IMG/VR virus record: IMGVR_UViG_3300028610_001416
Span: 1-60,001 of that record
DNA length: 60,001 nucleotides
DNA from: a virus
Taxonomy: Duplodnaviria; Caudoviricetes
Reading direction: 5' to 3' (one strand)
Positions 1-60,001 of this stretch are shown here, piece after piece. Numbering within the stretch: the stretch's first letter is position 1; the number at the start of each line of letters is the position of its first letter. Below the pieces are notes generated by a model. That model was not told where the DNA came from. It saw only the letters and a program-made list of their open reading frames with translations, and ran no database searches. The position numbers and the translations under genes are program-made.

Positions 1-144
1 GTGTGTTCAGTTAAGACAATGCATCAAGTACTTAGGAGTTCTGATGGAATCCCTGTGTTCACTTGTAATGCTGGTGAAGATTTCAAAGCAACTCCGAGTG
101 ATTCTACTAACTGGTATTTTTATATTGTTTATACCATAGATTAG
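1..144. repeat. Terminal direct repeat, copy 1 (circular-assembly overlap)
   Basis: 1-144 is identical to 59858-60001; it lies inside ORF 59654-60001, so the contig is a circular permutation. Confidence 0.95.
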
Positions 145-156
145 AAAGAGTAAAAA

Positions 157-1053
157 ATGACAGCTTCAGGAAATTACATAGCCGAAAGCGATGTTGATAA
201 CTGGCCAACAGCGGTTGCAGCGACAGAGACTTTTGTGACAACTGCTGTGGCTATCTCTACTGATAGGATTACTGTGACAAACAATATAGTAACTTGCACA
301 GAAATTCAGTTCAGTTCAACTGGTGAAGTACCTGCTCCACTTGAGACTGGAGTTATCTACTATGCTATTAATGTTGATGCTACTCATATTAAGGTTGCAT
401 CAACTCCAGTGTTGGCTGCTGCTGGAACGGCTATTGACTTGACTGATGTAGGTTCTGGAACGCACACCCTTGACATTGGTAGTGGAAGCAGTACAGTTGA
501 AAGGCAGGAAGTTATTGACAGGGCTGAGCAGCTTATTGAAAAAATTACTCGTGATTATTTTTATTCTAAAGCTTTTGCTGTCTACCGAAATGGTAATGGT
601 AAGAATAAATTGTTTCTTGGGTTGGTACCTCATATTCTTTCAGTAACTGAAATTTTAATTACAGGGGTGGAATTAACTACTACGTGGTACACTTTTGATA
701 TAGATTCTGTTTACCTTGACCCAGAAGCATTACCTGGAGGCGGAGAATCAGCTGAACTGCTATTGCGAATGAATCAAAAGGAAAGGTTGTTTCCAAAAGG
801 AATGGGTAATATCAAAATCACTGGTACCTATGGTTGGTCAGCTTGTCCTGTTATGATTAAGCAGGTAGCTATAATTCTTTGTCGTTATGAAAACGATGGA
901 ACATTGTACACAAAATACGATGACCTTGTTTCTGATAAGCTTGGAGATATGAGCCAGGCTCGTGGCCAAAAGAAATTTCTTACAGGCTTAATGGAAGCAG
1001 ATAGATTGATACAGAATTACATTCGTAAGAAACCAATGTTTGGAGTGGCATGA
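157..1053 (+). CDS. Head-tail adaptor/connector protein with an N-terminal beta-rich insertion
   Basis: Follows the head genes on the circle; 'IDRAEQLIEKIT...NIKITGTYGWSACPVMIKQVA' resembles adaptor proteins; precedes the head-closure gene. Confidence 0.7.
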   Translation: MTASGNYIAESDVDNWPTAVAATETFVTTAVAISTDRITVTNNIVTCTEIQFSSTGEVPAPLETGVIYYAINVDATHIKVASTPVLAAAGTAIDLTDVGSGTHTLDIGSGSSTVERQEVIDRAEQLIEKITRDYFYSKAFAVYRNGNGKNKLFLGLVPHILSVTEILITGVELTTTWYTFDIDSVYLDPEALPGGGESAELLLRMNQKERLFPKGMGNIKITGTYGWSACPVMIKQVAIILCRYENDGTLYTKYDDLVSDKLGDMSQARGQKKFLTGLMEADRLIQNYIRKKPMFGVA

Positions 1054-1358
1054 TTCAATTAAACATAAAAGTCAATATACTTAGGATTGCTAAAACTCCA
1101 AGTGCTATGGGGTCAGCGGAAGTTGTCAATGTTCTGCATAATAATTTACCTTGTAGAATTAACTGGAAGCCCGGTAGAGAAAAAATATTTTTTAATAAGG
1201 AAAGTCATTTCAGTGATGCAAAATTGTTTTGTAGGGTGGTCGATGTAACTAACAAAGACCGAGTGCAGTATAAAGGCAAGGTCTATCAAATAGCAGATGA
1301 TATTAACCCCGATGAATGTAACAGGCTTTTAGTGCTGGATTTGAAATTGGTAGAATGA
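1050..1358 (+). CDS. Head closure/stopper protein (SPP1 gp16-like)
   Basis: About 100 aa with 'KDRVQYKGKVYQI...INPDE...L' pattern; synteny. Confidence 0.7.
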   Translation: MIQLNIKVNILRIAKTPSAMGSAEVVNVLHNNLPCRINWKPGREKIFFNKESHFSDAKLFCRVVDVTNKDRVQYKGKVYQIADDINPDECNRLLVLDLKLVE

Positions 1359-1495
1359 CCTATCATGGGTTAAAATTTGAGGTTAGTACAAAGTTACAGG
1401 CTAATCGTGTTAGAACAGAGAGCAAGGGCATATGACCCAGTTTAGGGTATATTTAGGGCAAGAGGCAGAGTCCAAAAGGTTGTAGAAAGTGGAAT

Positions 1496-1813
1496 ATGTC
1501 TAAAATACAGGATAACACCAATGAAATTTTAGCTGAAGTAGACAGGTTGATTAGGAAGAAACTTGAGCTTGCAGCTTTGCTCGTTGAAGGCACAGCCAAA
1601 GAGCCTGGTTATTGTCCAAGGGCTACAGGCACTTCGGCTCGTAGTATCACACATGAAATGTCACCTGATGGAAGGTCAGTTAAGATTGGCAGTAATGTTG
1701 AATACTTTCCTTATCATGAGATGGGTACGGTGAACATGCCTGCCCATGCTTCCTTGCGTAGAGCGTTAATGTTTAATAGAAAACCAATCAAGAGGCTTTT
1801 TAGTACAAAATGA
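1496..1813 (+). CDS. HK97 gp10-like neck/tail-completion protein
   Basis: 'CPRATGTSARSI...IGSNVEYFPYHEMGT..MPAHASLRRA' matches the gp10 pattern (PVDTG..SI..YA.Y.E.GT..M.A.PFL). Confidence 0.8.
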   Translation: MSKIQDNTNEILAEVDRLIRKKLELAALLVEGTAKEPGYCPRATGTSARSITHEMSPDGRSVKIGSNVEYFPYHEMGTVNMPAHASLRRALMFNRKPIKRLFSTK

Positions 1814-2190
1814 AAGTTTTATTTGAAGCTATTTATAATCGTTGGTTGAGTGAGGGGAAGCTTGGGCTGACACAGTTTTATAATACAGAAGTTGATGATG
1901 ATGCTGTATTTCCCTATGGTGTTTTCACGACTAACATTACATCAGACGACCCTGGGTTTGGTGAGGAAGGTGAGAATTGCTTAATAATGTTTGTTCTATT
2001 TTCTAAGGAGACGCTTGCAACAGAACTTTGTCAAGTGTTTGAAGCGATGAAAGCAGCATTTGATAAACATGATTTAGCTGTTGTTGGCTACGAACCAATC
2101 AGTTTAACGAGAGAATCTGCCAATATGATTAGGATAGAAAAGGTTTGGCAGTACAATGTGACATATAATTTGTTAATCCAAAAGAATTAA
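1810..2190 (+). CDS. Tail terminator protein
   Basis: Size, 'AVFPYGVF' motif and position before the major tail gene. Confidence 0.65.
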   Translation: MKVLFEAIYNRWLSEGKLGLTQFYNTEVDDDAVFPYGVFTTNITSDDPGFGEEGENCLIMFVLFSKETLATELCQVFEAMKAAFDKHDLAVVGYEPISLTRESANMIRIEKVWQYNVTYNLLIQKN

Positions 2191-2208
2191 TAGTAAAGGA
2201 GAAATATT

Positions 2209-2955
2209 ATGACAGTTCCCAAAGCGGGTTACAAAGGTGATGTCTACATCGGTGCTGTAAAGATTGCCGCAGCGACTTGGACATCTACTGGTGGAGAGAG
2301 GCAGATGCAAGCAGTTGATGAGTTTAGTGATGAGATTATTACAGATTTGCCTTTGCAAATTAGGGGCGGTACTATTACCATTACCGGCCACTATAAGATG
2401 GACACCGATGTTGGCCAGAAGTTGATTGCAACCAGGTTTGCTGCTGGTGCACAAATAACTGATTTGAAATTGTACACTGACCAGGTAAGCGGTATTTATC
2501 TAACACCAGATGATACTACCACACCAGTATCTTTTGCGACAGTTACTAATTGTCGCAATGTTGGTGACGACAAATCTGGTATTGGTACGTTCACTGCCAC
2601 GTTGTTAATGAGTGGTGTGTTGAAGCAGGTAGGTGACACAGCATCAGTTCAGATTGTGACGGAAGGTTCACATAGTCTTGTGGCAACTGAGGCTGAACTT
2701 GTTGGTACTCTTACCAGCTACGGTGGAGAAGGTGGAGCTATCAACTGTTACTTTGAATGGGGCTTGACGACCAGCTACGAGATTGCTGATTCAAGTGGCA
2801 GTTCCGACGACTTCACTGCAGAAATTGGTATGTTTGGTTATAAGGTTGCTGCAGGATTATCAGGAACGAATGTTTATCATTATCGTGCCGTTGCAAAATA
2901 CGATACTGACAAATATGCTTACGGTGTAGATAAAACATTCACCACACCAGCGTAA
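2209..2955 (+). CDS. Major tail tube protein with a C-terminal Fn3/Ig-like domain
   Basis: Synteny; C-terminus 'YFEWGLTTSY...YHYRAVA...YGVDKTFTT' is Fn3-like; strong SD (AAGGAG). Confidence 0.7.
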   Translation: MTVPKAGYKGDVYIGAVKIAAATWTSTGGERQMQAVDEFSDEIITDLPLQIRGGTITITGHYKMDTDVGQKLIATRFAAGAQITDLKLYTDQVSGIYLTPDDTTTPVSFATVTNCRNVGDDKSGIGTFTATLLMSGVLKQVGDTASVQIVTEGSHSLVATEAELVGTLTSYGGEGGAINCYFEWGLTTSYEIADSSGSSDDFTAEIGMFGYKVAAGLSGTNVYHYRAVAKYDTDKYAYGVDKTFTTPA

Positions 2956-2983
2956 ACTAAAAATATAATTGAAGGAGTATGAA

Positions 2984-3421
2984 ATGCCACAGTTTAATTC
3001 AGCTAATACAGGTACGTGGTTTTATTTTGATTCCACCAATGAAGACCTTGGTGGTGTGTGCCTAAGGGAATTAAGTACTGAAGAGAACCGACGAATTGAG
3101 AGAATGACTATCAAGAAAAGAAAGAAGGTCAAACGAGGTATTGCTTATGATGACCCTGCGGTTGATGAGAAGCTGTCTTCAAAGATGCGGTGGGATTTCT
3201 GTATTACCGATTGGAAAGCAGTAGAACTTGACGGACAGCCGCTCGAATGTAATGCTGAGAACAAAGTTAAAATGATGAAGGTTACAGACTTTGTAAAGCA
3301 TATCGTGACTTCGCTTGAAATATTGGTTGAAGCGAACGCAACAATTGAAGAGGCAAGAGTAAAAAACTTGCCGATTTCATCGAGCGACAATGTCAAAAAC
3401 CCGACTGTGAAGTCTGTATAG
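2984..3421 (+). CDS. Tail assembly chaperone (gpG-like)
   Basis: Between tail tube and tape measure; 'ITDWKAV..DGQPLEC..ENK' typical; SD GAAGGAG before ATG 2984. Confidence 0.8.
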   Translation: MPQFNSANTGTWFYFDSTNEDLGGVCLRELSTEENRRIERMTIKKRKKVKRGIAYDDPAVDEKLSSKMRWDFCITDWKAVELDGQPLECNAENKVKMMKVTDFVKHIVTSLEILVEANATIEEARVKNLPISSSDNVKNPTVKSV

Positions 3422-3678
3422 AATTAAATGACAACGACGGTACAGAACCACCTTGTGATAATTGTTATGTAGAGTTAGATGAAAACAATGTTGAGATTTG
3501 GTATATATATTCGCTTGTCAGAGGTCAGTTGAAGTTGACGTCTATGGGTGAAATACTGGGTCTTGATTATACAGCGGTATTAGATGTTGTTAAACTGTAC
3601 TATGATGCTGATGAAGTTAGAAAAGTTTTTGAATCAATTATAGAATGCTTTCGAATTGAAAGAGAGTTAGACCAATGA
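3361..3678 (+). CDS. -1 frameshift extension of the tail chaperone (gpGT-like)
   Basis: Slippery heptamer A AAA AAC at 3361-3367; the -1 frame stays open (LADFIERQCQKPDC...GEILGLDYTAV...ELDQ*) to TGA 3676-3678, which overlaps the tape-measure ATG. Confidence 0.8.
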   Translation, partial: KKLADFIERQCQKPDCEVCIELNDNDGTEPPCDNCYVELDENNVEIWYIYSLVRGQLKLTSMGEILGLDYTAVLDVVKLYYDADEVRKVFESIIECFRIERELDQ

Positions 3679-5573
3679 ATTTTATGACAGCCGATGTTGA
3701 GATAAAGGTTGATGGTAGCAAATTACCTGCTCAGCTTGCCAAGGCTAAGACTCTTGTTGTGAAAACTGTATCAACAATTAAAAATTCATTTAGTAAGATA
3801 GCTACCTCTTTCAAAGCTGCCTTTGATAAAATGGTTCGTATAGCGAAGTGGGGGGCTTTGGCAATTGCAGGAGCTTTGACCCTTGCGACACGAGCAGCAA
3901 TGAAACAACAGGATGCTGTATTTCTGTTGACTGCCGCTCTTAAAATTGCAGGCGAATGGACACAAACAATTGAGAATAGGTTTAGAGCTTTTGCTGCAAG
4001 TATTCAAAAGGCTACTATCTATGGTGATGAGGAAGTTTTGGCTTTGATGCAATTGCAAAAGAGTTTGGGTGTTACTGCGGACAAGCTTGAACTCGCTGCA
4101 AAACAAGCAATCGGTCTTGCGACAGCCACTGGAAGAGATATTAGGTCAATGGCTATGTATATAGCTCTTGCCCAACAGGGTGAGTTTACAATGCTTCGTC
4201 GGTATATACCTGCACTGAGAGCGACTACTGATGAGACTGAACAATTGGAAATTATTACCAGGGTTTGTGCTGAAGGTTTCAAACTTGCAGAAGAAAGGGC
4301 GAAGACAACGTCGGGTGGTTTGAAGCAGATGTGGAATGCTCTTGGTGATGTTTCTGAAAAAATAGGTGGTGCATTATTGCCTGCGATAACAGATTCAGCT
4401 AAGGCAATAAAAGAATGGGCTAAGAACAATGAAGATGCAATTGGTCGTTGGGCTGAAACTACCGTTGCCTATATTACTTATGCAAAAGATGTATTTATAG
4501 AATTCTTAAAATTTATGAGGTCGGACTTTGGTGCAGGAATTAAACTGGGTTTAGATGTAGGTATAATACTCCTTAAAGGATTTGGAAAATCTATAGTTAT
4601 AATTTTAGAGTTTGCTGCTGTCAAAGCTGCCGATGCTTTTATAACAGTGTTTGGGGATACTATTGCAGCACAATTTGAAAAGCTGGCTGAGAAATTAAAA
4701 TATTATAAGCCATTAGAAGCCTGGGGGTTGAGAGGAATTGCTAAAAGAATAAAAGAAGCAAAGGAACCTACTGCTATAGCTCCTGTTGAGCCCAGACTTA
4801 AACAGGTTTTAGGACAAACCAGAGACGAGCTTATGGGCATGACTCCACCGAAGTTGTTAGTGGGAGTCGATGCCGCGTCGGAAAGGTTAATAATATCGCT
4901 TAAATCTATAGGACAGACGGCTAAAGAACAGCAAGAGCCAATGGAAGAAGCTTTTGTTGGCACTTTACAAAAAGCAAAAGAGGTAGCGAAAGAGGTGACA
5001 GAAGAGTTGGGAAGAGTTCAAGCTGATATGGCAGCGGGTATGGCAAGGTCCTTTAGTGAAGCTATTGACAAAATGATATTTGAAAGCAAAAGGCTTAGTG
5101 ATGCATTGAAAGACATGGGACGTGCTATTTTGCGTATGATAACAGAAATAGTTATGTACGAATCTTTAGCACGACCATTGGCTGAATTTATCACAGGCAA
5201 AGAGGGGAAACCAGGCTTTGCTCAGGTAGCATTGGGTGCAGTCGCAGGTGGTATCGGTAGCTTGTTCGGTCCGGGAGCCGGTACGGTAGGTGCAGAAATG
5301 TCAGCACAAGCAAAACCGGGTTATTATGAATCAGCACAACATGGAGGTTATGTAGAAAAAACAGGTTGGGCTAAGATACATAAGGGCGAAACATACTCAG
5401 GTGTTAATGGTAGCTACGGTAAATCTACGGTGAATGTTTACAATACAATATCCGACCGCGTAGAGGTTGAGGTTGAGGAATATATGCAATCCGACCAGCG
5501 AATTATTGATGTATCAATGAAGGCTGCAGGAACTGATAGTCTATATCGGAGAAGTATAAGAGGTGTTCACTAA
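3675..5573 (+). CDS. Tape measure protein
   Basis: 632 aa, Ala-rich and helical, follows the chaperones; C-terminal 'HGGYV..TGWAKIHKGE' motif typical of tape measure C-termini. Confidence 0.85.
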   Translation: MNFMTADVEIKVDGSKLPAQLAKAKTLVVKTVSTIKNSFSKIATSFKAAFDKMVRIAKWGALAIAGALTLATRAAMKQQDAVFLLTAALKIAGEWTQTIENRFRAFAASIQKATIYGDEEVLALMQLQKSLGVTADKLELAAKQAIGLATATGRDIRSMAMYIALAQQGEFTMLRRYIPALRATTDETEQLEIITRVCAEGFKLAEERAKTTSGGLKQMWNALGDVSEKIGGALLPAITDSAKAIKEWAKNNEDAIGRWAETTVAYITYAKDVFIEFLKFMRSDFGAGIKLGLDVGIILLKGFGKSIVIILEFAAVKAADAFITVFGDTIAAQFEKLAEKLKYYKPLEAWGLRGIAKRIKEAKEPTAIAPVEPRLKQVLGQTRDELMGMTPPKLLVGVDAASERLIISLKSIGQTAKEQQEPMEEAFVGTLQKAKEVAKEVTEELGRVQADMAAGMARSFSEAIDKMIFESKRLSDALKDMGRAILRMITEIVMYESLARPLAEFITGKEGKPGFAQVALGAVAGGIGSLFGPGAGTVGAEMSAQAKPGYYESAQHGGYVEKTGWAKIHKGETYSGVNGSYGKSTVNVYNTISDRVEVEVEEYMQSDQRIIDVSMKAAGTDSLYRRSIRGVH

Positions 5574-6058
5574 TGGCTGATATGACAGTATTTCCAGAAG
5601 TATTAGAGTTGGTAGTAGAACAGCACACACCAGTTCTACCAGATGTTGGCCACGTGGTAGCAATGACGACTCAGGAGCTTAGTTTGACACAATTTGCACT
5701 GACGACAATAAGTTCCTTCCCGGGTCTCTCACGAGGGCCAAGTCATAACTTTAGTGATGAGAAGTCAGATAATGCCGTGTTAGTTCACTCAACTGCATCA
5801 GGCTATCCTGTACTCAATAAATTATTTACTTTTGATGGTCGTACCTTTACACCAGAGTTACGAAGCGTAATTGAAGTAGATAAACTTACAGTGGTGGCAT
5901 TTTACGAAATAAATAAAGCAAAGGAATTTCCTTGGTACAATGAACAGGATTCTACATGGTACACTGTTTGCTTTATCAGTAAGCCTAAATGCCGGTTAGA
6001 CGGACGAAAAGATTTATGGCGTATTCAATTAAACCTTTTACAGACAGAAGCTAATTAA
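5573..6058 (+). CDS. Distal tail protein (lambda gpM-like) with N-terminal repeats
   Basis: Directly after the tape measure; 'FPWYNEQD...YTVCF..KP' pattern. Confidence 0.5.
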   Translation: MADMTVFPEVLELVVEQHTPVLPDVGHVVAMTTQELSLTQFALTTISSFPGLSRGPSHNFSDEKSDNAVLVHSTASGYPVLNKLFTFDGRTFTPELRSVIEVDKLTVVAFYEINKAKEFPWYNEQDSTWYTVCFISKPKCRLDGRKDLWRIQLNLLQTEAN

Positions 6059-6068
6059 GGAAACTATT

Positions 6069-6299
6069 ATGGAAGCAGTACCTATAACTCTTTACGGTAA
6101 ACAATATTGGAAAGTTGGAACTGAAATTTATACTCAAATCGGTGACAAGTTAGTTAGGGTTGACCACTTCGATAAGAACAATAAACCTGTATGCAAGGAC
6201 ACGTGGTCAGAAGAAACTCCGAATGCAAAAGGTGGACAGGATTGTACTGTCCATATGGAATGTTTACAAATAGCAGCCAAACCAAATAAGATAGGTTAA
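6069..6299 (+). CDS. Hypothetical protein
   Basis: ORF with SD AAGGA in the tail operon. Confidence 0.55.
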   Translation: MEAVPITLYGKQYWKVGTEIYTQIGDKLVRVDHFDKNNKPVCKDTWSEETPNAKGGQDCTVHMECLQIAAKPNKIG

Positions 6300-6313
6300 A
6301 GAAAGGAGCTATC

Positions 6314-6730
6314 ATGGCTTCAGGAATGTACAGTAGGTTCAAAGCGAACCTTATGAACGGTGAAGTAGATTTAGAAGCAGACACCATTAAAGTTATCCTT
6401 TTGGATAACAATCATGCCTTCAATGCAGCACATAATGTCATTGGTGACATCGATGGCAATGAATTAGCTGCCGCTGGTAATTATGCTCAGAAAACAAAAG
6501 AGTTAGCCGGTAAAGGAGTCACACAGGGAGCATCTACCAAATGGGATGGTACTGATACTGAGTGGGCTGCGGCAACGTTCTCTGCCTGGCATGCAGCACT
6601 TTACGACGACACACATGCAACTGACGACCTGATTGGTACATGGGACTTTGGTGGTGAGAAGATTGTTGCAGCTGGTACGTTCAAACTTCAATGGCATGTG
6701 AACGGTATCATCACATTGGCAACAGCATAA
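6314..6730 (+). CDS. Putative minor tail/virion protein
   Basis: 'DLEADTIKVILL...ELA..GNY...DDLIG.WDFGG...GTFKLQW..GII' is a pattern common in phage tail regions; strong SD. Confidence 0.6.
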   Translation: MASGMYSRFKANLMNGEVDLEADTIKVILLDNNHAFNAAHNVIGDIDGNELAAAGNYAQKTKELAGKGVTQGASTKWDGTDTEWAAATFSAWHAALYDDTHATDDLIGTWDFGGEKIVAAGTFKLQWHVNGIITLATA

Positions 6731-6765
6731 CAATACCTACAAATTATTTTATTGAGGCGAATATT

Positions 6766-7062
6766 ATGTCCTGGAAAGTAAAAAGAGAAGTTGTAAGTAT
6801 AATCCCTTTTGACAAGAAATTCCCGAAAGGGGATATGGCAGAGCTATCAAAAATTGTGGCGACGCATGTTGAAACGGGTAATATTTATAAACTTAAACAG
6901 TTAATAAGAGTAGCTGCTGTTGGAAAACCTATTGATATGAAAGCGGCGTGGGATAAGATTTATAAACAGCATAAAGAAAGAATAGAACCTTCAGTTACCA
7001 ATCCTGTAGAGACCGCTGGTGTGGATTATCTTAATGCAAAGGAGGCTGCAGATGTTAGCTAA
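6766..7062 (+). CDS. Hypothetical protein
   Basis: ATG 6766 with GAGG SD; coupled to the next gene. Confidence 0.55.
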   Translation: MSWKVKREVVSIIPFDKKFPKGDMAELSKIVATHVETGNIYKLKQLIRVAAVGKPIDMKAAWDKIYKQHKERIEPSVTNPVETAGVDYLNAKEAADVS

Positions 7063-7483
7063 ATGGTTTCGATTAAGAATGATAAACCAGACAGGGGAGA
7101 CTATGACTTATGCCGATGGTGCTCGTATTGCTATCAGGTTAAGTCTTTGGAAAATCGTTGCTGGAGCAAAAGTCGATGATACGGTCATTACTGAAAACTT
7201 AGGTTTTGGTGCTGGAACGATAGTTGATGGCGGTGAGGTTGAAGGAACTGCGATTGATAATACTTCAGAAAAGCAATGGGGTGGGCATGGGATATTTGAA
7301 ACAACCCATGATTTAGCTACTGGTGACGGAGTTTGTCGTTTGTATATGGAATTTTCCGATAATGACGGTAACTGGCCGAGTGACTCTGATGAATTTGAAA
7401 TAACGGATTTAATTCAGATTGCTGTATTACCAATCGACCCAGATGCAGTTGATGAAAGCCGAAGTGTAAACTTTGAGATATAA
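7052..7483 (+). CDS. Hypothetical virion protein
   Basis: AAGGAGG SD before ATG 7052; acidic and beta-rich; stop overlaps the next ATG. Confidence 0.55.
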   Translation: MLAKWFRLRMINQTGETMTYADGARIAIRLSLWKIVAGAKVDDTVITENLGFGAGTIVDGGEVEGTAIDNTSEKQWGGHGIFETTHDLATGDGVCRLYMEFSDNDGNWPSDSDEFEITDLIQIAVLPIDPDAVDESRSVNFEI

Positions 7484-10020
7484 TGTATTCTAACGGTGGC
7501 ATATACGTACCTGATAGAAAACCTCCCCTCGGTGCCAAGAGGAATCCCTACCTGCTCATAAATAGAAATCTTATTGCTGCTTGGGATATGTTAGCAGGAG
7601 CAGGTTTAACTGTTGAGGATAAAAGCGGGAATTGGAAAGTTGGAACCTTTGGTGCAGGAGGACAAGAACCTGTATGGCAAGAAGGCAAATTTGGTCCGAA
7701 TGTATATTTTGACGGTACTGATAAAATAAACGCACCAAGTCTTGGAACTTTAGCTTTACCGATAACGATTGTGGCTACAATTAAGCGTTCAGCACTTGGT
7801 GCCTGGGACCCAATATTGCTAACGCATGAAGTAGATAATAAATATTATGGTGCAAATCTTGCTATCAACCCTTCGAACAAAGTACAACTATGGTATGGTG
7901 ACGGAGATGGAAATACTTCAGCAGACCGTCGAACTAAAATTGGACTGACAAGTTTAGCAGTTGATAGATATTACTGTATAATTGGGGTTATTCGCAGTGC
8001 AACCGATATGGATATTTATATCGACAGTGTGAATGATGGTGGTGCCTATTCTGGTACAGGATTCTTTATGTCTACAGCGAACGGTGTGCCTGCAATCGGT
8101 CGTTTTATTTCGTTGGCTGCCGACAAATATTTCACAGGTACTATTGGACACGTTGATTTATATGACCGCGACCTTACCAACAAAGAAGTCACTCAACTTA
8201 CTCAAGAACCGTTCTGTGGCTACAGATGGCCTTCACTTGTTGAACGCATAGCTGGTGCTGGAGTAAATATAACTGTTCTACCAGCAACATTAGAATTAGC
8301 ATTAACGCAACACGCACTAACAGTCTCAACTGCCAACACAAAACTTCTACTTCATTTTGAAGGTGCTGACGAGTCAACAGACTTTACCGATAGTAGTGAT
8401 TCAGGCCATGCAGATACCGCTATAAATGATGCACAGATTGATACCGCTCAAAAATACTTTAACGATGCCAGTGGATTATTTGACGGTACAGGTGATTGTG
8501 TTCTTTATCCTAACCATGTTGATTGGGATAGAGGAGCAGGACATTACACAATAGATTGCAGAGTTAGGCTTAATGCTAACGGTAAAGTACAATGGATTGT
8601 AGCAAAGAATAGTGCACCAACATATTATCAAATAGGATTCTTTATCAACGCCAGTAATTTCTTGTGTGGACGTTGCGACAAAACGGCTGGCCCAACTATA
8701 TTTAATTCTGTTGCAAGCAATCGAGCACTTGCTGTTGATACGTGGTATCATGTTGCAATGGTTATTAATAGAACAACGAATAAAATGATGTTGTTTGTTA
8801 ATGGCTTTGAATGTACTTATTCGACACAAGATACAATAGATGGAACTGCTTATACGAATACTGTTCCTTTAATCATTGGTAGTGTACGTGAAGATGGTTC
8901 ACAAGCGAATTTCGACGGTTGGATAGACGAATTACGAATGTCCAAAGGTATCATGCGATGGTCATCGAACTTCACGCCACCAAATGCGCCTTACAACAGT
9001 TGTTACGTTGAGCTTGCGACACAGGCTTTAGCATTAACACAACACGCTCCAGTTGTTACATATGACTTTACAATATTTCCAGCGACACAGGCTTTAGCAT
9101 TAACACAACACGCTCCAGTTGTTACATATGACTTTACAATATTTCCTGCGACACAGGCTTTAGCATTAACACAACACGCAGTTTTAGCATACCCGTTGAG
9201 TACTGTGCTACTCACGACACAGGCTTTAGCATTAACACAACACGCTCCAGTTGTTACATATGACTTTACAATATTTCCAGCGACACAGGCTTTAGCATTA
9301 ACACAACACGCTCCATCGATTGTCATTAGCTCGACAATACTGATGGAAACACAGGCTTTGACTTTAACTCAACAGTCGCTTACAGTACGCGTCTTCTACA
9401 TCGCTATACCATCTTTCATACTTGAAACTTTGCTCAATCCTTATAGTGGAGAAGCGTGGTTATGGCTCGCTGAAATTATTGTTCCAAATTTCGATACTGT
9501 TCGTATTGCAAAGAATACTGCAAAAGTTATTTATGATGAGAATACTTATCCAAAAAGTAATTTTGAAGTCGAAAAGCAAAAGCTTTCAGGAGATGGTTCA
9601 ATTCCGAGTCTTGCATTTCGTGTGGCACATGACGAGGTTCATAATTTAGAAGCAATAATGAATGCTTCAAAGGGTATGAAACAAGGATATGTTAAACTTA
9701 TACGAACTTGCGAGAGTTTTCTTGATACTCCTGTACAAGATTTTGAAACTATCTATTCGATATTAACGGCCGGAAGTGACAGTGAATGGATTGTTTTTTC
9801 ACTTGGTATTCCTAATCCATTGACACAAAAAATACCACGTGATTTATACAGTTCTTCAGTTTGTAATCTTGCAACACCCAGTCTTTTCAAAGGTGTAAAA
9901 TGTCGATACGGTGGAGCGGATACAACATGCACAGGATTATTTGAAGATTGTTATATGAAAGGTAACGCACAGCATTGGGGTGCTGAGTTAGGTCTCGACC
10001 CAAGTTCTATAAAGGTATAG
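7483..10020 (+). CDS. Tail protein: two LamG/ConA-like domains, 22-aa repeats and a C-terminal lambda gpL-like tail-tip domain
   Basis: LamG motifs ('FTGTIGHVDLYDRDLT', 'LLLHFEG...WYHVAMV...FDGWIDELRMSKG'); C-terminal 'IPRDLYSSSVC...CRYGG...C......C' four-Cys pattern of gpL. Confidence 0.75.
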   Translation: MYSNGGIYVPDRKPPLGAKRNPYLLINRNLIAAWDMLAGAGLTVEDKSGNWKVGTFGAGGQEPVWQEGKFGPNVYFDGTDKINAPSLGTLALPITIVATIKRSALGAWDPILLTHEVDNKYYGANLAINPSNKVQLWYGDGDGNTSADRRTKIGLTSLAVDRYYCIIGVIRSATDMDIYIDSVNDGGAYSGTGFFMSTANGVPAIGRFISLAADKYFTGTIGHVDLYDRDLTNKEVTQLTQEPFCGYRWPSLVERIAGAGVNITVLPATLELALTQHALTVSTANTKLLLHFEGADESTDFTDSSDSGHADTAINDAQIDTAQKYFNDASGLFDGTGDCVLYPNHVDWDRGAGHYTIDCRVRLNANGKVQWIVAKNSAPTYYQIGFFINASNFLCGRCDKTAGPTIFNSVASNRALAVDTWYHVAMVINRTTNKMMLFVNGFECTYSTQDTIDGTAYTNTVPLIIGSVREDGSQANFDGWIDELRMSKGIMRWSSNFTPPNAPYNSCYVELATQALALTQHAPVVTYDFTIFPATQALALTQHAPVVTYDFTIFPATQALALTQHAVLAYPLSTVLLTTQALALTQHAPVVTYDFTIFPATQALALTQHAPSIVISSTILMETQALTLTQQSLTVRVFYIAIPSFILETLLNPYSGEAWLWLAEIIVPNFDTVRIAKNTAKVIYDENTYPKSNFEVEKQKLSGDGSIPSLAFRVAHDEVHNLEAIMNASKGMKQGYVKLIRTCESFLDTPVQDFETIYSILTAGSDSEWIVFSLGIPNPLTQKIPRDLYSSSVCNLATPSLFKGVKCRYGGADTTCTGLFEDCYMKGNAQHWGAELGLDPSSIKV
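9016..9375 (+). repeat. In-frame 66-bp (22-aa) tandem repeats, about 5.5 units
   Basis: gcgacacaggctttagcattaacacaacacgc... recurs at 9016, 9082, 9148, 9214 (begins acgac) and 9280, degenerate at 9346; encodes ATQALALTQHAPVVTYDFTIFP. Confidence 0.9.
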
Positions 10021-10022
10021 CT

Positions 10023-13000
10023 ATGTTAGCAGTAATAACCCTCACAGCAATTTTTTGGTATTTAGTTTCAGTTGCCATTACGACAGCTATAGGGTATTAT
10101 GGTGGTAAACTTCTCGCAAAGGAACCACAAGAAGCTCCCACTGCTGAAGGAGATGCACAGAGTCGAAGTTGGAGGCCACGCACAACACAACAGGTAGGCA
10201 TTGTTCGACCTCGTGCTTATGGTCGTAATGGTCATCATGGCAATATTATTGCTAAGTGGACTGATGTCAGTGGTACAGACCGTGAAATTCTTTATATGAT
10301 TGTTGAACACTGTGATGGTCCTACACAAGGTGTTGTCTATGAAGATTTATATGTTAAAGATTTAGCTTTGGCAATAAATGGTGGTGTTGCTGTTGGCTCT
10401 GGATTTACCGGTACGGCACATGGTAATCCAGAAGATTGTTTAGACGGTAATAAAGATACGCACTATGGAGTGGATTCTTCTTTGTTCAATGATGTGTTTC
10501 AAAACTATTATGATGGTTGGGCACAGATAACAATCGAGGTAACCTTTGATGATACTATCACAACACTGGAGGAAGTAACTTATCATTTGACTTGGCTCTG
10601 TGTACCAGGATGGTCTTCCCAAACAAATTCTGTCTCAGTATATTATAGTGGCTCTTACCACGAAATAGGAACAAGTATTGATAGCCTTGTCACGATAGAG
10701 GGTCCTTGGAGCGACGTGACGAAGATGAAAATGGTATTATATGGCCGTTCGCTTTGGGGAGCAGAAGATACATATATGGGAATTCTTTGTTCAAGATTTG
10801 AAGCTCGGGTGAACACTGAAGAGGCCCAACAAGGTGCAGCAAAAATTTGGTTCAACAACCAGCCAGCAGCGAACTTTAGTAGTGTAGATATCCAAGAACG
10901 TGTAGGTACGATGGGTCAGTCATGTATGACAGGTTTCGAGAAGTTAAAACTTGAAGACCCACTAAGCATAGAACTTCTGTTAGGTGAACCAGTAATTTAT
11001 ACCACTCACAATGATTTCTTTGATGACCTTGAATGGACAATCATGTGGCCAAATGGACTTCGGAAGTATCATAAAGAAGGTGGGATGGATTACTCGACAT
11101 GCCATGTGAGAGTTCGTATTCGAGAACATGATACAGAGTCTTGGACGACCATCTTTACTGACGGTGTTTCTGTACGAACACCTAATCCATATTTTAAAGC
11201 TTACAAGGTTAGTGACTTTTGGGCAGACCTTGAAAGAGGTAAACAATATGATTTAGAATTTCAAAATATGACAGGCATCGCCGAACGTCATGTCAATAGT
11301 GTCTACATTAAAAGCGTTCGTGAAGTTGTTGACGTACCATTCACGTATCCAGGCAAAGCAATCATCGGTGTTACTGCATTAGCAACAAATAAATTAAGTG
11401 GTGATATTGATGTAATGGTTATTCGTGAAGATAGAATTGTCAACGTCTATGATGGCACATCGTGGAATTTGGAGTACAGTAGGAATCGTTCATGGGTTGA
11501 ATATGATGCATTTACACAACCGGTTATCAGTGGTGAAGGAACTGGTCCTGACCCATGGGTGATTGAATATTATGAAGGCCTTAGTCCAGAATACATGGAC
11601 CTTGATTTCTTTTATGATTGGGCAGAGTTCTGTTCAAGACAAGTAGATGATGGTTACGGTGGTCAAGAAGACCTTTGTGCTTGTGATACTATCATCGATT
11701 TCCAAACTAATGTATGGGAACTTGCAAATGAAATTGCCCAGATTGGTAGAGCTTATTTATACTGGTATGGAAATACACTAACAGGATACATCGATACCAG
11801 AGTAAGTGCTGCCAGTATAATTGATTTGGTTACTATGGATAATATAATGGCTCGTTCATGGAAGAATGTTTGGGTGGATGACACTGAGCTTGCAGGTAAA
11901 GTAGAAGTAATGTTTGCCGATGCACGTCGCGGTTATGAACGAACATCGTGTCCATTGCCTAATGAAGATGGTGGACATTATACGCGGGTAGTAACAATTG
12001 AAGGTGTTGGAATTACTACACGCGGGACAGCTATACACACCGCAAATTATGCACTTGAACGTAATCGCCTTATTAACAATATAAATAATTTCCGTAAACA
12101 TAAAGATGCTTTTAGGTATAAACTTGGGCAGGTTATTCGAGTACAATCTAAGCGACCAGACTGGGGTGAAGCATTTAGAGTTGTGAGGCAGGTAGCGAAT
12201 AATAAGGTTAAATTTGACAGACATTGTGCAGCACCAGCAGGCAATTTATTGTGGTTGAGAACTTTTGACTCAGTTAATAAGCGTATAAGGACAGATAGTT
12301 ATACCGTTATATCTGTATCAAATAATACAGTGACTATTGCAGAGACTTGGCTTTCACCGCCTCGTAAAAACGATAGTTGTGCAGTCGGTGGGACATCTGA
12401 TGTTCAAACACGTCGCATCATTAAATTAGATATACGAACAGATAACTATGTTGATGTGACAGTAGAAACTTATGATACTGACCTCTTTAACGCTGATGAC
12501 CTTGACCCTGATAATCCTGACCAACATTTTATCTGGACTCATCCTGCCAATCCATTAATGAAGCCGGTGACATGGCCTGCTATTATTGATATGATAAATG
12601 CAATGGCACCACCGCAACTTGATGTTGATGCACCTTCGACAAGCAATTGCAAGTGGACCGGGAGCGGTGGAGATACTGTGGCATGGTCTAAGTTCAATGC
12701 TGATGACCCTATCCTCTTTAGATATAAAGGTAACAGTTATGAAATAACAGCGGACAATACAACTGATGAATTCATTTATTGGGACCCCAGTTTTACAACA
12801 ACATTTAGACACACTAACGATGCTGCTGTTGCAATTACGTTAGGTAGATGGTATATGTGTAGAAATGTAGCCGGCGTTGCTTATCCTACTATACCATTCT
12901 CGTCAATTCATGCGGGTGTTCTTCAGGTTGGTACGATAACAGCAGCCTATGCACAGATTGCTAATGCTGCAATTGAAACTGCGAAGATAAAAGATTTGGC

Positions 13001-13388
13001 TGTAGAGACTATTAAAGTTAAAGATGAAGCAATTACTGTTCCAGCATCTGTTTCTGGTACAAGTTTAGTCTTTACAACTACAGGGAAGAATTTATATATT
13101 AGTACTTCTGGGCTGATTTGGTTTAGGCAAACTCACCCTGATGGTTGGCAGCAGTGGCGATTTCAAATACAGGTGAAGCGAGATGCAGTGGTTATTTACA
13201 ACACTGGGACATTGTACCATTGGACATATTTAGATAACCAATATACCAATATTCCTTGGGCATGTGGAATTACTGACGAGCCAGGTGCCGATACCTACAC
13301 TTATACAATAACATTTGGTGCTATAGAGGTGCATGGCGACGTAGCTTTCTATGTACCCAACATATTCATTATTGAGACAAAGAAATGA
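10023..13388 (+). CDS. Central tail tip/host-specificity protein (lambda gpJ-like)
   Basis: 1121 aa; 'PFTYPGKAIIGVTALATNKLSG', 'YSRNRSWV.YD', C-terminal 'AQIANAAIETAKIKDLAVET' typical of J-like proteins. Confidence 0.8.
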   Translation: MLAVITLTAIFWYLVSVAITTAIGYYGGKLLAKEPQEAPTAEGDAQSRSWRPRTTQQVGIVRPRAYGRNGHHGNIIAKWTDVSGTDREILYMIVEHCDGPTQGVVYEDLYVKDLALAINGGVAVGSGFTGTAHGNPEDCLDGNKDTHYGVDSSLFNDVFQNYYDGWAQITIEVTFDDTITTLEEVTYHLTWLCVPGWSSQTNSVSVYYSGSYHEIGTSIDSLVTIEGPWSDVTKMKMVLYGRSLWGAEDTYMGILCSRFEARVNTEEAQQGAAKIWFNNQPAANFSSVDIQERVGTMGQSCMTGFEKLKLEDPLSIELLLGEPVIYTTHNDFFDDLEWTIMWPNGLRKYHKEGGMDYSTCHVRVRIREHDTESWTTIFTDGVSVRTPNPYFKAYKVSDFWADLERGKQYDLEFQNMTGIAERHVNSVYIKSVREVVDVPFTYPGKAIIGVTALATNKLSGDIDVMVIREDRIVNVYDGTSWNLEYSRNRSWVEYDAFTQPVISGEGTGPDPWVIEYYEGLSPEYMDLDFFYDWAEFCSRQVDDGYGGQEDLCACDTIIDFQTNVWELANEIAQIGRAYLYWYGNTLTGYIDTRVSAASIIDLVTMDNIMARSWKNVWVDDTELAGKVEVMFADARRGYERTSCPLPNEDGGHYTRVVTIEGVGITTRGTAIHTANYALERNRLINNINNFRKHKDAFRYKLGQVIRVQSKRPDWGEAFRVVRQVANNKVKFDRHCAAPAGNLLWLRTFDSVNKRIRTDSYTVISVSNNTVTIAETWLSPPRKNDSCAVGGTSDVQTRRIIKLDIRTDNYVDVTVETYDTDLFNADDLDPDNPDQHFIWTHPANPLMKPVTWPAIIDMINAMAPPQLDVDAPSTSNCKWTGSGGDTVAWSKFNADDPILFRYKGNSYEITADNTTDEFIYWDPSFTTTFRHTNDAAVAITLGRWYMCRNVAGVAYPTIPFSSIHAGVLQVGTITAAYAQIANAAIETAKIKDLAVETIKVKDEAITVPASVSGTSLVFTTTGKNLYISTSGLIWFRQTHPDGWQQWRFQIQVKRDAVVIYNTGTLYHWTYLDNQYTNIPWACGITDEPGADTYTYTITFGAIEVHGDVAFYVPNIFIIETKK

Positions 13389-13693
13389 AAAACTTTATAG
13401 TATATGATGAACATGGGAAGATTTTACGAACCGGTTTTTGTCAAGATAATACTTTCTATTTACAAGCACAAGATGGTGAGTTTGTAATAAAAGGCAAAGC
13501 GAATGCTGCAACACAAAAGGTTGTCGGTATTGGTGTTGATGGAAAAGTAGTTGATAAAACTCCAGAAGAAATTGAAGCAGCAAAGCCACCACAACCAAAA
13601 CAAATTCCAGAGAGACAACAAACAGCAAATATTACTAACGAACAATTGGAAAGCATTGTGCAAAGACTTGACAAACTGGAGACAAAACAATGA
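13385..13693 (+). CDS. Small tail-associated protein
   Basis: 'FIVYDEHGKILRTG.C' start; overlaps the J-like stop. Confidence 0.55.
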   Translation: MKNFIVYDEHGKILRTGFCQDNTFYLQAQDGEFVIKGKANAATQKVVGIGVDGKVVDKTPEEIEAAKPPQPKQIPERQQTANITNEQLESIVQRLDKLETKQ

Positions 13694-13779
13694 GTGAGGT
13701 TCATGGTGTTGTACCAGAAAGGAGGTATAAATAAAACAGAAGCCGATGAAGTGGAAATATTAGCTGAAGAAGAAAAGAG

Positions 13780-14076
13780 GTGAAAATTATGAAGAGAAAT
13801 AGTTTTATTTTGTTGGTATTGGTTGTGTGTTTAATTGTGGTGGGATGTGTGGCACCAACTCAAGACAACCCGTTTGGTATTGCTGACCCCAATCAAGTTC
13901 AGGGTTGGATTGATTTTGGTGTTGGATTAGGGCAGGGTGCTGCTGCGGCTGGAGCAGCGACTGGTAATCCTTACTTGTTGGCTTGGGGTGCTGGATTGGT
14001 TGCTGGTGGTGGTATATTAACCTCAATATTGTTTGGTAGGAAAAAGAAAGAAGGTGAAGACAGTGGAACAGCTTAA
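13780..14076 (+). CDS. Lipoprotein/membrane protein (possible lysis accessory)
   Basis: Signal with lipobox-like 'IVVGC' and a C-terminal TM segment followed by a basic tail. Confidence 0.55.
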   Translation: MKIMKRNSFILLVLVVCLIVVGCVAPTQDNPFGIADPNQVQGWIDFGVGLGQGAAAAGAATGNPYLLAWGAGLVAGGGILTSILFGRKKKEGEDSGTA

Positions 14077-14329
14077 CAATATTGAATTGACACCGGCAAT
14101 GTTGGTACTCATTCCGGTTGTTGCTGCTATCATACAGCAAATCAAAAAAGTACCACAGTTAAAAGCGTATAGTTATTTGCTGCCGTTGGTGTCGCTTGCT
14201 CTTGGTGTTGGGTTGTGTTTTCTTCAGAAGTTACCAAACCCAATTATGGCTGGAATTTTAATTGGGTTATCAGCGAGCGGTGCTTTTGATGTTTTGAAAA
14301 ACAACTCGACTAAGTCATCTCCAACGTAA
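14063..14329 (+). CDS. Holin-like protein
   Basis: Three hydrophobic segments, 'LLPLVSLALGV...GILIGLSASGAFD' holin-type ending. Confidence 0.7.
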   Translation: MEQLNNIELTPAMLVLIPVVAAIIQQIKKVPQLKAYSYLLPLVSLALGVGLCFLQKLPNPIMAGILIGLSASGAFDVLKNNSTKSSPT

Positions 14330-14354
14330 GAACCAAAAAGGTTATCACTCCTTC

Positions 14355-14395
14355 ACAAGGGTGGTATTCAGTTAGGCTGGCCACCCTTGTTTATT
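14355..14395 (+). terminator. Late-operon terminator hairpin
   Basis: acaagggtgg / ccacccttgt 10-bp stem followed by T-rich bases, after the last late gene. Confidence 0.6.
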
Positions 14396-14540
14396 CCTAT
14401 ATTAAATTACAAACCGGGAGGTGCTGTAAAGATACTGTAGAATACTTAAAATAAAAATGAGAATTTTTTTGGTTGAAATCCTGCTTTTTAGTCTAAGAGT
14501 GTAGACTTCAAAAATATTTTTTATTTTTTTAATTTTATAG

Positions 14541-14569
14541 TTGACTATATAGAGTATGTTCTATAGAAT
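14541..14569 (+). promoter_or_regulatory. Sigma70-type early promoter
   Basis: TTGACT-17 bp-TAGAAT with an upstream A/T tract (UP-element-like). Confidence 0.75.
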
Positions 14570-14599
14570 AGAGTAGAAGTTAGTTATATTGAAAAGTTA

Positions 14600-14950
14600 A
14601 TAATATGCAGGGCAGTTAAAAAGGCAATGTCCAGAAATTGAGAACAGGCGGCGGTAGGCTAAATGTTGAAACCAAAAAATTAGAAAAATGTTGAGATAAC
14701 ATTTTTAGATGGTTTTTATTCCATTAGTAATTTTTTGTTTTTTTCAAGACCTGTTGAAATCGGAGAAATCCGGTAGCCATTATTTTTTATCCACTCCGAC
14801 GAACTCCAAATGTAAAACTAAAAACAGTCAACCAAAAAAATGGTTCGGTAAGCACCGACTTAGAAGGTTGCAAGTTTTTAGGTTTAGTTATTAACGCACT
14901 GTCAAAAAAGCCGAGTATGGGTGATAGGGCGGAAGACAAAAAAGGTAGAA
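14600..14950 (+). ncRNA. Candidate large structured RNA/leader
   Basis: Nested stems: aacagg/cctgtt, ttgaaa/tttcaa, caaaaaatta/taattttttg, aaaaatgtt/aacattttt, cgga-GAAA-tccg, actaaaaac/gtttttagg, tcggt/accga; no credible ORF. Confidence 0.45.
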
Positions 14951-14974
14951 ATAATAATTGTAAATCGAAAAGAT

Positions 14975-15015
14975 GGCTCCGACTGGTGTGTTGGGTTCAA
15001 GTCCCAAACGGAGCC
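14975..15015 (+). ncRNA. tRNA-like T-loop element 1
   Basis: ggctccg-actggtgtg-ttggg-TTCAAGT-cccaa-a-cggagcc. Confidence 0.65.
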
Positions 15016-15051
15016 TTATTAAATAATAGCTTTTTTGAAAGGATGGTAATT

Positions 15052-15285
15052 ATGAAGGCATTAAAAGACGGCAAAACAGTCACAATAACTCACAAAGAAA
15101 TTACAACAGTAGTCAGAATGAATGTCAAATATGATAATAATTGGGAAGAGTATGTTGTCCAAGTCTTTATCAACGGCATACTCGATGATGACAAATCATA
15201 TCATACTGATGATGGTGACGACGCTATTTCAACAATGCACACAATGTTGGCAGAAGCACAAAATCATCCGGAACGTTATCAATAA
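15052..15285 (+). CDS. Early hypothetical protein
   Basis: ATG 15052 preceded by GAAAGGATGG; the upstream part of the 14917 ORF overlaps RNA structures. Confidence 0.6.
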   Translation: MKALKDGKTVTITHKEITTVVRMNVKYDNNWEEYVVQVFINGILDDDKSYHTDDGDDAISTMHTMLAEAQNHPERYQ

Positions 15286-15291
15286 AACCCA

Positions 15292-15329
15292 GCCCTGAAC
15301 GGAACGTTGGTTCGACTCCAGCACAGGGC
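15292..15329 (+). ncRNA. tRNA-like T-loop element 2
   Basis: gccctg-aacggaac-gttgg-TTCGACT-ccagc-a-cagggc. Confidence 0.7.
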
Positions 15330-15368
15330 ATTAACTAATTTTATTAACCTTTTTGAAAGGATGGACAG

Positions 15369-15659
15369 ATGGCTACACAAAAATCAACCAAAAAGAGTTC
15401 AAGCAACAAAAAGAGAAAGGGCAGCAAAAAAGTCACGTCACGGAAGGAATCAAAAACAGACAGATGTGGACGTAGGCCAAACACTCAAGGTTTTCGAATC
15501 AATACTCATATTTCCAGAAAGCCAAAGAGTATCGACCAGCTTACTAAGGAAAGCAAGCTGCCAAGACCTCGTGTTGCAAAACATATCTGGGACATGACCC
15601 GAAAAGGGTTTGTGAAGAAAGACAAGCAGGGACGAGCTTCTTGGAAGAAGGAGAAGTAG
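15369..15659 (+). CDS. Basic winged-helix DNA-binding protein (paralog of the 25992-26780 C-terminus)
   Basis: Lys/Ser-rich tail plus 'DRCGRRPNTQGFRINTHISRKPKSIDQLTKESKLPRPRVAKHIWDMTRKGFVKK'; GAAAGGATGG SD. Confidence 0.7.
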   Translation: MATQKSTKKSSSNKKRKGSKKVTSRKESKTDRCGRRPNTQGFRINTHISRKPKSIDQLTKESKLPRPRVAKHIWDMTRKGFVKKDKQGRASWKKEK

Positions 15660-15703
15660 TTTTTATTGCAAGGAAGGAAAAGTAGTATTACCAAGGAAGG
15701 TAG

Positions 15704-15737
15704 GAGGGGTCAACAAGGAGGTTGGCCCTTTTTTTAT
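15704..15737 (+). terminator. Intrinsic terminator
   Basis: gggtcaac-aaggag-gttggccc stem followed by a T7 tract. Confidence 0.7.
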
Positions 15738-15777
15738 TGTTCTGAACGGAATGCTGGTTCGACTCCAGCACAGGGCA
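15738..15777 (+). ncRNA. tRNA-like T-loop element 3
   Basis: tgttctg-aacggaat-gctgg-TTCGACT-ccagc-a-cagggca; G-U-tolerant variant of element 2. Confidence 0.7.
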
Positions 15778-15813
15778 TTAGAAATTTAATAAATAAATCG
15801 AAAGGATGGTAAA

Positions 15814-16002
15814 ATGAAACTCAGAAAATTAATTGAGATGTTGGCAAAGCAAAATTGGAATGCTGAAGTAAAAATGGATTTCAGAAAAGAATTGTCACCC
15901 ACAAAAGCATGTACTTTGAATGACTGCAAAAACATCAAAAGCATTTCTTCTTTTCGTTCTAAAGGAAAACCGATAGTTTTGTTAACTATTAGGTCAATTT
16001 AG
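15814..16002 (+). CDS. Small early protein
   Basis: GAAAGGATGGTAAA SD; 'MKLRKLIEMLAK.N.NAEV' is a common small phage protein start. Confidence 0.6.
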   Translation: MKLRKLIEMLAKQNWNAEVKMDFRKELSPTKACTLNDCKNIKSISSFRSKGKPIVLLTIRSI

Positions 16003-16044
16003 CCAGACAGGCAGCCCTGTCCGGTTCAAGGCCGGACACTGGCT
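16001..16044 (+). ncRNA. tRNA-like T-loop element 4
   Basis: agccag-a-cagg-cagc-cctg-tccgg-TTCAAGG-ccgga-ca-ctggct. Confidence 0.6.
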
Positions 16045-16086
16045 TTATGAAAACGGAAAAAATTAAATATTTAAGGGAGAATTAAG

Positions 16087-17019
16087 ATGGCAAAGATAGA
16101 ATACATATCAAAAAACTTTCGAGGTGATAGTCTAAATTTGATAAAACAGGCAAATACAATCGTTGAAGATTATCAGCAGCAGGGATATGAGTTAACCATT
16201 CGGCAGGTTTATTATCAATTTGTAGCATTGGATTTATTTCCAGAAGAACGCAAGTGGACATGGACAGGAAGGAAATATGTAAAAGACCCCAATGGAACTA
16301 AGAATGCAAATCCTAATTATATATGGCTTATGACTACTGTTAATAAAGGACGGTTAGCAGGTTTAATTGATTGGGATGCTATTGTTGACAGGACAAGAGA
16401 GCCAGTTGAAAATCAACATTGGGACAGCCCTAAGGAAATCATCGAGACTTGTGCTCGTTCTTATAGGGTTGATACCAGGGAGACTCAACCTTATTATATT
16501 GAGGTATGGGTAGAAAAGGATGCCTTAGCAGGAATTTTAGAACGGGTTTGTAGAAGACTTGATGTGTTGAGTTTTGCTTGTCATGGTTATACAAGTTTGT
16601 CAGCCATGTGGGTAGCTGCTCAACGGTTAATAGCGAAAGAAGAAGAGGGTAAGGAAACAATTATTTTACATCTTGGCGACCATGACCCCAGTGGCTTAGA
16701 CATGACGAGAGATATTCAGGACCGACTTGACACATTCTTATCCAATGTTCATGTTAAGCGTATAGCATTAAATTACGACCAAGTCAAAAAATACAGTCCT
16801 CCTCCTAATCCGGTAAAATTAACGGACACTCGGAAAGATAAATACATCAATAAATTTGGAATTGAGAGTTGGGAGTTAGATGCCTTGAAACCAGAAGTCA
16901 TTGATGAATTGATAGCAAGGCATGTCAATGAACTAACCGATGACACTCTATTAGAGGAATTAGATGACCGGCAAGACGAGGAAAGAGAAGTATTAAACAA
17001 GATTGCAAAGAAGTTATAA
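16087..17019 (+). CDS. Topo VI-A/Spo11-like Toprim-domain protein
   Basis: 'LTIRQVYYQ' winged-helix Tyr region; 'VWVEKDAL', 'LHLGDHDPSGLDM', 'WELDAL' Toprim motifs. Confidence 0.75.
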   Translation: MAKIEYISKNFRGDSLNLIKQANTIVEDYQQQGYELTIRQVYYQFVALDLFPEERKWTWTGRKYVKDPNGTKNANPNYIWLMTTVNKGRLAGLIDWDAIVDRTREPVENQHWDSPKEIIETCARSYRVDTRETQPYYIEVWVEKDALAGILERVCRRLDVLSFACHGYTSLSAMWVAAQRLIAKEEEGKETIILHLGDHDPSGLDMTRDIQDRLDTFLSNVHVKRIALNYDQVKKYSPPPNPVKLTDTRKDKYINKFGIESWELDALKPEVIDELIARHVNELTDDTLLEELDDRQDEEREVLNKIAKKL

Positions 17020-17030
17020 GAGGTATAAAA

Positions 17031-17216
17031 ATGGAAAAGACGGATTTCAGAAAAGACCTTAAAAAGCTAATAGCAGCAAAAAAAATTAGTATTGCCCAAT
17101 TGGCACGTGATGCCGACTTGAGTTATGGAACGGTTTATTGTTACTTGAAGGGTTATACTGCGATTACCTCAGGCAATTTGGCTAAACTGTTTGACATATT
17201 GAATAGTGCCAATTAA
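17031..17216 (+). CDS. XRE/Cro-type HTH regulator
   Basis: 'ISIAQLARDADLSYGTVYCYLKG'. Confidence 0.8.
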   Translation: MEKTDFRKDLKKLIAAKKISIAQLARDADLSYGTVYCYLKGYTAITSGNLAKLFDILNSAN

Positions 17217-17238
17217 TAGTTTTCGAAAGGATGGTAAA

Positions 17239-18099
17239 ATGTTAAGGAATCCAAAACAATTAAAATTTATTGCACCAATACATATTCCTAATGGCAAATC
17301 AGGAAAGTATGAAATAAGTCACACAGAACATCCAGTTGGTAGGCCTCTCACAGTTGTCTCACCGCGTACTGCAATATTCACAGGGCAGGAGCCTTTGCGA
17401 GTTTGTTACAATGAACCAGTACCGATTACTGTTCTAAAGGATAAGGATGGTATATGGATGACTGATTCACCAGAAGAACAAGCCTCAGCTCATAGTGCTC
17501 TAACGAAATGTAAAGGACGGGTGTTAGTAGGTGGTTTGGGTTTGGGTTATTTTGTTAAGAAGTTGCAGGAGAAAAATAATGTTAAAAGTGTTGTGGTAAT
17601 TGAAATATCAAACGATGTTATTAGGCTTGTTTGGAATCATCTAAAACTTGATAAGAGATTTTCAATTTTGCGTACGGACATCAAAAAGTTTTTGAAAGGG
17701 TATAAAAGTAATCGGAAGTTTGATTGGGTCTATCTCGATATATGGCGGGGTGATGGTGAATCGGAATTTGTGAATACCGTCTTACCATTGAAAAGATTAG
17801 CTTGTGAAACTGTTTGCAGTAAAGTCGGTCACATACTGTCATGGCAAGAAGATGTGATGCTTAGCCAAATTTATGCAAGTTTAGTATCACGGATGATGAT
17901 TGACTTTGACAAAATTACATCAATGGATGTCAAAGAGTTTGACAAGGTGTTCAGACCAAATAATAAATATGCAATGGCGTACAGAACATTTTGGTTGTTC
18001 ATACGCAAGAATCAAGTGAATGCTGAAGGTGCAAAAGTTAAACTACCTGCCTACATGAGGTGGGTTGGTAACGGAATGAACGGGGACTTTCAAGGATAG
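17239..18099 (+). CDS. SAM-dependent methyltransferase (spermidine-synthase-like fold)
   Basis: 'WMTDSPEE', 'VLVGGLGLGY', 'VVVIEIS', 'FDWVYLDIW'. Confidence 0.7.
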   Translation: MLRNPKQLKFIAPIHIPNGKSGKYEISHTEHPVGRPLTVVSPRTAIFTGQEPLRVCYNEPVPITVLKDKDGIWMTDSPEEQASAHSALTKCKGRVLVGGLGLGYFVKKLQEKNNVKSVVVIEISNDVIRLVWNHLKLDKRFSILRTDIKKFLKGYKSNRKFDWVYLDIWRGDGESEFVNTVLPLKRLACETVCSKVGHILSWQEDVMLSQIYASLVSRMMIDFDKITSMDVKEFDKVFRPNNKYAMAYRTFWLFIRKNQVNAEGAKVKLPAYMRWVGNGMNGDFQG

Positions 18100-18114
18100 A
18101 AAGGATGGTAATAA

Positions 18115-18660
18115 ATGGGGAACGTGCTGCGTAAGGAAATATTGAGTGAGACGTATGAAGATATGAAAAAACTTATTTTTAAGGTTTCTTGGGAAATCAA
18201 AGCAAGCCATGGAGGAGAAATTAACGACTTGATAGGTCAAGCCAACCTGTTATTCATTTACGCACTTGATGAATATGACGAAACTGAATCTGGATTATCC
18301 ACTTGGCTAAGACGATATATTCGTGCTGGACTAAAAAACTATATTAGAAGTGAGCAAAGGCACAAGTCAAGGCATGTTCAAATATCTATTGATAGCATAG
18401 ATGTCAACCTCCAAGTGTTTGATTCGTTCTCTTTGATGGAATTGCTGGATGAAATGGGTGAGGATGCACTGACTATTGTGCAGTTGTTATTTGAAACCCC
18501 AAATGATATTCTCCTAACTGCTCTTAAAAGTGGTAAGCGAATGAACCATATGAAGAGTTATATGAGAAGACGATTGCGAAATAGGTTAAGACAGTGGGGA
18601 TGGACAGCTTGCAGAATTACAAAAACATTTGGGGAGATGAGGAAGGTAATTAGTCATTAG
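18115..18660 (+). CDS. Sigma-factor-like protein (region 2)
   Basis: 'DLIGQANLLFIYALDEYDE...LSTWL...IR..LKNYIRSE' resembles sigma region 2. Confidence 0.6.
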   Translation: MGNVLRKEILSETYEDMKKLIFKVSWEIKASHGGEINDLIGQANLLFIYALDEYDETESGLSTWLRRYIRAGLKNYIRSEQRHKSRHVQISIDSIDVNLQVFDSFSLMELLDEMGEDALTIVQLLFETPNDILLTALKSGKRMNHMKSYMRRRLRNRLRQWGWTACRITKTFGEMRKVISH

Positions 18661-18675
18661 AAAGGATGTACAAGA

Positions 18676-18873
18676 ATGTCAATGCAATTAACAAAGGAAG
18701 AGAAGAAGATTTACTCAGAAGTCATCCATGAGTGGCTTGAAAAGGATATAAATGTTTCACATCTTAGAATTGTTTGGGTATTGCGTACTGAACGCGGATT
18801 GAAACGGCATACAATGAGTGAGATGGCAAGACTTGTTAGGCCGAGGTTAAAACAGCAGAAAAAGAGAGGATGA
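18676..18873 (+). CDS. Hypothetical protein
   Basis: GAAAGGA SD; in operon. Confidence 0.55.
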   Translation: MSMQLTKEEKKIYSEVIHEWLEKDINVSHLRIVWVLRTERGLKRHTMSEMARLVRPRLKQQKKRG

Positions 18874-18876
18874 AAA

Positions 18877-19209
18877 ATGAATAAACCAAAATCAATTAGG
18901 GAGCAGATAAAATATTATTTGGACCATTGTTATTGTACTCCACGGCTTTATCAAATAACTGATGTTGATTATCTTTCAATGACAATAAGTCGAGTTGTTC
19001 GCCGTATCATTAGGGAAAGAGTTGGGAATAAGAAAAGGTCTGTGTCGATAACCAAAAAGAGAATCATTATCAATAGAGAGGAGTTGATAGCACAAATTAC
19101 CGAACGCCTTCACAACTCTGCTTCTCCCGAAAATGTGTTTAAGGTGGGCAACCTACTACTCAATACACGTCTGTCTATAAAAGACCATGTTTTAGTAAGT
19201 CGGATATAA
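18877..19209 (+). CDS. Hypothetical protein
   Basis: In operon, SD. Confidence 0.55.
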   Translation: MNKPKSIREQIKYYLDHCYCTPRLYQITDVDYLSMTISRVVRRIIRERVGNKKRSVSITKKRIIINREELIAQITERLHNSASPENVFKVGNLLLNTRLSIKDHVLVSRI

Positions 19210-19210
19210 A

Positions 19211-20683
19211 ATGATTAAACCTGAGAAGCGTGATTACCAAGATAGGGCTTTAAGGAAGGTTGAACACTTCAATGGACGTGCTCTAATTGCTTTGCAGATG
19301 CGATTGGGGAAAACCTTTGTAGCTTTGCGATGGTTAAAGAGGCATCCAAAGGCTGGCCCAGCGGTTGTGGTATGTCCAGAGATAGGAAAATGGCACTGGG
19401 AGAAAATTGCAAAAAGATATTATGGAATAAGAAGTGTAGTGCTTAGTGGAGAAACCCCTCACAAGAGAAAGTTTATACATAACAATCGACTTTATATTCT
19501 TAACTGGAAGATACTCCCATATTGGGTTGAGTTTCTTCAAGGGGCAGATGTAACAGTACCCATTCTCGATGAGGTGCATTATATTAAAGAGTCCACCACT
19601 CTATGTTATGAGGCAGCTTATGAATTGGCAAGCGGTTTGCCATATCTTCTTGCATTAGGAGGAACACCACTTAAGAGCAAACCTAAGGAGCTTTTTAATA
19701 TTTTGAATTTATTGCGTCCTGATAAGTATGATTCCATCGTGAAATTCCAATGGAGGTATTGCAAACCAAAACATAAGCCATGGGGGTGGGAATATAATGG
19801 GTCGTCTCACTTAGATGAACTTCACAATGATATGAATGCTTGGTGTATGGTTCGAGACTTGAGAGAGGATGTAACGAATGACCTACCGAAAGAAAGGAAT
19901 GTTGTTACAATACCTATTTCATGTAGAAGTGAATATGAGGAGGCTGAGTACAATTTTATTAATTGGCTTCGCGGACGTTCTGTTATACGAGCAACCAAAG
20001 CAAAGAAAGCAGAACGTCTCGTTCAGATGGGGTATTTGAAACGGCTTGCTGCCTCATTAAAAATGCCTGGTGTTCTAAAATGGATAGACGATTGGTTAGA
20101 GGAGAATGATGGTAAGCTTGCAGTCTTTGCTATCCATCAAAATATTATTAAGGAACTCAAGGTTAAGTATAAAGATATTTGTGTAGTGGTTGATGGGCAT
20201 GTTAGAGGTAAGAAGCGTCAACTTGCTGTTAAGACTTTTCAAAGGAGGAAATGGTGTCGATTATTCATTGGTCAAACTAAGGCTGCTGGAACAGTTATAG
20301 AGTTATCAAAAGCAGCAATAGGTGTGGGGCTCGAATTTGATTGGACTCCGGGTGATGTTACCCAGTGGGAAGATAGAATTTACGAACAAAATAGTGGTAA
20401 GGCATTGGTCATATATTATTTAGTTGCAAGGCATACCGTTGAACATAAACTTTGTGAAATATTGCAGTTGAGAAGTGGTGTACTCTCCGAGGTGTTGGAT
20501 GGTAACAAGAAGAAGAATCCACTAAGAATATTTGACATGTTAGAAAGAGCATTATTGAAAGGAAAAGAAAATGAGAATTATAGCACACGCAAGACTAATC
20601 TTAACGGTTCCAGAGCCACCCGCAGCAGGAGAAGGGAAGCCAATCGTCGACGTGATAATGTTGGCAGCGGAACAGTACATTAA
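19211..20683 (+). CDS. SNF2-family helicase/ATPase
   Basis: 'MRLGKT', 'VVVCP', 'ILDEVHYIK', 'LGGTP', 'DWTPGDVTQWEDRI'. Confidence 0.85.
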   Translation: MIKPEKRDYQDRALRKVEHFNGRALIALQMRLGKTFVALRWLKRHPKAGPAVVVCPEIGKWHWEKIAKRYYGIRSVVLSGETPHKRKFIHNNRLYILNWKILPYWVEFLQGADVTVPILDEVHYIKESTTLCYEAAYELASGLPYLLALGGTPLKSKPKELFNILNLLRPDKYDSIVKFQWRYCKPKHKPWGWEYNGSSHLDELHNDMNAWCMVRDLREDVTNDLPKERNVVTIPISCRSEYEEAEYNFINWLRGRSVIRATKAKKAERLVQMGYLKRLAASLKMPGVLKWIDDWLEENDGKLAVFAIHQNIIKELKVKYKDICVVVDGHVRGKKRQLAVKTFQRRKWCRLFIGQTKAAGTVIELSKAAIGVGLEFDWTPGDVTQWEDRIYEQNSGKALVIYYLVARHTVEHKLCEILQLRSGVLSEVLDGNKKKNPLRIFDMLERALLKGKENENYSTRKTNLNGSRATRSRRREANRRRDNVGSGTVH

Positions 20684-20837
20684 CAACCTTGGTTTTTTCA
20701 CTTTACCTCTTGACGAAATTGAGACTAAGTTGGAAGCCAGATTGAGACAGGCTGTAGATGAATTTAGACATGAAGCGAAACCACAGGAGGGACAAACAAA
20801 AGTGGGGATTCGTATTCATGTGGAGGGTCAGGTGTAA
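20571..20837 (+). CDS. Hypothetical protein
   Basis: GAAAGGA SD inside the SNF2 3' end; coupled to the next gene. Confidence 0.55.
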   Translation: MRIIAHARLILTVPEPPAAGEGKPIVDVIMLAAEQYINNLGFFTLPLDEIETKLEARLRQAVDEFRHEAKPQEGQTKVGIRIHVEGQV

Positions 20838-21025
20838 TGCTATTGCCCGCGGTCATGGAAGAATTTTGTGATAGCTGTAAATACTTTAACAGAGAGCTTT
20901 TTGAGAACCGTGAAGATTGTCCATGCAGTTGTTCCAAGATGACGTTTTGCTGTGCGTCATGTTTCGAGAAACATTATGCTCACATTAAAATCGTAGGTGG
21001 ATGTGAAGGATTTGAGGAAGAATAA
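20837..21025 (+). CDS. Small Cys-rich protein
   Basis: CxxC motifs; TAATG coupling. Confidence 0.5.
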   Translation: MLLPAVMEEFCDSCKYFNRELFENREDCPCSCSKMTFCCASCFEKHYAHIKIVGGCEGFEEE

Positions 21026-21041
21026 AATGAAAGGATAGGAA

Positions 21042-21299
21042 ATGAAAGAAACAAAGACACATTGGATTATAAAAACATCTCAAGGTTATAAGTCGCTGTG
21101 CGGTGCATTTGATATCAGTGACACACATCGTTATGGAATTTTTTACATAAAAGACCGGGTGAAAGGATGTGGTACGGTGGAGCCAAATGAGGTAACCTGC
21201 AAATCTTGTAAGTATTCTTTGAAAGCCAAAGAAGAAGATATAAGTATAAGAATGACACAACATATATTGCGTTATTTATTTGAATTGGAGCATCGATGA
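21042..21299 (+). CDS. Small Zn-finger-like protein
   Basis: H..C..'VTCKSC'; SD. Confidence 0.5.
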   Translation: MKETKTHWIIKTSQGYKSLCGAFDISDTHRYGIFYIKDRVKGCGTVEPNEVTCKSCKYSLKAKEEDISIRMTQHILRYLFELEHR

Positions 21300-22168
21300 A
21301 ATTCAAAGACATATTATCTCAGCTTGGTATTCCTACAGCACCAGCAGGACATCACCATTGTAGGCCAGGCTGGATACAAATTGACTGCCCCTATTGTGGT
21401 TACAATAGTAATAGGTGGCACTTGGGATATTCCATTGAGGGCAATTACTTAAATTGTTGGCGATGTGGAGGTCATTCTCTTGCCAGTGCTTTGATGACCA
21501 TTACACGTCGGTCTTACTATGAAATTAATAAGCTGTTGACTGGTTTGGAGCCTTCATTAATTAAAAAAGTAAAGCCAACAGGTGAACTTATTATTCCTAA
21601 AAATGTGGGTGGGTTACGAGATACTCATATACGTTATCTTAATCGCAGAGGATTTGATTACAGGACGCTTGAAAGGCTTTGGAGTATTCAAGGTATTGGA
21701 ATTAGTGGTAGGTTGGCTTGGAGAATTTTTATTCCCATCATCTATCATTCCAAAATAGTGAGTTGGACAACCCGTACAATTTCAGATAAGGAATATATAA
21801 CCAGATACATATCAGCGGGTGAGAATGAGGAATCAATGCCTCATCACGAATTGTTATATGGAGAGGATTACGCTCGTCATGCTATAATTATAGAAGAGGG
21901 AATTACCGATGTGTGGATGACTGGACCAGGTGCTGTTTGTACTTTTGGTCTTGGTTATTCAACGAAGCAGCTTGAACGTATGGCAAGCTATCCAACCAGA
22001 GCTGTTTGCTTTGACAATGAGTATGAAGCACAGAAGCGAGCGGAAAGGTTAAGTAATGACTTGTCAGTCTTTCCTGGTGATACTTACAATGTGGTATTAG
22101 ATGCGAAGGATGCTGGGGAAAGCAGTATGGAAGAAATTCAGAAATTAAGGAAGGAGATTTTAGAATGA
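21296..22168 (+). CDS. DNA primase (Zn finger + Toprim)
   Basis: 'DCPYC...NCWRCG'; 'IEEGITDVW', 'VCFDNE', 'KDAGE'. Confidence 0.85.
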   Translation: MKFKDILSQLGIPTAPAGHHHCRPGWIQIDCPYCGYNSNRWHLGYSIEGNYLNCWRCGGHSLASALMTITRRSYYEINKLLTGLEPSLIKKVKPTGELIIPKNVGGLRDTHIRYLNRRGFDYRTLERLWSIQGIGISGRLAWRIFIPIIYHSKIVSWTTRTISDKEYITRYISAGENEESMPHHELLYGEDYARHAIIIEEGITDVWMTGPGAVCTFGLGYSTKQLERMASYPTRAVCFDNEYEAQKRAERLSNDLSVFPGDTYNVVLDAKDAGESSMEEIQKLRKEILE

Positions 22169-22608
22169 ATACGATAAAGGCATTTGTAGGCCAATACCGT
22201 TTTTTAAGTAATTTTTATCCCAGTCCTATCATTTGGAATGATTGGAGATATACAACTGCTGAGCATCTTTTTCAAGCCAGAAAAACAATGACCGAAAAGG
22301 ATAGGGAATTGATACGAAAAATCCCTTCACCAAAACAAGCTAAGTCATTAGGAGGAACTGTTAAACTTAGGCCAGATTGGGAAGAGGTTAAACTTCAAGT
22401 GATGAAGAATGTACTCAAATTAAAATTTACACAAAACCCCGAATTGTTTCAAAAGCTTATTAGCACTGGTTTTATGGAATTGGAGGAAGGGAATTGTTGG
22501 CATGATAATTATTGGGGTATTTGTAAATGCAGAAAATGCAAATATAAGAAAGGACAAAATCATCTTGGACTATTATTAATGGAAGTTAGAAAGGGGGTTT
22601 CAGAATGA
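22165..22608 (+). CDS. NADAR-family protein
   Basis: 'FLSNFYPS', 'TAEHLFQA.K', 'RPDWEEVK..VM...L..KF.QNP.L', 'EGN.WHDNYWG', 'GQNHLG.LLMEVR'. Confidence 0.9.
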   Translation: MNTIKAFVGQYRFLSNFYPSPIIWNDWRYTTAEHLFQARKTMTEKDRELIRKIPSPKQAKSLGGTVKLRPDWEEVKLQVMKNVLKLKFTQNPELFQKLISTGFMELEEGNCWHDNYWGICKCRKCKYKKGQNHLGLLLMEVRKGVSE

Positions 22609-22769
22609 CTTGGGCTGAATTCAAAAAAATGTTAGAACATAGTGGGGTTCTCGATACTGACAATATCAGATTTATTGTTACGGGTGCCAATCCAGAACCG
22701 AGTAAGTTGCATATAGAAAAAATCCACGACTGTTTTTGTGTTTATAATTATGAGGAAGTGAGGTATTAA
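22605..22769 (+). CDS. Small hypothetical protein (not in ORF track)
   Basis: MTWAEFKKMLEHSG...EEVRY*, ATGA overlap with NADAR. Confidence 0.5.
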   Translation: MTWAEFKKMLEHSGVLDTDNIRFIVTGANPEPSKLHIEKIHDCFCVYNYEEVRY

Positions 22770-22770
22770 A

Positions 22771-22944
22771 ATGAGTGCTGAAATTTATTATTACCTCTGC
22801 CACAAGTGTGACAGGGAGGGTGAAGAAGAATCATGTAAACTTACAGTAGATACGAGTCCCGGTATTCCTACAGAATGTCCTTTTGGTTTAGGATTTACTG
22901 CTGAGTGGGAGCAAGTTGACAAGAAAGAATTTAATGGAAATTGA
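22771..22944 (+). CDS. Small Cys-rich protein (not in ORF track)
   Basis: MSAEIYYYLCHKC...CKL...ECPF...; GAGGT SD. Confidence 0.5.
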   Translation: MSAEIYYYLCHKCDREGEEESCKLTVDTSPGIPTECPFGLGFTAEWEQVDKKEFNGN

Positions 22945-22952
22945 AAATCATA

Positions 22953-23082
22953 TGGGAGCGAAACACACTTCTCTATGTCATTGGCCTGCCCATTCCTTTC
23001 ACTACTACATTTCCTGTTGTGAATTTCCGCATTACGCCTTTTGTTGTGCAAACAGGTCAAAAATAGAATTGTTTCGTTCCCA
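22953..23082 (+). ncRNA. Structured RNA, tandem copy 1
   Basis: 13-bp closing stem tgggagcgaaaca/tgtttcgttccca; inner stem ttggcctg/caggtcaa; two inner hairpins. Confidence 0.7.
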
Positions 23083-23088
23083 CCTTTA

Positions 23089-23229
23089 TGGGAGTGGAGT
23101 ACACTTCTCTACATCGCTGGCTTATCATTTCAAATTGCTGTTTCCGTATAGCAAATCTCTCAAAAAGAATCTCGCTCGCTTTCTGAAGTATTCTTTAATA
23201 AGCTGGCAAGTAGAATTACTTCACTCTCA
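23089..23229 (+). ncRNA. Structured RNA, tandem copy 2
   Basis: 13-bp closing stem tgggagtggagta/tacttcactctca; inner stem gctggcttat/ataagctggc; two inner hairpins; followed by ccttttt. Confidence 0.7.
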
Positions 23230-23284
23230 CCTTTTTGATTGTACATGAAATATATCAGTTTAGAAAAAGAAAGGTAGGTACAAA

Positions 23285-23719
23285 ATGAAGAATGTAATAT
23301 TGACAATTTGTTTGGTGCTGGTTTTGTTGACCAGTGGCTGTGGAACTCTTATGCACGGCCCAACGCAAGAAGTTGTTGTAACTTCGAATCCACCTGGAGC
23401 AACTGTAACCAATACTCGGTACACTTGCCACATAAAAACTCCAGGTGTGATGAAGTTAAAAAGAGCTAACTCAACTATCCTAACTGCTCGGCTTTTTGGG
23501 TATGAAGAAGCCAAGCAAAAAATTCAAGTTGGCTTGTCACCATGGTTGTTAGGCAATGTGGCTGGATGGGACACAACATTAAATATAATTTATGTACCTA
23601 TGATACCTGTTACCACTGCTCTGCTCGCTGGTGACATGGTTACAGGCTCGGTAGGAACATTATCACCTGATGCTGTTCACTTTGAGCTTGTGCCAAGAAA
23701 GAAAAGAGTGAGGAGGTAA
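23285..23719 (+). CDS. PEGA-domain lipoprotein
   Basis: Lipobox 'LTSGC'; 'GPTQEVVVTSNPPGATV...KTP..MKLKR...GYEE'. Confidence 0.75.
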   Translation: MKNVILTICLVLVLLTSGCGTLMHGPTQEVVVTSNPPGATVTNTRYTCHIKTPGVMKLKRANSTILTARLFGYEEAKQKIQVGLSPWLLGNVAGWDTTLNIIYVPMIPVTTALLAGDMVTGSVGTLSPDAVHFELVPRKKRVRR

Positions 23720-23725
23720 AATTAT

Positions 23726-23899
23726 ATGAAAAGAATAATTATTGGAATTGTGCTGCTTGCTGTTCCAACCCTCTATGTTTTCTATTCGCTTGTAGGTAAG
23801 GTGGGTATTTGGAAAACAGTCGGTTTATTTGTGCTGGTAATCGCGTGGACTTCTTTAGCAGTTGAATTATTGTACAAAGGTTGCAAGTCACTCAAGTGA
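23726..23899 (+). CDS. Small two-TM membrane protein (not in ORF track)
   Basis: MKRIIIGIVLLAVPTLYVFYSLVGKVG...; GGAGGT SD. Confidence 0.55.
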   Translation: MKRIIIGIVLLAVPTLYVFYSLVGKVGIWKTVGLFVLVIAWTSLAVELLYKGCKSLK

Positions 23900-24058
23900 A
23901 GCAGTGTGCACCTTATAAGACCTTAGATGCAGTATTCAAGTTCTAAAGGGTCAAAAATGAATCTTAGTACAAAGTTATAGGGTAGCACAACAAAACCCAA
24001 GAGCAGGGTACGATTCAACCCTATCTTGGGTGTTTACAGCTTAACCTTGCTACAGATT

Positions 24059-24106
24059 GATAATATTTTACAGGTTACCATGATTTGCTGTAATAGTATA
24101 GAGTAG
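24059..24106 (+). promoter_or_regulatory. Phage promoter-like motif B, copy 1
   Basis: Ungapped match to the copies at 25928 and 38568 (GATAAT-N9-GTTAC-N5-TTYGYTRYAATARTATAG). Confidence 0.6.
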
Positions 24107-24513
24107 GTTAGTTTTTCGTTTTAGTAACTGGATGGGACGGATAACTTAATTTTTCGATGAAAGAAAGAGACAACAATAAAAAGCCGTTCCATCCTGTTAT
24201 AATACAATACGATATTTTTTGAATCAGCAAATATGTATAAAACGGATTATTACCATCCTAAACCACTCGCTGCAGAACTTGCTGATTCACAGTAGCGAGT
24301 GGTTTGTTTTTATAGTGAAAGGAGTCACTCATATCAATGCAAAGCAAAACTCAAAAAAAGTTAAAAAAGCAATTCTAAATCCACCAATGGTTTGCCCAAC
24401 GAACTTTTCTCTCTACACTACTCTACTACGAAGTAGTAGTAGTAGAGAAAAACGTAGTTAAAAAAATGTAATAAAAAAGCCCATTTGAAAAAACATATAA
24501 ACTCCATAGATTA

Positions 24514-25908
24514 ATGAAAGTAATTAAGAAAAATAGCGACCAAGAGAGACGAATAATTATTGGTATGATTGTTGACTCTCTTGTACTGGGTCGAATTGCT
24601 TCTAAATGGCAATATCGTATGTTCAAGTCCAAGTGGGCAAATATAGTTGCCAAGTGGTGTTTGAACTATTATAAGAGATATGAAAAAGCACCAATGAAGA
24701 ATGTTGAAGGTATGTTTGAAACTTGGTCTGCCAATGCAAAAGATAAAAGCACTGTAAATTTAGTAAGTCAATTCATGTCTTCATTGAGTGCAGAATATGA
24801 AGAGTTGGGGGAGGAGAGTAACAGTGATTATATAATTGATATTGCCGGTCACTATTTTAATCAGATAAGAATTGAAAGATTAGTTGAATCAGTGGAATCA
24901 GATGTTACTGGAGGCGAGATAGAAAGTGCCCATAGTCGTTTGATTGAATATAATAAGATTGAGATGGGGGTAGGTGCAGGGATAGATGTTTTTCAAGATA
25001 GCGAGGCGATGCGAAGAGCGTTTGCGGACAAGAGAGAATCGTTGATTAAATTCCCAGGAGCACTTGGGAGGTTTTTTAAGGGTTCATTGGAACGTGAAGG
25101 TTTTGTTGCCTTTATGGGTAAGAAGGGGGTGGGCAAGTCGTTTTGGTTGCAGACTATGGCATACGAAGGGATGTTGCAGCGAAGGAAAGTTGCAATGTTT
25201 GAAGTTGGAGATATGGGTGAGAGTCAAACGATGAGGCGATTGATGATTCGTACTGCCCGTCATCCCCATTCTCCTTGCACAATAAAATATCCACTGAGTC
25301 TTGTGAGGAGTAAGAATAAAAGAAAGTTAATTCGAGATTGGAAAGAAATAGAGTTTGAAGACAAGTTGGATTGGAGGAAGGCAAAGAAGGCTTGTCAGAG
25401 GGTGATGCAAAAGAAAGTAAAAAGCGGGGATTCATATTTCAAACTCTCCTGCCATTTTAATTCAACTCTTAGTGTTGATGGGATTGATAGTATTTTGCAG
25501 GATTGGGAGAGGGAGGGGTGGGGGCCTGATATAATAGTAATTGATTATGCTGATATTCTCGATATGGATTGTGGAGGGGCAGAAGGTCGAGATAGAATAA
25601 ATGAAACGTGGAAGCGATTGCGAGCCTTATCTCAAAGATATCATTGTTTGGTATTAACAGCTACTCAGTCTGATACTGCATCTTATAATAGGCAATTGAT
25701 GAAGATGGATAATTTCTCAGACGACAGACGTAAGATTGATTCTGTTACTGGAATGATAGGGATAAATCAAACGTCGGATGAGAAAAAGAAACAATTGATG
25801 CGGTTGAATTGGGTGTCACTGAGAGACGATGAATTTTTTCCTGTTCAGTGTGTTACTGTATATGGTTGTTTACAAGTAGCGAATCCTGCGGTTAAGAGTT
25901 GTTTTTGA
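24514..25908 (+). CDS. dnaB: Replicative DnaB-like (SF4) helicase
   Basis: Walker A 'GKKGVGKS', 'IIVIDYADIL', 'LTATQS', 'FSDDRRK'. Confidence 0.85.
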   Translation: MKVIKKNSDQERRIIIGMIVDSLVLGRIASKWQYRMFKSKWANIVAKWCLNYYKRYEKAPMKNVEGMFETWSANAKDKSTVNLVSQFMSSLSAEYEELGEESNSDYIIDIAGHYFNQIRIERLVESVESDVTGGEIESAHSRLIEYNKIEMGVGAGIDVFQDSEAMRRAFADKRESLIKFPGALGRFFKGSLEREGFVAFMGKKGVGKSFWLQTMAYEGMLQRRKVAMFEVGDMGESQTMRRLMIRTARHPHSPCTIKYPLSLVRSKNKRKLIRDWKEIEFEDKLDWRKAKKACQRVMQKKVKSGDSYFKLSCHFNSTLSVDGIDSILQDWEREGWGPDIIVIDYADILDMDCGGAEGRDRINETWKRLRALSQRYHCLVLTATQSDTASYNRQLMKMDNFSDDRRKIDSVTGMIGINQTSDEKKKQLMRLNWVSLRDDEFFPVQCVTVYGCLQVANPAVKSCF

Positions 25909-25927
25909 AATCTTTTTACAAAATAAA

Positions 25928-25975
25928 GATAATTTTTTGTGAGTTACGACAGTTCGTTATAATAATATAGAGTAG
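25928..25975 (+). promoter_or_regulatory. Phage promoter-like motif B, copy 2
   Basis: gataattttttgtgagttacgacagttcgttataataatatagagtag, intergenic, contains TATAAT. Confidence 0.65.
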
Positions 25976-25991
25976 TTGAAAGGATGGTAAA

Positions 25992-26780
25992 ATGAGTAAA
26001 GTAAGAACGGTAGAAGAATTTGTTGAGGATATGGTATCTGATGGCAAGAGTCTAAAACAGATTCTCACCATAGCATTAAGTACCCGTTGGAAGAGTTATA
26101 AAGAGGAGATTGAAAAAGTATATAATAAGTTAAAATTTGAGTCTGCTAAAGACTCTCTAATAAATCAAAATAGTGTTAAGGAAAGGACAAAGAGAATGGC
26201 TAAGAAAAAGAAGAAAAAAGAAAAGAAGTTCACTGGGGAAGTGACGAAGACACGGGCTGTAAAGATATTTGAAGCATTGGGCTTCAAAACAGCTTCTCAG
26301 TGGAAGCTGGCTCGGTTGCAAAGTAAGTTTGAAAAGTTGGATACCCTTATTGAAGGGGCGAAGCTTACTGCTAAGATGCAGAGGAGGATAAATACTATCT
26401 TGAGAGGACAGTCGCGAGGTGTGAAGGTTGTGGTGGTTGACGTTGAAGATGTTGATGCCGGTAAGAAGCGTGAAAAGGATGTTGATGATGCCAAGAAGCG
26501 GGCGACCTCAAGAAAGGAGGATGCGAAGGTTAAGAAGACAAAGAAGGCAAAGAAGAAAGCGGCGCCTAAGAAGGAGGCTGCTGTCAAGGATAAGTGTGGT
26601 CGTCGTGAAGGTACCCAAGGTTTTCTAATTAATGAGCACATCAGCAAGAAGGCAAAGACGCCGGAGCAGCTTGCCAAGGAGACTAAGTTGCCGGTGGCTC
26701 GTATTGCGAATCACCTTCGGGATATGGTCGCCAAGGATTTTGTTAAGAAAACTGCTAAAGGTACTTATTGCTGGAAGTAA
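25992..26780 (+). CDS. Lys/Ala-rich DNA-binding protein with a C-terminal winged helix (possible second start at 26196)
   Basis: 'KKTKKAKKKAAPKKEAA' linker plus a domain paralogous to 15369-15659; internal GAAAGGA SD before in-frame ATG 26196. Confidence 0.7.
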   Translation: MSKVRTVEEFVEDMVSDGKSLKQILTIALSTRWKSYKEEIEKVYNKLKFESAKDSLINQNSVKERTKRMAKKKKKKEKKFTGEVTKTRAVKIFEALGFKTASQWKLARLQSKFEKLDTLIEGAKLTAKMQRRINTILRGQSRGVKVVVVDVEDVDAGKKREKDVDDAKKRATSRKEDAKVKKTKKAKKKAAPKKEAAVKDKCGRREGTQGFLINEHISKKAKTPEQLAKETKLPVARIANHLRDMVAKDFVKKTAKGTYCWK

Positions 26781-26828
26781 CAACGGCAAGGAAGGCCAAT
26801 ACAGTATGTACGGAATAAGAATAGATTT

Positions 26829-26871
26829 GGGAAGCCATAGGAAATGTCTAACCTATGGCTTCCCCTTTTTC
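26829..26871 (+). terminator. Intrinsic terminator/attenuator upstream of queD
   Basis: Perfect 13-bp stem gggaagccatagg/cctatggcttccc followed by cttttt. Confidence 0.7.
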
Positions 26872-26888
26872 TATTTGAGGAGATTATA

Positions 26889-27239
26889 ATGTACACAGTT
26901 ACAAAAAAGATGACGATTGCTGCGGCACATCAATTAAAACTTCCGTATGAATCGAAGTGCAGTGAACAACATGGACATAATTGGATTATTGAAGTGGAAG
27001 TGGTATCTGGAATATTAACAGATTACGGTATGGTTGTAGACTTTGCTCATATAAGTGAAGTAGTGGGAAGTTTAGACCATAAGGATTTGAATGATAGGCT
27101 AACTTTCAACCCCACTGCGGAAAACATTGCAGAGTGGATATTCAAAGAGGTAAAAAGTAGTCTTGATAATCCAAGTGCAGAAGTGACAAAGGTTACTGTA
27201 CAGGAGAGTGAGGGGAATATAGCATGTTTTACCCCGTAA
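26889..27239 (+). CDS. queD: 6-carboxytetrahydropterin synthase QueD
   Basis: 'AAAHQL', 'KCSEQHGHNW', 'GMVVDF', 'LDHKDLN', 'PTAENIA', 'ESEGN'. Confidence 0.92.
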   Translation: MYTVTKKMTIAAAHQLKLPYESKCSEQHGHNWIIEVEVVSGILTDYGMVVDFAHISEVVGSLDHKDLNDRLTFNPTAENIAEWIFKEVKSSLDNPSAEVTKVTVQESEGNIACFTP

Positions 27240-27844
27240 ATGAAATCTTTTATTCGATTCAGGGGGAGGGGTTTCATACTGGAAAGCCTGCTGTCTTTAT
27301 TCGATTGGCTGGTTGTAATTTGGATTGCCCTTGGTGTGATACAAATCATATCACGAAGAGTAAAATGACTCCGATTGAGATAGTAAAGAGGGTGGAGGAG
27401 CTATCAGGAAGGATGTCCTCTACTTTTATTATTTTTACAGGGGGGGAGCCGACGATTCATGCCTTGCTATCTTTATGTGTTTTATTAAGGAAACGAATAG
27501 AAAATACTTATATAGCTATTGAGACGAACGGAACTAATCCAGTTCAAATTGAAGCATTGAAAGAAACGGGCCTATTGGATTGGGTGACAGTGTCTCCAAA
27601 ATACCAAAGCCGTTGCAAATCTAAAGTCAAAAAGAGTATGGTAGAAGCAGATGAAATCAAGGTTGTGTTTGATGGAAAAATAAAGCCGCTTGATTTTGAG
27701 ATGTTGTTGGTAACCAAGTTGGATGCAGGTAAATGTTTTATCCAACCGTGCTCTGGTAAGTTTCGCAATGCTGTTGATTTTGTTTTAAAGAATCCGAAGT
27801 GGAGGTTGAGTGTGCAGATACAGAAGATTATAAATATTAGGTAA
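27224..27844 (+). CDS. queE: 7-carboxy-7-deazaguanine synthase QueE
   Basis: 'EIFYSIQGEG', 'FIRLAGCNLDCPWCDT', 'TGGEP', 'IETNGT', 'VSPK'. Confidence 0.93.
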   Translation: MFYPVNEIFYSIQGEGFHTGKPAVFIRLAGCNLDCPWCDTNHITKSKMTPIEIVKRVEELSGRMSSTFIIFTGGEPTIHALLSLCVLLRKRIENTYIAIETNGTNPVQIEALKETGLLDWVTVSPKYQSRCKSKVKKSMVEADEIKVVFDGKIKPLDFEMLLVTKLDAGKCFIQPCSGKFRNAVDFVLKNPKWRLSVQIQKIINIR

Positions 27845-27854
27845 GGGAGTATCG

Positions 27855-28745
27855 ATGGAAAAGGTAGATTTAAGTTGGAATGATATTGGAATAAGAGCAC
27901 AGGCAATAGCGGATAAGATAGAGGTTAATGCAGTAAATATGAATCCTCCATTGAGATTATACGGTATTCCACGAGGAGGGGTTTATGCTGCTCAAGCTGT
28001 TTTGTCCTATATAGAGAAGGAGTCAGAGCTTGTGGAAGAGCCAGATGATAACTGTATATTCATTGATGATATTATTGATACTGGAAAGACGAGGGATGAT
28101 TTTATAGAGGCATATGAATGTCCTTTTCTTGCTCTTGTGGATAAGCGGGGAGCGGATAGGAATGTGAAGGGTGTTTGGGTTTCATTTCCTTGGGAGCGAA
28201 TGACACATGATGAAGGGCCTGTAGAGAATGTCAAAAGGCTCTTGCAGTATATTGGGGAAGACCCGGAGCGAGATGGATTGAAAGAAACTCCTCAGCGAGT
28301 TATCGATTCTTATAAGAAATTGTTTGGTGGTTACAAGCAGAAGATGGAACTAAAGGTTTTTGAGGACCCTTGCAATCAAATGGTGTTATTAAAAAATATT
28401 GAGTTTTATTCAACTTGTGAGCATCACATGCTCCCCTTCTGCGGGAAGGCTCATATAGCATATATTCCAAATGGAAAGATAATCGGGATATCTAAGTTGG
28501 TTCGTGTTCTTGAGATTTTTTCCAGGCGACTTCAAATACAAGAACGACTTTGTCATCAGGTGACGGAGTCATTGGAAAGAATGTTAAAACCTTCGGGAAC
28601 GGCTTGTGTTTTAGAAGCCCAGCATTTATGTATGCTTTGTCGAGGGGTAGAGAAACAAAGTTCAATCATGGTTACTTCCTCTTTGACAGGGGTGTTTGAA
28701 AGTAACCTGTCAACAAGAAATGAATTTATGAGGTTAATAAAATGA
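27855..28745 (+). CDS. folE: Purine phosphoribosyltransferase-GTP cyclohydrolase I fusion
   Basis: N-terminus 'GIPRGG...IDDIIDTGKT...WVSFPWE' (Gpt-like); C-terminus 'GLKETPQRV', 'CEHHMLPF', 'GISKL', 'LQIQER', 'HLCMLCRG'. Confidence 0.9.
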   Translation: MEKVDLSWNDIGIRAQAIADKIEVNAVNMNPPLRLYGIPRGGVYAAQAVLSYIEKESELVEEPDDNCIFIDDIIDTGKTRDDFIEAYECPFLALVDKRGADRNVKGVWVSFPWERMTHDEGPVENVKRLLQYIGEDPERDGLKETPQRVIDSYKKLFGGYKQKMELKVFEDPCNQMVLLKNIEFYSTCEHHMLPFCGKAHIAYIPNGKIIGISKLVRVLEIFSRRLQIQERLCHQVTESLERMLKPSGTACVLEAQHLCMLCRGVEKQSSIMVTSSLTGVFESNLSTRNEFMRLIK

Positions 28746-29065
28746 AAACTATTGTATGGGTAACAGCTCAGTTTGAGGCATTTCATAGGTGGAAGGATGC
28801 TCCGGAAGATGTTTCTTTTTTGCGAAATTACCATCGTCATATCTTTCATGTTAAATTAGGTAAAGAGGTCACTCATGGAGACAGACAGATAGAGTTTATC
28901 CAACTCAAACGAGAGCTTGAATTGTATATACGGGAAAAATTTGAGGGTGGTCGATTCGAATATTCGTGTGAGATGTTGGCCAGTGCTTTGCATGTAGAGT
29001 TTGGAGCTTATTTTGTTCAAGTCAGTGAGGATGGGGAAAATGGGGCTATAGTGCAAAGGGATTGA
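28742..29065 (+). CDS. dpdL: QueD-paralogous T-fold protein, DpdL-like (putative CDG decarboxylase)
   Basis: 'FEAFHRW.DAP', 'LRNYHRHIF' (LxxxHRHxF), 'DRQIEFI', 'SCEMLA', 'VSEDGENGA'. Confidence 0.65.
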   Translation: MKTIVWVTAQFEAFHRWKDAPEDVSFLRNYHRHIFHVKLGKEVTHGDRQIEFIQLKRELELYIREKFEGGRFEYSCEMLASALHVEFGAYFVQVSEDGENGAIVQRD

Positions 29066-29066
29066 T

Positions 29067-29990
29067 ATGAGTAGAATACCGTTTAAGACGCCAGTAGATT
29101 ACTTTAAGAAAATTCTGCGTGGTAAGTATGAAAATATAAATCGGTTCAAAACTTTGCTTGGTAATAGGTGGCAAGAGTATGATTGTGATTTACATATCTA
29201 TCCTTGGACGAAGGCTCGTCCGGGGATGTTGAGTGTTGGCTGTCCAAATCAGTGTCCTTTTTGTCCTACTGCTCATTTACATAAGGGTCGTATTCACTTT
29301 GGGGATTATGAACGCATTATACCACAATATGTAGATGAGTGTATCCACTTCATGGATGAGAATTTCTTCTACAACAATATGGAAGTGGTTCTCCCATTAT
29401 TGAAAAAGTATAATATTCGATGGCTTGCAATGTCCGATTATGAAAGTATTGTTCGGGTGTTGGAAACTTTTGGGGAGTATTACCTGTATGAGTGTGGATT
29501 GAGGGTGATAGAGGTTGGGCTTGAAAATATTGTGCTATACAAAAAAGTACAAAAGGAAATTGAGACTCAGAAGATACAAATATATTATCTTAATATGACT
29601 TGCCTGCCGGAAGAGACAAAGACGTCAATCAAGGAAAATGCAGCGTGGATGGAAATGTCAAACAAACCAATTATGAATCCTATTCATTTTAATAATGGGG
29701 TGTGGTATGCTTGTGGTCAGTTTTTGTATCCATATAAAAAGATGGAGGAGAAGGGTCGATATATTGGTGGAAAGTTTGCAAGAGTTTTACCAACTTTTAT
29801 TCCCCATACCCTTCTTGTTCAAGATTATACTATTGTAGATTTGGGAAAGGTTAATTTTTACAATCAGCTTGTTTACGGGTGGAAGATATATAATCCAAAA
29901 ATGAGTGGAAACATAGGTGTCTTCATTGGGAATGACCAACAGAGGGCAGCTTGGTTATTGACTGGTATAAGATGTGGAGGAATTGTTTGA
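29067..29990 (+). CDS. Radical SAM enzyme
   Basis: 'GCPNQCPFC' CxxxCxxC and 'FMDENF'; no N-terminal cobalamin domain visible. Confidence 0.75.
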   Translation: MSRIPFKTPVDYFKKILRGKYENINRFKTLLGNRWQEYDCDLHIYPWTKARPGMLSVGCPNQCPFCPTAHLHKGRIHFGDYERIIPQYVDECIHFMDENFFYNNMEVVLPLLKKYNIRWLAMSDYESIVRVLETFGEYYLYECGLRVIEVGLENIVLYKKVQKEIETQKIQIYYLNMTCLPEETKTSIKENAAWMEMSNKPIMNPIHFNNGVWYACGQFLYPYKKMEEKGRYIGGKFARVLPTFIPHTLLVQDYTIVDLGKVNFYNQLVYGWKIYNPKMSGNIGVFIGNDQQRAAWLLTGIRCGGIV

Positions 29991-30322
29991 TGAATACTTC
30001 TTATTTTGCAAAATCTGGACACCATCCAAAAGCAGTGGCAATTGTTGAGTTTGCTCCTCGATTTTATAAAGGAAAGGTTTATCCGAAGTTAGCACCGAAG
30101 CCTTGGTTTCTTAGAAAGTACAGAAAAGATAGAGACGAAGTTTTCTATACCCAATATTATTGTAAGGAGGTTTTGGATAAGTTGGATGCAAAGAAGGTTT
30201 ATGAGGAGTTAGGTGCAGATGCTGTGCTGATATGTTGGGAGGGTGTGGGTAAGTTTTGCCATAGGCATATTGTGGCTAAGTGGTTATCTGCGGAGCTTGG
30301 GGTGGAGATAACAGAATTATGA
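29990..30322 (+). CDS. DUF488-like protein
   Basis: 'TSYFAK', 'LAP', 'LICWE....CHRHIVA.WL'. Confidence 0.7.
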   Translation: MNTSYFAKSGHHPKAVAIVEFAPRFYKGKVYPKLAPKPWFLRKYRKDRDEVFYTQYYCKEVLDKLDAKKVYEELGADAVLICWEGVGKFCHRHIVAKWLSAELGVEITEL

Positions 30323-30435
30323 GAATTTGTTCTAATGGGTTAAAATTAAAGATTAGTGTAATTGTACTTATTTATATAAAAAATTGACGAGAATGGGTGT
30401 TAGATGTGTAGGATTAATAGTGAAAGGGTAAGCTT

Positions 30436-31614
30436 ATGCTTTATTATGTACCATTAGAATCTTATGAAGAAAGATATACTATGCAGTGGTCTGCTCCTAT
30501 TACAGGTTGGTTGGAACGGAATTGGATTAAGGCTGATATAAGATATGCACGAATAGATAGCACAGAAAACAGAAAAGGAGTCACTCCAATTACAACTGGG
30601 GGGGTTTTGGATACCTTAAAACGAAATAGGCATTGTTGTGACCAGGTAAACCAACTTATGGCTTTGGCTTCGACGGGAGTTGTTACAAGTAAAGATATTA
30701 TTTACTTCGACGATTTTTGGCATTTTAATATGCAGGCTTTGGCTTATCATTTTCATCAATTGGGAATAACTCCTAAGATGTTTGCCTTTTGTCATGCACA
30801 GAGTGTGGATGAATTTGATTTTACTTATCCTATGCGACATTGGATGAGGAATTTTGAAAAAGGTATAGGTAAAATCTTGGACGGTATATTTGTCAACTGT
30901 GATGTGCTTAGGAATCTTTTACAGATGGCAGAGATAGGTGTAGGTAAAATTCATGTCACGGGTCATGTCTTTTGTGAGGAAGAGGTTGAGGAGCGAATGC
31001 CAAAGGCTGGTGGTGGTAAGAGTAGGGCAAAGTTTGAGAGAAAGAATCATATTTTGTTTACAAGCAGGTGGGACACGGAAAAGAATCCTGATTTCTTTTT
31101 AAGGGTGGCAGAGCAATTGTTAAGGGTTAGGAAGGATTTGAAATTCATTATTTGCACTTCTGCAAAACGAATAGAATCGAATGATGTGGCTTTGGAGAGA
31201 TTATTGCTTAAAAAGGTGGCTGAATATCCTGGTAATATAATACTAAAGGAGGGGTTGACAAAGGAGGAATATTATGAGGAATTGTGTAAGGCTAAGATAC
31301 AGTTAAATACAGCAGACCAAGACTTTACTTCTATAGCACTATTGGAGGCAAGTGTGGCTGGTTGTTATCCGTTGTATCCTAATTTCCGTTCCTTTCCACA
31401 AGCCTTTAAGCATATGAAGGGTTACATGTACCATCACCAAGATTTGGAAGATTGTGTTTGTCAGATAAATTGGATTTTAGCACGTGAAAAAAATTGGTCT
31501 GGAGATGATATAAAGCATAGAGCTTGGATTCATAAAAGACATAATACATCTTGGGCGAGGATGATTAATATAATGTTTGGGAAGAAATTAATAGAAGTGG
31601 TTGACTATGAATAG
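30436..31614 (+). CDS. GT-B glycosyltransferase
   Basis: 'FTSRWDTEKNPDFF', 'YYEELCKAK...TA.QD...IALLEA..AGC.PL.PN.RSF'. Confidence 0.8.
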   Translation: MLYYVPLESYEERYTMQWSAPITGWLERNWIKADIRYARIDSTENRKGVTPITTGGVLDTLKRNRHCCDQVNQLMALASTGVVTSKDIIYFDDFWHFNMQALAYHFHQLGITPKMFAFCHAQSVDEFDFTYPMRHWMRNFEKGIGKILDGIFVNCDVLRNLLQMAEIGVGKIHVTGHVFCEEEVEERMPKAGGGKSRAKFERKNHILFTSRWDTEKNPDFFLRVAEQLLRVRKDLKFIICTSAKRIESNDVALERLLLKKVAEYPGNIILKEGLTKEEYYEELCKAKIQLNTADQDFTSIALLEASVAGCYPLYPNFRSFPQAFKHMKGYMYHHQDLEDCVCQINWILAREKNWSGDDIKHRAWIHKRHNTSWARMINIMFGKKLIEVVDYE

Positions 31615-32494
31615 AGAGCAAGATATATCTCCTTTGATTATGGATTCAGGAGCAACCTTTTTGTATAATAAATATATCAAAAAGGATACGAAGGGTGCAC
31701 CTGGAACAGCCATAAAAGATAAGCGAAAATTGGATTTCTCATTTTATGAGACAGATACGTTTTTGGATTTTCGAGAAGCCTATATAAGGTTTGTTAAAAG
31801 GTATGATAGGTATTTGTTTGCTTATGTTAATATGGATTGGATAAACAATGCAGAGGGTTCTTATAATTCTCTAAAGTATATGGAGAGGAAAGGATGCCAT
31901 CCTCTTCCTGTGTTCCATTTGGGAAATGATTCGAAGTGGTTGAAAAGGTATGTGGATGAGGGGTACGAATTTATTTGTATAGGAGGAATAACACCTAACC
32001 CATATGGGATAGTTAAGCCTCAATTGGATAAGATATGGTCTGATATCTTGACAGATTCTGTTGGCAGACCGGTGGTTAAGGTTCATGGTTTAGCTTGTAC
32101 ATCCTACAGATTGCTTAAAAGGTATCCTTGGTATAGTGTGGACTCTGCTTCTTGGACGAAGTTAGGGGCTTGGGGTGGTATTTACGTTCCACGCAAAGTT
32201 GGTGGAAGGTTTAGTTTTGATAAGCAGCCTTTTGGAATTCAAGTGTCTGAAAAATCTTCAAAGACGGGTGAAAGGGATAGACATTTATGTACGATGCCAG
32301 CAGCGGAAGGGGCTCATATAAAAGAATGGCTTCAACTTATAGGTGTTCCATTGGGGGGTAAAAAAGAGTTAGGGGTTACAAATGATTATGAAAGTAGGAT
32401 GAGAGCAAATCTTTTCTTTTTCCAAGCCATGTGTAAATCTTTACCTGATTGGCCTTGGAATTTTACAAAACCTATTAGGAAAGGATTTTTTTAA
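31601..32494 (+). CDS. dpdA: DpdA/TGT-like guanine transglycosylase
   Basis: 'MDSGA', 'NMDWI', 'PVFH.G', 'ICIGG', 'KVHGLACT', 'PWYSVDSASW', within a Que cluster. Confidence 0.65.
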   Translation: MTMNREQDISPLIMDSGATFLYNKYIKKDTKGAPGTAIKDKRKLDFSFYETDTFLDFREAYIRFVKRYDRYLFAYVNMDWINNAEGSYNSLKYMERKGCHPLPVFHLGNDSKWLKRYVDEGYEFICIGGITPNPYGIVKPQLDKIWSDILTDSVGRPVVKVHGLACTSYRLLKRYPWYSVDSASWTKLGAWGGIYVPRKVGGRFSFDKQPFGIQVSEKSSKTGERDRHLCTMPAAEGAHIKEWLQLIGVPLGGKKELGVTNDYESRMRANLFFFQAMCKSLPDWPWNFTKPIRKGFF

Positions 32495-32667
32495 TGATAA
32501 TTTTTTATTCAGGTTCACGCAGCAAGAATGTTGCTCCAGAGGAGATGCTTGGTAGTGAGGCTGGGTTCATGTTGACGTATAGTGATTTTCATAGTGGAGG
32601 CAAAAAGAATGAGTCGGGACAGAGGTTCAAAAATCATAGAAGGAAATTGAGAAGGAGTAGAAAATGA
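32494..32667 (+). CDS. 57-aa protein (not in ORF track)
   Basis: MIIFYSGSRSKNVAPEEMLGSEAGFMLTYSDF...; start and stop overlap both neighbours. Confidence 0.6.
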   Translation: MIIFYSGSRSKNVAPEEMLGSEAGFMLTYSDFHSGGKKNESGQRFKNHRRKLRRSRK

Positions 32668-33701
32668 GAATTAATCGTGAAGAGTTCTTGAGTCAATTAG
32701 AGTCGGTAACACCTGGTTTATCAGCCAGAGATATTCAAGAACAGTCATCTTGTTTTGTTTTCAAAAATAAGAATATTTATACATTCAATGATGAAATAGC
32801 CTGCACTCAAAAGTCTCTCTTGTGGATTGAAGGAGCTGTACCATCGCAACCACTTCTTTCTATTCTTCGTAAACTGCGAGAGGACGAATTGGAGATTGCC
32901 CTTGGTGAGGGTACTAAGAGTATGGTACTGCTTGTTAAGGGTAAGCATAGAAAAGCAGCTATCCGAATGGAACAGGAAATTTTACTTCCTATTAAAGCGA
33001 TTGAAAAGCCAAGGGAATGGAAATCTTTACCCGCTGATTTTGCCAATGCTATTTCTATTGTTCAAACTTGTGCTGGTAGTAATGAGCATGAGTTTGCTTT
33101 GACTTGTATTCATATTGATTCGAAGTGGATAGAGGCTTGTGATAGGTTTCAGGTGGCTCGATATAAAACCAAAACTGATGTATCCAAATCTGTGTTGATA
33201 AGAAAAGATTCATTGAGGCATATTGTGTCATTGGATATGACAGAGTTTAGTGAGACACGGCATTGGATTCATTTTAGGAATTCTACTGGATTGACTTTTA
33301 GTTGTCGGCATTTTATAGAGGATTATCCTACTGAGGATGTAAAAGAGACTTTGAAGATGATGAAGGGTGAGCCGTTGAAATTGCCAAGGGGTTTGCGTGA
33401 AGCAGTTGAAAAGGCTGAGGTGTTTTCAACTGATAACGCTGAGGGTAGTAATGTCTCTGTGATGCTTAGGCCAGGCAAGTTTAAGATTACCGGTGAGGGG
33501 GCGTTGGGTTGGTTTACTGAAACTAAGAGGTCAAAGTATAGAGGTGAACCATTGCAGTTTATTATACCAACAAGACTGTTGGCGGAATTGGTAAAGCGGT
33601 ATAGTAAATGTGAAGTAACATCTACTCGCTTAAAAGTTGTTGGGGAGAAATTTGTTTATATTACTGTTTTGAGTAAGACAAAGAAAGAGGAAGATGACTA
33701 A
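32664..33701 (+). CDS. Sliding clamp (DnaN-like)
   Basis: 'MRINREEFL..L..V', 'FALTCIHI...IEACDRFQVA', 'EDYP', 'LREAVEKA.VF'; 345 aa. Confidence 0.7.
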   Translation: MRINREEFLSQLESVTPGLSARDIQEQSSCFVFKNKNIYTFNDEIACTQKSLLWIEGAVPSQPLLSILRKLREDELEIALGEGTKSMVLLVKGKHRKAAIRMEQEILLPIKAIEKPREWKSLPADFANAISIVQTCAGSNEHEFALTCIHIDSKWIEACDRFQVARYKTKTDVSKSVLIRKDSLRHIVSLDMTEFSETRHWIHFRNSTGLTFSCRHFIEDYPTEDVKETLKMMKGEPLKLPRGLREAVEKAEVFSTDNAEGSNVSVMLRPGKFKITGEGALGWFTETKRSKYRGEPLQFIIPTRLLAELVKRYSKCEVTSTRLKVVGEKFVYITVLSKTKKEEDD

Positions 33702-34911
33702 AGGATTTTTCTCTGCATCGAGGGTACAAAGTCGACGGAAGACTGGACGGATACCTCAGTGCGGTTTGTGTGGTTTATATAAACATTGTGAATCACCAAA
33801 GATGCCACCGACGGGTAGGGGGCGGAAGAAGATATTAGTAGTGGCTGAAGCACCTGGTAAGAATGAGGATAGGAACAATGAACAATTGATAGGTAAGGCT
33901 GGAAAGTTTCTTCGGAAGGTTTTAAGACCGTTGGGTATTGATTTAGATTTGGATTGTTGGAAGACCAATGCAGTTATCTGTCGAAGGCGAGGGAATGCAA
34001 CACCAGAGGATTATATGATAAAGGCTTGCCGTCCTAATTTAATGAACACCATTAGGGAATATGACCCCAATGTAATTTTATTATTGGGTGGTGTTGCTTG
34101 TGAATCCTTATTGTCGGAGATATGGAAAGAAGATGATGTTGGTCAAATTAGTCGATGGGGTGGTTTTTGCATACCTTGTACCAATCCCAATGCTTGGGTT
34201 GTTCCAACTTTTCATCCGTCTTATGTTATGCGAAAGCGTAATAAGGTTTTGGATAAAATTTTTAGGGAGCATTTAAGGCTTGGGATTAAAAAAGCAAAAA
34301 GTAAACCTTGGGCGGAGGTTCCTAACTATAAAAAGCAGATTGAAATAATTACCAGACCATCACAAGCTGCTAAGATAATTAGAGAAATGACGAGGAAAGG
34401 TGGGTCAGTTGCTCCTGATTTTGAATGTAATTGTTTGAAACCAGAAGGAGAGGGGACTGAGATTGTAAGTTGTGCTCTTTGTTGGAGAGGTGAAAGAACA
34501 ATTGCCTATCCTTGGATGTATGAAGCGGTAGACGCTACCAGCGAATTGCTTAAGTCACCAATGCCTAAGATAGCAAGTAATCTAAATATGGAGAGTAGAT
34601 GGACGTGGGTGAAGTTGGGACACCGAGTTAGGAATTGGTGGTGGGATACTATGCTTGCTGCTCATGTATTGGATAACCGTCGGCATATTACTGGTCTTAA
34701 ATTTCAAGCATTCGTTTGGCTTGGGATGGAAAGTTACAATGGGCATATAGAACCATATTTGAAATCAACTAAAAGCAGTCGGTTTAATCGAATACATGAA
34801 TTGGATTTGAGAGACCTGTTGGAGTATAATGGATTGGATTCGTTTTCGGAGCATGGATTGGCAATGAAACAAATGAAAATGATGAGGAAGAGAAATGCCA
34901 AGTACAGATAA
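33694..34911 (+). CDS. Family-4 uracil-DNA glycosylase fused to a 3'-5' exonuclease (N-terminal half of a split PolA)
   Basis: 'CGLCGL', 'VAEAPG..ED', 'TNAVICR', 'TFHPSY'; exonuclease motifs 'DFEC', 'DTMLAAHVLD', 'YNGLDS'. Confidence 0.85.
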   Translation: MTKGFFSASRVQSRRKTGRIPQCGLCGLYKHCESPKMPPTGRGRKKILVVAEAPGKNEDRNNEQLIGKAGKFLRKVLRPLGIDLDLDCWKTNAVICRRRGNATPEDYMIKACRPNLMNTIREYDPNVILLLGGVACESLLSEIWKEDDVGQISRWGGFCIPCTNPNAWVVPTFHPSYVMRKRNKVLDKIFREHLRLGIKKAKSKPWAEVPNYKKQIEIITRPSQAAKIIREMTRKGGSVAPDFECNCLKPEGEGTEIVSCALCWRGERTIAYPWMYEAVDATSELLKSPMPKIASNLNMESRWTWVKLGHRVRNWWWDTMLAAHVLDNRRHITGLKFQAFVWLGMESYNGHIEPYLKSTKSSRFNRIHELDLRDLLEYNGLDSFSEHGLAMKQMKMMRKRNAKYR

Positions 34912-35446
34912 GAAGAAAAAAGAAAAGGTTTATAAAGAAATTGTTATTGAAAGATGGTTGGCACGGGCGTTGCTTTTGTCAAAGACTGAAACCTCAGTAA
35001 GTCTAAGAATGGATGTTGTTCATTACAATGCGAAGGCTGACGAATTAGTGGCAACAGATGGTAGGGCGTTGCTTATAGTTAAGATGAAACCAATTGAGGC
35101 GTTGATACCAATAAAGTTGGCAGAGGGTGATTATGGGATTTATGGTGATAGGCTTATACAAAAAGGTGCAGACCGAAAGGAGAATGTGTTTCCAGAGTAT
35201 CAAAAGATTGTTCCTGTCAAAGCAAAGGTGATATGTTCTGGGGATATTTTTAACGGTATTATTGAATGTATGGTGAAAGGGCAGGTATATTTGAATATTT
35301 GGAAATATGCAAGTGTCTTAAAAATACTTAGTGGATTTTCTCCTTCATGGGTTTTCACTAATGATGACCCAGTGCAGCCTGTAATGATGGAAGCAGATGA
35401 TAGTAAATATGATATCAAATATATAATCATGCCAATACGCAAATGA
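34895..35446 (+). CDS. Beta-clamp-like partial protein
   Basis: 'LVATDGRAL', 'FPEYQKIVP', C-terminal 'YIIMPIR' as in DnaN. Confidence 0.55.
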   Translation: MPSTDKKKKEKVYKEIVIERWLARALLLSKTETSVSLRMDVVHYNAKADELVATDGRALLIVKMKPIEALIPIKLAEGDYGIYGDRLIQKGADRKENVFPEYQKIVPVKAKVICSGDIFNGIIECMVKGQVYLNIWKYASVLKILSGFSPSWVFTNDDPVQPVMMEADDSKYDIKYIIMPIRK

Positions 35447-36828
35447 AGCCAATAACTGACCAAGGATATAAATTATTACACGAAGGTGCCGTAGCCTTAT
35501 CGCAGGTTGAGACTAATGGGATAAGGATGGATGTTGATTACTTGAATAGGGTTATTAAAAAGACGGGTATTGAAGTCAAAGAGATATCGGATAGATTGAA
35601 ACAACATAAGATATATAGGGTGTGGAGAAAGCATTATGGTGTTAAAACAAATTTAGGTAGCAGAGAACAGTTGGGTAAGGTACTCTTTGATATAATGGAT
35701 TATCCTTGTACTTCTCGTACTGAAAAAGTCAAACGTCCAAAAGCGGATGAGGCAGCCTTGAAATTGACAGGGTTAAGGTTTGTTGATGATTACTTGTATT
35801 TGGAGAGATTGAAAAAGGCCAGAAGCACCTACTTGGTAGGTTTTTTGCGGGAGACAGTGGACGGTTTTGTCCATCCGAATTTTCCACTTAACATGGTTCA
35901 AACATATCGTGGAAGCAGCAGCAATCCAGATTTTCAGAATATAGTTAAAAAGAATCCTGAACTTTCAAAATTAATTAGGCGGGCTTTTATAGCAAGGAAA
36001 AACCATCAAATTGTTGAGATTGATTTTAAGGGGATAGAGGTTTGTTGTGCTGCCTGTTATCATAAAGACCCAGCGATGATTAGGTACATAAAAGACCCAT
36101 CGATGGATATGCACCGTGATATGGCTTGTGAATGTTATATGATAGATAAGAAGCAGGTTTCGTGGGATGCACGAGACACTTCAAAAAATATGTTTGTCTT
36201 TCCTCAACAGTATGGTGATTGGTATAAACATTGTGCTCAGAATATGTGGGATGCTATGATTGAGAGAGATATAAGGACAGTGGATGGTATAAAACTTATT
36301 AGGCATCTCAAACGAATGGGTATTACAAGTTTAGGTGATTGTGACCCAGAAGAAGAACCGGAGGAAGGAACCTTTGAATATCACATACAAGGAGTAGAAT
36401 ATGATTATTGGCATAAGAAGTTTCCAGTTTACAATCAATGGAAACAAGATTGGTATGAAGCTTATTTGGAAAAAGGATATTTCAAAACATTAACTGGATT
36501 TATAATTGACTGTTATCTTAATAGGAAACAAGTGATAAATTATCCAGTACAAGGTTCGGCGTTTCATTGGTTGCTGTGGTCGTTGATACGAATACAGAAA
36601 TTGTTGAAAAGGTACAGGATGAGGTCGTTGATTGTTGGACAGATTCACGATAGTATTGTTGGTGATGTGCATAAGAGAGAAAGAAGGGATTATTTAGATA
36701 TTGTTAAACAGGTTATTTATGAAGATATTAGGAAACATTGGAAATGGATTATTGTTCCACTGAGAGTTGATGTTGGGGTTGCTCCGGTTGGTGGTAGTTG
36801 GTATGACAAAAAGGAGGTCAAAATATGA
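35443..36828 (+). CDS. polA: Family A DNA polymerase, polymerase domain
   Basis: 'VETNGIRMD', 'SSSNPDFQNI', motif A 'IDFKGIE', motif B 'R..SKNMFVFPQQYG', 'NYPVQGSA', motif C 'QIHDS'. Confidence 0.9.
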   Translation: MKPITDQGYKLLHEGAVALSQVETNGIRMDVDYLNRVIKKTGIEVKEISDRLKQHKIYRVWRKHYGVKTNLGSREQLGKVLFDIMDYPCTSRTEKVKRPKADEAALKLTGLRFVDDYLYLERLKKARSTYLVGFLRETVDGFVHPNFPLNMVQTYRGSSSNPDFQNIVKKNPELSKLIRRAFIARKNHQIVEIDFKGIEVCCAACYHKDPAMIRYIKDPSMDMHRDMACECYMIDKKQVSWDARDTSKNMFVFPQQYGDWYKHCAQNMWDAMIERDIRTVDGIKLIRHLKRMGITSLGDCDPEEEPEEGTFEYHIQGVEYDYWHKKFPVYNQWKQDWYEAYLEKGYFKTLTGFIIDCYLNRKQVINYPVQGSAFHWLLWSLIRIQKLLKRYRMRSLIVGQIHDSIVGDVHKRERRDYLDIVKQVIYEDIRKHWKWIIVPLRVDVGVAPVGGSWYDKKEVKI

Positions 36829-37178
36829 TTTTGACTGTTAAAGAAAAGGAGCGTATTATAAATGGTTTATCCTGGATGGTTGAGGATATGAAGCATCGAC
36901 ATGACGAGATGCAAGGCACCCTTGGACAAGATAGTGCAAGTAATTACAGCCCTCAATTGACAGAGGTTTTGAGTTTGTTAAAAGCTGTAAAGGAAGTGAA
37001 TCCAGTTGAAGTGACGGTTACTCATAAAAAAGTGGTGGCTCTAAATTGCAGGCATTTTGTTTGTAGGTATAATGAGAAAGGTGTTTGTGCTTTGTCAAAA
37101 ATCACTCTTGAAAATAGTGGAAGCGTAATTATTGGTAGGTTAAATTGTGTGGAAGCAGAAGGGAAGGATGAAGGATAA
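36825..37178 (+). CDS. Hypothetical protein with a Cys-rich C-terminus
   Basis: 'C..FVCRYN...VC...I...C'; AAGGAGG SD. Confidence 0.55.
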   Translation: MILTVKEKERIINGLSWMVEDMKHRHDEMQGTLGQDSASNYSPQLTEVLSLLKAVKEVNPVEVTVTHKKVVALNCRHFVCRYNEKGVCALSKITLENSGSVIIGRLNCVEAEGKDEG

Positions 37179-37639
37179 TGCCGTTTGCATTGGTTAAGCC
37201 AGTAATTGATTTTAGTGTGAGATTACTTTGTATCAAAGTGTACCCTGGTCATAAGCGTGGATGTCCAAATTATGGTCGAAGAGAAAGCTGTCCACCAAAG
37301 CGGAATAAAATACATCAAATTATAAATCTTAGTCAGCCAATATATGCTATATGGAATATGTTTGATTTTTATAAGTATTGTCTACGAATGCGTTCTATTC
37401 ATCCACTGTGGACTGAACCTCAAGTTAGGTGTTGTCTGTATTGGCAGGGTGGTGCAAGAAAGCAGTTGCAACTTGAGATTTATAAATTCAGACAAGACCA
37501 CCCCAATCAAAAAATATTAAAAATTCCTGAAGCAACTGGGGTTAATGTGACTGCGACAATGGAAAGACTTGGAATAAAATTGGAGTGGCCTCCTGAGAAT
37601 TTTACTTATCAAGTGGCAATTGCCGGAAAGGGAGTTTAA
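37178..37639 (+). CDS. DUF2284-like metal-binding protein
   Basis: 'VRLLC....GCPNYG...SCPP', 'PEATGVNV..T'. Confidence 0.6.
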   Translation: MPFALVKPVIDFSVRLLCIKVYPGHKRGCPNYGRRESCPPKRNKIHQIINLSQPIYAIWNMFDFYKYCLRMRSIHPLWTEPQVRCCLYWQGGARKQLQLEIYKFRQDHPNQKILKIPEATGVNVTATMERLGIKLEWPPENFTYQVAIAGKGV

Positions 37640-38559
37640 TGGAAGAGTTATATAGGAGATGTAGACCACGAGATTTTAATGAGGTGGTAGGGCAGGATAG
37701 TGCTATAAGGAAGTTGGAAGCAGCAATTAAAAAAAATAAGGTTCCTCATTTTATTTTGTTTACTGGTCCAACTGGTTGCGGTAAAACTACAATGGCCAGG
37801 ATAATGAGGAGGAAGTTGAAATGTAGTCGCTATGATTTTATTGAAGGTGCACCGCGTAAGGTAGAAGATGTAAGGAGTATCAGGCGGAGGATGGGTCAAG
37901 CACCAATGAGGGGTGATTGCCGAATATGGTTGGTTGACGAATGCCATAAGTTGACGCCAGATGCACAGGATGAGTTTTTGAAAATGGCGGGAGAAGCTCC
38001 CAGCCATGTTTATTTTTTATTCACGACTGCTGAACCACAGAAATTAAAACCAACACTTAGGAATAGGGATACTGAAATAGTTATCAAATCGCTGAAGGAT
38101 GAAGATTTAGCGGATTTGATTGTATCTGTTTGTAAAGTGGAAAGAGTAAAGATACCAAGTGAAGTTGTTGCAAAGATTGTTGATAACAGTAATGGTTCTG
38201 CTCGCAAGGCAATGGTTTTTCTTGATTCAGTTATGAATCTAACAGGTAAAAGGGAGATGCTTGAGTCTATTGTGACGGTGACTGCTGAAACTCAAGCCAT
38301 TGCTATTGCCAGGGCACTCTTTAATCCGAGGACGAAATGGCCTGCAATGGCAAAAATTTTAAGGGAGACAAAAGGGGAGGAAGCGGAACAAATACGTTGG
38401 ATGATATTATCATATGCGGATAAGGTATTGTTGGGTGCAGGTAAATTGAGTGGGCGAGCTTATATAATTATTGATGCTTTTAGTGAGAATTTTTATAATA
38501 ATAAGTGGGCAGGATTAGATGCTGTTTGTTATGAGGTTATTGTGGGAGCGGATGAATAA
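37639..38559 (+). CDS. Clamp loader (DnaX gamma/tau-like AAA+)
   Basis: 'LYRRCRPRDFNEVVGQ', 'GPTGCGKTT', 'VDECHKL', 'FTTAEPQK'. Confidence 0.9.
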   Translation: MEELYRRCRPRDFNEVVGQDSAIRKLEAAIKKNKVPHFILFTGPTGCGKTTMARIMRRKLKCSRYDFIEGAPRKVEDVRSIRRRMGQAPMRGDCRIWLVDECHKLTPDAQDEFLKMAGEAPSHVYFLFTTAEPQKLKPTLRNRDTEIVIKSLKDEDLADLIVSVCKVERVKIPSEVVAKIVDNSNGSARKAMVFLDSVMNLTGKREMLESIVTVTAETQAIAIARALFNPRTKWPAMAKILRETKGEEAEQIRWMILSYADKVLLGAGKLSGRAYIIIDAFSENFYNNKWAGLDAVCYEVIVGADE

Positions 38560-38567
38560 AATAAATA

Positions 38568-38614
38568 GATAATTTTTCGCAAGTTACCATGGTTCGCTAC
38601 AATAATATAGTGTG
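38568..38614 (+). promoter_or_regulatory. Phage promoter-like motif B, copy 3
   Basis: gataatttttcgcaagttaccatggttcgctacaataatatag, intergenic. Confidence 0.65.
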
Positions 38615-38644
38615 TTAATAATGTACTTTTTGAAAAGGTAAGAA

Positions 38645-39151
38645 ATGAAGACAGAAGAGGAAGAATTTGATATATTTTATGTTGACATGAATCGGTTGGA
38701 AGACCAGTGTGCAGAGCATACCTTTTTATATGTTCGGTATTGCGAGCAATTGAAAGGTGCGAAGGAAGACTTAAACAAGGAAAAATCTAAACTCGATTTG
38801 GTGGCAGCAGAACAGGGCTTGCTTATTGGTAGGAGACCGGATAGATATGACCTTCCTGTTAAACCTACAGCGAAGGCGATAGCAGATACAGTGTTGACTC
38901 GTCCAAAATATAAGAAGGCACATGAAGAGTATATGAGAGTCCAAGATTTGGTTTCTTCTCTTCAAATATATGTTAATGCTTTTGAACATCGCAAAAGGAT
39001 GTTGAGTAAAGCGGTTGATTTGCATGGTCAAGGATATTTTGCCAAGCCTCATATAGCACATAGCGTGGTAAAGGAAGTAGTGGATATGTTAGAAAAGAAA
39101 AGATTGCGTAATCCTATTAAAAGTAAAAAGAAGAAGAAAAAGAAGAGGTAA
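38645..39151 (+). CDS. UvsY-like recombination mediator
   Basis: Helical; 'AFEHRKRML...L...GYF'; upstream of SSB and RecA. Confidence 0.5.
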   Translation: MKTEEEEFDIFYVDMNRLEDQCAEHTFLYVRYCEQLKGAKEDLNKEKSKLDLVAAEQGLLIGRRPDRYDLPVKPTAKAIADTVLTRPKYKKAHEEYMRVQDLVSSLQIYVNAFEHRKRMLSKAVDLHGQGYFAKPHIAHSVVKEVVDMLEKKRLRNPIKSKKKKKKKR

Positions 39152-39335
39152 TAATCGTGAGTGTTACTAAATTGATTTTATTGATATTGGGTTCAGTTTT
39201 TGTGGTACCAGCTCTTGCTTTCCTTTGTATGAAATGGGGCACGGCTGGATTCTACAAAGGAAAGGAGGCTATCAAAAGAGCCAACGAGGTTAGTAATAAT
39301 GAAGGAACAGAAAATTAACAGTTAAGGAGATTAAA

Positions 39336-40493
39336 ATGGCGAAGTCAAAGAAGAAAAAGAAAAAGGAAAAGAAAAAAAAGAAGGACACTGTAGCATCGAG
39401 AGCCAAACGCAGAGCAGAGACACATAAGGCTGGTTTTGAAAACACTGCGTTTGAAGTGCCAGATGACAAGAATCAATTGCTTTTACAAACCGATAAAACC
39501 AAGCGATTGGATATAATACCCTATACTGTTGGTGAGGGTAATCCGTGTGCTGACCCAGATGAACTTTATTATGAGAGGACATTTTTTGTCCATCGTGGTG
39601 TTGGGGCTGACCAAACTTCTTATGTCTGTCTTAGAAAGACGAACGAAGAAGCTTGTCCGATTTGTGAGTATCGTGCCTCGCTCATGAAGGACTCGGATGC
39701 AGATGAAGATGAAATCAAAGATTTGGCTCCCAAGGAAAGGCAGTTGTTTAACGTCATTGATACAAAAGACCGTAACAAAGGTGTTCAAGTATGGGAGATG
39801 TCTTTTCACCTGTTTGGCAAAAGGTTGGATAAGGAAATCAAGAATTCTGATGAAGATGACAAGTACGAGAATTTTGCCGAATTGGAAGGTGGTTTCACGC
39901 TCAAGTGTGGTGTGGAAGAGCAAAAGCAAGGTGGATACACTTTCTTTGAAGTTGTGACTATTCACTTCAAACCACGGAGCAAGGATTATGATGAAGATAT
40001 TGTCGAAGAAGCAACTTGCCTTGATGACATTCTCATTATTAAGGATTACGACGAGCTGAAGCAAATATTTCTCCAGACGGTAGGTGAAGACGGGGGTGAT
40101 GGGGAAGGCAAGAGTAGTAAGAAGAAGAAGAAAAGCAGTAAGGGTAAGGACAAGAAAGAGACAAAGAAGGATGATGACACCTGGGAAGAAAGTGACAGGG
40201 TTGTAGTTGAAATCGAAGGGGAAGACTATCCTGGTGAGATAACTGAAGTTGATGAAGACGAAGAAACGGCAACAGTTGAATTTGACGATGGGGAAATTCG
40301 GGAAGATATTCCGTTTGATGACCTCGAAGTTGAGCCAACAAAATCATCTAAGAAAAAGAAAAGCAGCAAGGACAAGGACAAGAAAGGTAAAAAGGGTAAG
40401 TGCCCAGGTGGTGGAACATTTGGTGAAGATACTGATGAACTGCCGGAATGTAAAGATTGCAAGAAATGGGATGCTTGCGATGATGTCGATTAG
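39336..40493 (+). CDS. gp32-like ssDNA-binding protein with a Tudor/KOW-like C-terminal domain
   Basis: 'FVHRGVG....YVC.......CPICE', 'QLFNVID', acidic tail; strong SD. Confidence 0.7.
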   Translation: MAKSKKKKKKEKKKKKDTVASRAKRRAETHKAGFENTAFEVPDDKNQLLLQTDKTKRLDIIPYTVGEGNPCADPDELYYERTFFVHRGVGADQTSYVCLRKTNEEACPICEYRASLMKDSDADEDEIKDLAPKERQLFNVIDTKDRNKGVQVWEMSFHLFGKRLDKEIKNSDEDDKYENFAELEGGFTLKCGVEEQKQGGYTFFEVVTIHFKPRSKDYDEDIVEEATCLDDILIIKDYDELKQIFLQTVGEDGGDGEGKSSKKKKKSSKGKDKKETKKDDDTWEESDRVVVEIEGEDYPGEITEVDEDEETATVEFDDGEIREDIPFDDLEVEPTKSSKKKKSSKDKDKKGKKGKCPGGGTFGEDTDELPECKDCKKWDACDDVD

Positions 40494-40507
40494 TGATAGT
40501 AGTTTTG

Positions 40508-40577
40508 AGGCTGGCGGTTGCCGAAAGGCTTCATTGTCTCCGTTGAGATAGTGATTCCAGAAGCCGTCAGCCTTTTT
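40508..40577 (+). other. Three-way-junction RNA element with a U-tract between ssb and recA
   Basis: ggctggcggtt/agccgtcagcc enclosing gcc-GAAA-ggc and tcattgtctc-cgtt-gagatagtga, then ttttt. Confidence 0.55.
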
Positions 40578-40589
40578 ATGGATTGTAAG

Positions 40590-41669
40590 ATGAAGAAAAT
40601 GAGTACCAAGGAAGTGAAGAATAAGATTAGGAAGAAGAGGAAAAAGAAAAAGGCACTGACCGGTAGTGATTTTTTATCTACTGGTAGTACACTTCTTAAT
40701 CTTGCTTGCACTGGTTTCCCTGAGCGTGGTTTTGCTAAGGGGAGGTATTATTTTGTTGTGGGTGATACTATTAGTGGAAAGACTTGGTTGGCACTTACTT
40801 GTTTGGCTGAAGCGTCTATCAATTCTAATTTTAAGGACTATAGATTTATCTATGATAATGTTGAGGATGGGGCTTTGATGGACATCAAAAAATATTTTGG
40901 TGAAGATGTTTTTCTAAGGATGGAATTGCCCGGTTATAATTGCTCATATAATATTCAAGAGTTTTATTACAATATGGATGATGCAATTAATGAAGGCAGA
41001 CCATTTATTTACATCTTGGATTCGATGGATAGTCTTACCTCTGAAGCAGAAGTGAAAAAATTTGATGAAAATAAAAAGGCATATAGGAAGGGAAAAGAAA
41101 CAAAGGGTTCCTATGGTGATAAAGCCAAGGTGAATTCAGCGATGTTGCGTAGGGTGGTAGGAAAATCTTTATTGAAAAGCGGTTCGATTCTTATTATTAT
41201 AAATCAAACCAGAGACAAGGTGGATGCATCACGATTCGAGTCAAAGAAGACATGCTCTGGTGGACATGCTTTGCATTTCTACGCTTGTATGGAATTGCTG
41301 TCAAGTGTTGCTGGTCAAATTAAAAAGGAAGTCAGGAAGAAAAAACGGCAAATGGGGGTAAACTGTAGAATAAGAGTTAAGAAAAATAGAGTTACAGGGA
41401 AGGATAGGACAGTAACAATTCCTATCTATCACTCGTTTGGGATAGATGATGTAGGGAGTTGTGTTGATTATCTGCTTGAAGAAGGGCATTGGAAAAAACA
41501 TAAAGATGTGATAAATGCCAAAGGCCTTGGTATTAAAGGTTCGAGGAGAAAATTGATTAGACTTGTGGAGAGGGGAGAATTGGAAAAGGATTTGCAAGAA
41601 CTGGTTAGTGATGTATGGGGTGAGATTGAGATGGCTTGTGTTATCAAAAGGAAACCGAGGTATGTATGA
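40590..41669 (+). CDS. recA: RecA/UvsX-like recombinase
   Basis: 'LSTGSTLLNLA', 'GDTISGKT', 'ILDSMDSL', 'IIINQTRD', 'SGGHALHFYA', 'KNRV'. Confidence 0.85.
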   Translation: MKKMSTKEVKNKIRKKRKKKKALTGSDFLSTGSTLLNLACTGFPERGFAKGRYYFVVGDTISGKTWLALTCLAEASINSNFKDYRFIYDNVEDGALMDIKKYFGEDVFLRMELPGYNCSYNIQEFYYNMDDAINEGRPFIYILDSMDSLTSEAEVKKFDENKKAYRKGKETKGSYGDKAKVNSAMLRRVVGKSLLKSGSILIIINQTRDKVDASRFESKKTCSGGHALHFYACMELLSSVAGQIKKEVRKKKRQMGVNCRIRVKKNRVTGKDRTVTIPIYHSFGIDDVGSCVDYLLEEGHWKKHKDVINAKGLGIKGSRRKLIRLVERGELEKDLQELVSDVWGEIEMACVIKRKPRYV

Positions 41670-41935
41670 AAAAGCAAATTGGATGGTTTGACCCTGCTAA
41701 CAAACGGCTCTGTCATGTGGATGAAAAGAAAGCAAGGCCGGGGCATCACGAGGCATGTGTTGTGCCAGCGTGGATTGATTCAACAGGAGTTAGGATGCTT
41801 GATGCTGAGGATAAACTCCTAACCATAGCATTGGCAGAAACAAATGGAAGCAGAACGGAGGCTGCAAAGCTATTAGGGATACCTATAAGAACATTACACC
41901 ACAGAATTAAAAAGAGAACGGACCAAAATGAATAA
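41636..41935 (+). CDS. Fis-type HTH protein
   Basis: 'ALAETNGSRTEAAKLLGIPIRTLHHRIKK'. Confidence 0.75.
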   Translation: MCYQKETEVCMKKQIGWFDPANKRLCHVDEKKARPGHHEACVVPAWIDSTGVRMLDAEDKLLTIALAETNGSRTEAAKLLGIPIRTLHHRIKKRTDQNE

Positions 41936-42875
41936 GAAGTGGTTATTATTAGATTGTAATTATCTTTGTCATAGGGCAAAACATGCCACGGGCAATCTAA
42001 GCCATGGGGGAGATGCAACGGGGACAATATACGGACTTTTGCAATCACTATCAGGTTTTCAAGATATATTCAATACCTCCAGATTTGTTTTTTGTTGGGA
42101 CAGCAAGTTTAACAAGCGTAAGGATTTTTATCCACGATACAAAGCTAATAGACAAAAGCAAAAGAAGGAATATACAAAAGAGGAAATCAAATTTGAAAGG
42201 GCGTTTCGGAAACAGATGCAAAAACTTCGTATGTTGTATTTACCAATGATTGGATTCAAGAACATATTTGTTCAAAAGGGATATGAGAGTGATGATATAA
42301 TGGCAGAGATTAGTTTGCATTCAATTGCGAAGGATGACGAAGCTATTATCATAACCAGTGACAAGGATTTATATCAATGTATTGAATCTAATGTTTCCAT
42401 TTTTAATCCACAAACAAATAAGATTTTGACTTATCAGGGATTTTTCAAACGATACGGAATTGAACCTATGCTTTGGTCGATGGTTAAATCGCTTGCTGGA
42501 TGCACAACGGATAATGTCAGGGGTATAGAGGGTGTTGGTGAGAAGAGAGCAGTTCAGTTTTTGCTTAATGAACTTAATCCAAATTCTGCTGCATATAAGG
42601 CAATTAAATCGTCTAAGGGTAATAGGATAAGTAATAGGAATCTTTTTCTTGTTGTGCTTCCAATGGACGGAATTAATCAGTTTGAGTTAGAGGAAGATGA
42701 GTTGTCTAAAGAGGGATGGAAGGAAGTGACAGAGATGTTAGGAATGAAATCAATTAGAGATAGAATACCATTTGGAAAAAGAAAGAAGAAGAGTGTAAGA
42801 TATGAAAAGCCTGATGATGGGCATATGAGTTTAGGTGAAGAACAAGCAATGAGGAGTTTTGGAATTCGGACTTGA
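41928..42875 (+). CDS. 5'-3' exonuclease/flap endonuclease
   Basis: 'LLLDCNYL', 'YKANR', 'GYESDD', 'SDKDLYQ', 'G..TDNVRGIEGVGEK'. Confidence 0.9.
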   Translation: MNKKWLLLDCNYLCHRAKHATGNLSHGGDATGTIYGLLQSLSGFQDIFNTSRFVFCWDSKFNKRKDFYPRYKANRQKQKKEYTKEEIKFERAFRKQMQKLRMLYLPMIGFKNIFVQKGYESDDIMAEISLHSIAKDDEAIIITSDKDLYQCIESNVSIFNPQTNKILTYQGFFKRYGIEPMLWSMVKSLAGCTTDNVRGIEGVGEKRAVQFLLNELNPNSAAYKAIKSSKGNRISNRNLFLVVLPMDGINQFELEEDELSKEGWKEVTEMLGMKSIRDRIPFGKRKKKSVRYEKPDDGHMSLGEEQAMRSFGIRT

Positions 42876-43246
42876 GTATGACGCCAACACAAAGGACATT
42901 GAAAGCATTAAGGGAGCGAGGATATAGGGCGGGTGTTGTTGAACGCTGGTTGCGATTTGCAGGACCGTTTGGCAAGCGTCAGGACTTCATCGGTTTTATA
43001 GATATTATTGCCTTTTCGGCTTTTGAGACATTAGGTGTTCAATGTTGTAGTGGTAGTGCTGCTGGGCATTACAAAAAGATTGTAGAGGAAAGGAATCAAG
43101 AATGCTACGATTGGTTGGAACTTCCAAGCCGTAGAGTAGAAATATGGGCGTGGCGTAAGGTTAAGGAAAAACGAGGTAAGCAATATAGAAAAATGATTCA
43201 TCTTCCAAAAATTGTTTCGATAACTTTGGGGGAGTTAGATGTATGA
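42872..43246 (+). CDS. PD-(D/E)XK nuclease, possible Holliday junction resolvase
   Basis: 'LRERGY...VE...QDFIGFIDIIA......VQC'. Confidence 0.55.
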   Translation: MSMTPTQRTLKALRERGYRAGVVERWLRFAGPFGKRQDFIGFIDIIAFSAFETLGVQCCSGSAAGHYKKIVEERNQECYDWLELPSRRVEIWAWRKVKEKRGKQYRKMIHLPKIVSITLGELDV

Positions 43247-43500
43247 ATAGAGCAGAAGCATTACAGCAGCGGAAGAAATTAATAAGGCTTATTAGGGAAT
43301 GGACACGGGCAGATGTGGTTAGTAGATTGGGAGCTTTTGAACGACCAGTGTGGCTTGAGGCTGCACAAACTAAGTTAGACAAAGAGGAAGAGATTAGGGA
43401 GCTTGTATTAGGAACGTCTGATTTTATTGTGTTGGGAGCCAGATGGGGATTGTTGGGGGAAAAGAAAAGTGGATGTGATGAAAGAAAGAAAAAGAAATGA
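43243..43500 (+). CDS. Hypothetical protein
   Basis: Coupled ORF with GGAG SD. Confidence 0.55.
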   Translation: MNRAEALQQRKKLIRLIREWTRADVVSRLGAFERPVWLEAAQTKLDKEEEIRELVLGTSDFIVLGARWGLLGEKKSGCDERKKKK

Positions 43501-43835
43501 TAAGATTAGATAGCCATCTTTTCGATGCTGGGGCTGAACCTGATGATATTAAAGCCCTCTATTGTTTGGGGAGGTCCCAGCAGTTTTTAAGGAGATAGTA
43601 AATGAAACTTATGTTTCCAAAGGATGACCCACGCTCGGATGGGAAACCAATTGACCCTAAGCGTCCTTGGATGTATCATGGTGCGGTTTGTCAGTTTGTT
43701 AAGAAGAATGCTTACTGTGACATCTGATGATTCTATCTATAATGGAAAACCTTATATTCCGAGGAATGTAAAAGCTGTAAGGTTTAGAAATAGCAAAGAT
43801 TATGATTTAGTGTCTGTGGAGTTTTTGAAACGCTC

Positions 43836-44060
43836 ATGATAAGAGAATTTGCTAAAGGAGAATCACAAGTAGAATTGCAAATGAGATATGGTATGAGGAT
43901 ATTTGTTCCTGGATGCACAGCCTGTGAAAAGGGGCTACTGTATGTAGCTGAAAAAATTATAAGTAATGATGAAAAAGAAATTAGAAAATTGAGGGTTTGT
44001 GGCAATTGTCAAAAAATTCTAATCAAAACTGTGGAAGATGTTTTTAATGAAAGAAAATAA
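43836..44060 (+). CDS. Small Zn-ribbon protein
   Basis: CTAC...CGNC. Confidence 0.5.
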   Translation: MIREFAKGESQVELQMRYGMRIFVPGCTACEKGLLYVAEKIISNDEKEIRKLRVCGNCQKILIKTVEDVFNERK

Positions 44061-45141
44061 AAAAATAGAGAAACTCCGGATAATAGGTTATGGAGCAAAT
44101 GAGGATATTGAGATAGAATTAGGTCCTTGGGTTACTACCATTGTGGGTAGGAGTTATATTGGAAAGAGTTGGATACTCCGTGCTTTGCGGTGGGTGGCTT
44201 TGAATAAGCCTGCTGGCACAGTTTATGTTGACGAGAAAACAGGAGAGAAAAGAATATCTTGTATAAACTGGGATTCTGAAAAAGCCAGAGTTAGGTTGTT
44301 TGTTGATGGGAGGAGTATTGTTCGGACTCGAAGTAAGAGCATTAATACTTATAAACTTAGTGGAAGGAAACAACCTTATATTGCTTTTGGAAATGATGTG
44401 CCAGAAGAGATAGCAAGAATTCTAAACCTTAAGAATATTAATTTTCAAGGACAGCATTCAACGAAGGATAATAGGATACCTTTCTGGTTTTGTGAAACTG
44501 CGGGTGAGGTGTCTCGCCAATTGAATTCAATAGTCAATTTGAAATTAATAGATAGCACTCTTGCCAATATTGCTGCTGAGATGCGGAAGGTAAATACTGT
44601 TATTGAGATAACTGAGGAAGCATTGGAGGAGGCAGTAAAGAAAAGGAGAGAATTGGATTATGTTCGAGGTTTGAACCAAGACCTCAAAAACGTAGAAAAG
44701 CTGCAAAGTCAATGTGATGAAGATTTGCGAAAACGCTCTCTACTCGGTCAAAAAATAATATTAGTACAAAACTATAGGGTAATGCAAGAAAAAGCAAGAG
44801 AACAAGCGACAGAAGGGCTAAGAGTAGTTAGATTAATAGACGAATGCACAGAAATCGCTGATTCTGTTGAAAAGCTGTCAAAACTGCTCGAATCCAGTAA
44901 AGCACTGCAAAAGGTTATAAAAGCTCGACCCCCCTCTATCTTACCCTTGGAAAGGTTTAGAAAGGATGCGGAACAAATAACCGAGCGGTGTGTTAGGTTG
45001 GATTTATTAATTGAATCAGTTAAAGATAGGAGGCAGGAGAAATGCCGGGCACAGGAAACATCAAAAGTTCTAACGAAAGAGTTAGAAAGAATTTCGCAGG
45101 GGAGGTGTCCACTATGCGGGGCAAGACTAAAGAGGTCATAG
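44038..45141 (+). CDS. SbcC/Rad50-like ATPase, N-terminal half
   Basis: Walker A 'GRSYIGKS', Q-loop region 'NFQGQH', coiled coil ending in the zinc hook 'CPLCG'. Confidence 0.8.
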   Translation: MFLMKENKKIEKLRIIGYGANEDIEIELGPWVTTIVGRSYIGKSWILRALRWVALNKPAGTVYVDEKTGEKRISCINWDSEKARVRLFVDGRSIVRTRSKSINTYKLSGRKQPYIAFGNDVPEEIARILNLKNINFQGQHSTKDNRIPFWFCETAGEVSRQLNSIVNLKLIDSTLANIAAEMRKVNTVIEITEEALEEAVKKRRELDYVRGLNQDLKNVEKLQSQCDEDLRKRSLLGQKIILVQNYRVMQEKAREQATEGLRVVRLIDECTEIADSVEKLSKLLESSKALQKVIKARPPSILPLERFRKDAEQITERCVRLDLLIESVKDRRQEKCRAQETSKVLTKELERISQGRCPLCGARLKRS

Positions 45142-46091
45142 CCATACTTTTAGCTGATATACACCTTTCGTTAAAAGCACCTGTTTGGCGTTCGGCAGAA
45201 CCTGATTGGTTACGAGCACAACTTAGGCCTTTAGATGAGGTTAAGGGGCTTCAGCTTAGATATAAATGTCCTGTTTTGTGTGCTGGTGATATATTTGACC
45301 GAAATAGAGGGATTGCTGATGGGTGGAACGCCCCTCCCGAGTTAATAAATTATGCGATGAGTCATTTGCCTAATAATATGTATTGTATTCCTGGTCAGCA
45401 TGATTTGCCTAATCATCGGTATGAAGATATTAAACGGAGTGCTTATTGGACTTTGGTTGAAGCGGGTAAAATTACAAATTTATCACCTGAAACAGATGGG
45501 GTGTCATATGGGAAAGGTATGATGAGGATTTTTGCTTTCCCTCATGGATGTCCAATTAGACCATGCAGTGTTCCAAGGATGGCGGGTAGGTTATATATAG
45601 CTGTTGTTCACGATTATGTTTGGATACCAGGTTCTTCGTATTCTGGTGCTCCCAAAGAGAAAAAGATAAGGAGTACAAAACTTCGTAACGGTAGATTGAT
45701 GGGTTACGATGTTATTGTTTATGGGGATAATCATAAAGGGTTTAAGGCAAAGATAGGGAAGACAACGATATTTAACTGTGGAACGCTGATGAGAAGGAAA
45801 TCAGATGAGATTGATTATAAACCACAGGTTGGTTTGTTGTTGAAATCAGGCATGGTTATTCCCCACTACTTGGATATATCGAAGGATAAGTATCTTCTTA
45901 CAGCAGACCCAAAGGGGGAAAGACCAGAATTGGATTTGAAATCTTTTATGGAGAAGCTTGAGAAGTTGGGTAAGACTGAGTTGGATTTTGAGGATGCAAT
46001 GGAGGAATTTATTCGTGCTGGTAAAGTTTGTATAGAGGCGGGACAAATCATATTGGAAGCTATGGAGAAAGATAATGGCAAGAAAGATTGA
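45114..46091 (+). CDS. SbcD/Mre11-like metallophosphoesterase nuclease
   Basis: 'ADIHL', 'AGDIFD', 'PGQHD', 'GDNH', 'NCGTLMRR'. Confidence 0.85.
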   Translation: MRGKTKEVIAILLADIHLSLKAPVWRSAEPDWLRAQLRPLDEVKGLQLRYKCPVLCAGDIFDRNRGIADGWNAPPELINYAMSHLPNNMYCIPGQHDLPNHRYEDIKRSAYWTLVEAGKITNLSPETDGVSYGKGMMRIFAFPHGCPIRPCSVPRMAGRLYIAVVHDYVWIPGSSYSGAPKEKKIRSTKLRNGRLMGYDVIVYGDNHKGFKAKIGKTTIFNCGTLMRRKSDEIDYKPQVGLLLKSGMVIPHYLDISKDKYLLTADPKGERPELDLKSFMEKLEKLGKTELDFEDAMEEFIRAGKVCIEAGQIILEAMEKDNGKKD

Positions 46092-46338
46092 TAAATACCT
46101 TGCGTTGAAAGAGAAGGTCGATGCGGCTAATAGTGCAGCTGACCAAGCGGAAGGTGCGGATAAGGAGGTAATGAAGCAGATAAAGAAAGAGTTTGGTTGT
46201 GCTTCATTAAGTTTAGCTGAGGTTAAATTGAGGCAGATGAGAAAACGTGGAGCATCGTCTGATAGAAAGAGAGATGCTGCTGTTGATGAATTTGAAGCAA
46301 ATTGGGCTGCAAAATTGGCGGAGGATGAGGACAATTAA
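46075..46338 (+). CDS. Coiled-coil protein of the SbcCD cluster
   Basis: Helical 87 aa between SbcD and the SbcC C-terminal half. Confidence 0.55.
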   Translation: MARKIDKYLALKEKVDAANSAADQAEGADKEVMKQIKKEFGCASLSLAEVKLRQMRKRGASSDRKRDAAVDEFEANWAAKLAEDEDN

Positions 46339-46917
46339 ATGTTGGACTTAGTTAAAACCAGAAAAAGGGTAGACAGCTTGCTCAGTGATTTAAGGACTGC
46401 GAGGAGGGTGTGTGCAGAGGAACGTGAGAAGCTGACTGAGGCTGAAGACCGTCGAACGTATATAGAGGAGGCACAGTGGGGGGCTCAGCTGGTAGCAAAG
46501 GAGGTTCAGCAGCGAGCTCACAAGCGTATAGCGGGGGTGGTTGACACTGGTCTTAAAACTGTCTTTGTTGGTGAGGATGTTTATGGATTTAGAATTCGCT
46601 TTGACCGAAAGAGGGGGAAGACAGATGCAGTCTTAATTCTTATTAAAAACGGGCACGAGGTAGCAGACCCATTAAATGAAGACAGTGGTGGAGTGGTTGA
46701 TGTTGCTGCTTTTATATTACGCACTTCTTGCATCGTTCTTGCTAAACCTAATCTGCGTCGGTTCTTAGCCCTCGACGAACCATTTAAGTTTGTAAGTAAG
46801 GAATATCGAAATAATGTAAGGCTGCTGCTGGAAGGGTTGTCAAAGGATTTCAGATTTCAGTATCTAATGGTAACCCACGAACCAGCTTACCATATAGGAA
46901 AGGTAATTGAATTATGA
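46339..46917 (+). CDS. SbcC/Rad50-like ATPase, C-terminal half
   Basis: Signature 'SGG', Walker B 'ALDEPF', H-loop 'MVTH'. Confidence 0.85.
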   Translation: MLDLVKTRKRVDSLLSDLRTARRVCAEEREKLTEAEDRRTYIEEAQWGAQLVAKEVQQRAHKRIAGVVDTGLKTVFVGEDVYGFRIRFDRKRGKTDAVLILIKNGHEVADPLNEDSGGVVDVAAFILRTSCIVLAKPNLRRFLALDEPFKFVSKEYRNNVRLLLEGLSKDFRFQYLMVTHEPAYHIGKVIEL

Positions 46918-47123
46918 AGAAGGAAACAACTCGTAGAAATTTCTTAAAATTAGTTGGTATTGGTGTACTCGGTGTTTCACTTACAGATAAAGTGGATGCA
47001 GCAGATAGTACTTGGAACGCACCTAAACAACTCAGAGTAACGGATATATTTGTTTATGATGAGCAAGGAACGTATTTTCGTTTTTCATATGATTTGATGT
47101 TAATGTTACGGATTGACCCATAA
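46914..47123 (+). CDS. Small protein with a twin-arginine signal
   Basis: 'TTRRNFLKLVGIGVLG'. Confidence 0.6.
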   Translation: MKKETTRRNFLKLVGIGVLGVSLTDKVDAADSTWNAPKQLRVTDIFVYDEQGTYFRFSYDLMLMLRIDP

Positions 47124-47140
47124 GGAAAGGTACTTGAATT

Positions 47141-47479
47141 ATGAAAGGTAAAATGGATTGGAGATTTTGGAGGTTGCAAGTTGTCAAAGGGAATATCACT
47201 CAGTATCTTTATGAGAGGGCGAGAAAGAATGACCAGAAGCAGTACAATGTACATATAAGAAGGGCTTGTATGTTATGGGCTGAAGATTACAAAAGATTAG
47301 AAAAGGTAAATAAACAACTTGAGATAGATAACAAAAAGCTTTGGTGTGTCATTACTGTGCTTGAAAGGAAGGTAGATAAAAGAGGGGCAGCTTTGAGTAC
47401 AGTATTGCCGAGGGTTCTTGTTCCGTGGAAACCCGTAATTGTAGATGCACTTAATTATACAGGTGAAAAAGAATCGTAG
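47141..47479 (+). CDS. Hypothetical coiled-coil protein
   Basis: SD and operon position. Confidence 0.5.
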   Translation: MKGKMDWRFWRLQVVKGNITQYLYERARKNDQKQYNVHIRRACMLWAEDYKRLEKVNKQLEIDNKKLWCVITVLERKVDKRGAALSTVLPRVLVPWKPVIVDALNYTGEKES

Positions 47480-47933
47480 TATAATGAAAGTTTACCCCAA
47501 AATTTTCTATCAAGGAATATGTCATAGTTGCCAGCGAGGATATTATTACCCTGCAGGCGATAGGTTTGCAAAACCCGATGATAAGAGAAAGTTGAAATGT
47601 GTTGCATGTGGTTATTCAGGGAATGGTATGATTAAAAAAGATAAATGTGCACCGAACTCATAATATGTCCAAGGATGCCTGTCTGTCGAGTGTTCGACAA
47701 TGTTCCCTATTGAGACAGGATGTAAGGCCAAGGAGGGCCTGCTTATTTTTAGAAACAATAACAAACCAAGGATAACTGCTTAGCAGCAAAAGGAAAAAAT
47801 AGTGCCACTTAAAAAATTTTTAATCCAGTAGTCGAAAAGGCTTATAGCATTTCTCGGGAACCTTCCTAAAAGATTATTTTACATTCCCATATTCCGTGTT
47901 TACTCTGTATAAGGCTAATTAATAAATTCATAT

Positions 47934-48431
47934 TTGACAAGGAAGTCAAGTGATGTGAAAAAGCAATCAAAGAAGAAAAAGGAAACATCGAATAAATCAA
48001 CGCGGGAAAGAGTAAGAAAAGCACTGCAAAAATCTTCTCCGAAAAAGAAAGCAATTGCCAAGAAGTCTGAGAATAGTAACGGTAAAAAGAAACCTATTAA
48101 TAATGGTAAGAAAAAGGGTGTTAAAAGGAATAGAAAAGGGCAAATAGTTATAGGTTCTAAGTCTAACAGCCCTGGTAGGCCTAAAGGAACTACTGATAAG
48201 CTTGGAAAGTTACTTACGGCCGTGGCAAGAGTTGAGAGTACACTTAACAAAAACTTGCTTGACCACTTTGTTAAGAGAGCTTTTAAGTCTGATACTGTTT
48301 TAATTGCTATGATGAAAAAGATGCACCCAGACCTTAAGTCGATTGAACAGGTTACACTTCCAACTGATGCAGTATCGGATATGGAAGCTGCAAAGTGGAG
48401 AGAAGAATTTAGGGAACGTTTTCAGGATTGA
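47934..48431 (+). CDS. terS: Terminase small subunit (putative)
   Basis: 'KGQIVIG...SPGRPKG' motif typical of TerS N-termini; upstream of TerL; start uncertain. Confidence 0.6.
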   Translation: MTRKSSDVKKQSKKKKETSNKSTRERVRKALQKSSPKKKAIAKKSENSNGKKKPINNGKKKGVKRNRKGQIVIGSKSNSPGRPKGTTDKLGKLLTAVARVESTLNKNLLDHFVKRAFKSDTVLIAMMKKMHPDLKSIEQVTLPTDAVSDMEAAKWREEFRERFQD

Positions 48432-48598
48432 TTAATGAGTGCTCCAGAAAGATATGAAGAGTGTACGAAAAAGAAGCATTGTCAATCTCCTACGTTTCTT
48501 GAATGCTGTGGTATTAGGCACTGTATTGAATGCCCAGGTAGAGACGATTGTGGATGTATAGACTGTCCAAAGGTATTAGAAATAAGAGATTGGATTGA

Positions 48599-49921
48599 TT
48601 GTTCATGAAAGCAGCAGCGTTGGAACACTTTACACTGGATGAGTTAAAGAGTGCAGGTAAAGCACTTGTTACCTATACACCTCTTGGTCCTATGCAAAAA
48701 GCGTTTCATAAGTCTCTTGCTGCAATCAAATGGTTGATTGGTGGTAATCAGTCCAGCAAGACATATACTAATATGATGGACTTGGCTTTGCTTGCATTGG
48801 ATTACCATCCAGCACGTTTTCGTCCTCGTGGTGTTCATTGGTGTGCTATTGAAAGTTGGGAGCAGGTACGAGATATTTTGTGGGAAGGAAATCTTAAAGA
48901 TTTTATACCAGCACACTCTATTTATGATATTGACTACGGTATGCAGAGGGTGCCCAAAAGAGTATTTCTAAAGAATGGGCATCGCATAGAGTTCAAAGCA
49001 TTTAACCAAGGCAGAGAGTTGTTTCAGGGTAGGAAGGTAGATTCTATTCATTGTGATGAGCAGTGCCATCATGATTTTGTAGGTATATTGGAAGAGATGC
49101 AGGCAAGGTTGTTAGCAAAGGAGGGTTATTTAAGTTGGGGGATGACACCTATTGTGCCTCAGCCTGAGTTAGAGGAGAGGATAGAGGATTTGCCTGAGGA
49201 TGATGAGACGTTTCAAATTAACTTAAATGATAATCGTATAAGTAAGGGTGGTTATATACCAGACAAACGTATTGACCAAATGATTAATGAATGGCCAGTG
49301 GAAACACAGGCTACGAGGATAGCGGGAGAGTTCGCAAGCTTCTACGGTGCAGTGTACAAAACCTACAGTAGAAGGGTGCATGTTATTCCACCGTTTAGGA
49401 TTCCAAAGGAATGGAGGAAGTGGAGAAGTGTTGACTTTGGTTTTACTAATCCTTTCTGTTGTTTGTGGCTGGCAAAAGACCCTGATGAGAATTGGTATGT
49501 TTACCGTGAGTATTATAGAGCACAGACAGGTATTGATGAGCATATCAGAATGATAAAGGTTCTTAGCAGAGGTGAGAAGTATGTTGACAATTGGGCTGAC
49601 CCTGAGAATGCAGGTGATAGGGCAGCTATGAGGAGGGCAGGGATTAGGACAAGGGCTGCAAAGAAGGATATTGCCAGAGGGGTAGAGCTTGTGCAGAGCA
49701 AGCTTAAAATTAAAGGTGATGGCAGACCCAGTCTGTTTATTCTTAGAACGTGTCCCAATACTGCCAGAGAGATGGCAAGTTATCGTTATCCAAAAGGAAC
49801 TAATCTTAAGAATCCTAAGGATATACCAGTACAGGTAAAAGACCATGCAATAGATGCTTTGCGGTATGGTCTTAATTCAGTGGATGGAAAACAAAAGAAG
49901 GGACGTGTTTACGCGGCTTAA
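48599..49921 (+). CDS. terL: Terminase large subunit
   Basis: 'GGNQSSKT', 'FQG..VD.IHCDE', 'TP', nuclease 'VDFGFTNP', 'DHAIDALRYG'. Confidence 0.92.
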   Translation: MFMKAAALEHFTLDELKSAGKALVTYTPLGPMQKAFHKSLAAIKWLIGGNQSSKTYTNMMDLALLALDYHPARFRPRGVHWCAIESWEQVRDILWEGNLKDFIPAHSIYDIDYGMQRVPKRVFLKNGHRIEFKAFNQGRELFQGRKVDSIHCDEQCHHDFVGILEEMQARLLAKEGYLSWGMTPIVPQPELEERIEDLPEDDETFQINLNDNRISKGGYIPDKRIDQMINEWPVETQATRIAGEFASFYGAVYKTYSRRVHVIPPFRIPKEWRKWRSVDFGFTNPFCCLWLAKDPDENWYVYREYYRAQTGIDEHIRMIKVLSRGEKYVDNWADPENAGDRAAMRRAGIRTRAAKKDIARGVELVQSKLKIKGDGRPSLFILRTCPNTAREMASYRYPKGTNLKNPKDIPVQVKDHAIDALRYGLNSVDGKQKKGRVYAA

Positions 49922-49939
49922 TGTATAGGAGATATTAGA

Positions 49940-50185
49940 ATGGCAAAGTGCATAATTGTAAAAGATGTTTGTATAGGTGATTTAGCTGCTATGCAGACAG
50001 CGGTTACCAATGCTGGTGGAACGTTCGTTAAGCATAGCACAGTCAACTTGAATTTTGAGGCAGTGTTTACTACAGATGCAGCCTGTGCGATTTTTCATGC
50101 TGCTGCAATAGTTATTGACCCTTTGTATGCAGATGCTGATGAAGACCCGCTTCAGGCATTGAACGTTCTTGAAGGCAAGGTATAA
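49940..50185 (+). CDS. Hypothetical protein
   Basis: AGGAG SD. Confidence 0.55.
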   Translation: MAKCIIVKDVCIGDLAAMQTAVTNAGGTFVKHSTVNLNFEAVFTTDAACAIFHAAAIVIDPLYADADEDPLQALNVLEGKV

Positions 50186-50215
50186 AACGTATATAGGCTT
50201 TGAAGGAGAAGCAAA

Positions 50216-50419
50216 ATGAATTTGAAAGTAAATGGAATGCTGGGAGTAGCAATTCCAGATGAGGTTATGAAAAAGAAAGGATTGTCTGGCAAATCTCCAT
50301 CTGAAGTTGTACAGGCTATAGAAGGGTATTTGAACGAGGCAGTTTTTCCAAAAATTAAGAAAGCAGAAGGTATGGATGTTTACATTCGGTTGAACACCGA
50401 AGGTATAAGAGCAGGATAA
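50216..50419 (+). CDS. Hypothetical protein
   Basis: AAGGAG SD. Confidence 0.55.
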   Translation: MNLKVNGMLGVAIPDEVMKKKGLSGKSPSEVVQAIEGYLNEAVFPKIKKAEGMDVYIRLNTEGIRAG

Positions 50420-50582
50420 CAAAAAAATGAGAGGTGCTTGGAAAAGAATATGGGCGAAGATTAAGGAATGGTATTGTCCTTGTACTCATGGCTTGCCTCC
50501 AGTGACTGATTTCCCTTCAATGCCTAAAGTAAAGCCCCCAAGGAAAGATAATGGGTAAAATAATATCTTAGGAGAATAGATT

Positions 50583-50798
50583 ATGATTACAGAAGTACAA
50601 ATTACAGAAGGGGGCGTAGAGACATTCTATGCTCAGCATTGTCCATCAGGAATGAATTTGCAGGAGTGGTTAGAGAAATTAGTGCGAGATGTTATACTTG
50701 CTCCTGCAAACATGCGAAGGTTGCAAGTTCCTGGTTCAGTGTTAAGCATTGATAGACGTAATGTCACTTCGATTACAGTGACACGAGATGCCAATTAG
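50583..50798 (+). CDS. Hypothetical protein
   Basis: AGGAG SD. Confidence 0.5.
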   Translation: MITEVQITEGGVETFYAQHCPSGMNLQEWLEKLVRDVILAPANMRRLQVPGSVLSIDRRNVTSITVTRDAN

Positions 50799-50811
50799 CT
50801 GAGAGGTAGTA

Positions 50812-51000
50812 ATGATACCTAAAGTTCATGTTCATGTCTATAAGGTGACGGCAAAAGCAGAGGTGGAATTTGACCATGCCAATGAAGCCTCTCTTGAGCA
50901 GCGTAGAGCAAAAGCTTTAGAAATGGCAAAGGCAGGTAAGATACCATTTCAAAAATCTGATTGTGAATTTATAGCTTTGGGGTTTTATGGCGATGGCTAA
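50812..51000 (+). CDS. Hypothetical protein
   Basis: GAGG SD; overlaps the portal start. Confidence 0.5.
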   Translation: MIPKVHVHVYKVTAKAEVEFDHANEASLEQRRAKALEMAKAGKIPFQKSDCEFIALGFYGDG

Positions 51001-52375
51001 GAAAGAGAAACCAAAAAAGGGTAGTGTGTACATTGAGACAACTAAAGGTGTCTTTCCGTTTGAGATGTTGAGGAAAGCTGAAGTCAAAAACAAAAGCACT
51101 TCTCAGCAGCTTGCAAGCGTTCAGAAATGGATGACGCTGAATAATCTGATAGCTCCACCTTATCCGCCTATGGCTCTTCTTACCTTGTACGAGTCTAATT
51201 CTATATTCTGGCGTTGTGTCAATCAGCTTGCAATTGATGTGGCAGGTCTTGGTTGGAGCTTAAAGGTTCGGCAGGATAAGAAGGATAATGAAGGGGAGTT
51301 GAAAAGGATTAATGATTTCCTAATTCGACCTAACCCTGAGGATTCTTTCCGTGCTATATTAAAGCGGCTCTTGATTGACTGGGGCAGCATTGGCTGGTTT
51401 GGTTTGGAGGTTGCAAAGAACAACAAGGGTGATATAGTAGATATATACCACGTGCCTGGACATACTTTGAAGGTGCATAAGTCAAAGGAAAAGTATGCCC
51501 AAGTTAGGAACAATAAGAGGACGTGGTTTAAGAGGTATGGAGAGGAAAAGAATATCTCTGCTAAGACGGGTGAGGAGATGAAGGGTAGGGGTAGAGGTAA
51601 GGCCAACGAATTGATATTCTATAAAAACTATTATCCAAAATCTGACTATTACGGCGTACCCAATATTATTTCAGCAGTGGGTGATGTAATAGGTTTGATA
51701 GGATTGCGAGATTACAATTTGGCTTTCTTTGAGAACTTTGGAGTACCAGCTGCACTAATCGTTCTGGAGGGTGATTGGGAGGAGGGTTCGCAAAAGACGG
51801 TAAGTGATTTCTTAAACAAGGAGCTTAAGGGTACTGAAAATGCCCACAGGACTTTGGTAGTGGAGCAGCCAGAGAATTGTAAGTTTAGTTATACTAAGCT
51901 TGGTGTTGACGTAAAGGAGGGCAGCTTCAAGTTATATGAGAAAGCAAGGCAGGAAGATATCTTAGTTGCGTATTCTATGCCACCTGAGAGAATTGGAATA
52001 AGAGTAGTGGGGAAACTTGGTGGTAATGTTGCGGAAGAAGCCACCAAAGTTTATGTACTAAGTGTAGTTGAACCTTTGCAGTTGGATATGGAGGATTTGA
52101 TAAACAATAAGCTTTTGCAGTCTGAGATATATGAGTTCAAGTTTAACGACATAGATACACGCGACCTTGACCTTTTAGTGAAGAGGCTTGGTTATATGAT
52201 AGAGCGAGGAATGAAAACTCCCAATGATGCAATAAATGAATTGGGAGGTAAGCCTTATGTAAATGGAGACAAGTATTATATGATGTCAAGTCTCGTACCA
52301 GCTGGTGAACCTAATCCTGAAGATGCGTTTGCAAAAGAGCAAGAGGAAATTTTAGATGGAATTTCAGATACATAA
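50987..52375 (+). CDS. Portal protein (PBSX/HK97-like)
   Basis: 'SDYYGVP', 'YNLAFFENFGVP', 'DILVAYSMPPERIG', 'TPNDAINELG..P...GD'. Confidence 0.9.
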   Translation: MAMAKKEKPKKGSVYIETTKGVFPFEMLRKAEVKNKSTSQQLASVQKWMTLNNLIAPPYPPMALLTLYESNSIFWRCVNQLAIDVAGLGWSLKVRQDKKDNEGELKRINDFLIRPNPEDSFRAILKRLLIDWGSIGWFGLEVAKNNKGDIVDIYHVPGHTLKVHKSKEKYAQVRNNKRTWFKRYGEEKNISAKTGEEMKGRGRGKANELIFYKNYYPKSDYYGVPNIISAVGDVIGLIGLRDYNLAFFENFGVPAALIVLEGDWEEGSQKTVSDFLNKELKGTENAHRTLVVEQPENCKFSYTKLGVDVKEGSFKLYEKARQEDILVAYSMPPERIGIRVVGKLGGNVAEEATKVYVLSVVEPLQLDMEDLINNKLLQSEIYEFKFNDIDTRDLDLLVKRLGYMIERGMKTPNDAINELGGKPYVNGDKYYMMSSLVPAGEPNPEDAFAKEQEEILDGISDT

Positions 52376-52589
52376 ATGTAATGAGTGTGGTATGGAGTTT
52401 GAAGTAGCTTGTCAGTCGGAGTTAGACAAGAAGCTTAGAGAGCATAAGTGTCAACTGATTACTGGAAAGGTTGAGAGAACAGTACAGCTTCAACAATCTC
52501 TAATGGATTGTTTTGTGCATGATACTGCTGTCAATAGAATTGAGGAACACAATTTTGATGAATTAATTAAGCAAGGAATGATTGTGTAG
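52356..52589 (+). CDS. Small Zn-finger protein
   Basis: 'HKCNECG...HKC'. Confidence 0.5.
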   Translation: MEFQIHKCNECGMEFEVACQSELDKKLREHKCQLITGKVERTVQLQQSLMDCFVHDTAVNRIEEHNFDELIKQGMIV

Positions 52590-53043
52590 GAGATTCAAAA
52601 TGAGTAAGTTATTAACAAGGTTGCTTTTAAGTTTGTTAATGTTCACACCAGCACCAGAAATTAATCCGGGCGAGCCGTTTGTCTTTGACCCTGCCTTATG
52701 TCCCAGTTCTGCGATGTTAGCAGTGATAATACCTGTGGGGGTTACGCATAATGGTGAACTGGATGTCGGTGAAGAGGATGGTGAGAGTATTACTTTTGCG
52801 ACTTCACTGATAACGATTGACCCTATCGGAGTAACTGTACTTGATACGTCTGACCCACGATTTCCTAATGCAGTGGTTCACACTCACAAATGGACATGGA
52901 CTCCTGATATTACTAATGTAGGTTTGAATTATATAAATGTAAAGGTTATGGATTCTTGGGGTGCTTCTGACCCTAACAGTATAAGGACTATTGTGGTATT
53001 GGTGAAAGTGAATAGACCGCCAGTCATTGTTGGTTGTAGGTAA
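52582..53043 (+). CDS. Exported Ig/cadherin-like protein
   Basis: Hydrophobic N-terminus; 'D.DGESITF...WTWTP....G...INVKVMD...VNRPPV'. Confidence 0.6.
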   Translation: MCRRFKMSKLLTRLLLSLLMFTPAPEINPGEPFVFDPALCPSSAMLAVIIPVGVTHNGELDVGEEDGESITFATSLITIDPIGVTVLDTSDPRFPNAVVHTHKWTWTPDITNVGLNYINVKVMDSWGASDPNSIRTIVVLVKVNRPPVIVGCR

Positions 53044-53046
53044 ATA

Positions 53047-54411
53047 ATGAAAACTCAGACTGTTCTTGATAACCTGTTGGATAGGAACGAGAGAATACTT
53101 CGTGTTCCTTTGCAGGTGTGGATGGAGTTTGCCAATGGGCGAATACGAGGAAGCTTAAAAGGCAAATTCAAAAAGGACATCACTACGGAATTAACAGATT
53201 GGGAATTCATCGAAAGCAAAGGTGCAAAGACACTGAAGCCTGCCTCATTAAAGATAATGCAGACAGGTGGTAATGTTGCATATAGGCAGCTGGCTATTGT
53301 TGGCAGTTTTGATGTCTTGAATGTTAGGGCAGTCAAGGCAGCGGAGAAGTTTTGTGCAAAGCTTGTTAGGGAGGTTACTGCTAATACCAAGGAAGGTATT
53401 AGAGTTTTTATCCGTGAAGGAGTTAAGGCGGGTAAGTCAATGCCTAAGATTGCTAAGGAGCTTCGTCCTGTTATAGGGCTTACTGAAAAGCAATCGCTGG
53501 CAATTTCTAATTATCGTAAAAGGCTTGAGGCAAAGGAACCTAAGCTTACAGTAACACAAGTTGATAAAAAGGTGACAAGGCAAACTAACAAGGCTCATCG
53601 CTTACGAGCAGAGAACATCGCTCGAACTGAGACAGCAAGGGCACAGAACATAGGTTACTGTCAAGGACTTGAAGAGGTGGGTGTTGCTGAAGCAGAGTTT
53701 CGTATATCAGCTGCTGATTACTGTGAAGAGTGTGAGGCATTAGATAAGACGAGATATGCAGTTGGTGAGGCTGGTGCAGTAATCCCTGTCCATCCAAGGT
53801 GTCGATGTGCGATGCTGCCTGTGGTAGATAACAAAGTGATTTCTGAGCAATTAAAAAATCCTCATCCAAAGCTGGTGAAAAAGAAGCTGGCTAAAATTGA
53901 ACCAGTTGAACCACCGGAGGAGCTGATAAGCTTGAAGAGGTTTACCGATGAGAATAAAGATGGTGAGGTTGCTATGGCTATCAGTCAGCAATTGCGTGAA
54001 TTTTACTTTGAACAATTGACCTTGAGAAGTTTTGGCGAAATGGAGAATGCAGTACTTACATATGATTCTACTCGTTATTTGGCGGTTATTGATGGTGTGA
54101 TGGTTGGTGCTGTTTCGTTTCATTATGATGAATTGGACGAGCTTGTTTACATAGACCATACAGGTACTTTAGATGCCCCGAAAGGCACTGGTGCAGAATT
54201 GGTAAGAGCTGTGGTTGGTGCTGCTTCTGCTTTTAAGGTAGGAATAAATTTTGAAGCAACTCTTGATAGTGTTGGGTTTTGGGAGAGGCTTGGATTCATA
54301 CCAACCAAGAAAGTTTCATATGTTTTTGAAACAAGCTACAAAAGAATAGAGCAGATAAAAGAGGCACTTGGAACCGTTGGTAGAGTACTTGATAGAATTG
54401 GAGTATCATAA
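53047..54411 (+). CDS. MuF/SPP1 gp7-like minor head protein with a C-terminal GNAT domain
   Basis: 'RAENIARTETARA', 'CEECEALD', 'PVHPRCRC'; C-terminus 'KGTGAELV...VGFWERLGF'. Confidence 0.85.
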   Translation: MKTQTVLDNLLDRNERILRVPLQVWMEFANGRIRGSLKGKFKKDITTELTDWEFIESKGAKTLKPASLKIMQTGGNVAYRQLAIVGSFDVLNVRAVKAAEKFCAKLVREVTANTKEGIRVFIREGVKAGKSMPKIAKELRPVIGLTEKQSLAISNYRKRLEAKEPKLTVTQVDKKVTRQTNKAHRLRAENIARTETARAQNIGYCQGLEEVGVAEAEFRISAADYCEECEALDKTRYAVGEAGAVIPVHPRCRCAMLPVVDNKVISEQLKNPHPKLVKKKLAKIEPVEPPEELISLKRFTDENKDGEVAMAISQQLREFYFEQLTLRSFGEMENAVLTYDSTRYLAVIDGVMVGAVSFHYDELDELVYIDHTGTLDAPKGTGAELVRAVVGAASAFKVGINFEATLDSVGFWERLGFIPTKKVSYVFETSYKRIEQIKEALGTVGRVLDRIGVS

Positions 54412-54412
54412 T

Positions 54413-55342
54413 ATGAGTATGAGAATAGAAGAAATAACTAAGAAACGTCTTTCCAAAGTACCTGATTTGGAGTTGAAGCAATTGCAGTACAGATTTACTA
54501 AGTACTGGGACAATCATTTTAAGTCTAACAATAAAGAGATGGTGGGTTGTTTCACTCGTGGGGGTTTCATTTCTAAGTATAGGATGCTCTTGAGCGAGCT
54601 ATCTTCTTCTAAGCGGAGTTTAGAGTGCAGTACTTGTGCCATTGATAGGGAAGCTTTCAGACAGACCATGCAAGTAAAAAAGGATGGGTTTGATGTTGCT
54701 GTGCTTGAAGAACTTATTATGCAAAAGTGTTTTGTTTTTATTGATAAAGATTTTGCAAAGGCAGATGAAGTCAATATTACAATACAGTTGAGTGAAGATG
54801 AGCCCAATCTAAAATTGGAGGAGATTCTTACTGAGGTATTTAAGGAGCAGGATAAGGAAGTTGTTTTTACATATCAAACTGATTTTGAAGGAACGTGCTT
54901 GCCCTTGTATGAATTAGGGCTGCGTCCCGTAAAGAAGTTAGAAGAGTTGATTATAAAGAAGGATGGAGAGTGTGAGCAGTTTGATGAACCTATTGAAATT
55001 ATTCTTCCAGTTGTGAAAGGAGACGAACATATCGTCTATGGTATTGTGTATGAACCCGATACCAAAGATGCACAAGGAGACCAAGCTACTGCTGCGGAGA
55101 TTAAAAAAGCAGCATATGATTTTATGGAGCACTGCCAGGATTTTAAGGTTATGCACAAGGGCAAGAAAGTCAAGATAAAGATACTGGAAAACTATATAGC
55201 CCCCGTCAATTTTTCGATTGGCAAACGAAAGGTCAAGAAAGGTTCGTGGGTACTTGTTACCAGAGTGCTTGACAAAGATGTGTGGAAAGATATAAAAGCT
55301 GGCAAGCTCACAGGGTATAGAGGCTATGCGAAGATTGAGTAA
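54413..55342 (+). CDS. XkdF-like prohead protease domain with an N-terminal extension
   Basis: 'IVYGIVYEPDTKDAQGD', 'AAYDFM', 'MH', 'KKGSWV', 'VWKDIKAGKLTGY'. Confidence 0.8.
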   Translation: MSMRIEEITKKRLSKVPDLELKQLQYRFTKYWDNHFKSNNKEMVGCFTRGGFISKYRMLLSELSSSKRSLECSTCAIDREAFRQTMQVKKDGFDVAVLEELIMQKCFVFIDKDFAKADEVNITIQLSEDEPNLKLEEILTEVFKEQDKEVVFTYQTDFEGTCLPLYELGLRPVKKLEELIIKKDGECEQFDEPIEIILPVVKGDEHIVYGIVYEPDTKDAQGDQATAAEIKKAAYDFMEHCQDFKVMHKGKKVKIKILENYIAPVNFSIGKRKVKKGSWVLVTRVLDKDVWKDIKAGKLTGYRGYAKIE

Positions 55343-55355
55343 AGGAGAAAAACGT

Positions 55356-56333
55356 ATGGCAAAACAAAAACCAAGTGGAAATTTGAAAGACATAAGAATA
55401 CATGAAGTTTCGATGGTTGATTTGCCTGCAAACAAAATACCATTTTTATTCTTCAAACAAGAAGGTGTTAAGCAGGCACAACTTGCAAAAGCAAAAAAGA
55501 AAATTAAAATTGAGATAGAAAGTAACGGTTTGGTAGGTGGAACTACTGTGGCAGTTAACGGGGATAAGTTGGGACAGCTGAAGAGTTTTGATTTCAGCTT
55601 CTATGGGAATGACCCAAAATCGACAGTCCATGCTTCTTATTCCAAAGAAACTTCGTCCACAGATGGTTTCAGTCGTATCGAGACTTACTATCTTAGCAAA
55701 GGAGTAATTGCTATGACTAAGGAAATGTTGAAAGTTCTACAAGAGTACCTTGGTACAGAAGAGATTGACTTCGAGAAAAAGGTCGACGAGGAAGAAGTTC
55801 AGAAAGCCTTGGTGCTTATTACTAAGCATTACAAGGAAAGCTTCCCCCAAGACTTGGTAGACGCGGTCGGTGTTCTCGCTAAATGTGCCAGTGGAGGTTA
55901 CGACGTGAAAGAAAAGGGACAGCTTGAGAAAGCAGGTGCAAAGTTCTCGAAGGATGTTCTTAAGAAACTGGAGGCTGTTATTGCTGCCGTAAAAGCTTTA
56001 GAAGGAATAATGGAAAGCAAACAGTCTACAGAGAAGGTGACAAGTGGTAGTGAAGAGATGGCTGGGCTTAAAAAGCAAATAGCTGAGCTGAGCAAAACTA
56101 TTACTAAGCTGGGTAAGCCTTCGGAGAAACCTGCTGACGACGATTCCGAAGCTGGGAAGCTCGCCAAAGATTTGAAAGCTATTTCGGAACGAGTTAAGAA
56201 GATGGAGGAAGCTGGTGTCACCAAGGGAACCATAGACGGTCAAGATGGTGACGGCGATGGTGATGTGAAAAAGGGAGCGGGTGAGGATGGTGAGGTACTC
56301 TGGCCCTCGTTGAAAGTACTGGACGAAGATTAG
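55356..56333 (+). CDS. Scaffolding protein with an N-terminal protease-family segment
   Basis: 'EVSMVDLPAN', then coiled coils and an acidic tail; precedes the MCP. Confidence 0.7.
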   Translation: MAKQKPSGNLKDIRIHEVSMVDLPANKIPFLFFKQEGVKQAQLAKAKKKIKIEIESNGLVGGTTVAVNGDKLGQLKSFDFSFYGNDPKSTVHASYSKETSSTDGFSRIETYYLSKGVIAMTKEMLKVLQEYLGTEEIDFEKKVDEEEVQKALVLITKHYKESFPQDLVDAVGVLAKCASGGYDVKEKGQLEKAGAKFSKDVLKKLEAVIAAVKALEGIMESKQSTEKVTSGSEEMAGLKKQIAELSKTITKLGKPSEKPADDDSEAGKLAKDLKAISERVKKMEEAGVTKGTIDGQDGDGDGDVKKGAGEDGEVLWPSLKVLDED

Positions 56334-56395
56334 TAGGAAACGGCCAGGGTATATGTAGTTAGAAAAATTGTTGGTAAATAAAAGGAGTACACACA

Positions 56396-57661
56396 ATGAA
56401 ATCAAATAAAACTTTGCTTACAAAAAGTGAGCAGATTGCGAGGCTCACAAAAATGGTAAGTCTTCCGGCTATCGTGCTTGAGGCTGAGGAGGCTGACCGG
56501 TTCATTGACTATATTGTCGATGAATCTGTTCTCAAGAATAATGCTCGAGTTATAAAGATGAAAAAGCAGACAAAGAATGCTCGGGCGTTAGGTTTGGGAG
56601 ATGCACGATTCCTTAAACCAGCGGGAACCTTTAGCTCCTCAGATTATGTCAAGCAGCTGACAACCCAGAAGGTTCCATTAGTTACCAAGAAGATGCGTGG
56701 TTGTGTTGCTATTTTTGATGATGACCTGGAAGACAACATTGAAGGTGATGCCTTTGCAGACCATGTCCAACGAATGGTCACAGGTAAGATTGGCAACGAA
56801 CTGGAGGAAATATTCTGGATTGGTGACACAGGAAGCCTGTCAGGTTTTGGTGCTGATGACTCCCGCAGCTTGTTTGACGGCTGGCGGTACAGGATTCGAC
56901 AGAGTCAAGCAGCGTCAGGATACCTAAGTGGGTATTACAATAATGTCACTGGTAGAGCTACAATGATGACAGCGATTGCTGAGACTACTTATGTAGTTGG
57001 TGCCACTGCAAGAACACAGGGTGATATTCGAGAGCCAACGACTCCCAATGGTTTTGTTTACATTTGTGTTGTCGCTGGTACTCAAGCTGCTGCTGAGCCG
57101 ACGGCTTGGCCCACTGTTCTTGGCGGTACTGTTGTAGATGGTGGAGTTACTTGGAGATGTCATGCCCACGACTGTGCATTGCCTGGTAAAATCGCTGAGC
57201 AGAATACTGCCACACCATATAACTGGGAATTCAAATACGGCAACATGCTGAAAAGACTTCCTTCGAAATACAAAAAAGTTGGTATGGCTAATTTGAGATT
57301 TTTCCAGTCTGACCAATTAGCTCAAGACTATACCAACGCTTTGTCAGCACGAGCAACTATTCTTGGTGACAAAGCAATTCTTGGTCAAGGTCCTTTAGTG
57401 TTCGGTCAGGTGCCAATTACTCCTTGTCCTTTGATGCCAGTTACTATGTCGTCAGCGGGTGTTCTGGGAGGCGGAGCTTATGGTGACACACTGCTTACTC
57501 CTAAGGGTAACCTGGTTGTTGGTATTCAGCGGAATATCAAAATTGAATCACAAAGGTCGGCAGCTGATGAAGCCACTTATTGGTTCTACAGCTTGAGAGC
57601 AGACTGTGCCATTGAGAATGTCAATGCTTGTGTCTTGCTGGAGAAACTTATTACATCATAA
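56396..57661 (+). CDS. Major capsid protein (HK97 fold) with an inserted domain
   Basis: 'EEADRFID', 'LEDNIEG', 'GNELEE..WIGD', 'FDGW', 'LTPKGNLVVG.QRNI.IE'; strong SD. Confidence 0.9.
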   Translation: MKSNKTLLTKSEQIARLTKMVSLPAIVLEAEEADRFIDYIVDESVLKNNARVIKMKKQTKNARALGLGDARFLKPAGTFSSSDYVKQLTTQKVPLVTKKMRGCVAIFDDDLEDNIEGDAFADHVQRMVTGKIGNELEEIFWIGDTGSLSGFGADDSRSLFDGWRYRIRQSQAASGYLSGYYNNVTGRATMMTAIAETTYVVGATARTQGDIREPTTPNGFVYICVVAGTQAAAEPTAWPTVLGGTVVDGGVTWRCHAHDCALPGKIAEQNTATPYNWEFKYGNMLKRLPSKYKKVGMANLRFFQSDQLAQDYTNALSARATILGDKAILGQGPLVFGQVPITPCPLMPVTMSSAGVLGGGAYGDTLLTPKGNLVVGIQRNIKIESQRSAADEATYWFYSLRADCAIENVNACVLLEKLITS

Positions 57662-57718
57662 TCACAACTCAGTGTTGTGTTTTATATAAATTAAAAAGGT
57701 TCAAGATAGAAGAAAGGA

Positions 57719-58285
57719 TTGATAATGAAAAGGTATGTAGTTCGCAATTACGGTGCTTCAAGGCAACTGTCGGTTGGTGGTCAGCAGGTTTGCGTAGTCA
57801 ATGATGGAATTGTTGAAACTGATGATGTAATGGAAGCTCAGGCATTGGCAGGGTTTGAACACATGACTATGACTGACCGTGGTTCAGAGTTGGCATCACC
57901 TCCTTCTCCTGGTGTTCAGGAGAAGCAACCTGAGGGAAAGCAAAAGAATTCTGTCGATGAACCTGAAGACGAATCATATGAGGATATGAATTCGGATGAA
58001 CTTCAGGCAATTGCAAAAGACAGGGAAATAGAGACTTCTGGGTTAGATGATGCAGAAATAATTAAAGCATTGGTAGCTTATGATGATGAACCTGAGAAAT
58101 CTGAGAAGCCTGCTGAGAAAGAAACACCTTTGAAAATCGGTGATAAAGTCTCAGCGGTATTCGAGGATGACCCGTACGAAGGAATTATCAAGTCCATCAA
58201 CAAGAAGAAGAGAACAGCTAAGATTGACTTCGAGGATGATACTACAGAGATTGTTGGATTAGGTAAATTGACCCGAGTTGCCTGA
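57719..58285 (+). CDS. Rho-N/HeH-like plus Tudor-like protein
   Basis: 'YEDMNSDELQAIAKDREI...AEIIKAL'; C-terminus 'LKIGDKVSAVFEDDPYEGII...IDFEDD'. Confidence 0.6.
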   Translation: MIMKRYVVRNYGASRQLSVGGQQVCVVNDGIVETDDVMEAQALAGFEHMTMTDRGSELASPPSPGVQEKQPEGKQKNSVDEPEDESYEDMNSDELQAIAKDREIETSGLDDAEIIKALVAYDDEPEKSEKPAEKETPLKIGDKVSAVFEDDPYEGIIKSINKKKRTAKIDFEDDTTEIVGLGKLTRVA

Positions 58286-58329
58286 AGTCATCTCTCAAAG
58301 TATTAATTGAAAATTTAGGAGAAATTAAA

Positions 58330-59217
58330 ATGAGACGTAATTTAAATAATTTAGACCGTGATATTCTGCAAGCCCACGGTCGAATTTTTCAGGAGGCGTT
58401 TGCACACGGCATTGAAAACGACATGATTTACGGTGGACTGGTGTCAGGGCAGTCTGCGATGCAAGCACTTCATGCAAACCCTGTGGCAGTTCAGAATTGT
58501 ATAATTGGAACAAGACGTGTCACATGGGATGGTAAAGTCTTTCGTTACTCTTCTGCTATGGCAAACGTTGGTTCGGATTATCTTGCTTGGTCTGCCCATC
58601 GAAGACAAGCACTTAACTGGTCGGCTGTTGTGTCTGGTGCTTTAGGTGCCAATAGCTGTGTAGTTACCTTCGGTGGTTCCGATGGCGATGGTAGTGGAAA
58701 CGTGGCACTTGACTATTTGAAAGGTGGACAGATTGTATTTCTCAACACTTTGTTAGGTGCTCTTACCCTGGGTATTACAGGCAACACGGTTCTTACAGGC
58801 GGAGGAGGCGGTGCTTGTACAATAACTCTTGATGAAGCATTGCCGTTCTTGCTTACAAATACCATGAAGGTTGAAGCAATGGGAAATATGTATGCTGAAC
58901 TCACTGCTGCTGCCAACTGTCCAGGAGACGCCAGTATGGTTGGAGTTGCTTCACGTCAAGCGACAGCACTCTTGCCTTATCATTGGCAGCAAACTTGGGG
59001 ACCGGTCCATGTGAGTCCCAACAATGGCTTCCAAACTGAAAATGTTGGAAACAACGATTATAACAATCAAGTTGTTGTTTGGAATGGTACCATTGGTACT
59101 CATGAATACGATGATGCTCGAACTGAATATCAGCAGCACATCGGATTTGTAATATCTCGAGGACAAGCAGGAACGACACAAGGTGCTCCGTTCATTATGT
59201 TGCAGATTAACAAGTAA
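58330..59217 (+). CDS. Putative capsid decoration/cement protein
   Basis: After the MCP; Gly-rich beta content; 'GTR....DGKVFRY', 'WQQTWGP', terminal 'IMLQI'. Confidence 0.5.
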   Translation: MRRNLNNLDRDILQAHGRIFQEAFAHGIENDMIYGGLVSGQSAMQALHANPVAVQNCIIGTRRVTWDGKVFRYSSAMANVGSDYLAWSAHRRQALNWSAVVSGALGANSCVVTFGGSDGDGSGNVALDYLKGGQIVFLNTLLGALTLGITGNTVLTGGGGGACTITLDEALPFLLTNTMKVEAMGNMYAELTAAANCPGDASMVGVASRQATALLPYHWQQTWGPVHVSPNNGFQTENVGNNDYNNQVVVWNGTIGTHEYDDARTEYQQHIGFVISRGQAGTTQGAPFIMLQINK

Positions 59218-59398
59218 CAGCAACTAATAATAGAAGCCAAAACTTTTATAAGAAAGGTGAAATTTCTTATGTCAAAGGAAGTTAAAGACACAAGGGAGGC
59301 TTACATTGCTCGAAAGCTTGAAGCAGATGGCATGAAACCTCCGAAGAAAGAAAAAGTCAAAGATAAGTAACGGTCCAGGTAAAAGGCTTTAGGGAGTT

Positions 59399-59650
59399 GT
59401 GCCTAAAACAACTCCCAGAAATTATAAGATGAAACAAGACCCAAGAACAATGGACATAATTAATCCCGAGCTTCAAGGAATGCCTCAACAGGATTATTTA
59501 CAGGAGTTGAATATTCGTTCTTCGAAAGCAGGTTACACTACCAGAGAAGGTAGTCCAATACCTTCAAAAATACAGAGCAGAGGGAGTGGACAAAGTAAAG
59601 TTCATAAAGTCTGGCCAAGAGATGAAGCTGGAAACTTAATTGGAGATTAG
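59399..59650 (+). CDS. Hypothetical protein
   Basis: GTG start with GGAG SD. Confidence 0.5.
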   Translation: MPKTTPRNYKMKQDPRTMDIINPELQGMPQQDYLQELNIRSSKAGYTTREGSPIPSKIQSRGSGQSKVHKVWPRDEAGNLIGD

Positions 59651-59653
59651 AAA

Positions 59654-60001
59654 ATGGCGTTGACAACAAAATTAGATTTGACAGGACCTACTCATAAAGA
59701 GCCCGAACATGTTGTGAAGTCTATTACCGATGGAAATAATGCCGCTCTGATAAGTGGCGTTGTAGGCAAGCGAATAAAAATTTGGCGGATAAACTTTTTT
59801 GTCGGTACTACTAATAAGACTTGTGAAGTTCTCAGTGGTGAAAACTCTTTTACTTCAGTGTGTTCAGTTAAGACAATGCATCAAGTACTTAGGAGTTCTG
59901 ATGGAATCCCTGTGTTCACTTGTAATGCTGGTGAAGATTTCAAAGCAACTCCGAGTGATTCTACTAACTGGTATTTTTATATTGTTTATACCATAGATTA
60001 G
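59654..60001 (+). CDS. Hypothetical virion protein
   Basis: Complete ORF ending TAG at 59999-60001; its 3' part is duplicated at 1-144. Confidence 0.6.
   Translation: MALTTKLDLTGPTHKEPEHVVKSITDGNNAALISGVVGKRIKIWRINFFVGTTNKTCEVLSGENSFTSVCSVKTMHQVLRSSDGIPVFTCNAGEDFKATPSDSTNWYFYIVYTID
59858..60001. repeat. Terminal direct repeat, copy 2
   Basis: Identical to 1-144. Confidence 0.95.

What the first reader, a model, noticed from the sequence alone, without database searches (positions are those of the whole stretch)
22953..23235. Tandem pair of covarying 130-141 nt structured non-coding RNAs in the replication region
Seen: this gap is pyrimidine-rich on +, unlike the purine-rich coding strand. 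It holds two head-to-tail units, 22953-23082 and 23089-23229, with the same architecture. Each has a 13-bp closing stem (UGGGAGCGAAACA/UGUUUCGUUCCCA and UGGGAGUGGAGUA/UACUUCACUCUCA) and invariant flanks CACUUCUCUA ... UAGAAU. An inner stem (UUGGCCUG/CAGGUCAA and GCUGGCUUAU/AUAAGCUGGC) closes a junction with two hairpins bearing C/U-rich loops (CAUUUCCU, UUCCGU). Each unit ends in CACCUUU. Differences between the copies in the closing and inner stems are compensatory or give G-U pairs on + (A-C on -), which fixes the RNA strand. Copy 1 carries CCAUUCCUUUCA (22990-23001), complementary with one bulge to the GAAAGGAUGG ribosome-binding motif used by many early genes here. Inference: a phage sRNA family I do not recognise. 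It could be an anti-SD repressor, a protein decoy or sponge against host defence, or a three-way-junction scaffold.
Basis: partly seen in the sequence, partly recalled or inferred. Interest (0 to 1): 0.88.

Follow-up and report, generated by a model that had tools for sequence, protein, structure and literature searches.

The report
New structured RNA family in phages
Two adjacent copies of a folded RNA element about 135-150 nucleotides long sit between early genes of an uncultured subsurface phage; a few other uncultured phages keep the same fold with compensating base changes, no RNA database lists it, and its function is still unknown.

Summary
Window 22953-23088 and 23089-23235 (+) are two head-to-tail units. 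Each has a 13-bp closing stem P1, an asymmetric loop CACUUC/AU, a 5-bp P2, an 8-10-bp P3 and a three-way junction with two hairpins. Fold z-scores are about -5.7 on +, and -1.2 and -2.8 on the minus strand. This is the most pyrimidine-rich 283-nt stretch of the window. Rfam 15 has no match. I found six more distinct homologues on five further contigs, from two unrelated phage groups. All fold alone into the same architecture. Covariation supports P1 and P2. The 110-aa ORF is not conserved as a protein. The element is accessory: it is absent from relatives at 46-63% primase identity. It is far better conserved than nearby genes, and its neighbours differ between phages. Best reading: a new, mobile, sense-strand structured RNA module, probably a stable small RNA that presents invariant pyrimidine motifs to a protein or a purine-rich RNA. 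There are no expression data. The anti-SD idea fits only the first unit. Rivals are a cis-acting leader, an ssDNA element and a MITE-like repeat.

The parts
22953..23088 (+). Unit 1 of the structured RNA motif: P1, J1/2, P2, P3, three-way junction with P4 and P5, and U-containing tail.
   Evidence: R3 gives 92.3 bits. The homologue L013:2177-2306 is 85% identical.
23089..23235 (+). Unit 2 of the same motif. It starts 6 nt after P1 of unit 1.
   Evidence: R3 gives 110.4 bits. The homologue L013:2307-2456 is 83% identical.
22953..22965 (+). P1 5' strand of unit 1 (UGGGAGCGAAACA). It pairs with 23070-23082. UGGGA is invariant in 8 of 8 sequences.
22966..22976 (+). CACUUC, the 5' side of the asymmetric internal loop, followed by the P2 5' strand UCUAU. 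With the preceding A this forms ACACUUCUCUA, invariant in 8 of 8 sequences. The same block in unit 2 is at 23102-23112.
   Evidence: One metagenome contig variant reads U at the third letter.
23063..23069 (+). P2 3' strand (AUAGA) plus the AU of the internal loop. UAGAAU is invariant in 8 of 8 sequences. In unit 2 the same block is at 23210-23216.
22989..22997 (+). Junction strand J3/4 with the CAYUYC motif. In unit 1 it is part of CCAUUCCUUUCA, which is complementary with one bulge to the recurrent RBS word. In unit 2 the strand is at 23126-23134.
22916..22952 (+). A-rich stretch upstream of unit 1 (TTGAC...ATTGAAAATC). It is also found upstream of the group-B units although it overlaps unrelated ORF ends in different frames. 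It may be a promoter or 5' leader. Whether it belongs to the element is uncertain.
   Evidence: blastn alignments of L011, L012 and L015 to the window start at 22916 and run to 22977, at 73-74% identity over 73 nt.. The stretch is not repeated elsewhere in the window.
23285..23719 (+). Downstream lipoprotein gene (PEGA-like, phrog_6823). Its start region is also conserved next to the RNA pair in L013.
   Evidence: L013:2678-2766 matches window 23245-23329 at 77%.

Best explanation
SHOWN: the interval holds two tandem paralogous copies of a conserved, strand-specific structured element that no database catalogues. Each copy is 130-150 nt. The architecture is:
- P1: 12-15 bp, with the conserved base UGGGAG/CUCCCA.
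- An invariant asymmetric loop: ACACUUC opposite AU.
- P2: UCUAY/RUAGA.
- P3: 8-10 bp.
- A three-way junction whose 5' strand carries a second CAYUYC motif.
- Two variable hairpins.
- A C(C)UUU(U) tail.

The element is not translated. It lies in the sense orientation among early and DNA-metabolism genes of two unrelated groups of uncultured subsurface phages. It is an accessory, horizontally mobile module.

INFERRED: it works as RNA. It is transcribed with or within the early transcripts. It accumulates as a stable small RNA bounded by P1 and the U tract. The stacked P1-P2-P3 helix displays almost purine-free single-stranded motifs. These cannot pair with each other and so are free to bind a protein or a purine-rich RNA. 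The role would then be a decoy, sponge or regulator during early infection.

My odds: a real conserved structured element about 0.9; RNA rather than ssDNA about 0.8; a trans-acting binder rather than a cis element about 0.45.
For: - All 8 distinct sequences fold on their own into the same architecture, with z from -5.4 to -7.9. This holds although the three sequence types share only 39-56% identity.
- Covariation on the 8-sequence alignment: 81.8% of cells are paired, against 34-41% when partners are slid. 16 of 43 pairs changed on both sides (1 of 500 shuffles reaches this). The covariation score is 0.277 against 0.188 (0 of 500). In P1, 7 of 13 pairs changed on both sides and 95% of cells are paired.
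- About 32 paired cells are G-U. These would be A-C mismatches on the other strand, and minus-strand folds are weak.
- It is not coding. Between the window and L013, substitutions fall 9/11/13 on codon positions 1/2/3, and the indels are 4, 2, 1, 1 and 1 nt. L011 and L012 differ by a 1-nt indel. There is no Pfam or PHROG hit.
- Substitutions are rarer in paired positions (13 of 174) than in unpaired positions (20 of 109).
- The RNA pair is 86% identical over 290 nt between the window and L013. The shared topoisomerase-like gene is about 55-57% identical in protein and 65% in DNA. Homology starts and stops at the unit boundaries.
- Neighbouring genes differ between lineages. The unit is on the gene strand in all 6 distinct contigs.
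- Unpaired segments show no mutual complementarity of 4 nt or more in 6 of 8 sequences.
- Contigs of the one DNA run that holds the region show further variants and a different unit order.
Against: - There are no expression data.
- The consensus scan finds no promoter or terminator on the + strand at the units.
- Only 8 distinct sequences exist, from 6 contigs. Five of the eight (L013 unit B, L011, L012, L015, and L014, which repeats L013) were found with a pattern that required UGGGAG, CACUUCUCUA and UAGAAU. Their invariance at these motifs is therefore partly circular. Independent support comes from the two window units, L013 unit A and L016.
- The alignment used for counting was fitted to the model. 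P3 of the unit-1 type is misregistered in it, and P4/P5 covariation is weak (50-77% of cells paired).
- With DNA parameters the same fold is still favoured (z -2.1 to -3.6), so an ssDNA role is not excluded.
- In group B the next gene's start codon is only 22-24 nt after P1. That fits co-transcription and a cis role at least as well as a free sRNA.
- No partner protein is conserved next to the element, and no target is identified.
Confidence: 0.45

Rival explanations
1. It is a cis-acting element of the early polycistronic mRNA. It could be a leader, riboswitch or attenuator, a processing or stability signal comparable to the intercistronic RNase III sites of T7 early mRNA, or a put-like antitermination RNA. 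It would act on the transcript that carries it and not in trans.
For: - The element is always in sense orientation inside gene arrays.
- In group B the tail is followed directly by the ribosome-binding site, and the start codon is 22-24 nt after P1.
- P1 has a G+C-rich base followed by 3-5 U.
- Terminator-like hairpins lie one or two genes downstream, at window 24277-24300 and L016:4487-4510.
- Conserved junction and internal-loop nucleotides with variable hairpins, and tandem copies, are typical of aptamers (established knowledge of riboswitches, recalled).
Against: - The downstream genes are unrelated: a lipoprotein, a 70-aa membrane protein, a 66-aa ORF and a 152-aa ORF.
- The distance from P1 to the next start codon varies from 22 to 61 nt.
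- No alternative pairing or expression platform is conserved. Folds of the P1-3'/RBS regions have z from -0.8 to +0.7.
- No Rfam riboswitch or leader matches.
Confidence: 0.22
2. This is the first reader's specific idea: an anti-Shine-Dalgarno repressor RNA. Its C/U-rich single strands would pair with the GAAAGGAUGG-type ribosome-binding sites of phage early genes. It is a special case of the trans-acting reading.
For: - CCAUUCCUUUCA at 22990-23001 is complementary, with one bulge, to a ribosome-binding word. That word stands before at least 4 start codons exactly (15814, 17239, 18115, 25992) and before several more in variant form.
- L013 unit A has CUCCUU at the same place.
- The unpaired parts are almost free of purines.
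Against: - The complementarity is absent from unit 2, L013 unit B and all four group-B sequences. The conserved word there is CAYUYC, followed by A/U-rich letters.
- The complement of the invariant motif is not enriched in the window: GAAGTG occurs 28 times against 26.7 +/- 4.5 in shuffles.
Confidence: 0.08
3. It functions as single-stranded DNA. It could be a strand-specific folded site used in replication or recombination, such as a single-strand initiation or primosome-loading signal or a folded recombination site.
For: - It lies between the primase and DnaB genes in the window, and next to topoisomerase-like or ParB-like genes elsewhere.
- The fold is also favoured with DNA parameters on the + strand (z -2.1 to -3.6) and not on the minus strand (z -1.2 and -0.3).
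Against: - The element is missing from 9 related loci that keep the SNF2-primase-DnaB backbone, and from 5 of 5 of their records searched whole, one of them a complete 67.9-kb genome. It is therefore not a core replication site.
- G-T pairs are frequent in the helices. Stability and z-scores are much weaker as DNA.
- The position relative to replication genes is not conserved.
Confidence: 0.08
4. It is a selfish miniature inverted-repeat element (MITE-like), or a recombination-prone repeat that moves between phages. The fold would be a by-product of its terminal inverted repeats.
For: - The 13-bp terminal inverted repeats correspond to P1.
- The element sits in different places in related phages and in unrelated phages. 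Homology stops sharply at the unit ends.
- Unit number and order vary in metagenome contigs.
- A truncated hairpin with the same tail precedes the pair in L013.
Against: - Copy number is low: 2 adjacent copies in the 60-kb window and 1 in the 37-kb record G006.
- Pattern scans of one genome per prokaryotic species gave 0 true matches (0 stretches; 5 stretches, none confirmed).
- I saw no flanking duplication in the printed flanks.
- Internal helices P2-P5 and unpaired motifs are conserved across types that share 39-56% identity, with compensatory changes. Inverted termini alone do not explain this.
Confidence: 0.07
5. It is a new class of self-cleaving ribozyme that cuts multi-unit transcripts into monomers.
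For: - The units are head-to-tail with only 6 nt between them.
- Conservation is concentrated in an internal loop and a junction of a multi-helix fold.
- The context is phage. Established knowledge (recalled): several small ribozyme classes were found in such contexts.
Against: - No known ribozyme model matches, even at E<=10.
- No tertiary pairing between loops is conserved.
- Group-B phages carry single units.
- No experimental test was possible.
Confidence: 0.05
6. It is the coding sequence of the 110-aa ORF 22916-23248.
For: The frame is open across both units. One or two frames are also open in the homologues.
Against: - There is no third-position bias (9/11/13), and frame-breaking indels separate the window from L013.
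- The two units are 136 nt apart, so they are read in different frames.
- The invariant motif is read in three different frames in the window, L012 and L016 (my reading of the translations).
- There are no Pfam or PHROG hits.
- The open frames are what I would expect from the lack of purines (inference).
Confidence: 0.02

Closest known systems
Orphan structured RNA motifs of phages and metagenomes found by comparative genomics (the kind collected in Rfam). I saw one such survey, PMC2864571, only as a search listing and abstract.
   Same: It is defined by a conserved fold with covariation and conserved loop or junction nucleotides. It is phage-borne, and its function is unknown.
   Different: It matches none of the 4227 Rfam 15 models at gathering score. 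Nothing credible overlaps the units at E<=10, in the window or in four homologous loci plus L018.
Phage T4 rnaD/rnaC small stable RNAs (species 2 and 1), as annotated in AF158101
   Same: It is a tandem pair of phage-encoded small RNAs of 119 and 139 nt separated by 6 nt. The window units are 130 and 141 nt (P1 to P1) and are also separated by 6 nt. The record gives no function for the T4 pair.
   Different: There is no sequence or structure similarity. R3 with filters off gives nothing on L033:2909-3172; the best match elsewhere in the locus is 8.3 bits. The MFE folds differ. The T4 pair ends a tRNA cluster. The window has no tRNA gene.
phi29-type packaging RNA (pRNA). Its features are recalled from established knowledge.
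   Same: It is a phage RNA of similar size, with a long closing helix interrupted by loops and a three-way junction bearing two hairpins.
   Different: No Rfam pRNA match appears. The loops are not complementary to each other. The phage has a large terminase and a portal of the usual tailed-phage type. The element lies in an early-gene region and is absent from relatives.
Cis-acting RNAs of phage early operons: HK022 put antitermination RNAs and T7 intercistronic RNase III sites (both recalled)
   Same: They are structured, sense-strand, intergenic elements of early transcripts. They occur in more than one paralogous copy per genome, with conserved structure.
   Different: As I recall them, those elements are simple one- or two-hairpin signals of about 60-70 nt. 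This element has five helices and three conserved single-stranded motifs. No model of those elements was available to test.
Type III antitoxin RNA arrays (ToxI-like) and bacterial MITEs (recalled)
   Same: Tandem direct repeats lie upstream of small genes, as in ToxI-like arrays. There are terminal inverted repeats and the element is mobile, as in MITEs.
   Different: The units are 130-150 nt, and group B has single copies. The neighbours include no endoribonuclease and no defence protein. Copy number is low and there are no host copies.

Membership tests
Any Rfam 15 family | A score at or above the curated gathering threshold of a covariance model | tested here: not met
   There are 0 matches in the whole window. 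At E<=10 over 22700-23500 there are four weak matches, all far below gathering. For example, SNORD73 scores 21.8 against 42 on the minus strand, and L20_leader scores 19.1 against 58.7. None of the 5 weak matches in L011, L012, L013, L015 and L018 overlaps a unit.
Structured RNA family (generic criterion) | Helices supported by compensatory changes across homologues | tested here: met
   16 of 43 pairs changed on both sides, 81.8% of cells are paired against 34-41% for slid partners, and 0 of 500 shuffles reach the covariation score. This rests on 8 sequences and a model-fitted alignment.
phi29-type pRNA | Two loops complementary to each other for intermolecular ring formation (recalled definition) | tested here: not met
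   6 of 8 sequences have no complementary run of 4 nt or more between any two unpaired segments.
Riboswitch or gene-specific leader | Consistent association with one downstream gene family or pathway | tested here: not met
   The downstream genes are a lipoprotein (window), a 70-aa membrane ORF followed by a lipoprotein (L013), a 66-aa ORF (L012, L015) and a 152-aa ORF (L016). They share no family.
Riboswitch or gene-specific leader | Ligand- or protein-dependent switch between alternative structures | not testable with these tools
   I found no conserved alternative pairing. Binding cannot be tested here.
Type III toxin-antitoxin RNA array | Short tandem repeats directly upstream of an endoribonuclease toxin gene (recalled definition) | tested here: not met
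   The units are 130-150 nt. Group B has a single unit. Ten neighbouring ORFs give no PADLOC match.
MITE-like mobile repeat | Terminal inverted repeats | tested here: met
   The 13-bp P1 arms lie at the unit ends.
MITE-like mobile repeat | Many dispersed copies and target-site duplications | tested here: not met
   The window has 2 adjacent copies and G006 has 1. Pattern scans of GTDB species genomes found 0 confirmed copies. I saw no flanking duplication in the printed flanks. The genome scans needed exact motifs, so divergent copies could have been missed.
Intrinsic terminator | A G+C-rich hairpin with a short loop followed by a U run | tested here: inconclusive
   The scan reports no terminator at the units. 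However, the base of P1 (GGGAG/CUCCC) is followed by 3-5 U in every unit, with a 'loop' of more than 100 nt.
Protein-coding gene (ORF 22916-23248) | A conserved frame and an excess of third-position changes | tested here: not met
   Substitutions fall 9/11/13 on the three codon positions, and the indels are 4, 2, 1, 1 and 1 nt. There are no Pfam or PHROG hits.
T4 rnaC/rnaD | Similarity of sequence and fold | tested here: not met

The most novel reading that the evidence does not exclude
The element is a new class of mobile, phage-borne functional RNA, exchanged between unrelated phages as a self-contained cassette. One version is a decoy or sponge. Its rigid helical scaffold would present two CAYUYC motifs and a UGUUGU loop to capture a host protein, such as a defence or RNA-binding factor, or a purine-rich RNA early in infection. 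The other version is a new ribozyme or aptamer class.
Probability: 0.2. Interest if true: 0.85.

Novelty: new variant of a known kind. Interest (0 to 1): 0.62.

Why it matters
Few phage-encoded structured RNAs are known, and fewer are understood. This one is compact and strongly constrained: it is 86% identical between phages whose shared protein is about 55% identical. It is duplicated in tandem and is shared by two phage groups that share no other detectable sequence. That pattern points to a selectable, portable RNA function in early infection. The element gives a defined, testable candidate, with a covariance model and eight sequences, for an RNA-based host-takeover, counter-defence or regulatory device in phages of the deep subsurface. 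For those phages no experimental system has yet suggested such functions.

Tried and rejected
- **Isolated phages and plasmids.** blastn of the region and of 7 kb around it against GenBank phages gave no match. blastn of a group-B unit against phages and plasmids gave no match.
- **ParB-like protein.** tblastn of the group-B ParB-like protein found only distant phage relatives at 29-37% identity. I did not follow them.
- **Closer relatives through flanking genes.** Searching viral contigs with the flanking lipoprotein or NADAR proteins found none.
- **Primase relatives.** The nine loci L002-L010 keep SNF2-primase-DnaB but have other genes in between. They give no model match: R2 with filters off gave 32 matches at E 1.3-9.2, all 10.5 bits or less. 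R3 gave 0. Whole records gave 0 of 5.
- **L017.** The record of this topoisomerase-gene relative gave no match.
- **Chance pattern matches, rejected by the models and by folding.** These are L019-L026, L028-L032 and L034-L036; the rejections are.
- **Promoter.** The upstream TTGAC...GAAAAT arrangement is not enriched in the window (6 found against 3.4 expected). ATTGAAAATC is not repeated more than chance. Consensus promoter counts are at chance level.
- **Antisense target.** Complements of the invariant motif are not enriched.
- **Intramolecular pseudoknots or kissing loops.** None is conserved.
- **T4 rnaC/rnaD homology.** None.
- **Defence-system proteins next to the element.** None.
- **Literature.** A full-text search for the 10-letter motif gave one irrelevant paper. 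A search with bacteriophage, structured noncoding RNA, covariation and metagenome listed nothing describing this motif among the 15 titles and abstracts shown. I read no paper beyond the listing, and supplements were not available.
- **Sequencing runs.** No RNA holder is listed. One DNA run, probably the source sample, holds the stretch. Laying its contigs gave only DNA-level variants.
Full report
**What is in the sequence**

The window is a 60,001-base virus record with direct terminal repeats. Its plausible genes are on the + strand.

Unit 1 (22953-23088):
- A 13-bp closing stem P1.
- An asymmetric internal loop, CACUUC opposite AU.
- A 5-bp P2 and an 8-bp P3.
- A three-way junction with two hairpins.
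- The tail CCUUUA.

Unit 2 (23089-23235) starts 6 nt after P1 of unit 1. It repeats the plan with a 10-bp P3 and longer hairpins.

The evidence that this is more than chance is as follows.
- Each unit folds far better than its shuffles: z -5.77 and -5.69, with 0 of 200 shuffles as stable. The reverse complements do not: z -1.16 and -2.84.
- Between the two units, 4 of the 18 P1/P2 pairs changed on both sides and 3 changed to or from G-U. None is broken.
- A covariance model made from unit 1 alone recovers unit 2 at 57.8 bits and nothing else in the window.
- The interval is the most pyrimidine-rich 283-nt stretch of the window. Its purine fraction is 0.406 against a mean of 0.571, and 0 of 1195 sliding windows are lower.

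**Known families**

- Rfam 15 gives no match at gathering thresholds in the whole window.
- At E<=10 it gives only sub-threshold noise over the interval. The same holds over four homologous loci plus L018.
- ARAGORN finds no tRNA or tmRNA.
- GenBank phages and PLSDB plasmids hold nothing similar at the DNA level.
- A full-text search for the invariant 10-mer returned one unrelated paper.

**Relatives that lack the element**

Nine IMG/VR loci encode a primase 46-63% identical to the window's. They keep the order SNF2 helicase, primase, DnaB. Between primase and DnaB they carry 1.0-1.8 kb of other genes, with no NADAR gene and no lipoprotein. No model finds the element there. It is also absent from the five whole records I searched, one of which is a complete 67.9-kb genome. 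The element is therefore accessory and not part of the conserved replication backbone.

**Homologues**

An exact-motif scan of JGI metagenome contigs returned five loci, and all five were confirmed by the model at 65-120 bits.
- L013, and its reverse-complement duplicate L014, carry a tandem pair in the same order as the window.
- L011, L012 and L015 carry one unit each.
- A sixth locus came from synteny. The ParB-like gene next to the L011 unit has a 66%-identical relative on a 37-kb viral record, G006 (locus L016). That record carries one unit directly downstream of the ParB-like gene, at 52.8 bits.

This gives 8 distinct sequences on 6 contigs. They fall into three sequence types that share only 39-56% identity. 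Every one folds by itself into P1, loop, P2, P3 and a junction with two hairpins, with z from -5.4 to -7.9. Looser motif scans of IMG/VR and of one genome per prokaryotic species gave only chance matches. The models and the folds rejected these.

**Covariation and conservation**

On the model-based alignment of the 8 sequences, one search gives these counts.
- 81.8% of pair cells are standard pairs, against 34-41% when partners are slid by 1-3 columns.
- 16 of 43 pairs changed on both sides. Only 1 of 500 shuffles reaches that.
- The covariation score is 0.277 against 0.188 +/- 0.019 (0 of 500 shuffles).
- P1 carries most of the signal: 7 of 13 pairs changed on both sides and 95% of cells are paired. 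P2 has 2 of 6 such pairs.
- P3 is under-counted, because the unit-1 type is offset by one column.
- P4 and P5 are present in every sequence but are too variable to align (50-77% of cells paired).
- About 32 paired cells are G-U. These would be A-C mismatches on the other strand, so the + strand is the functional one.

Invariant letters in all 8 sequences are UGGGA at the 5' end, ACACUUCUCUA, GGC in P3, UAGAAU, and UC-CAC-UUU at the 3' end. The junction strand always carries CAYUYC. The second hairpin loop carries UGUUGU in 6 of 8 sequences (my reading).

Five of the eight sequences were found with a pattern that demanded three of these motifs. Independent support for the invariance therefore comes from the two window units, L013 unit A and L016. 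A contig variant in the holding run reads U for the third letter of CACUUC.

**Not a protein**

- ORF 22916-23248 has no Pfam or PHROG match.
- The units are 136 nt apart and so are read in different frames.
- Against L013, the 33 substitutions inside the units fall 9, 11 and 13 on codon positions 1, 2 and 3. The indels are 4, 2, 1, 1 and 1 nt.
- Close relatives L011 and L012 differ by a 1-nt indel.
- The invariant motif is read in three different frames in the window, L012 and L016 (my reading of the translations).
- The open frames are what I would expect from the scarcity of purines (inference).

**Evolutionary behaviour**

L013 comes from a relative of the window phage. Its topoisomerase-like gene (phrog_6247) matches window 16087-17019 at about 55-57% protein identity and 65% DNA identity. 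The RNA pair is 86% identical over 290 nt. Homology begins at the UA before UGGGA and ends in the U tract.

In L013 the pair follows the topoisomerase-like gene directly. In the window it lies 6 kb further on, after primase, NADAR and two small ORFs. In both phages a lipoprotein gene with a similar start region follows (77% over 90 nt).

The group-B phages (L011, L012, L015, G006) share no other detectable sequence with the window (tblastx and blastn). One exception is a roughly 37-nt A-rich stretch just upstream of the unit. It overlaps the ends of unrelated ORFs in different frames.

Substitutions between the window and L013 are rarer in paired positions (13 of 174) than in unpaired positions (20 of 109). 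In L013 a 14-bp hairpin with the same ACCUUUUA tail precedes the pair. Contigs of the single DNA run that holds the region show further variants, including one with the units in another order. The element thus behaves as a strongly constrained, portable module.

**How it probably works**

Shown: it is a conserved + strand fold. It is non-coding, lies in the sense orientation within early and DNA-metabolism gene clusters, is accessory and is mobile.

Inferred: it acts as RNA.
- RNA-parameter folds are much stronger than DNA-parameter folds, and G-U pairs are common. The DNA fold is nevertheless still favoured (z -2.1 to -3.6), so an ssDNA role remains possible.
- The unpaired motifs are almost purine-free. 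In 6 of 8 sequences no two unpaired segments can pair over 4 nt or more. They are therefore free to meet a partner.
- No conserved neighbouring protein, defence gene or in-phage antisense target was found.
- The neighbours and the distance to the next start codon vary (22-61 nt). For that reason I favour an autonomous small RNA that binds a protein or a purine-rich RNA, at about 0.45. I rate a gene-specific leader lower, at about 0.22.
- The close packing against the next ribosome-binding site in group B, the lack of a recognisable promoter or terminator, and terminator-like sites one or two genes downstream keep a cis role open. That role could be processing, stability or antitermination.

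**Comparison with known systems**

The nearest analogue in layout is the T4 rnaD/rnaC pair: 119 and 139 nt, 6 nt apart, with no function given in the record. There is no similarity of sequence or fold. The outline resembles phi29 pRNA, but the Rfam model does not match and the loops are not complementary. It is not a type III antitoxin array, a riboswitch tied to one gene family, or a multi-copy MITE; the membership table gives the details. It is best filed as a new family among orphan phage structured RNAs.

**Limits**

There are no transcript data. Only eight sequences are known, and part of them were ascertained through the motifs. The alignment used for counting was fitted to the model. 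The host is unknown.

Noticed in passing
window 15702-15775: A strong terminator-like hairpin (15702-15733, 13 pairs) is followed by a hairpin GCTGG-TTCGACT-CCAGC at about 15753-15769. This second hairpin looks like the T-arm of a tRNA, although ARAGORN calls no tRNA in the window. It may be a tRNA 3' fragment, for example part of an attachment site.
   Followed up: no
window 15797-15813, 17222-17238, 18098-18114, 25975-25991 and variants: A nearly identical block, GAAAGGATGGTAA(A/T)A, precedes the ATG of several early genes, with variants before 18676, 21042, 23285, 32494, 46914 and 47141. This is a repeated ribosome-binding cassette.
   Followed up: partly
window 23900-24513: A 600-nt gap upstream of the DnaB-like gene has no convincing ORF. 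It holds an 11-bp inverted repeat (24130-24140 with 24184-24194, one G-T), a terminator-like hairpin (24277-24300) and a CTAC/GTAG-repeat hairpin (about 24410-24450). It may be an origin or regulatory region.
   Followed up: no
window 18115-18660; 22165-22608; 27224-28745; 31601-32494: The phage encodes a small sigma-70 region-2 protein, a NADAR-domain protein, and QueE-like, GTP cyclohydrolase and queuine tRNA-ribosyltransferase-like genes. The last three suggest 7-deazaguanine DNA modification.
   Followed up: partly
L013:2099-2176: A 14-bp-stem hairpin with an inner hairpin and the tail ACCUUUUA lies directly before the RNA pair (z -4.45). It may be a truncated third unit or a terminator that shares the tail.
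   Followed up: partly
run X1 contigs laid on window 22951-23235: Contigs at lower depth carry variant units. One is L013-like. One has A instead of G at two G-U positions of P1 in unit 2 and reads CAUUUCUCUA. One joint runs from the end of unit 2 back into unit 1, which implies another unit order or a longer array. One contig has a unit-1-like copy followed by unrelated sequence. I could not fetch these contigs.
   Followed up: partly
L019:9300-9435 and the same 111-nt match in L020-L026: Eight viral contigs share a chance match to the search pattern. In L019 the stretch folds into a long, very stable hairpin (z -5.9). It is unrelated to the family studied here, and I do not know what it is.
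   Followed up: no
L015:386-724 (minus strand): A GIY-YIG endonuclease-like ORF lies two genes downstream of the RNA unit in L015. L012 has a different 281-aa ORF at the corresponding place. This looks like a homing-endonuclease insertion.
   Followed up: no
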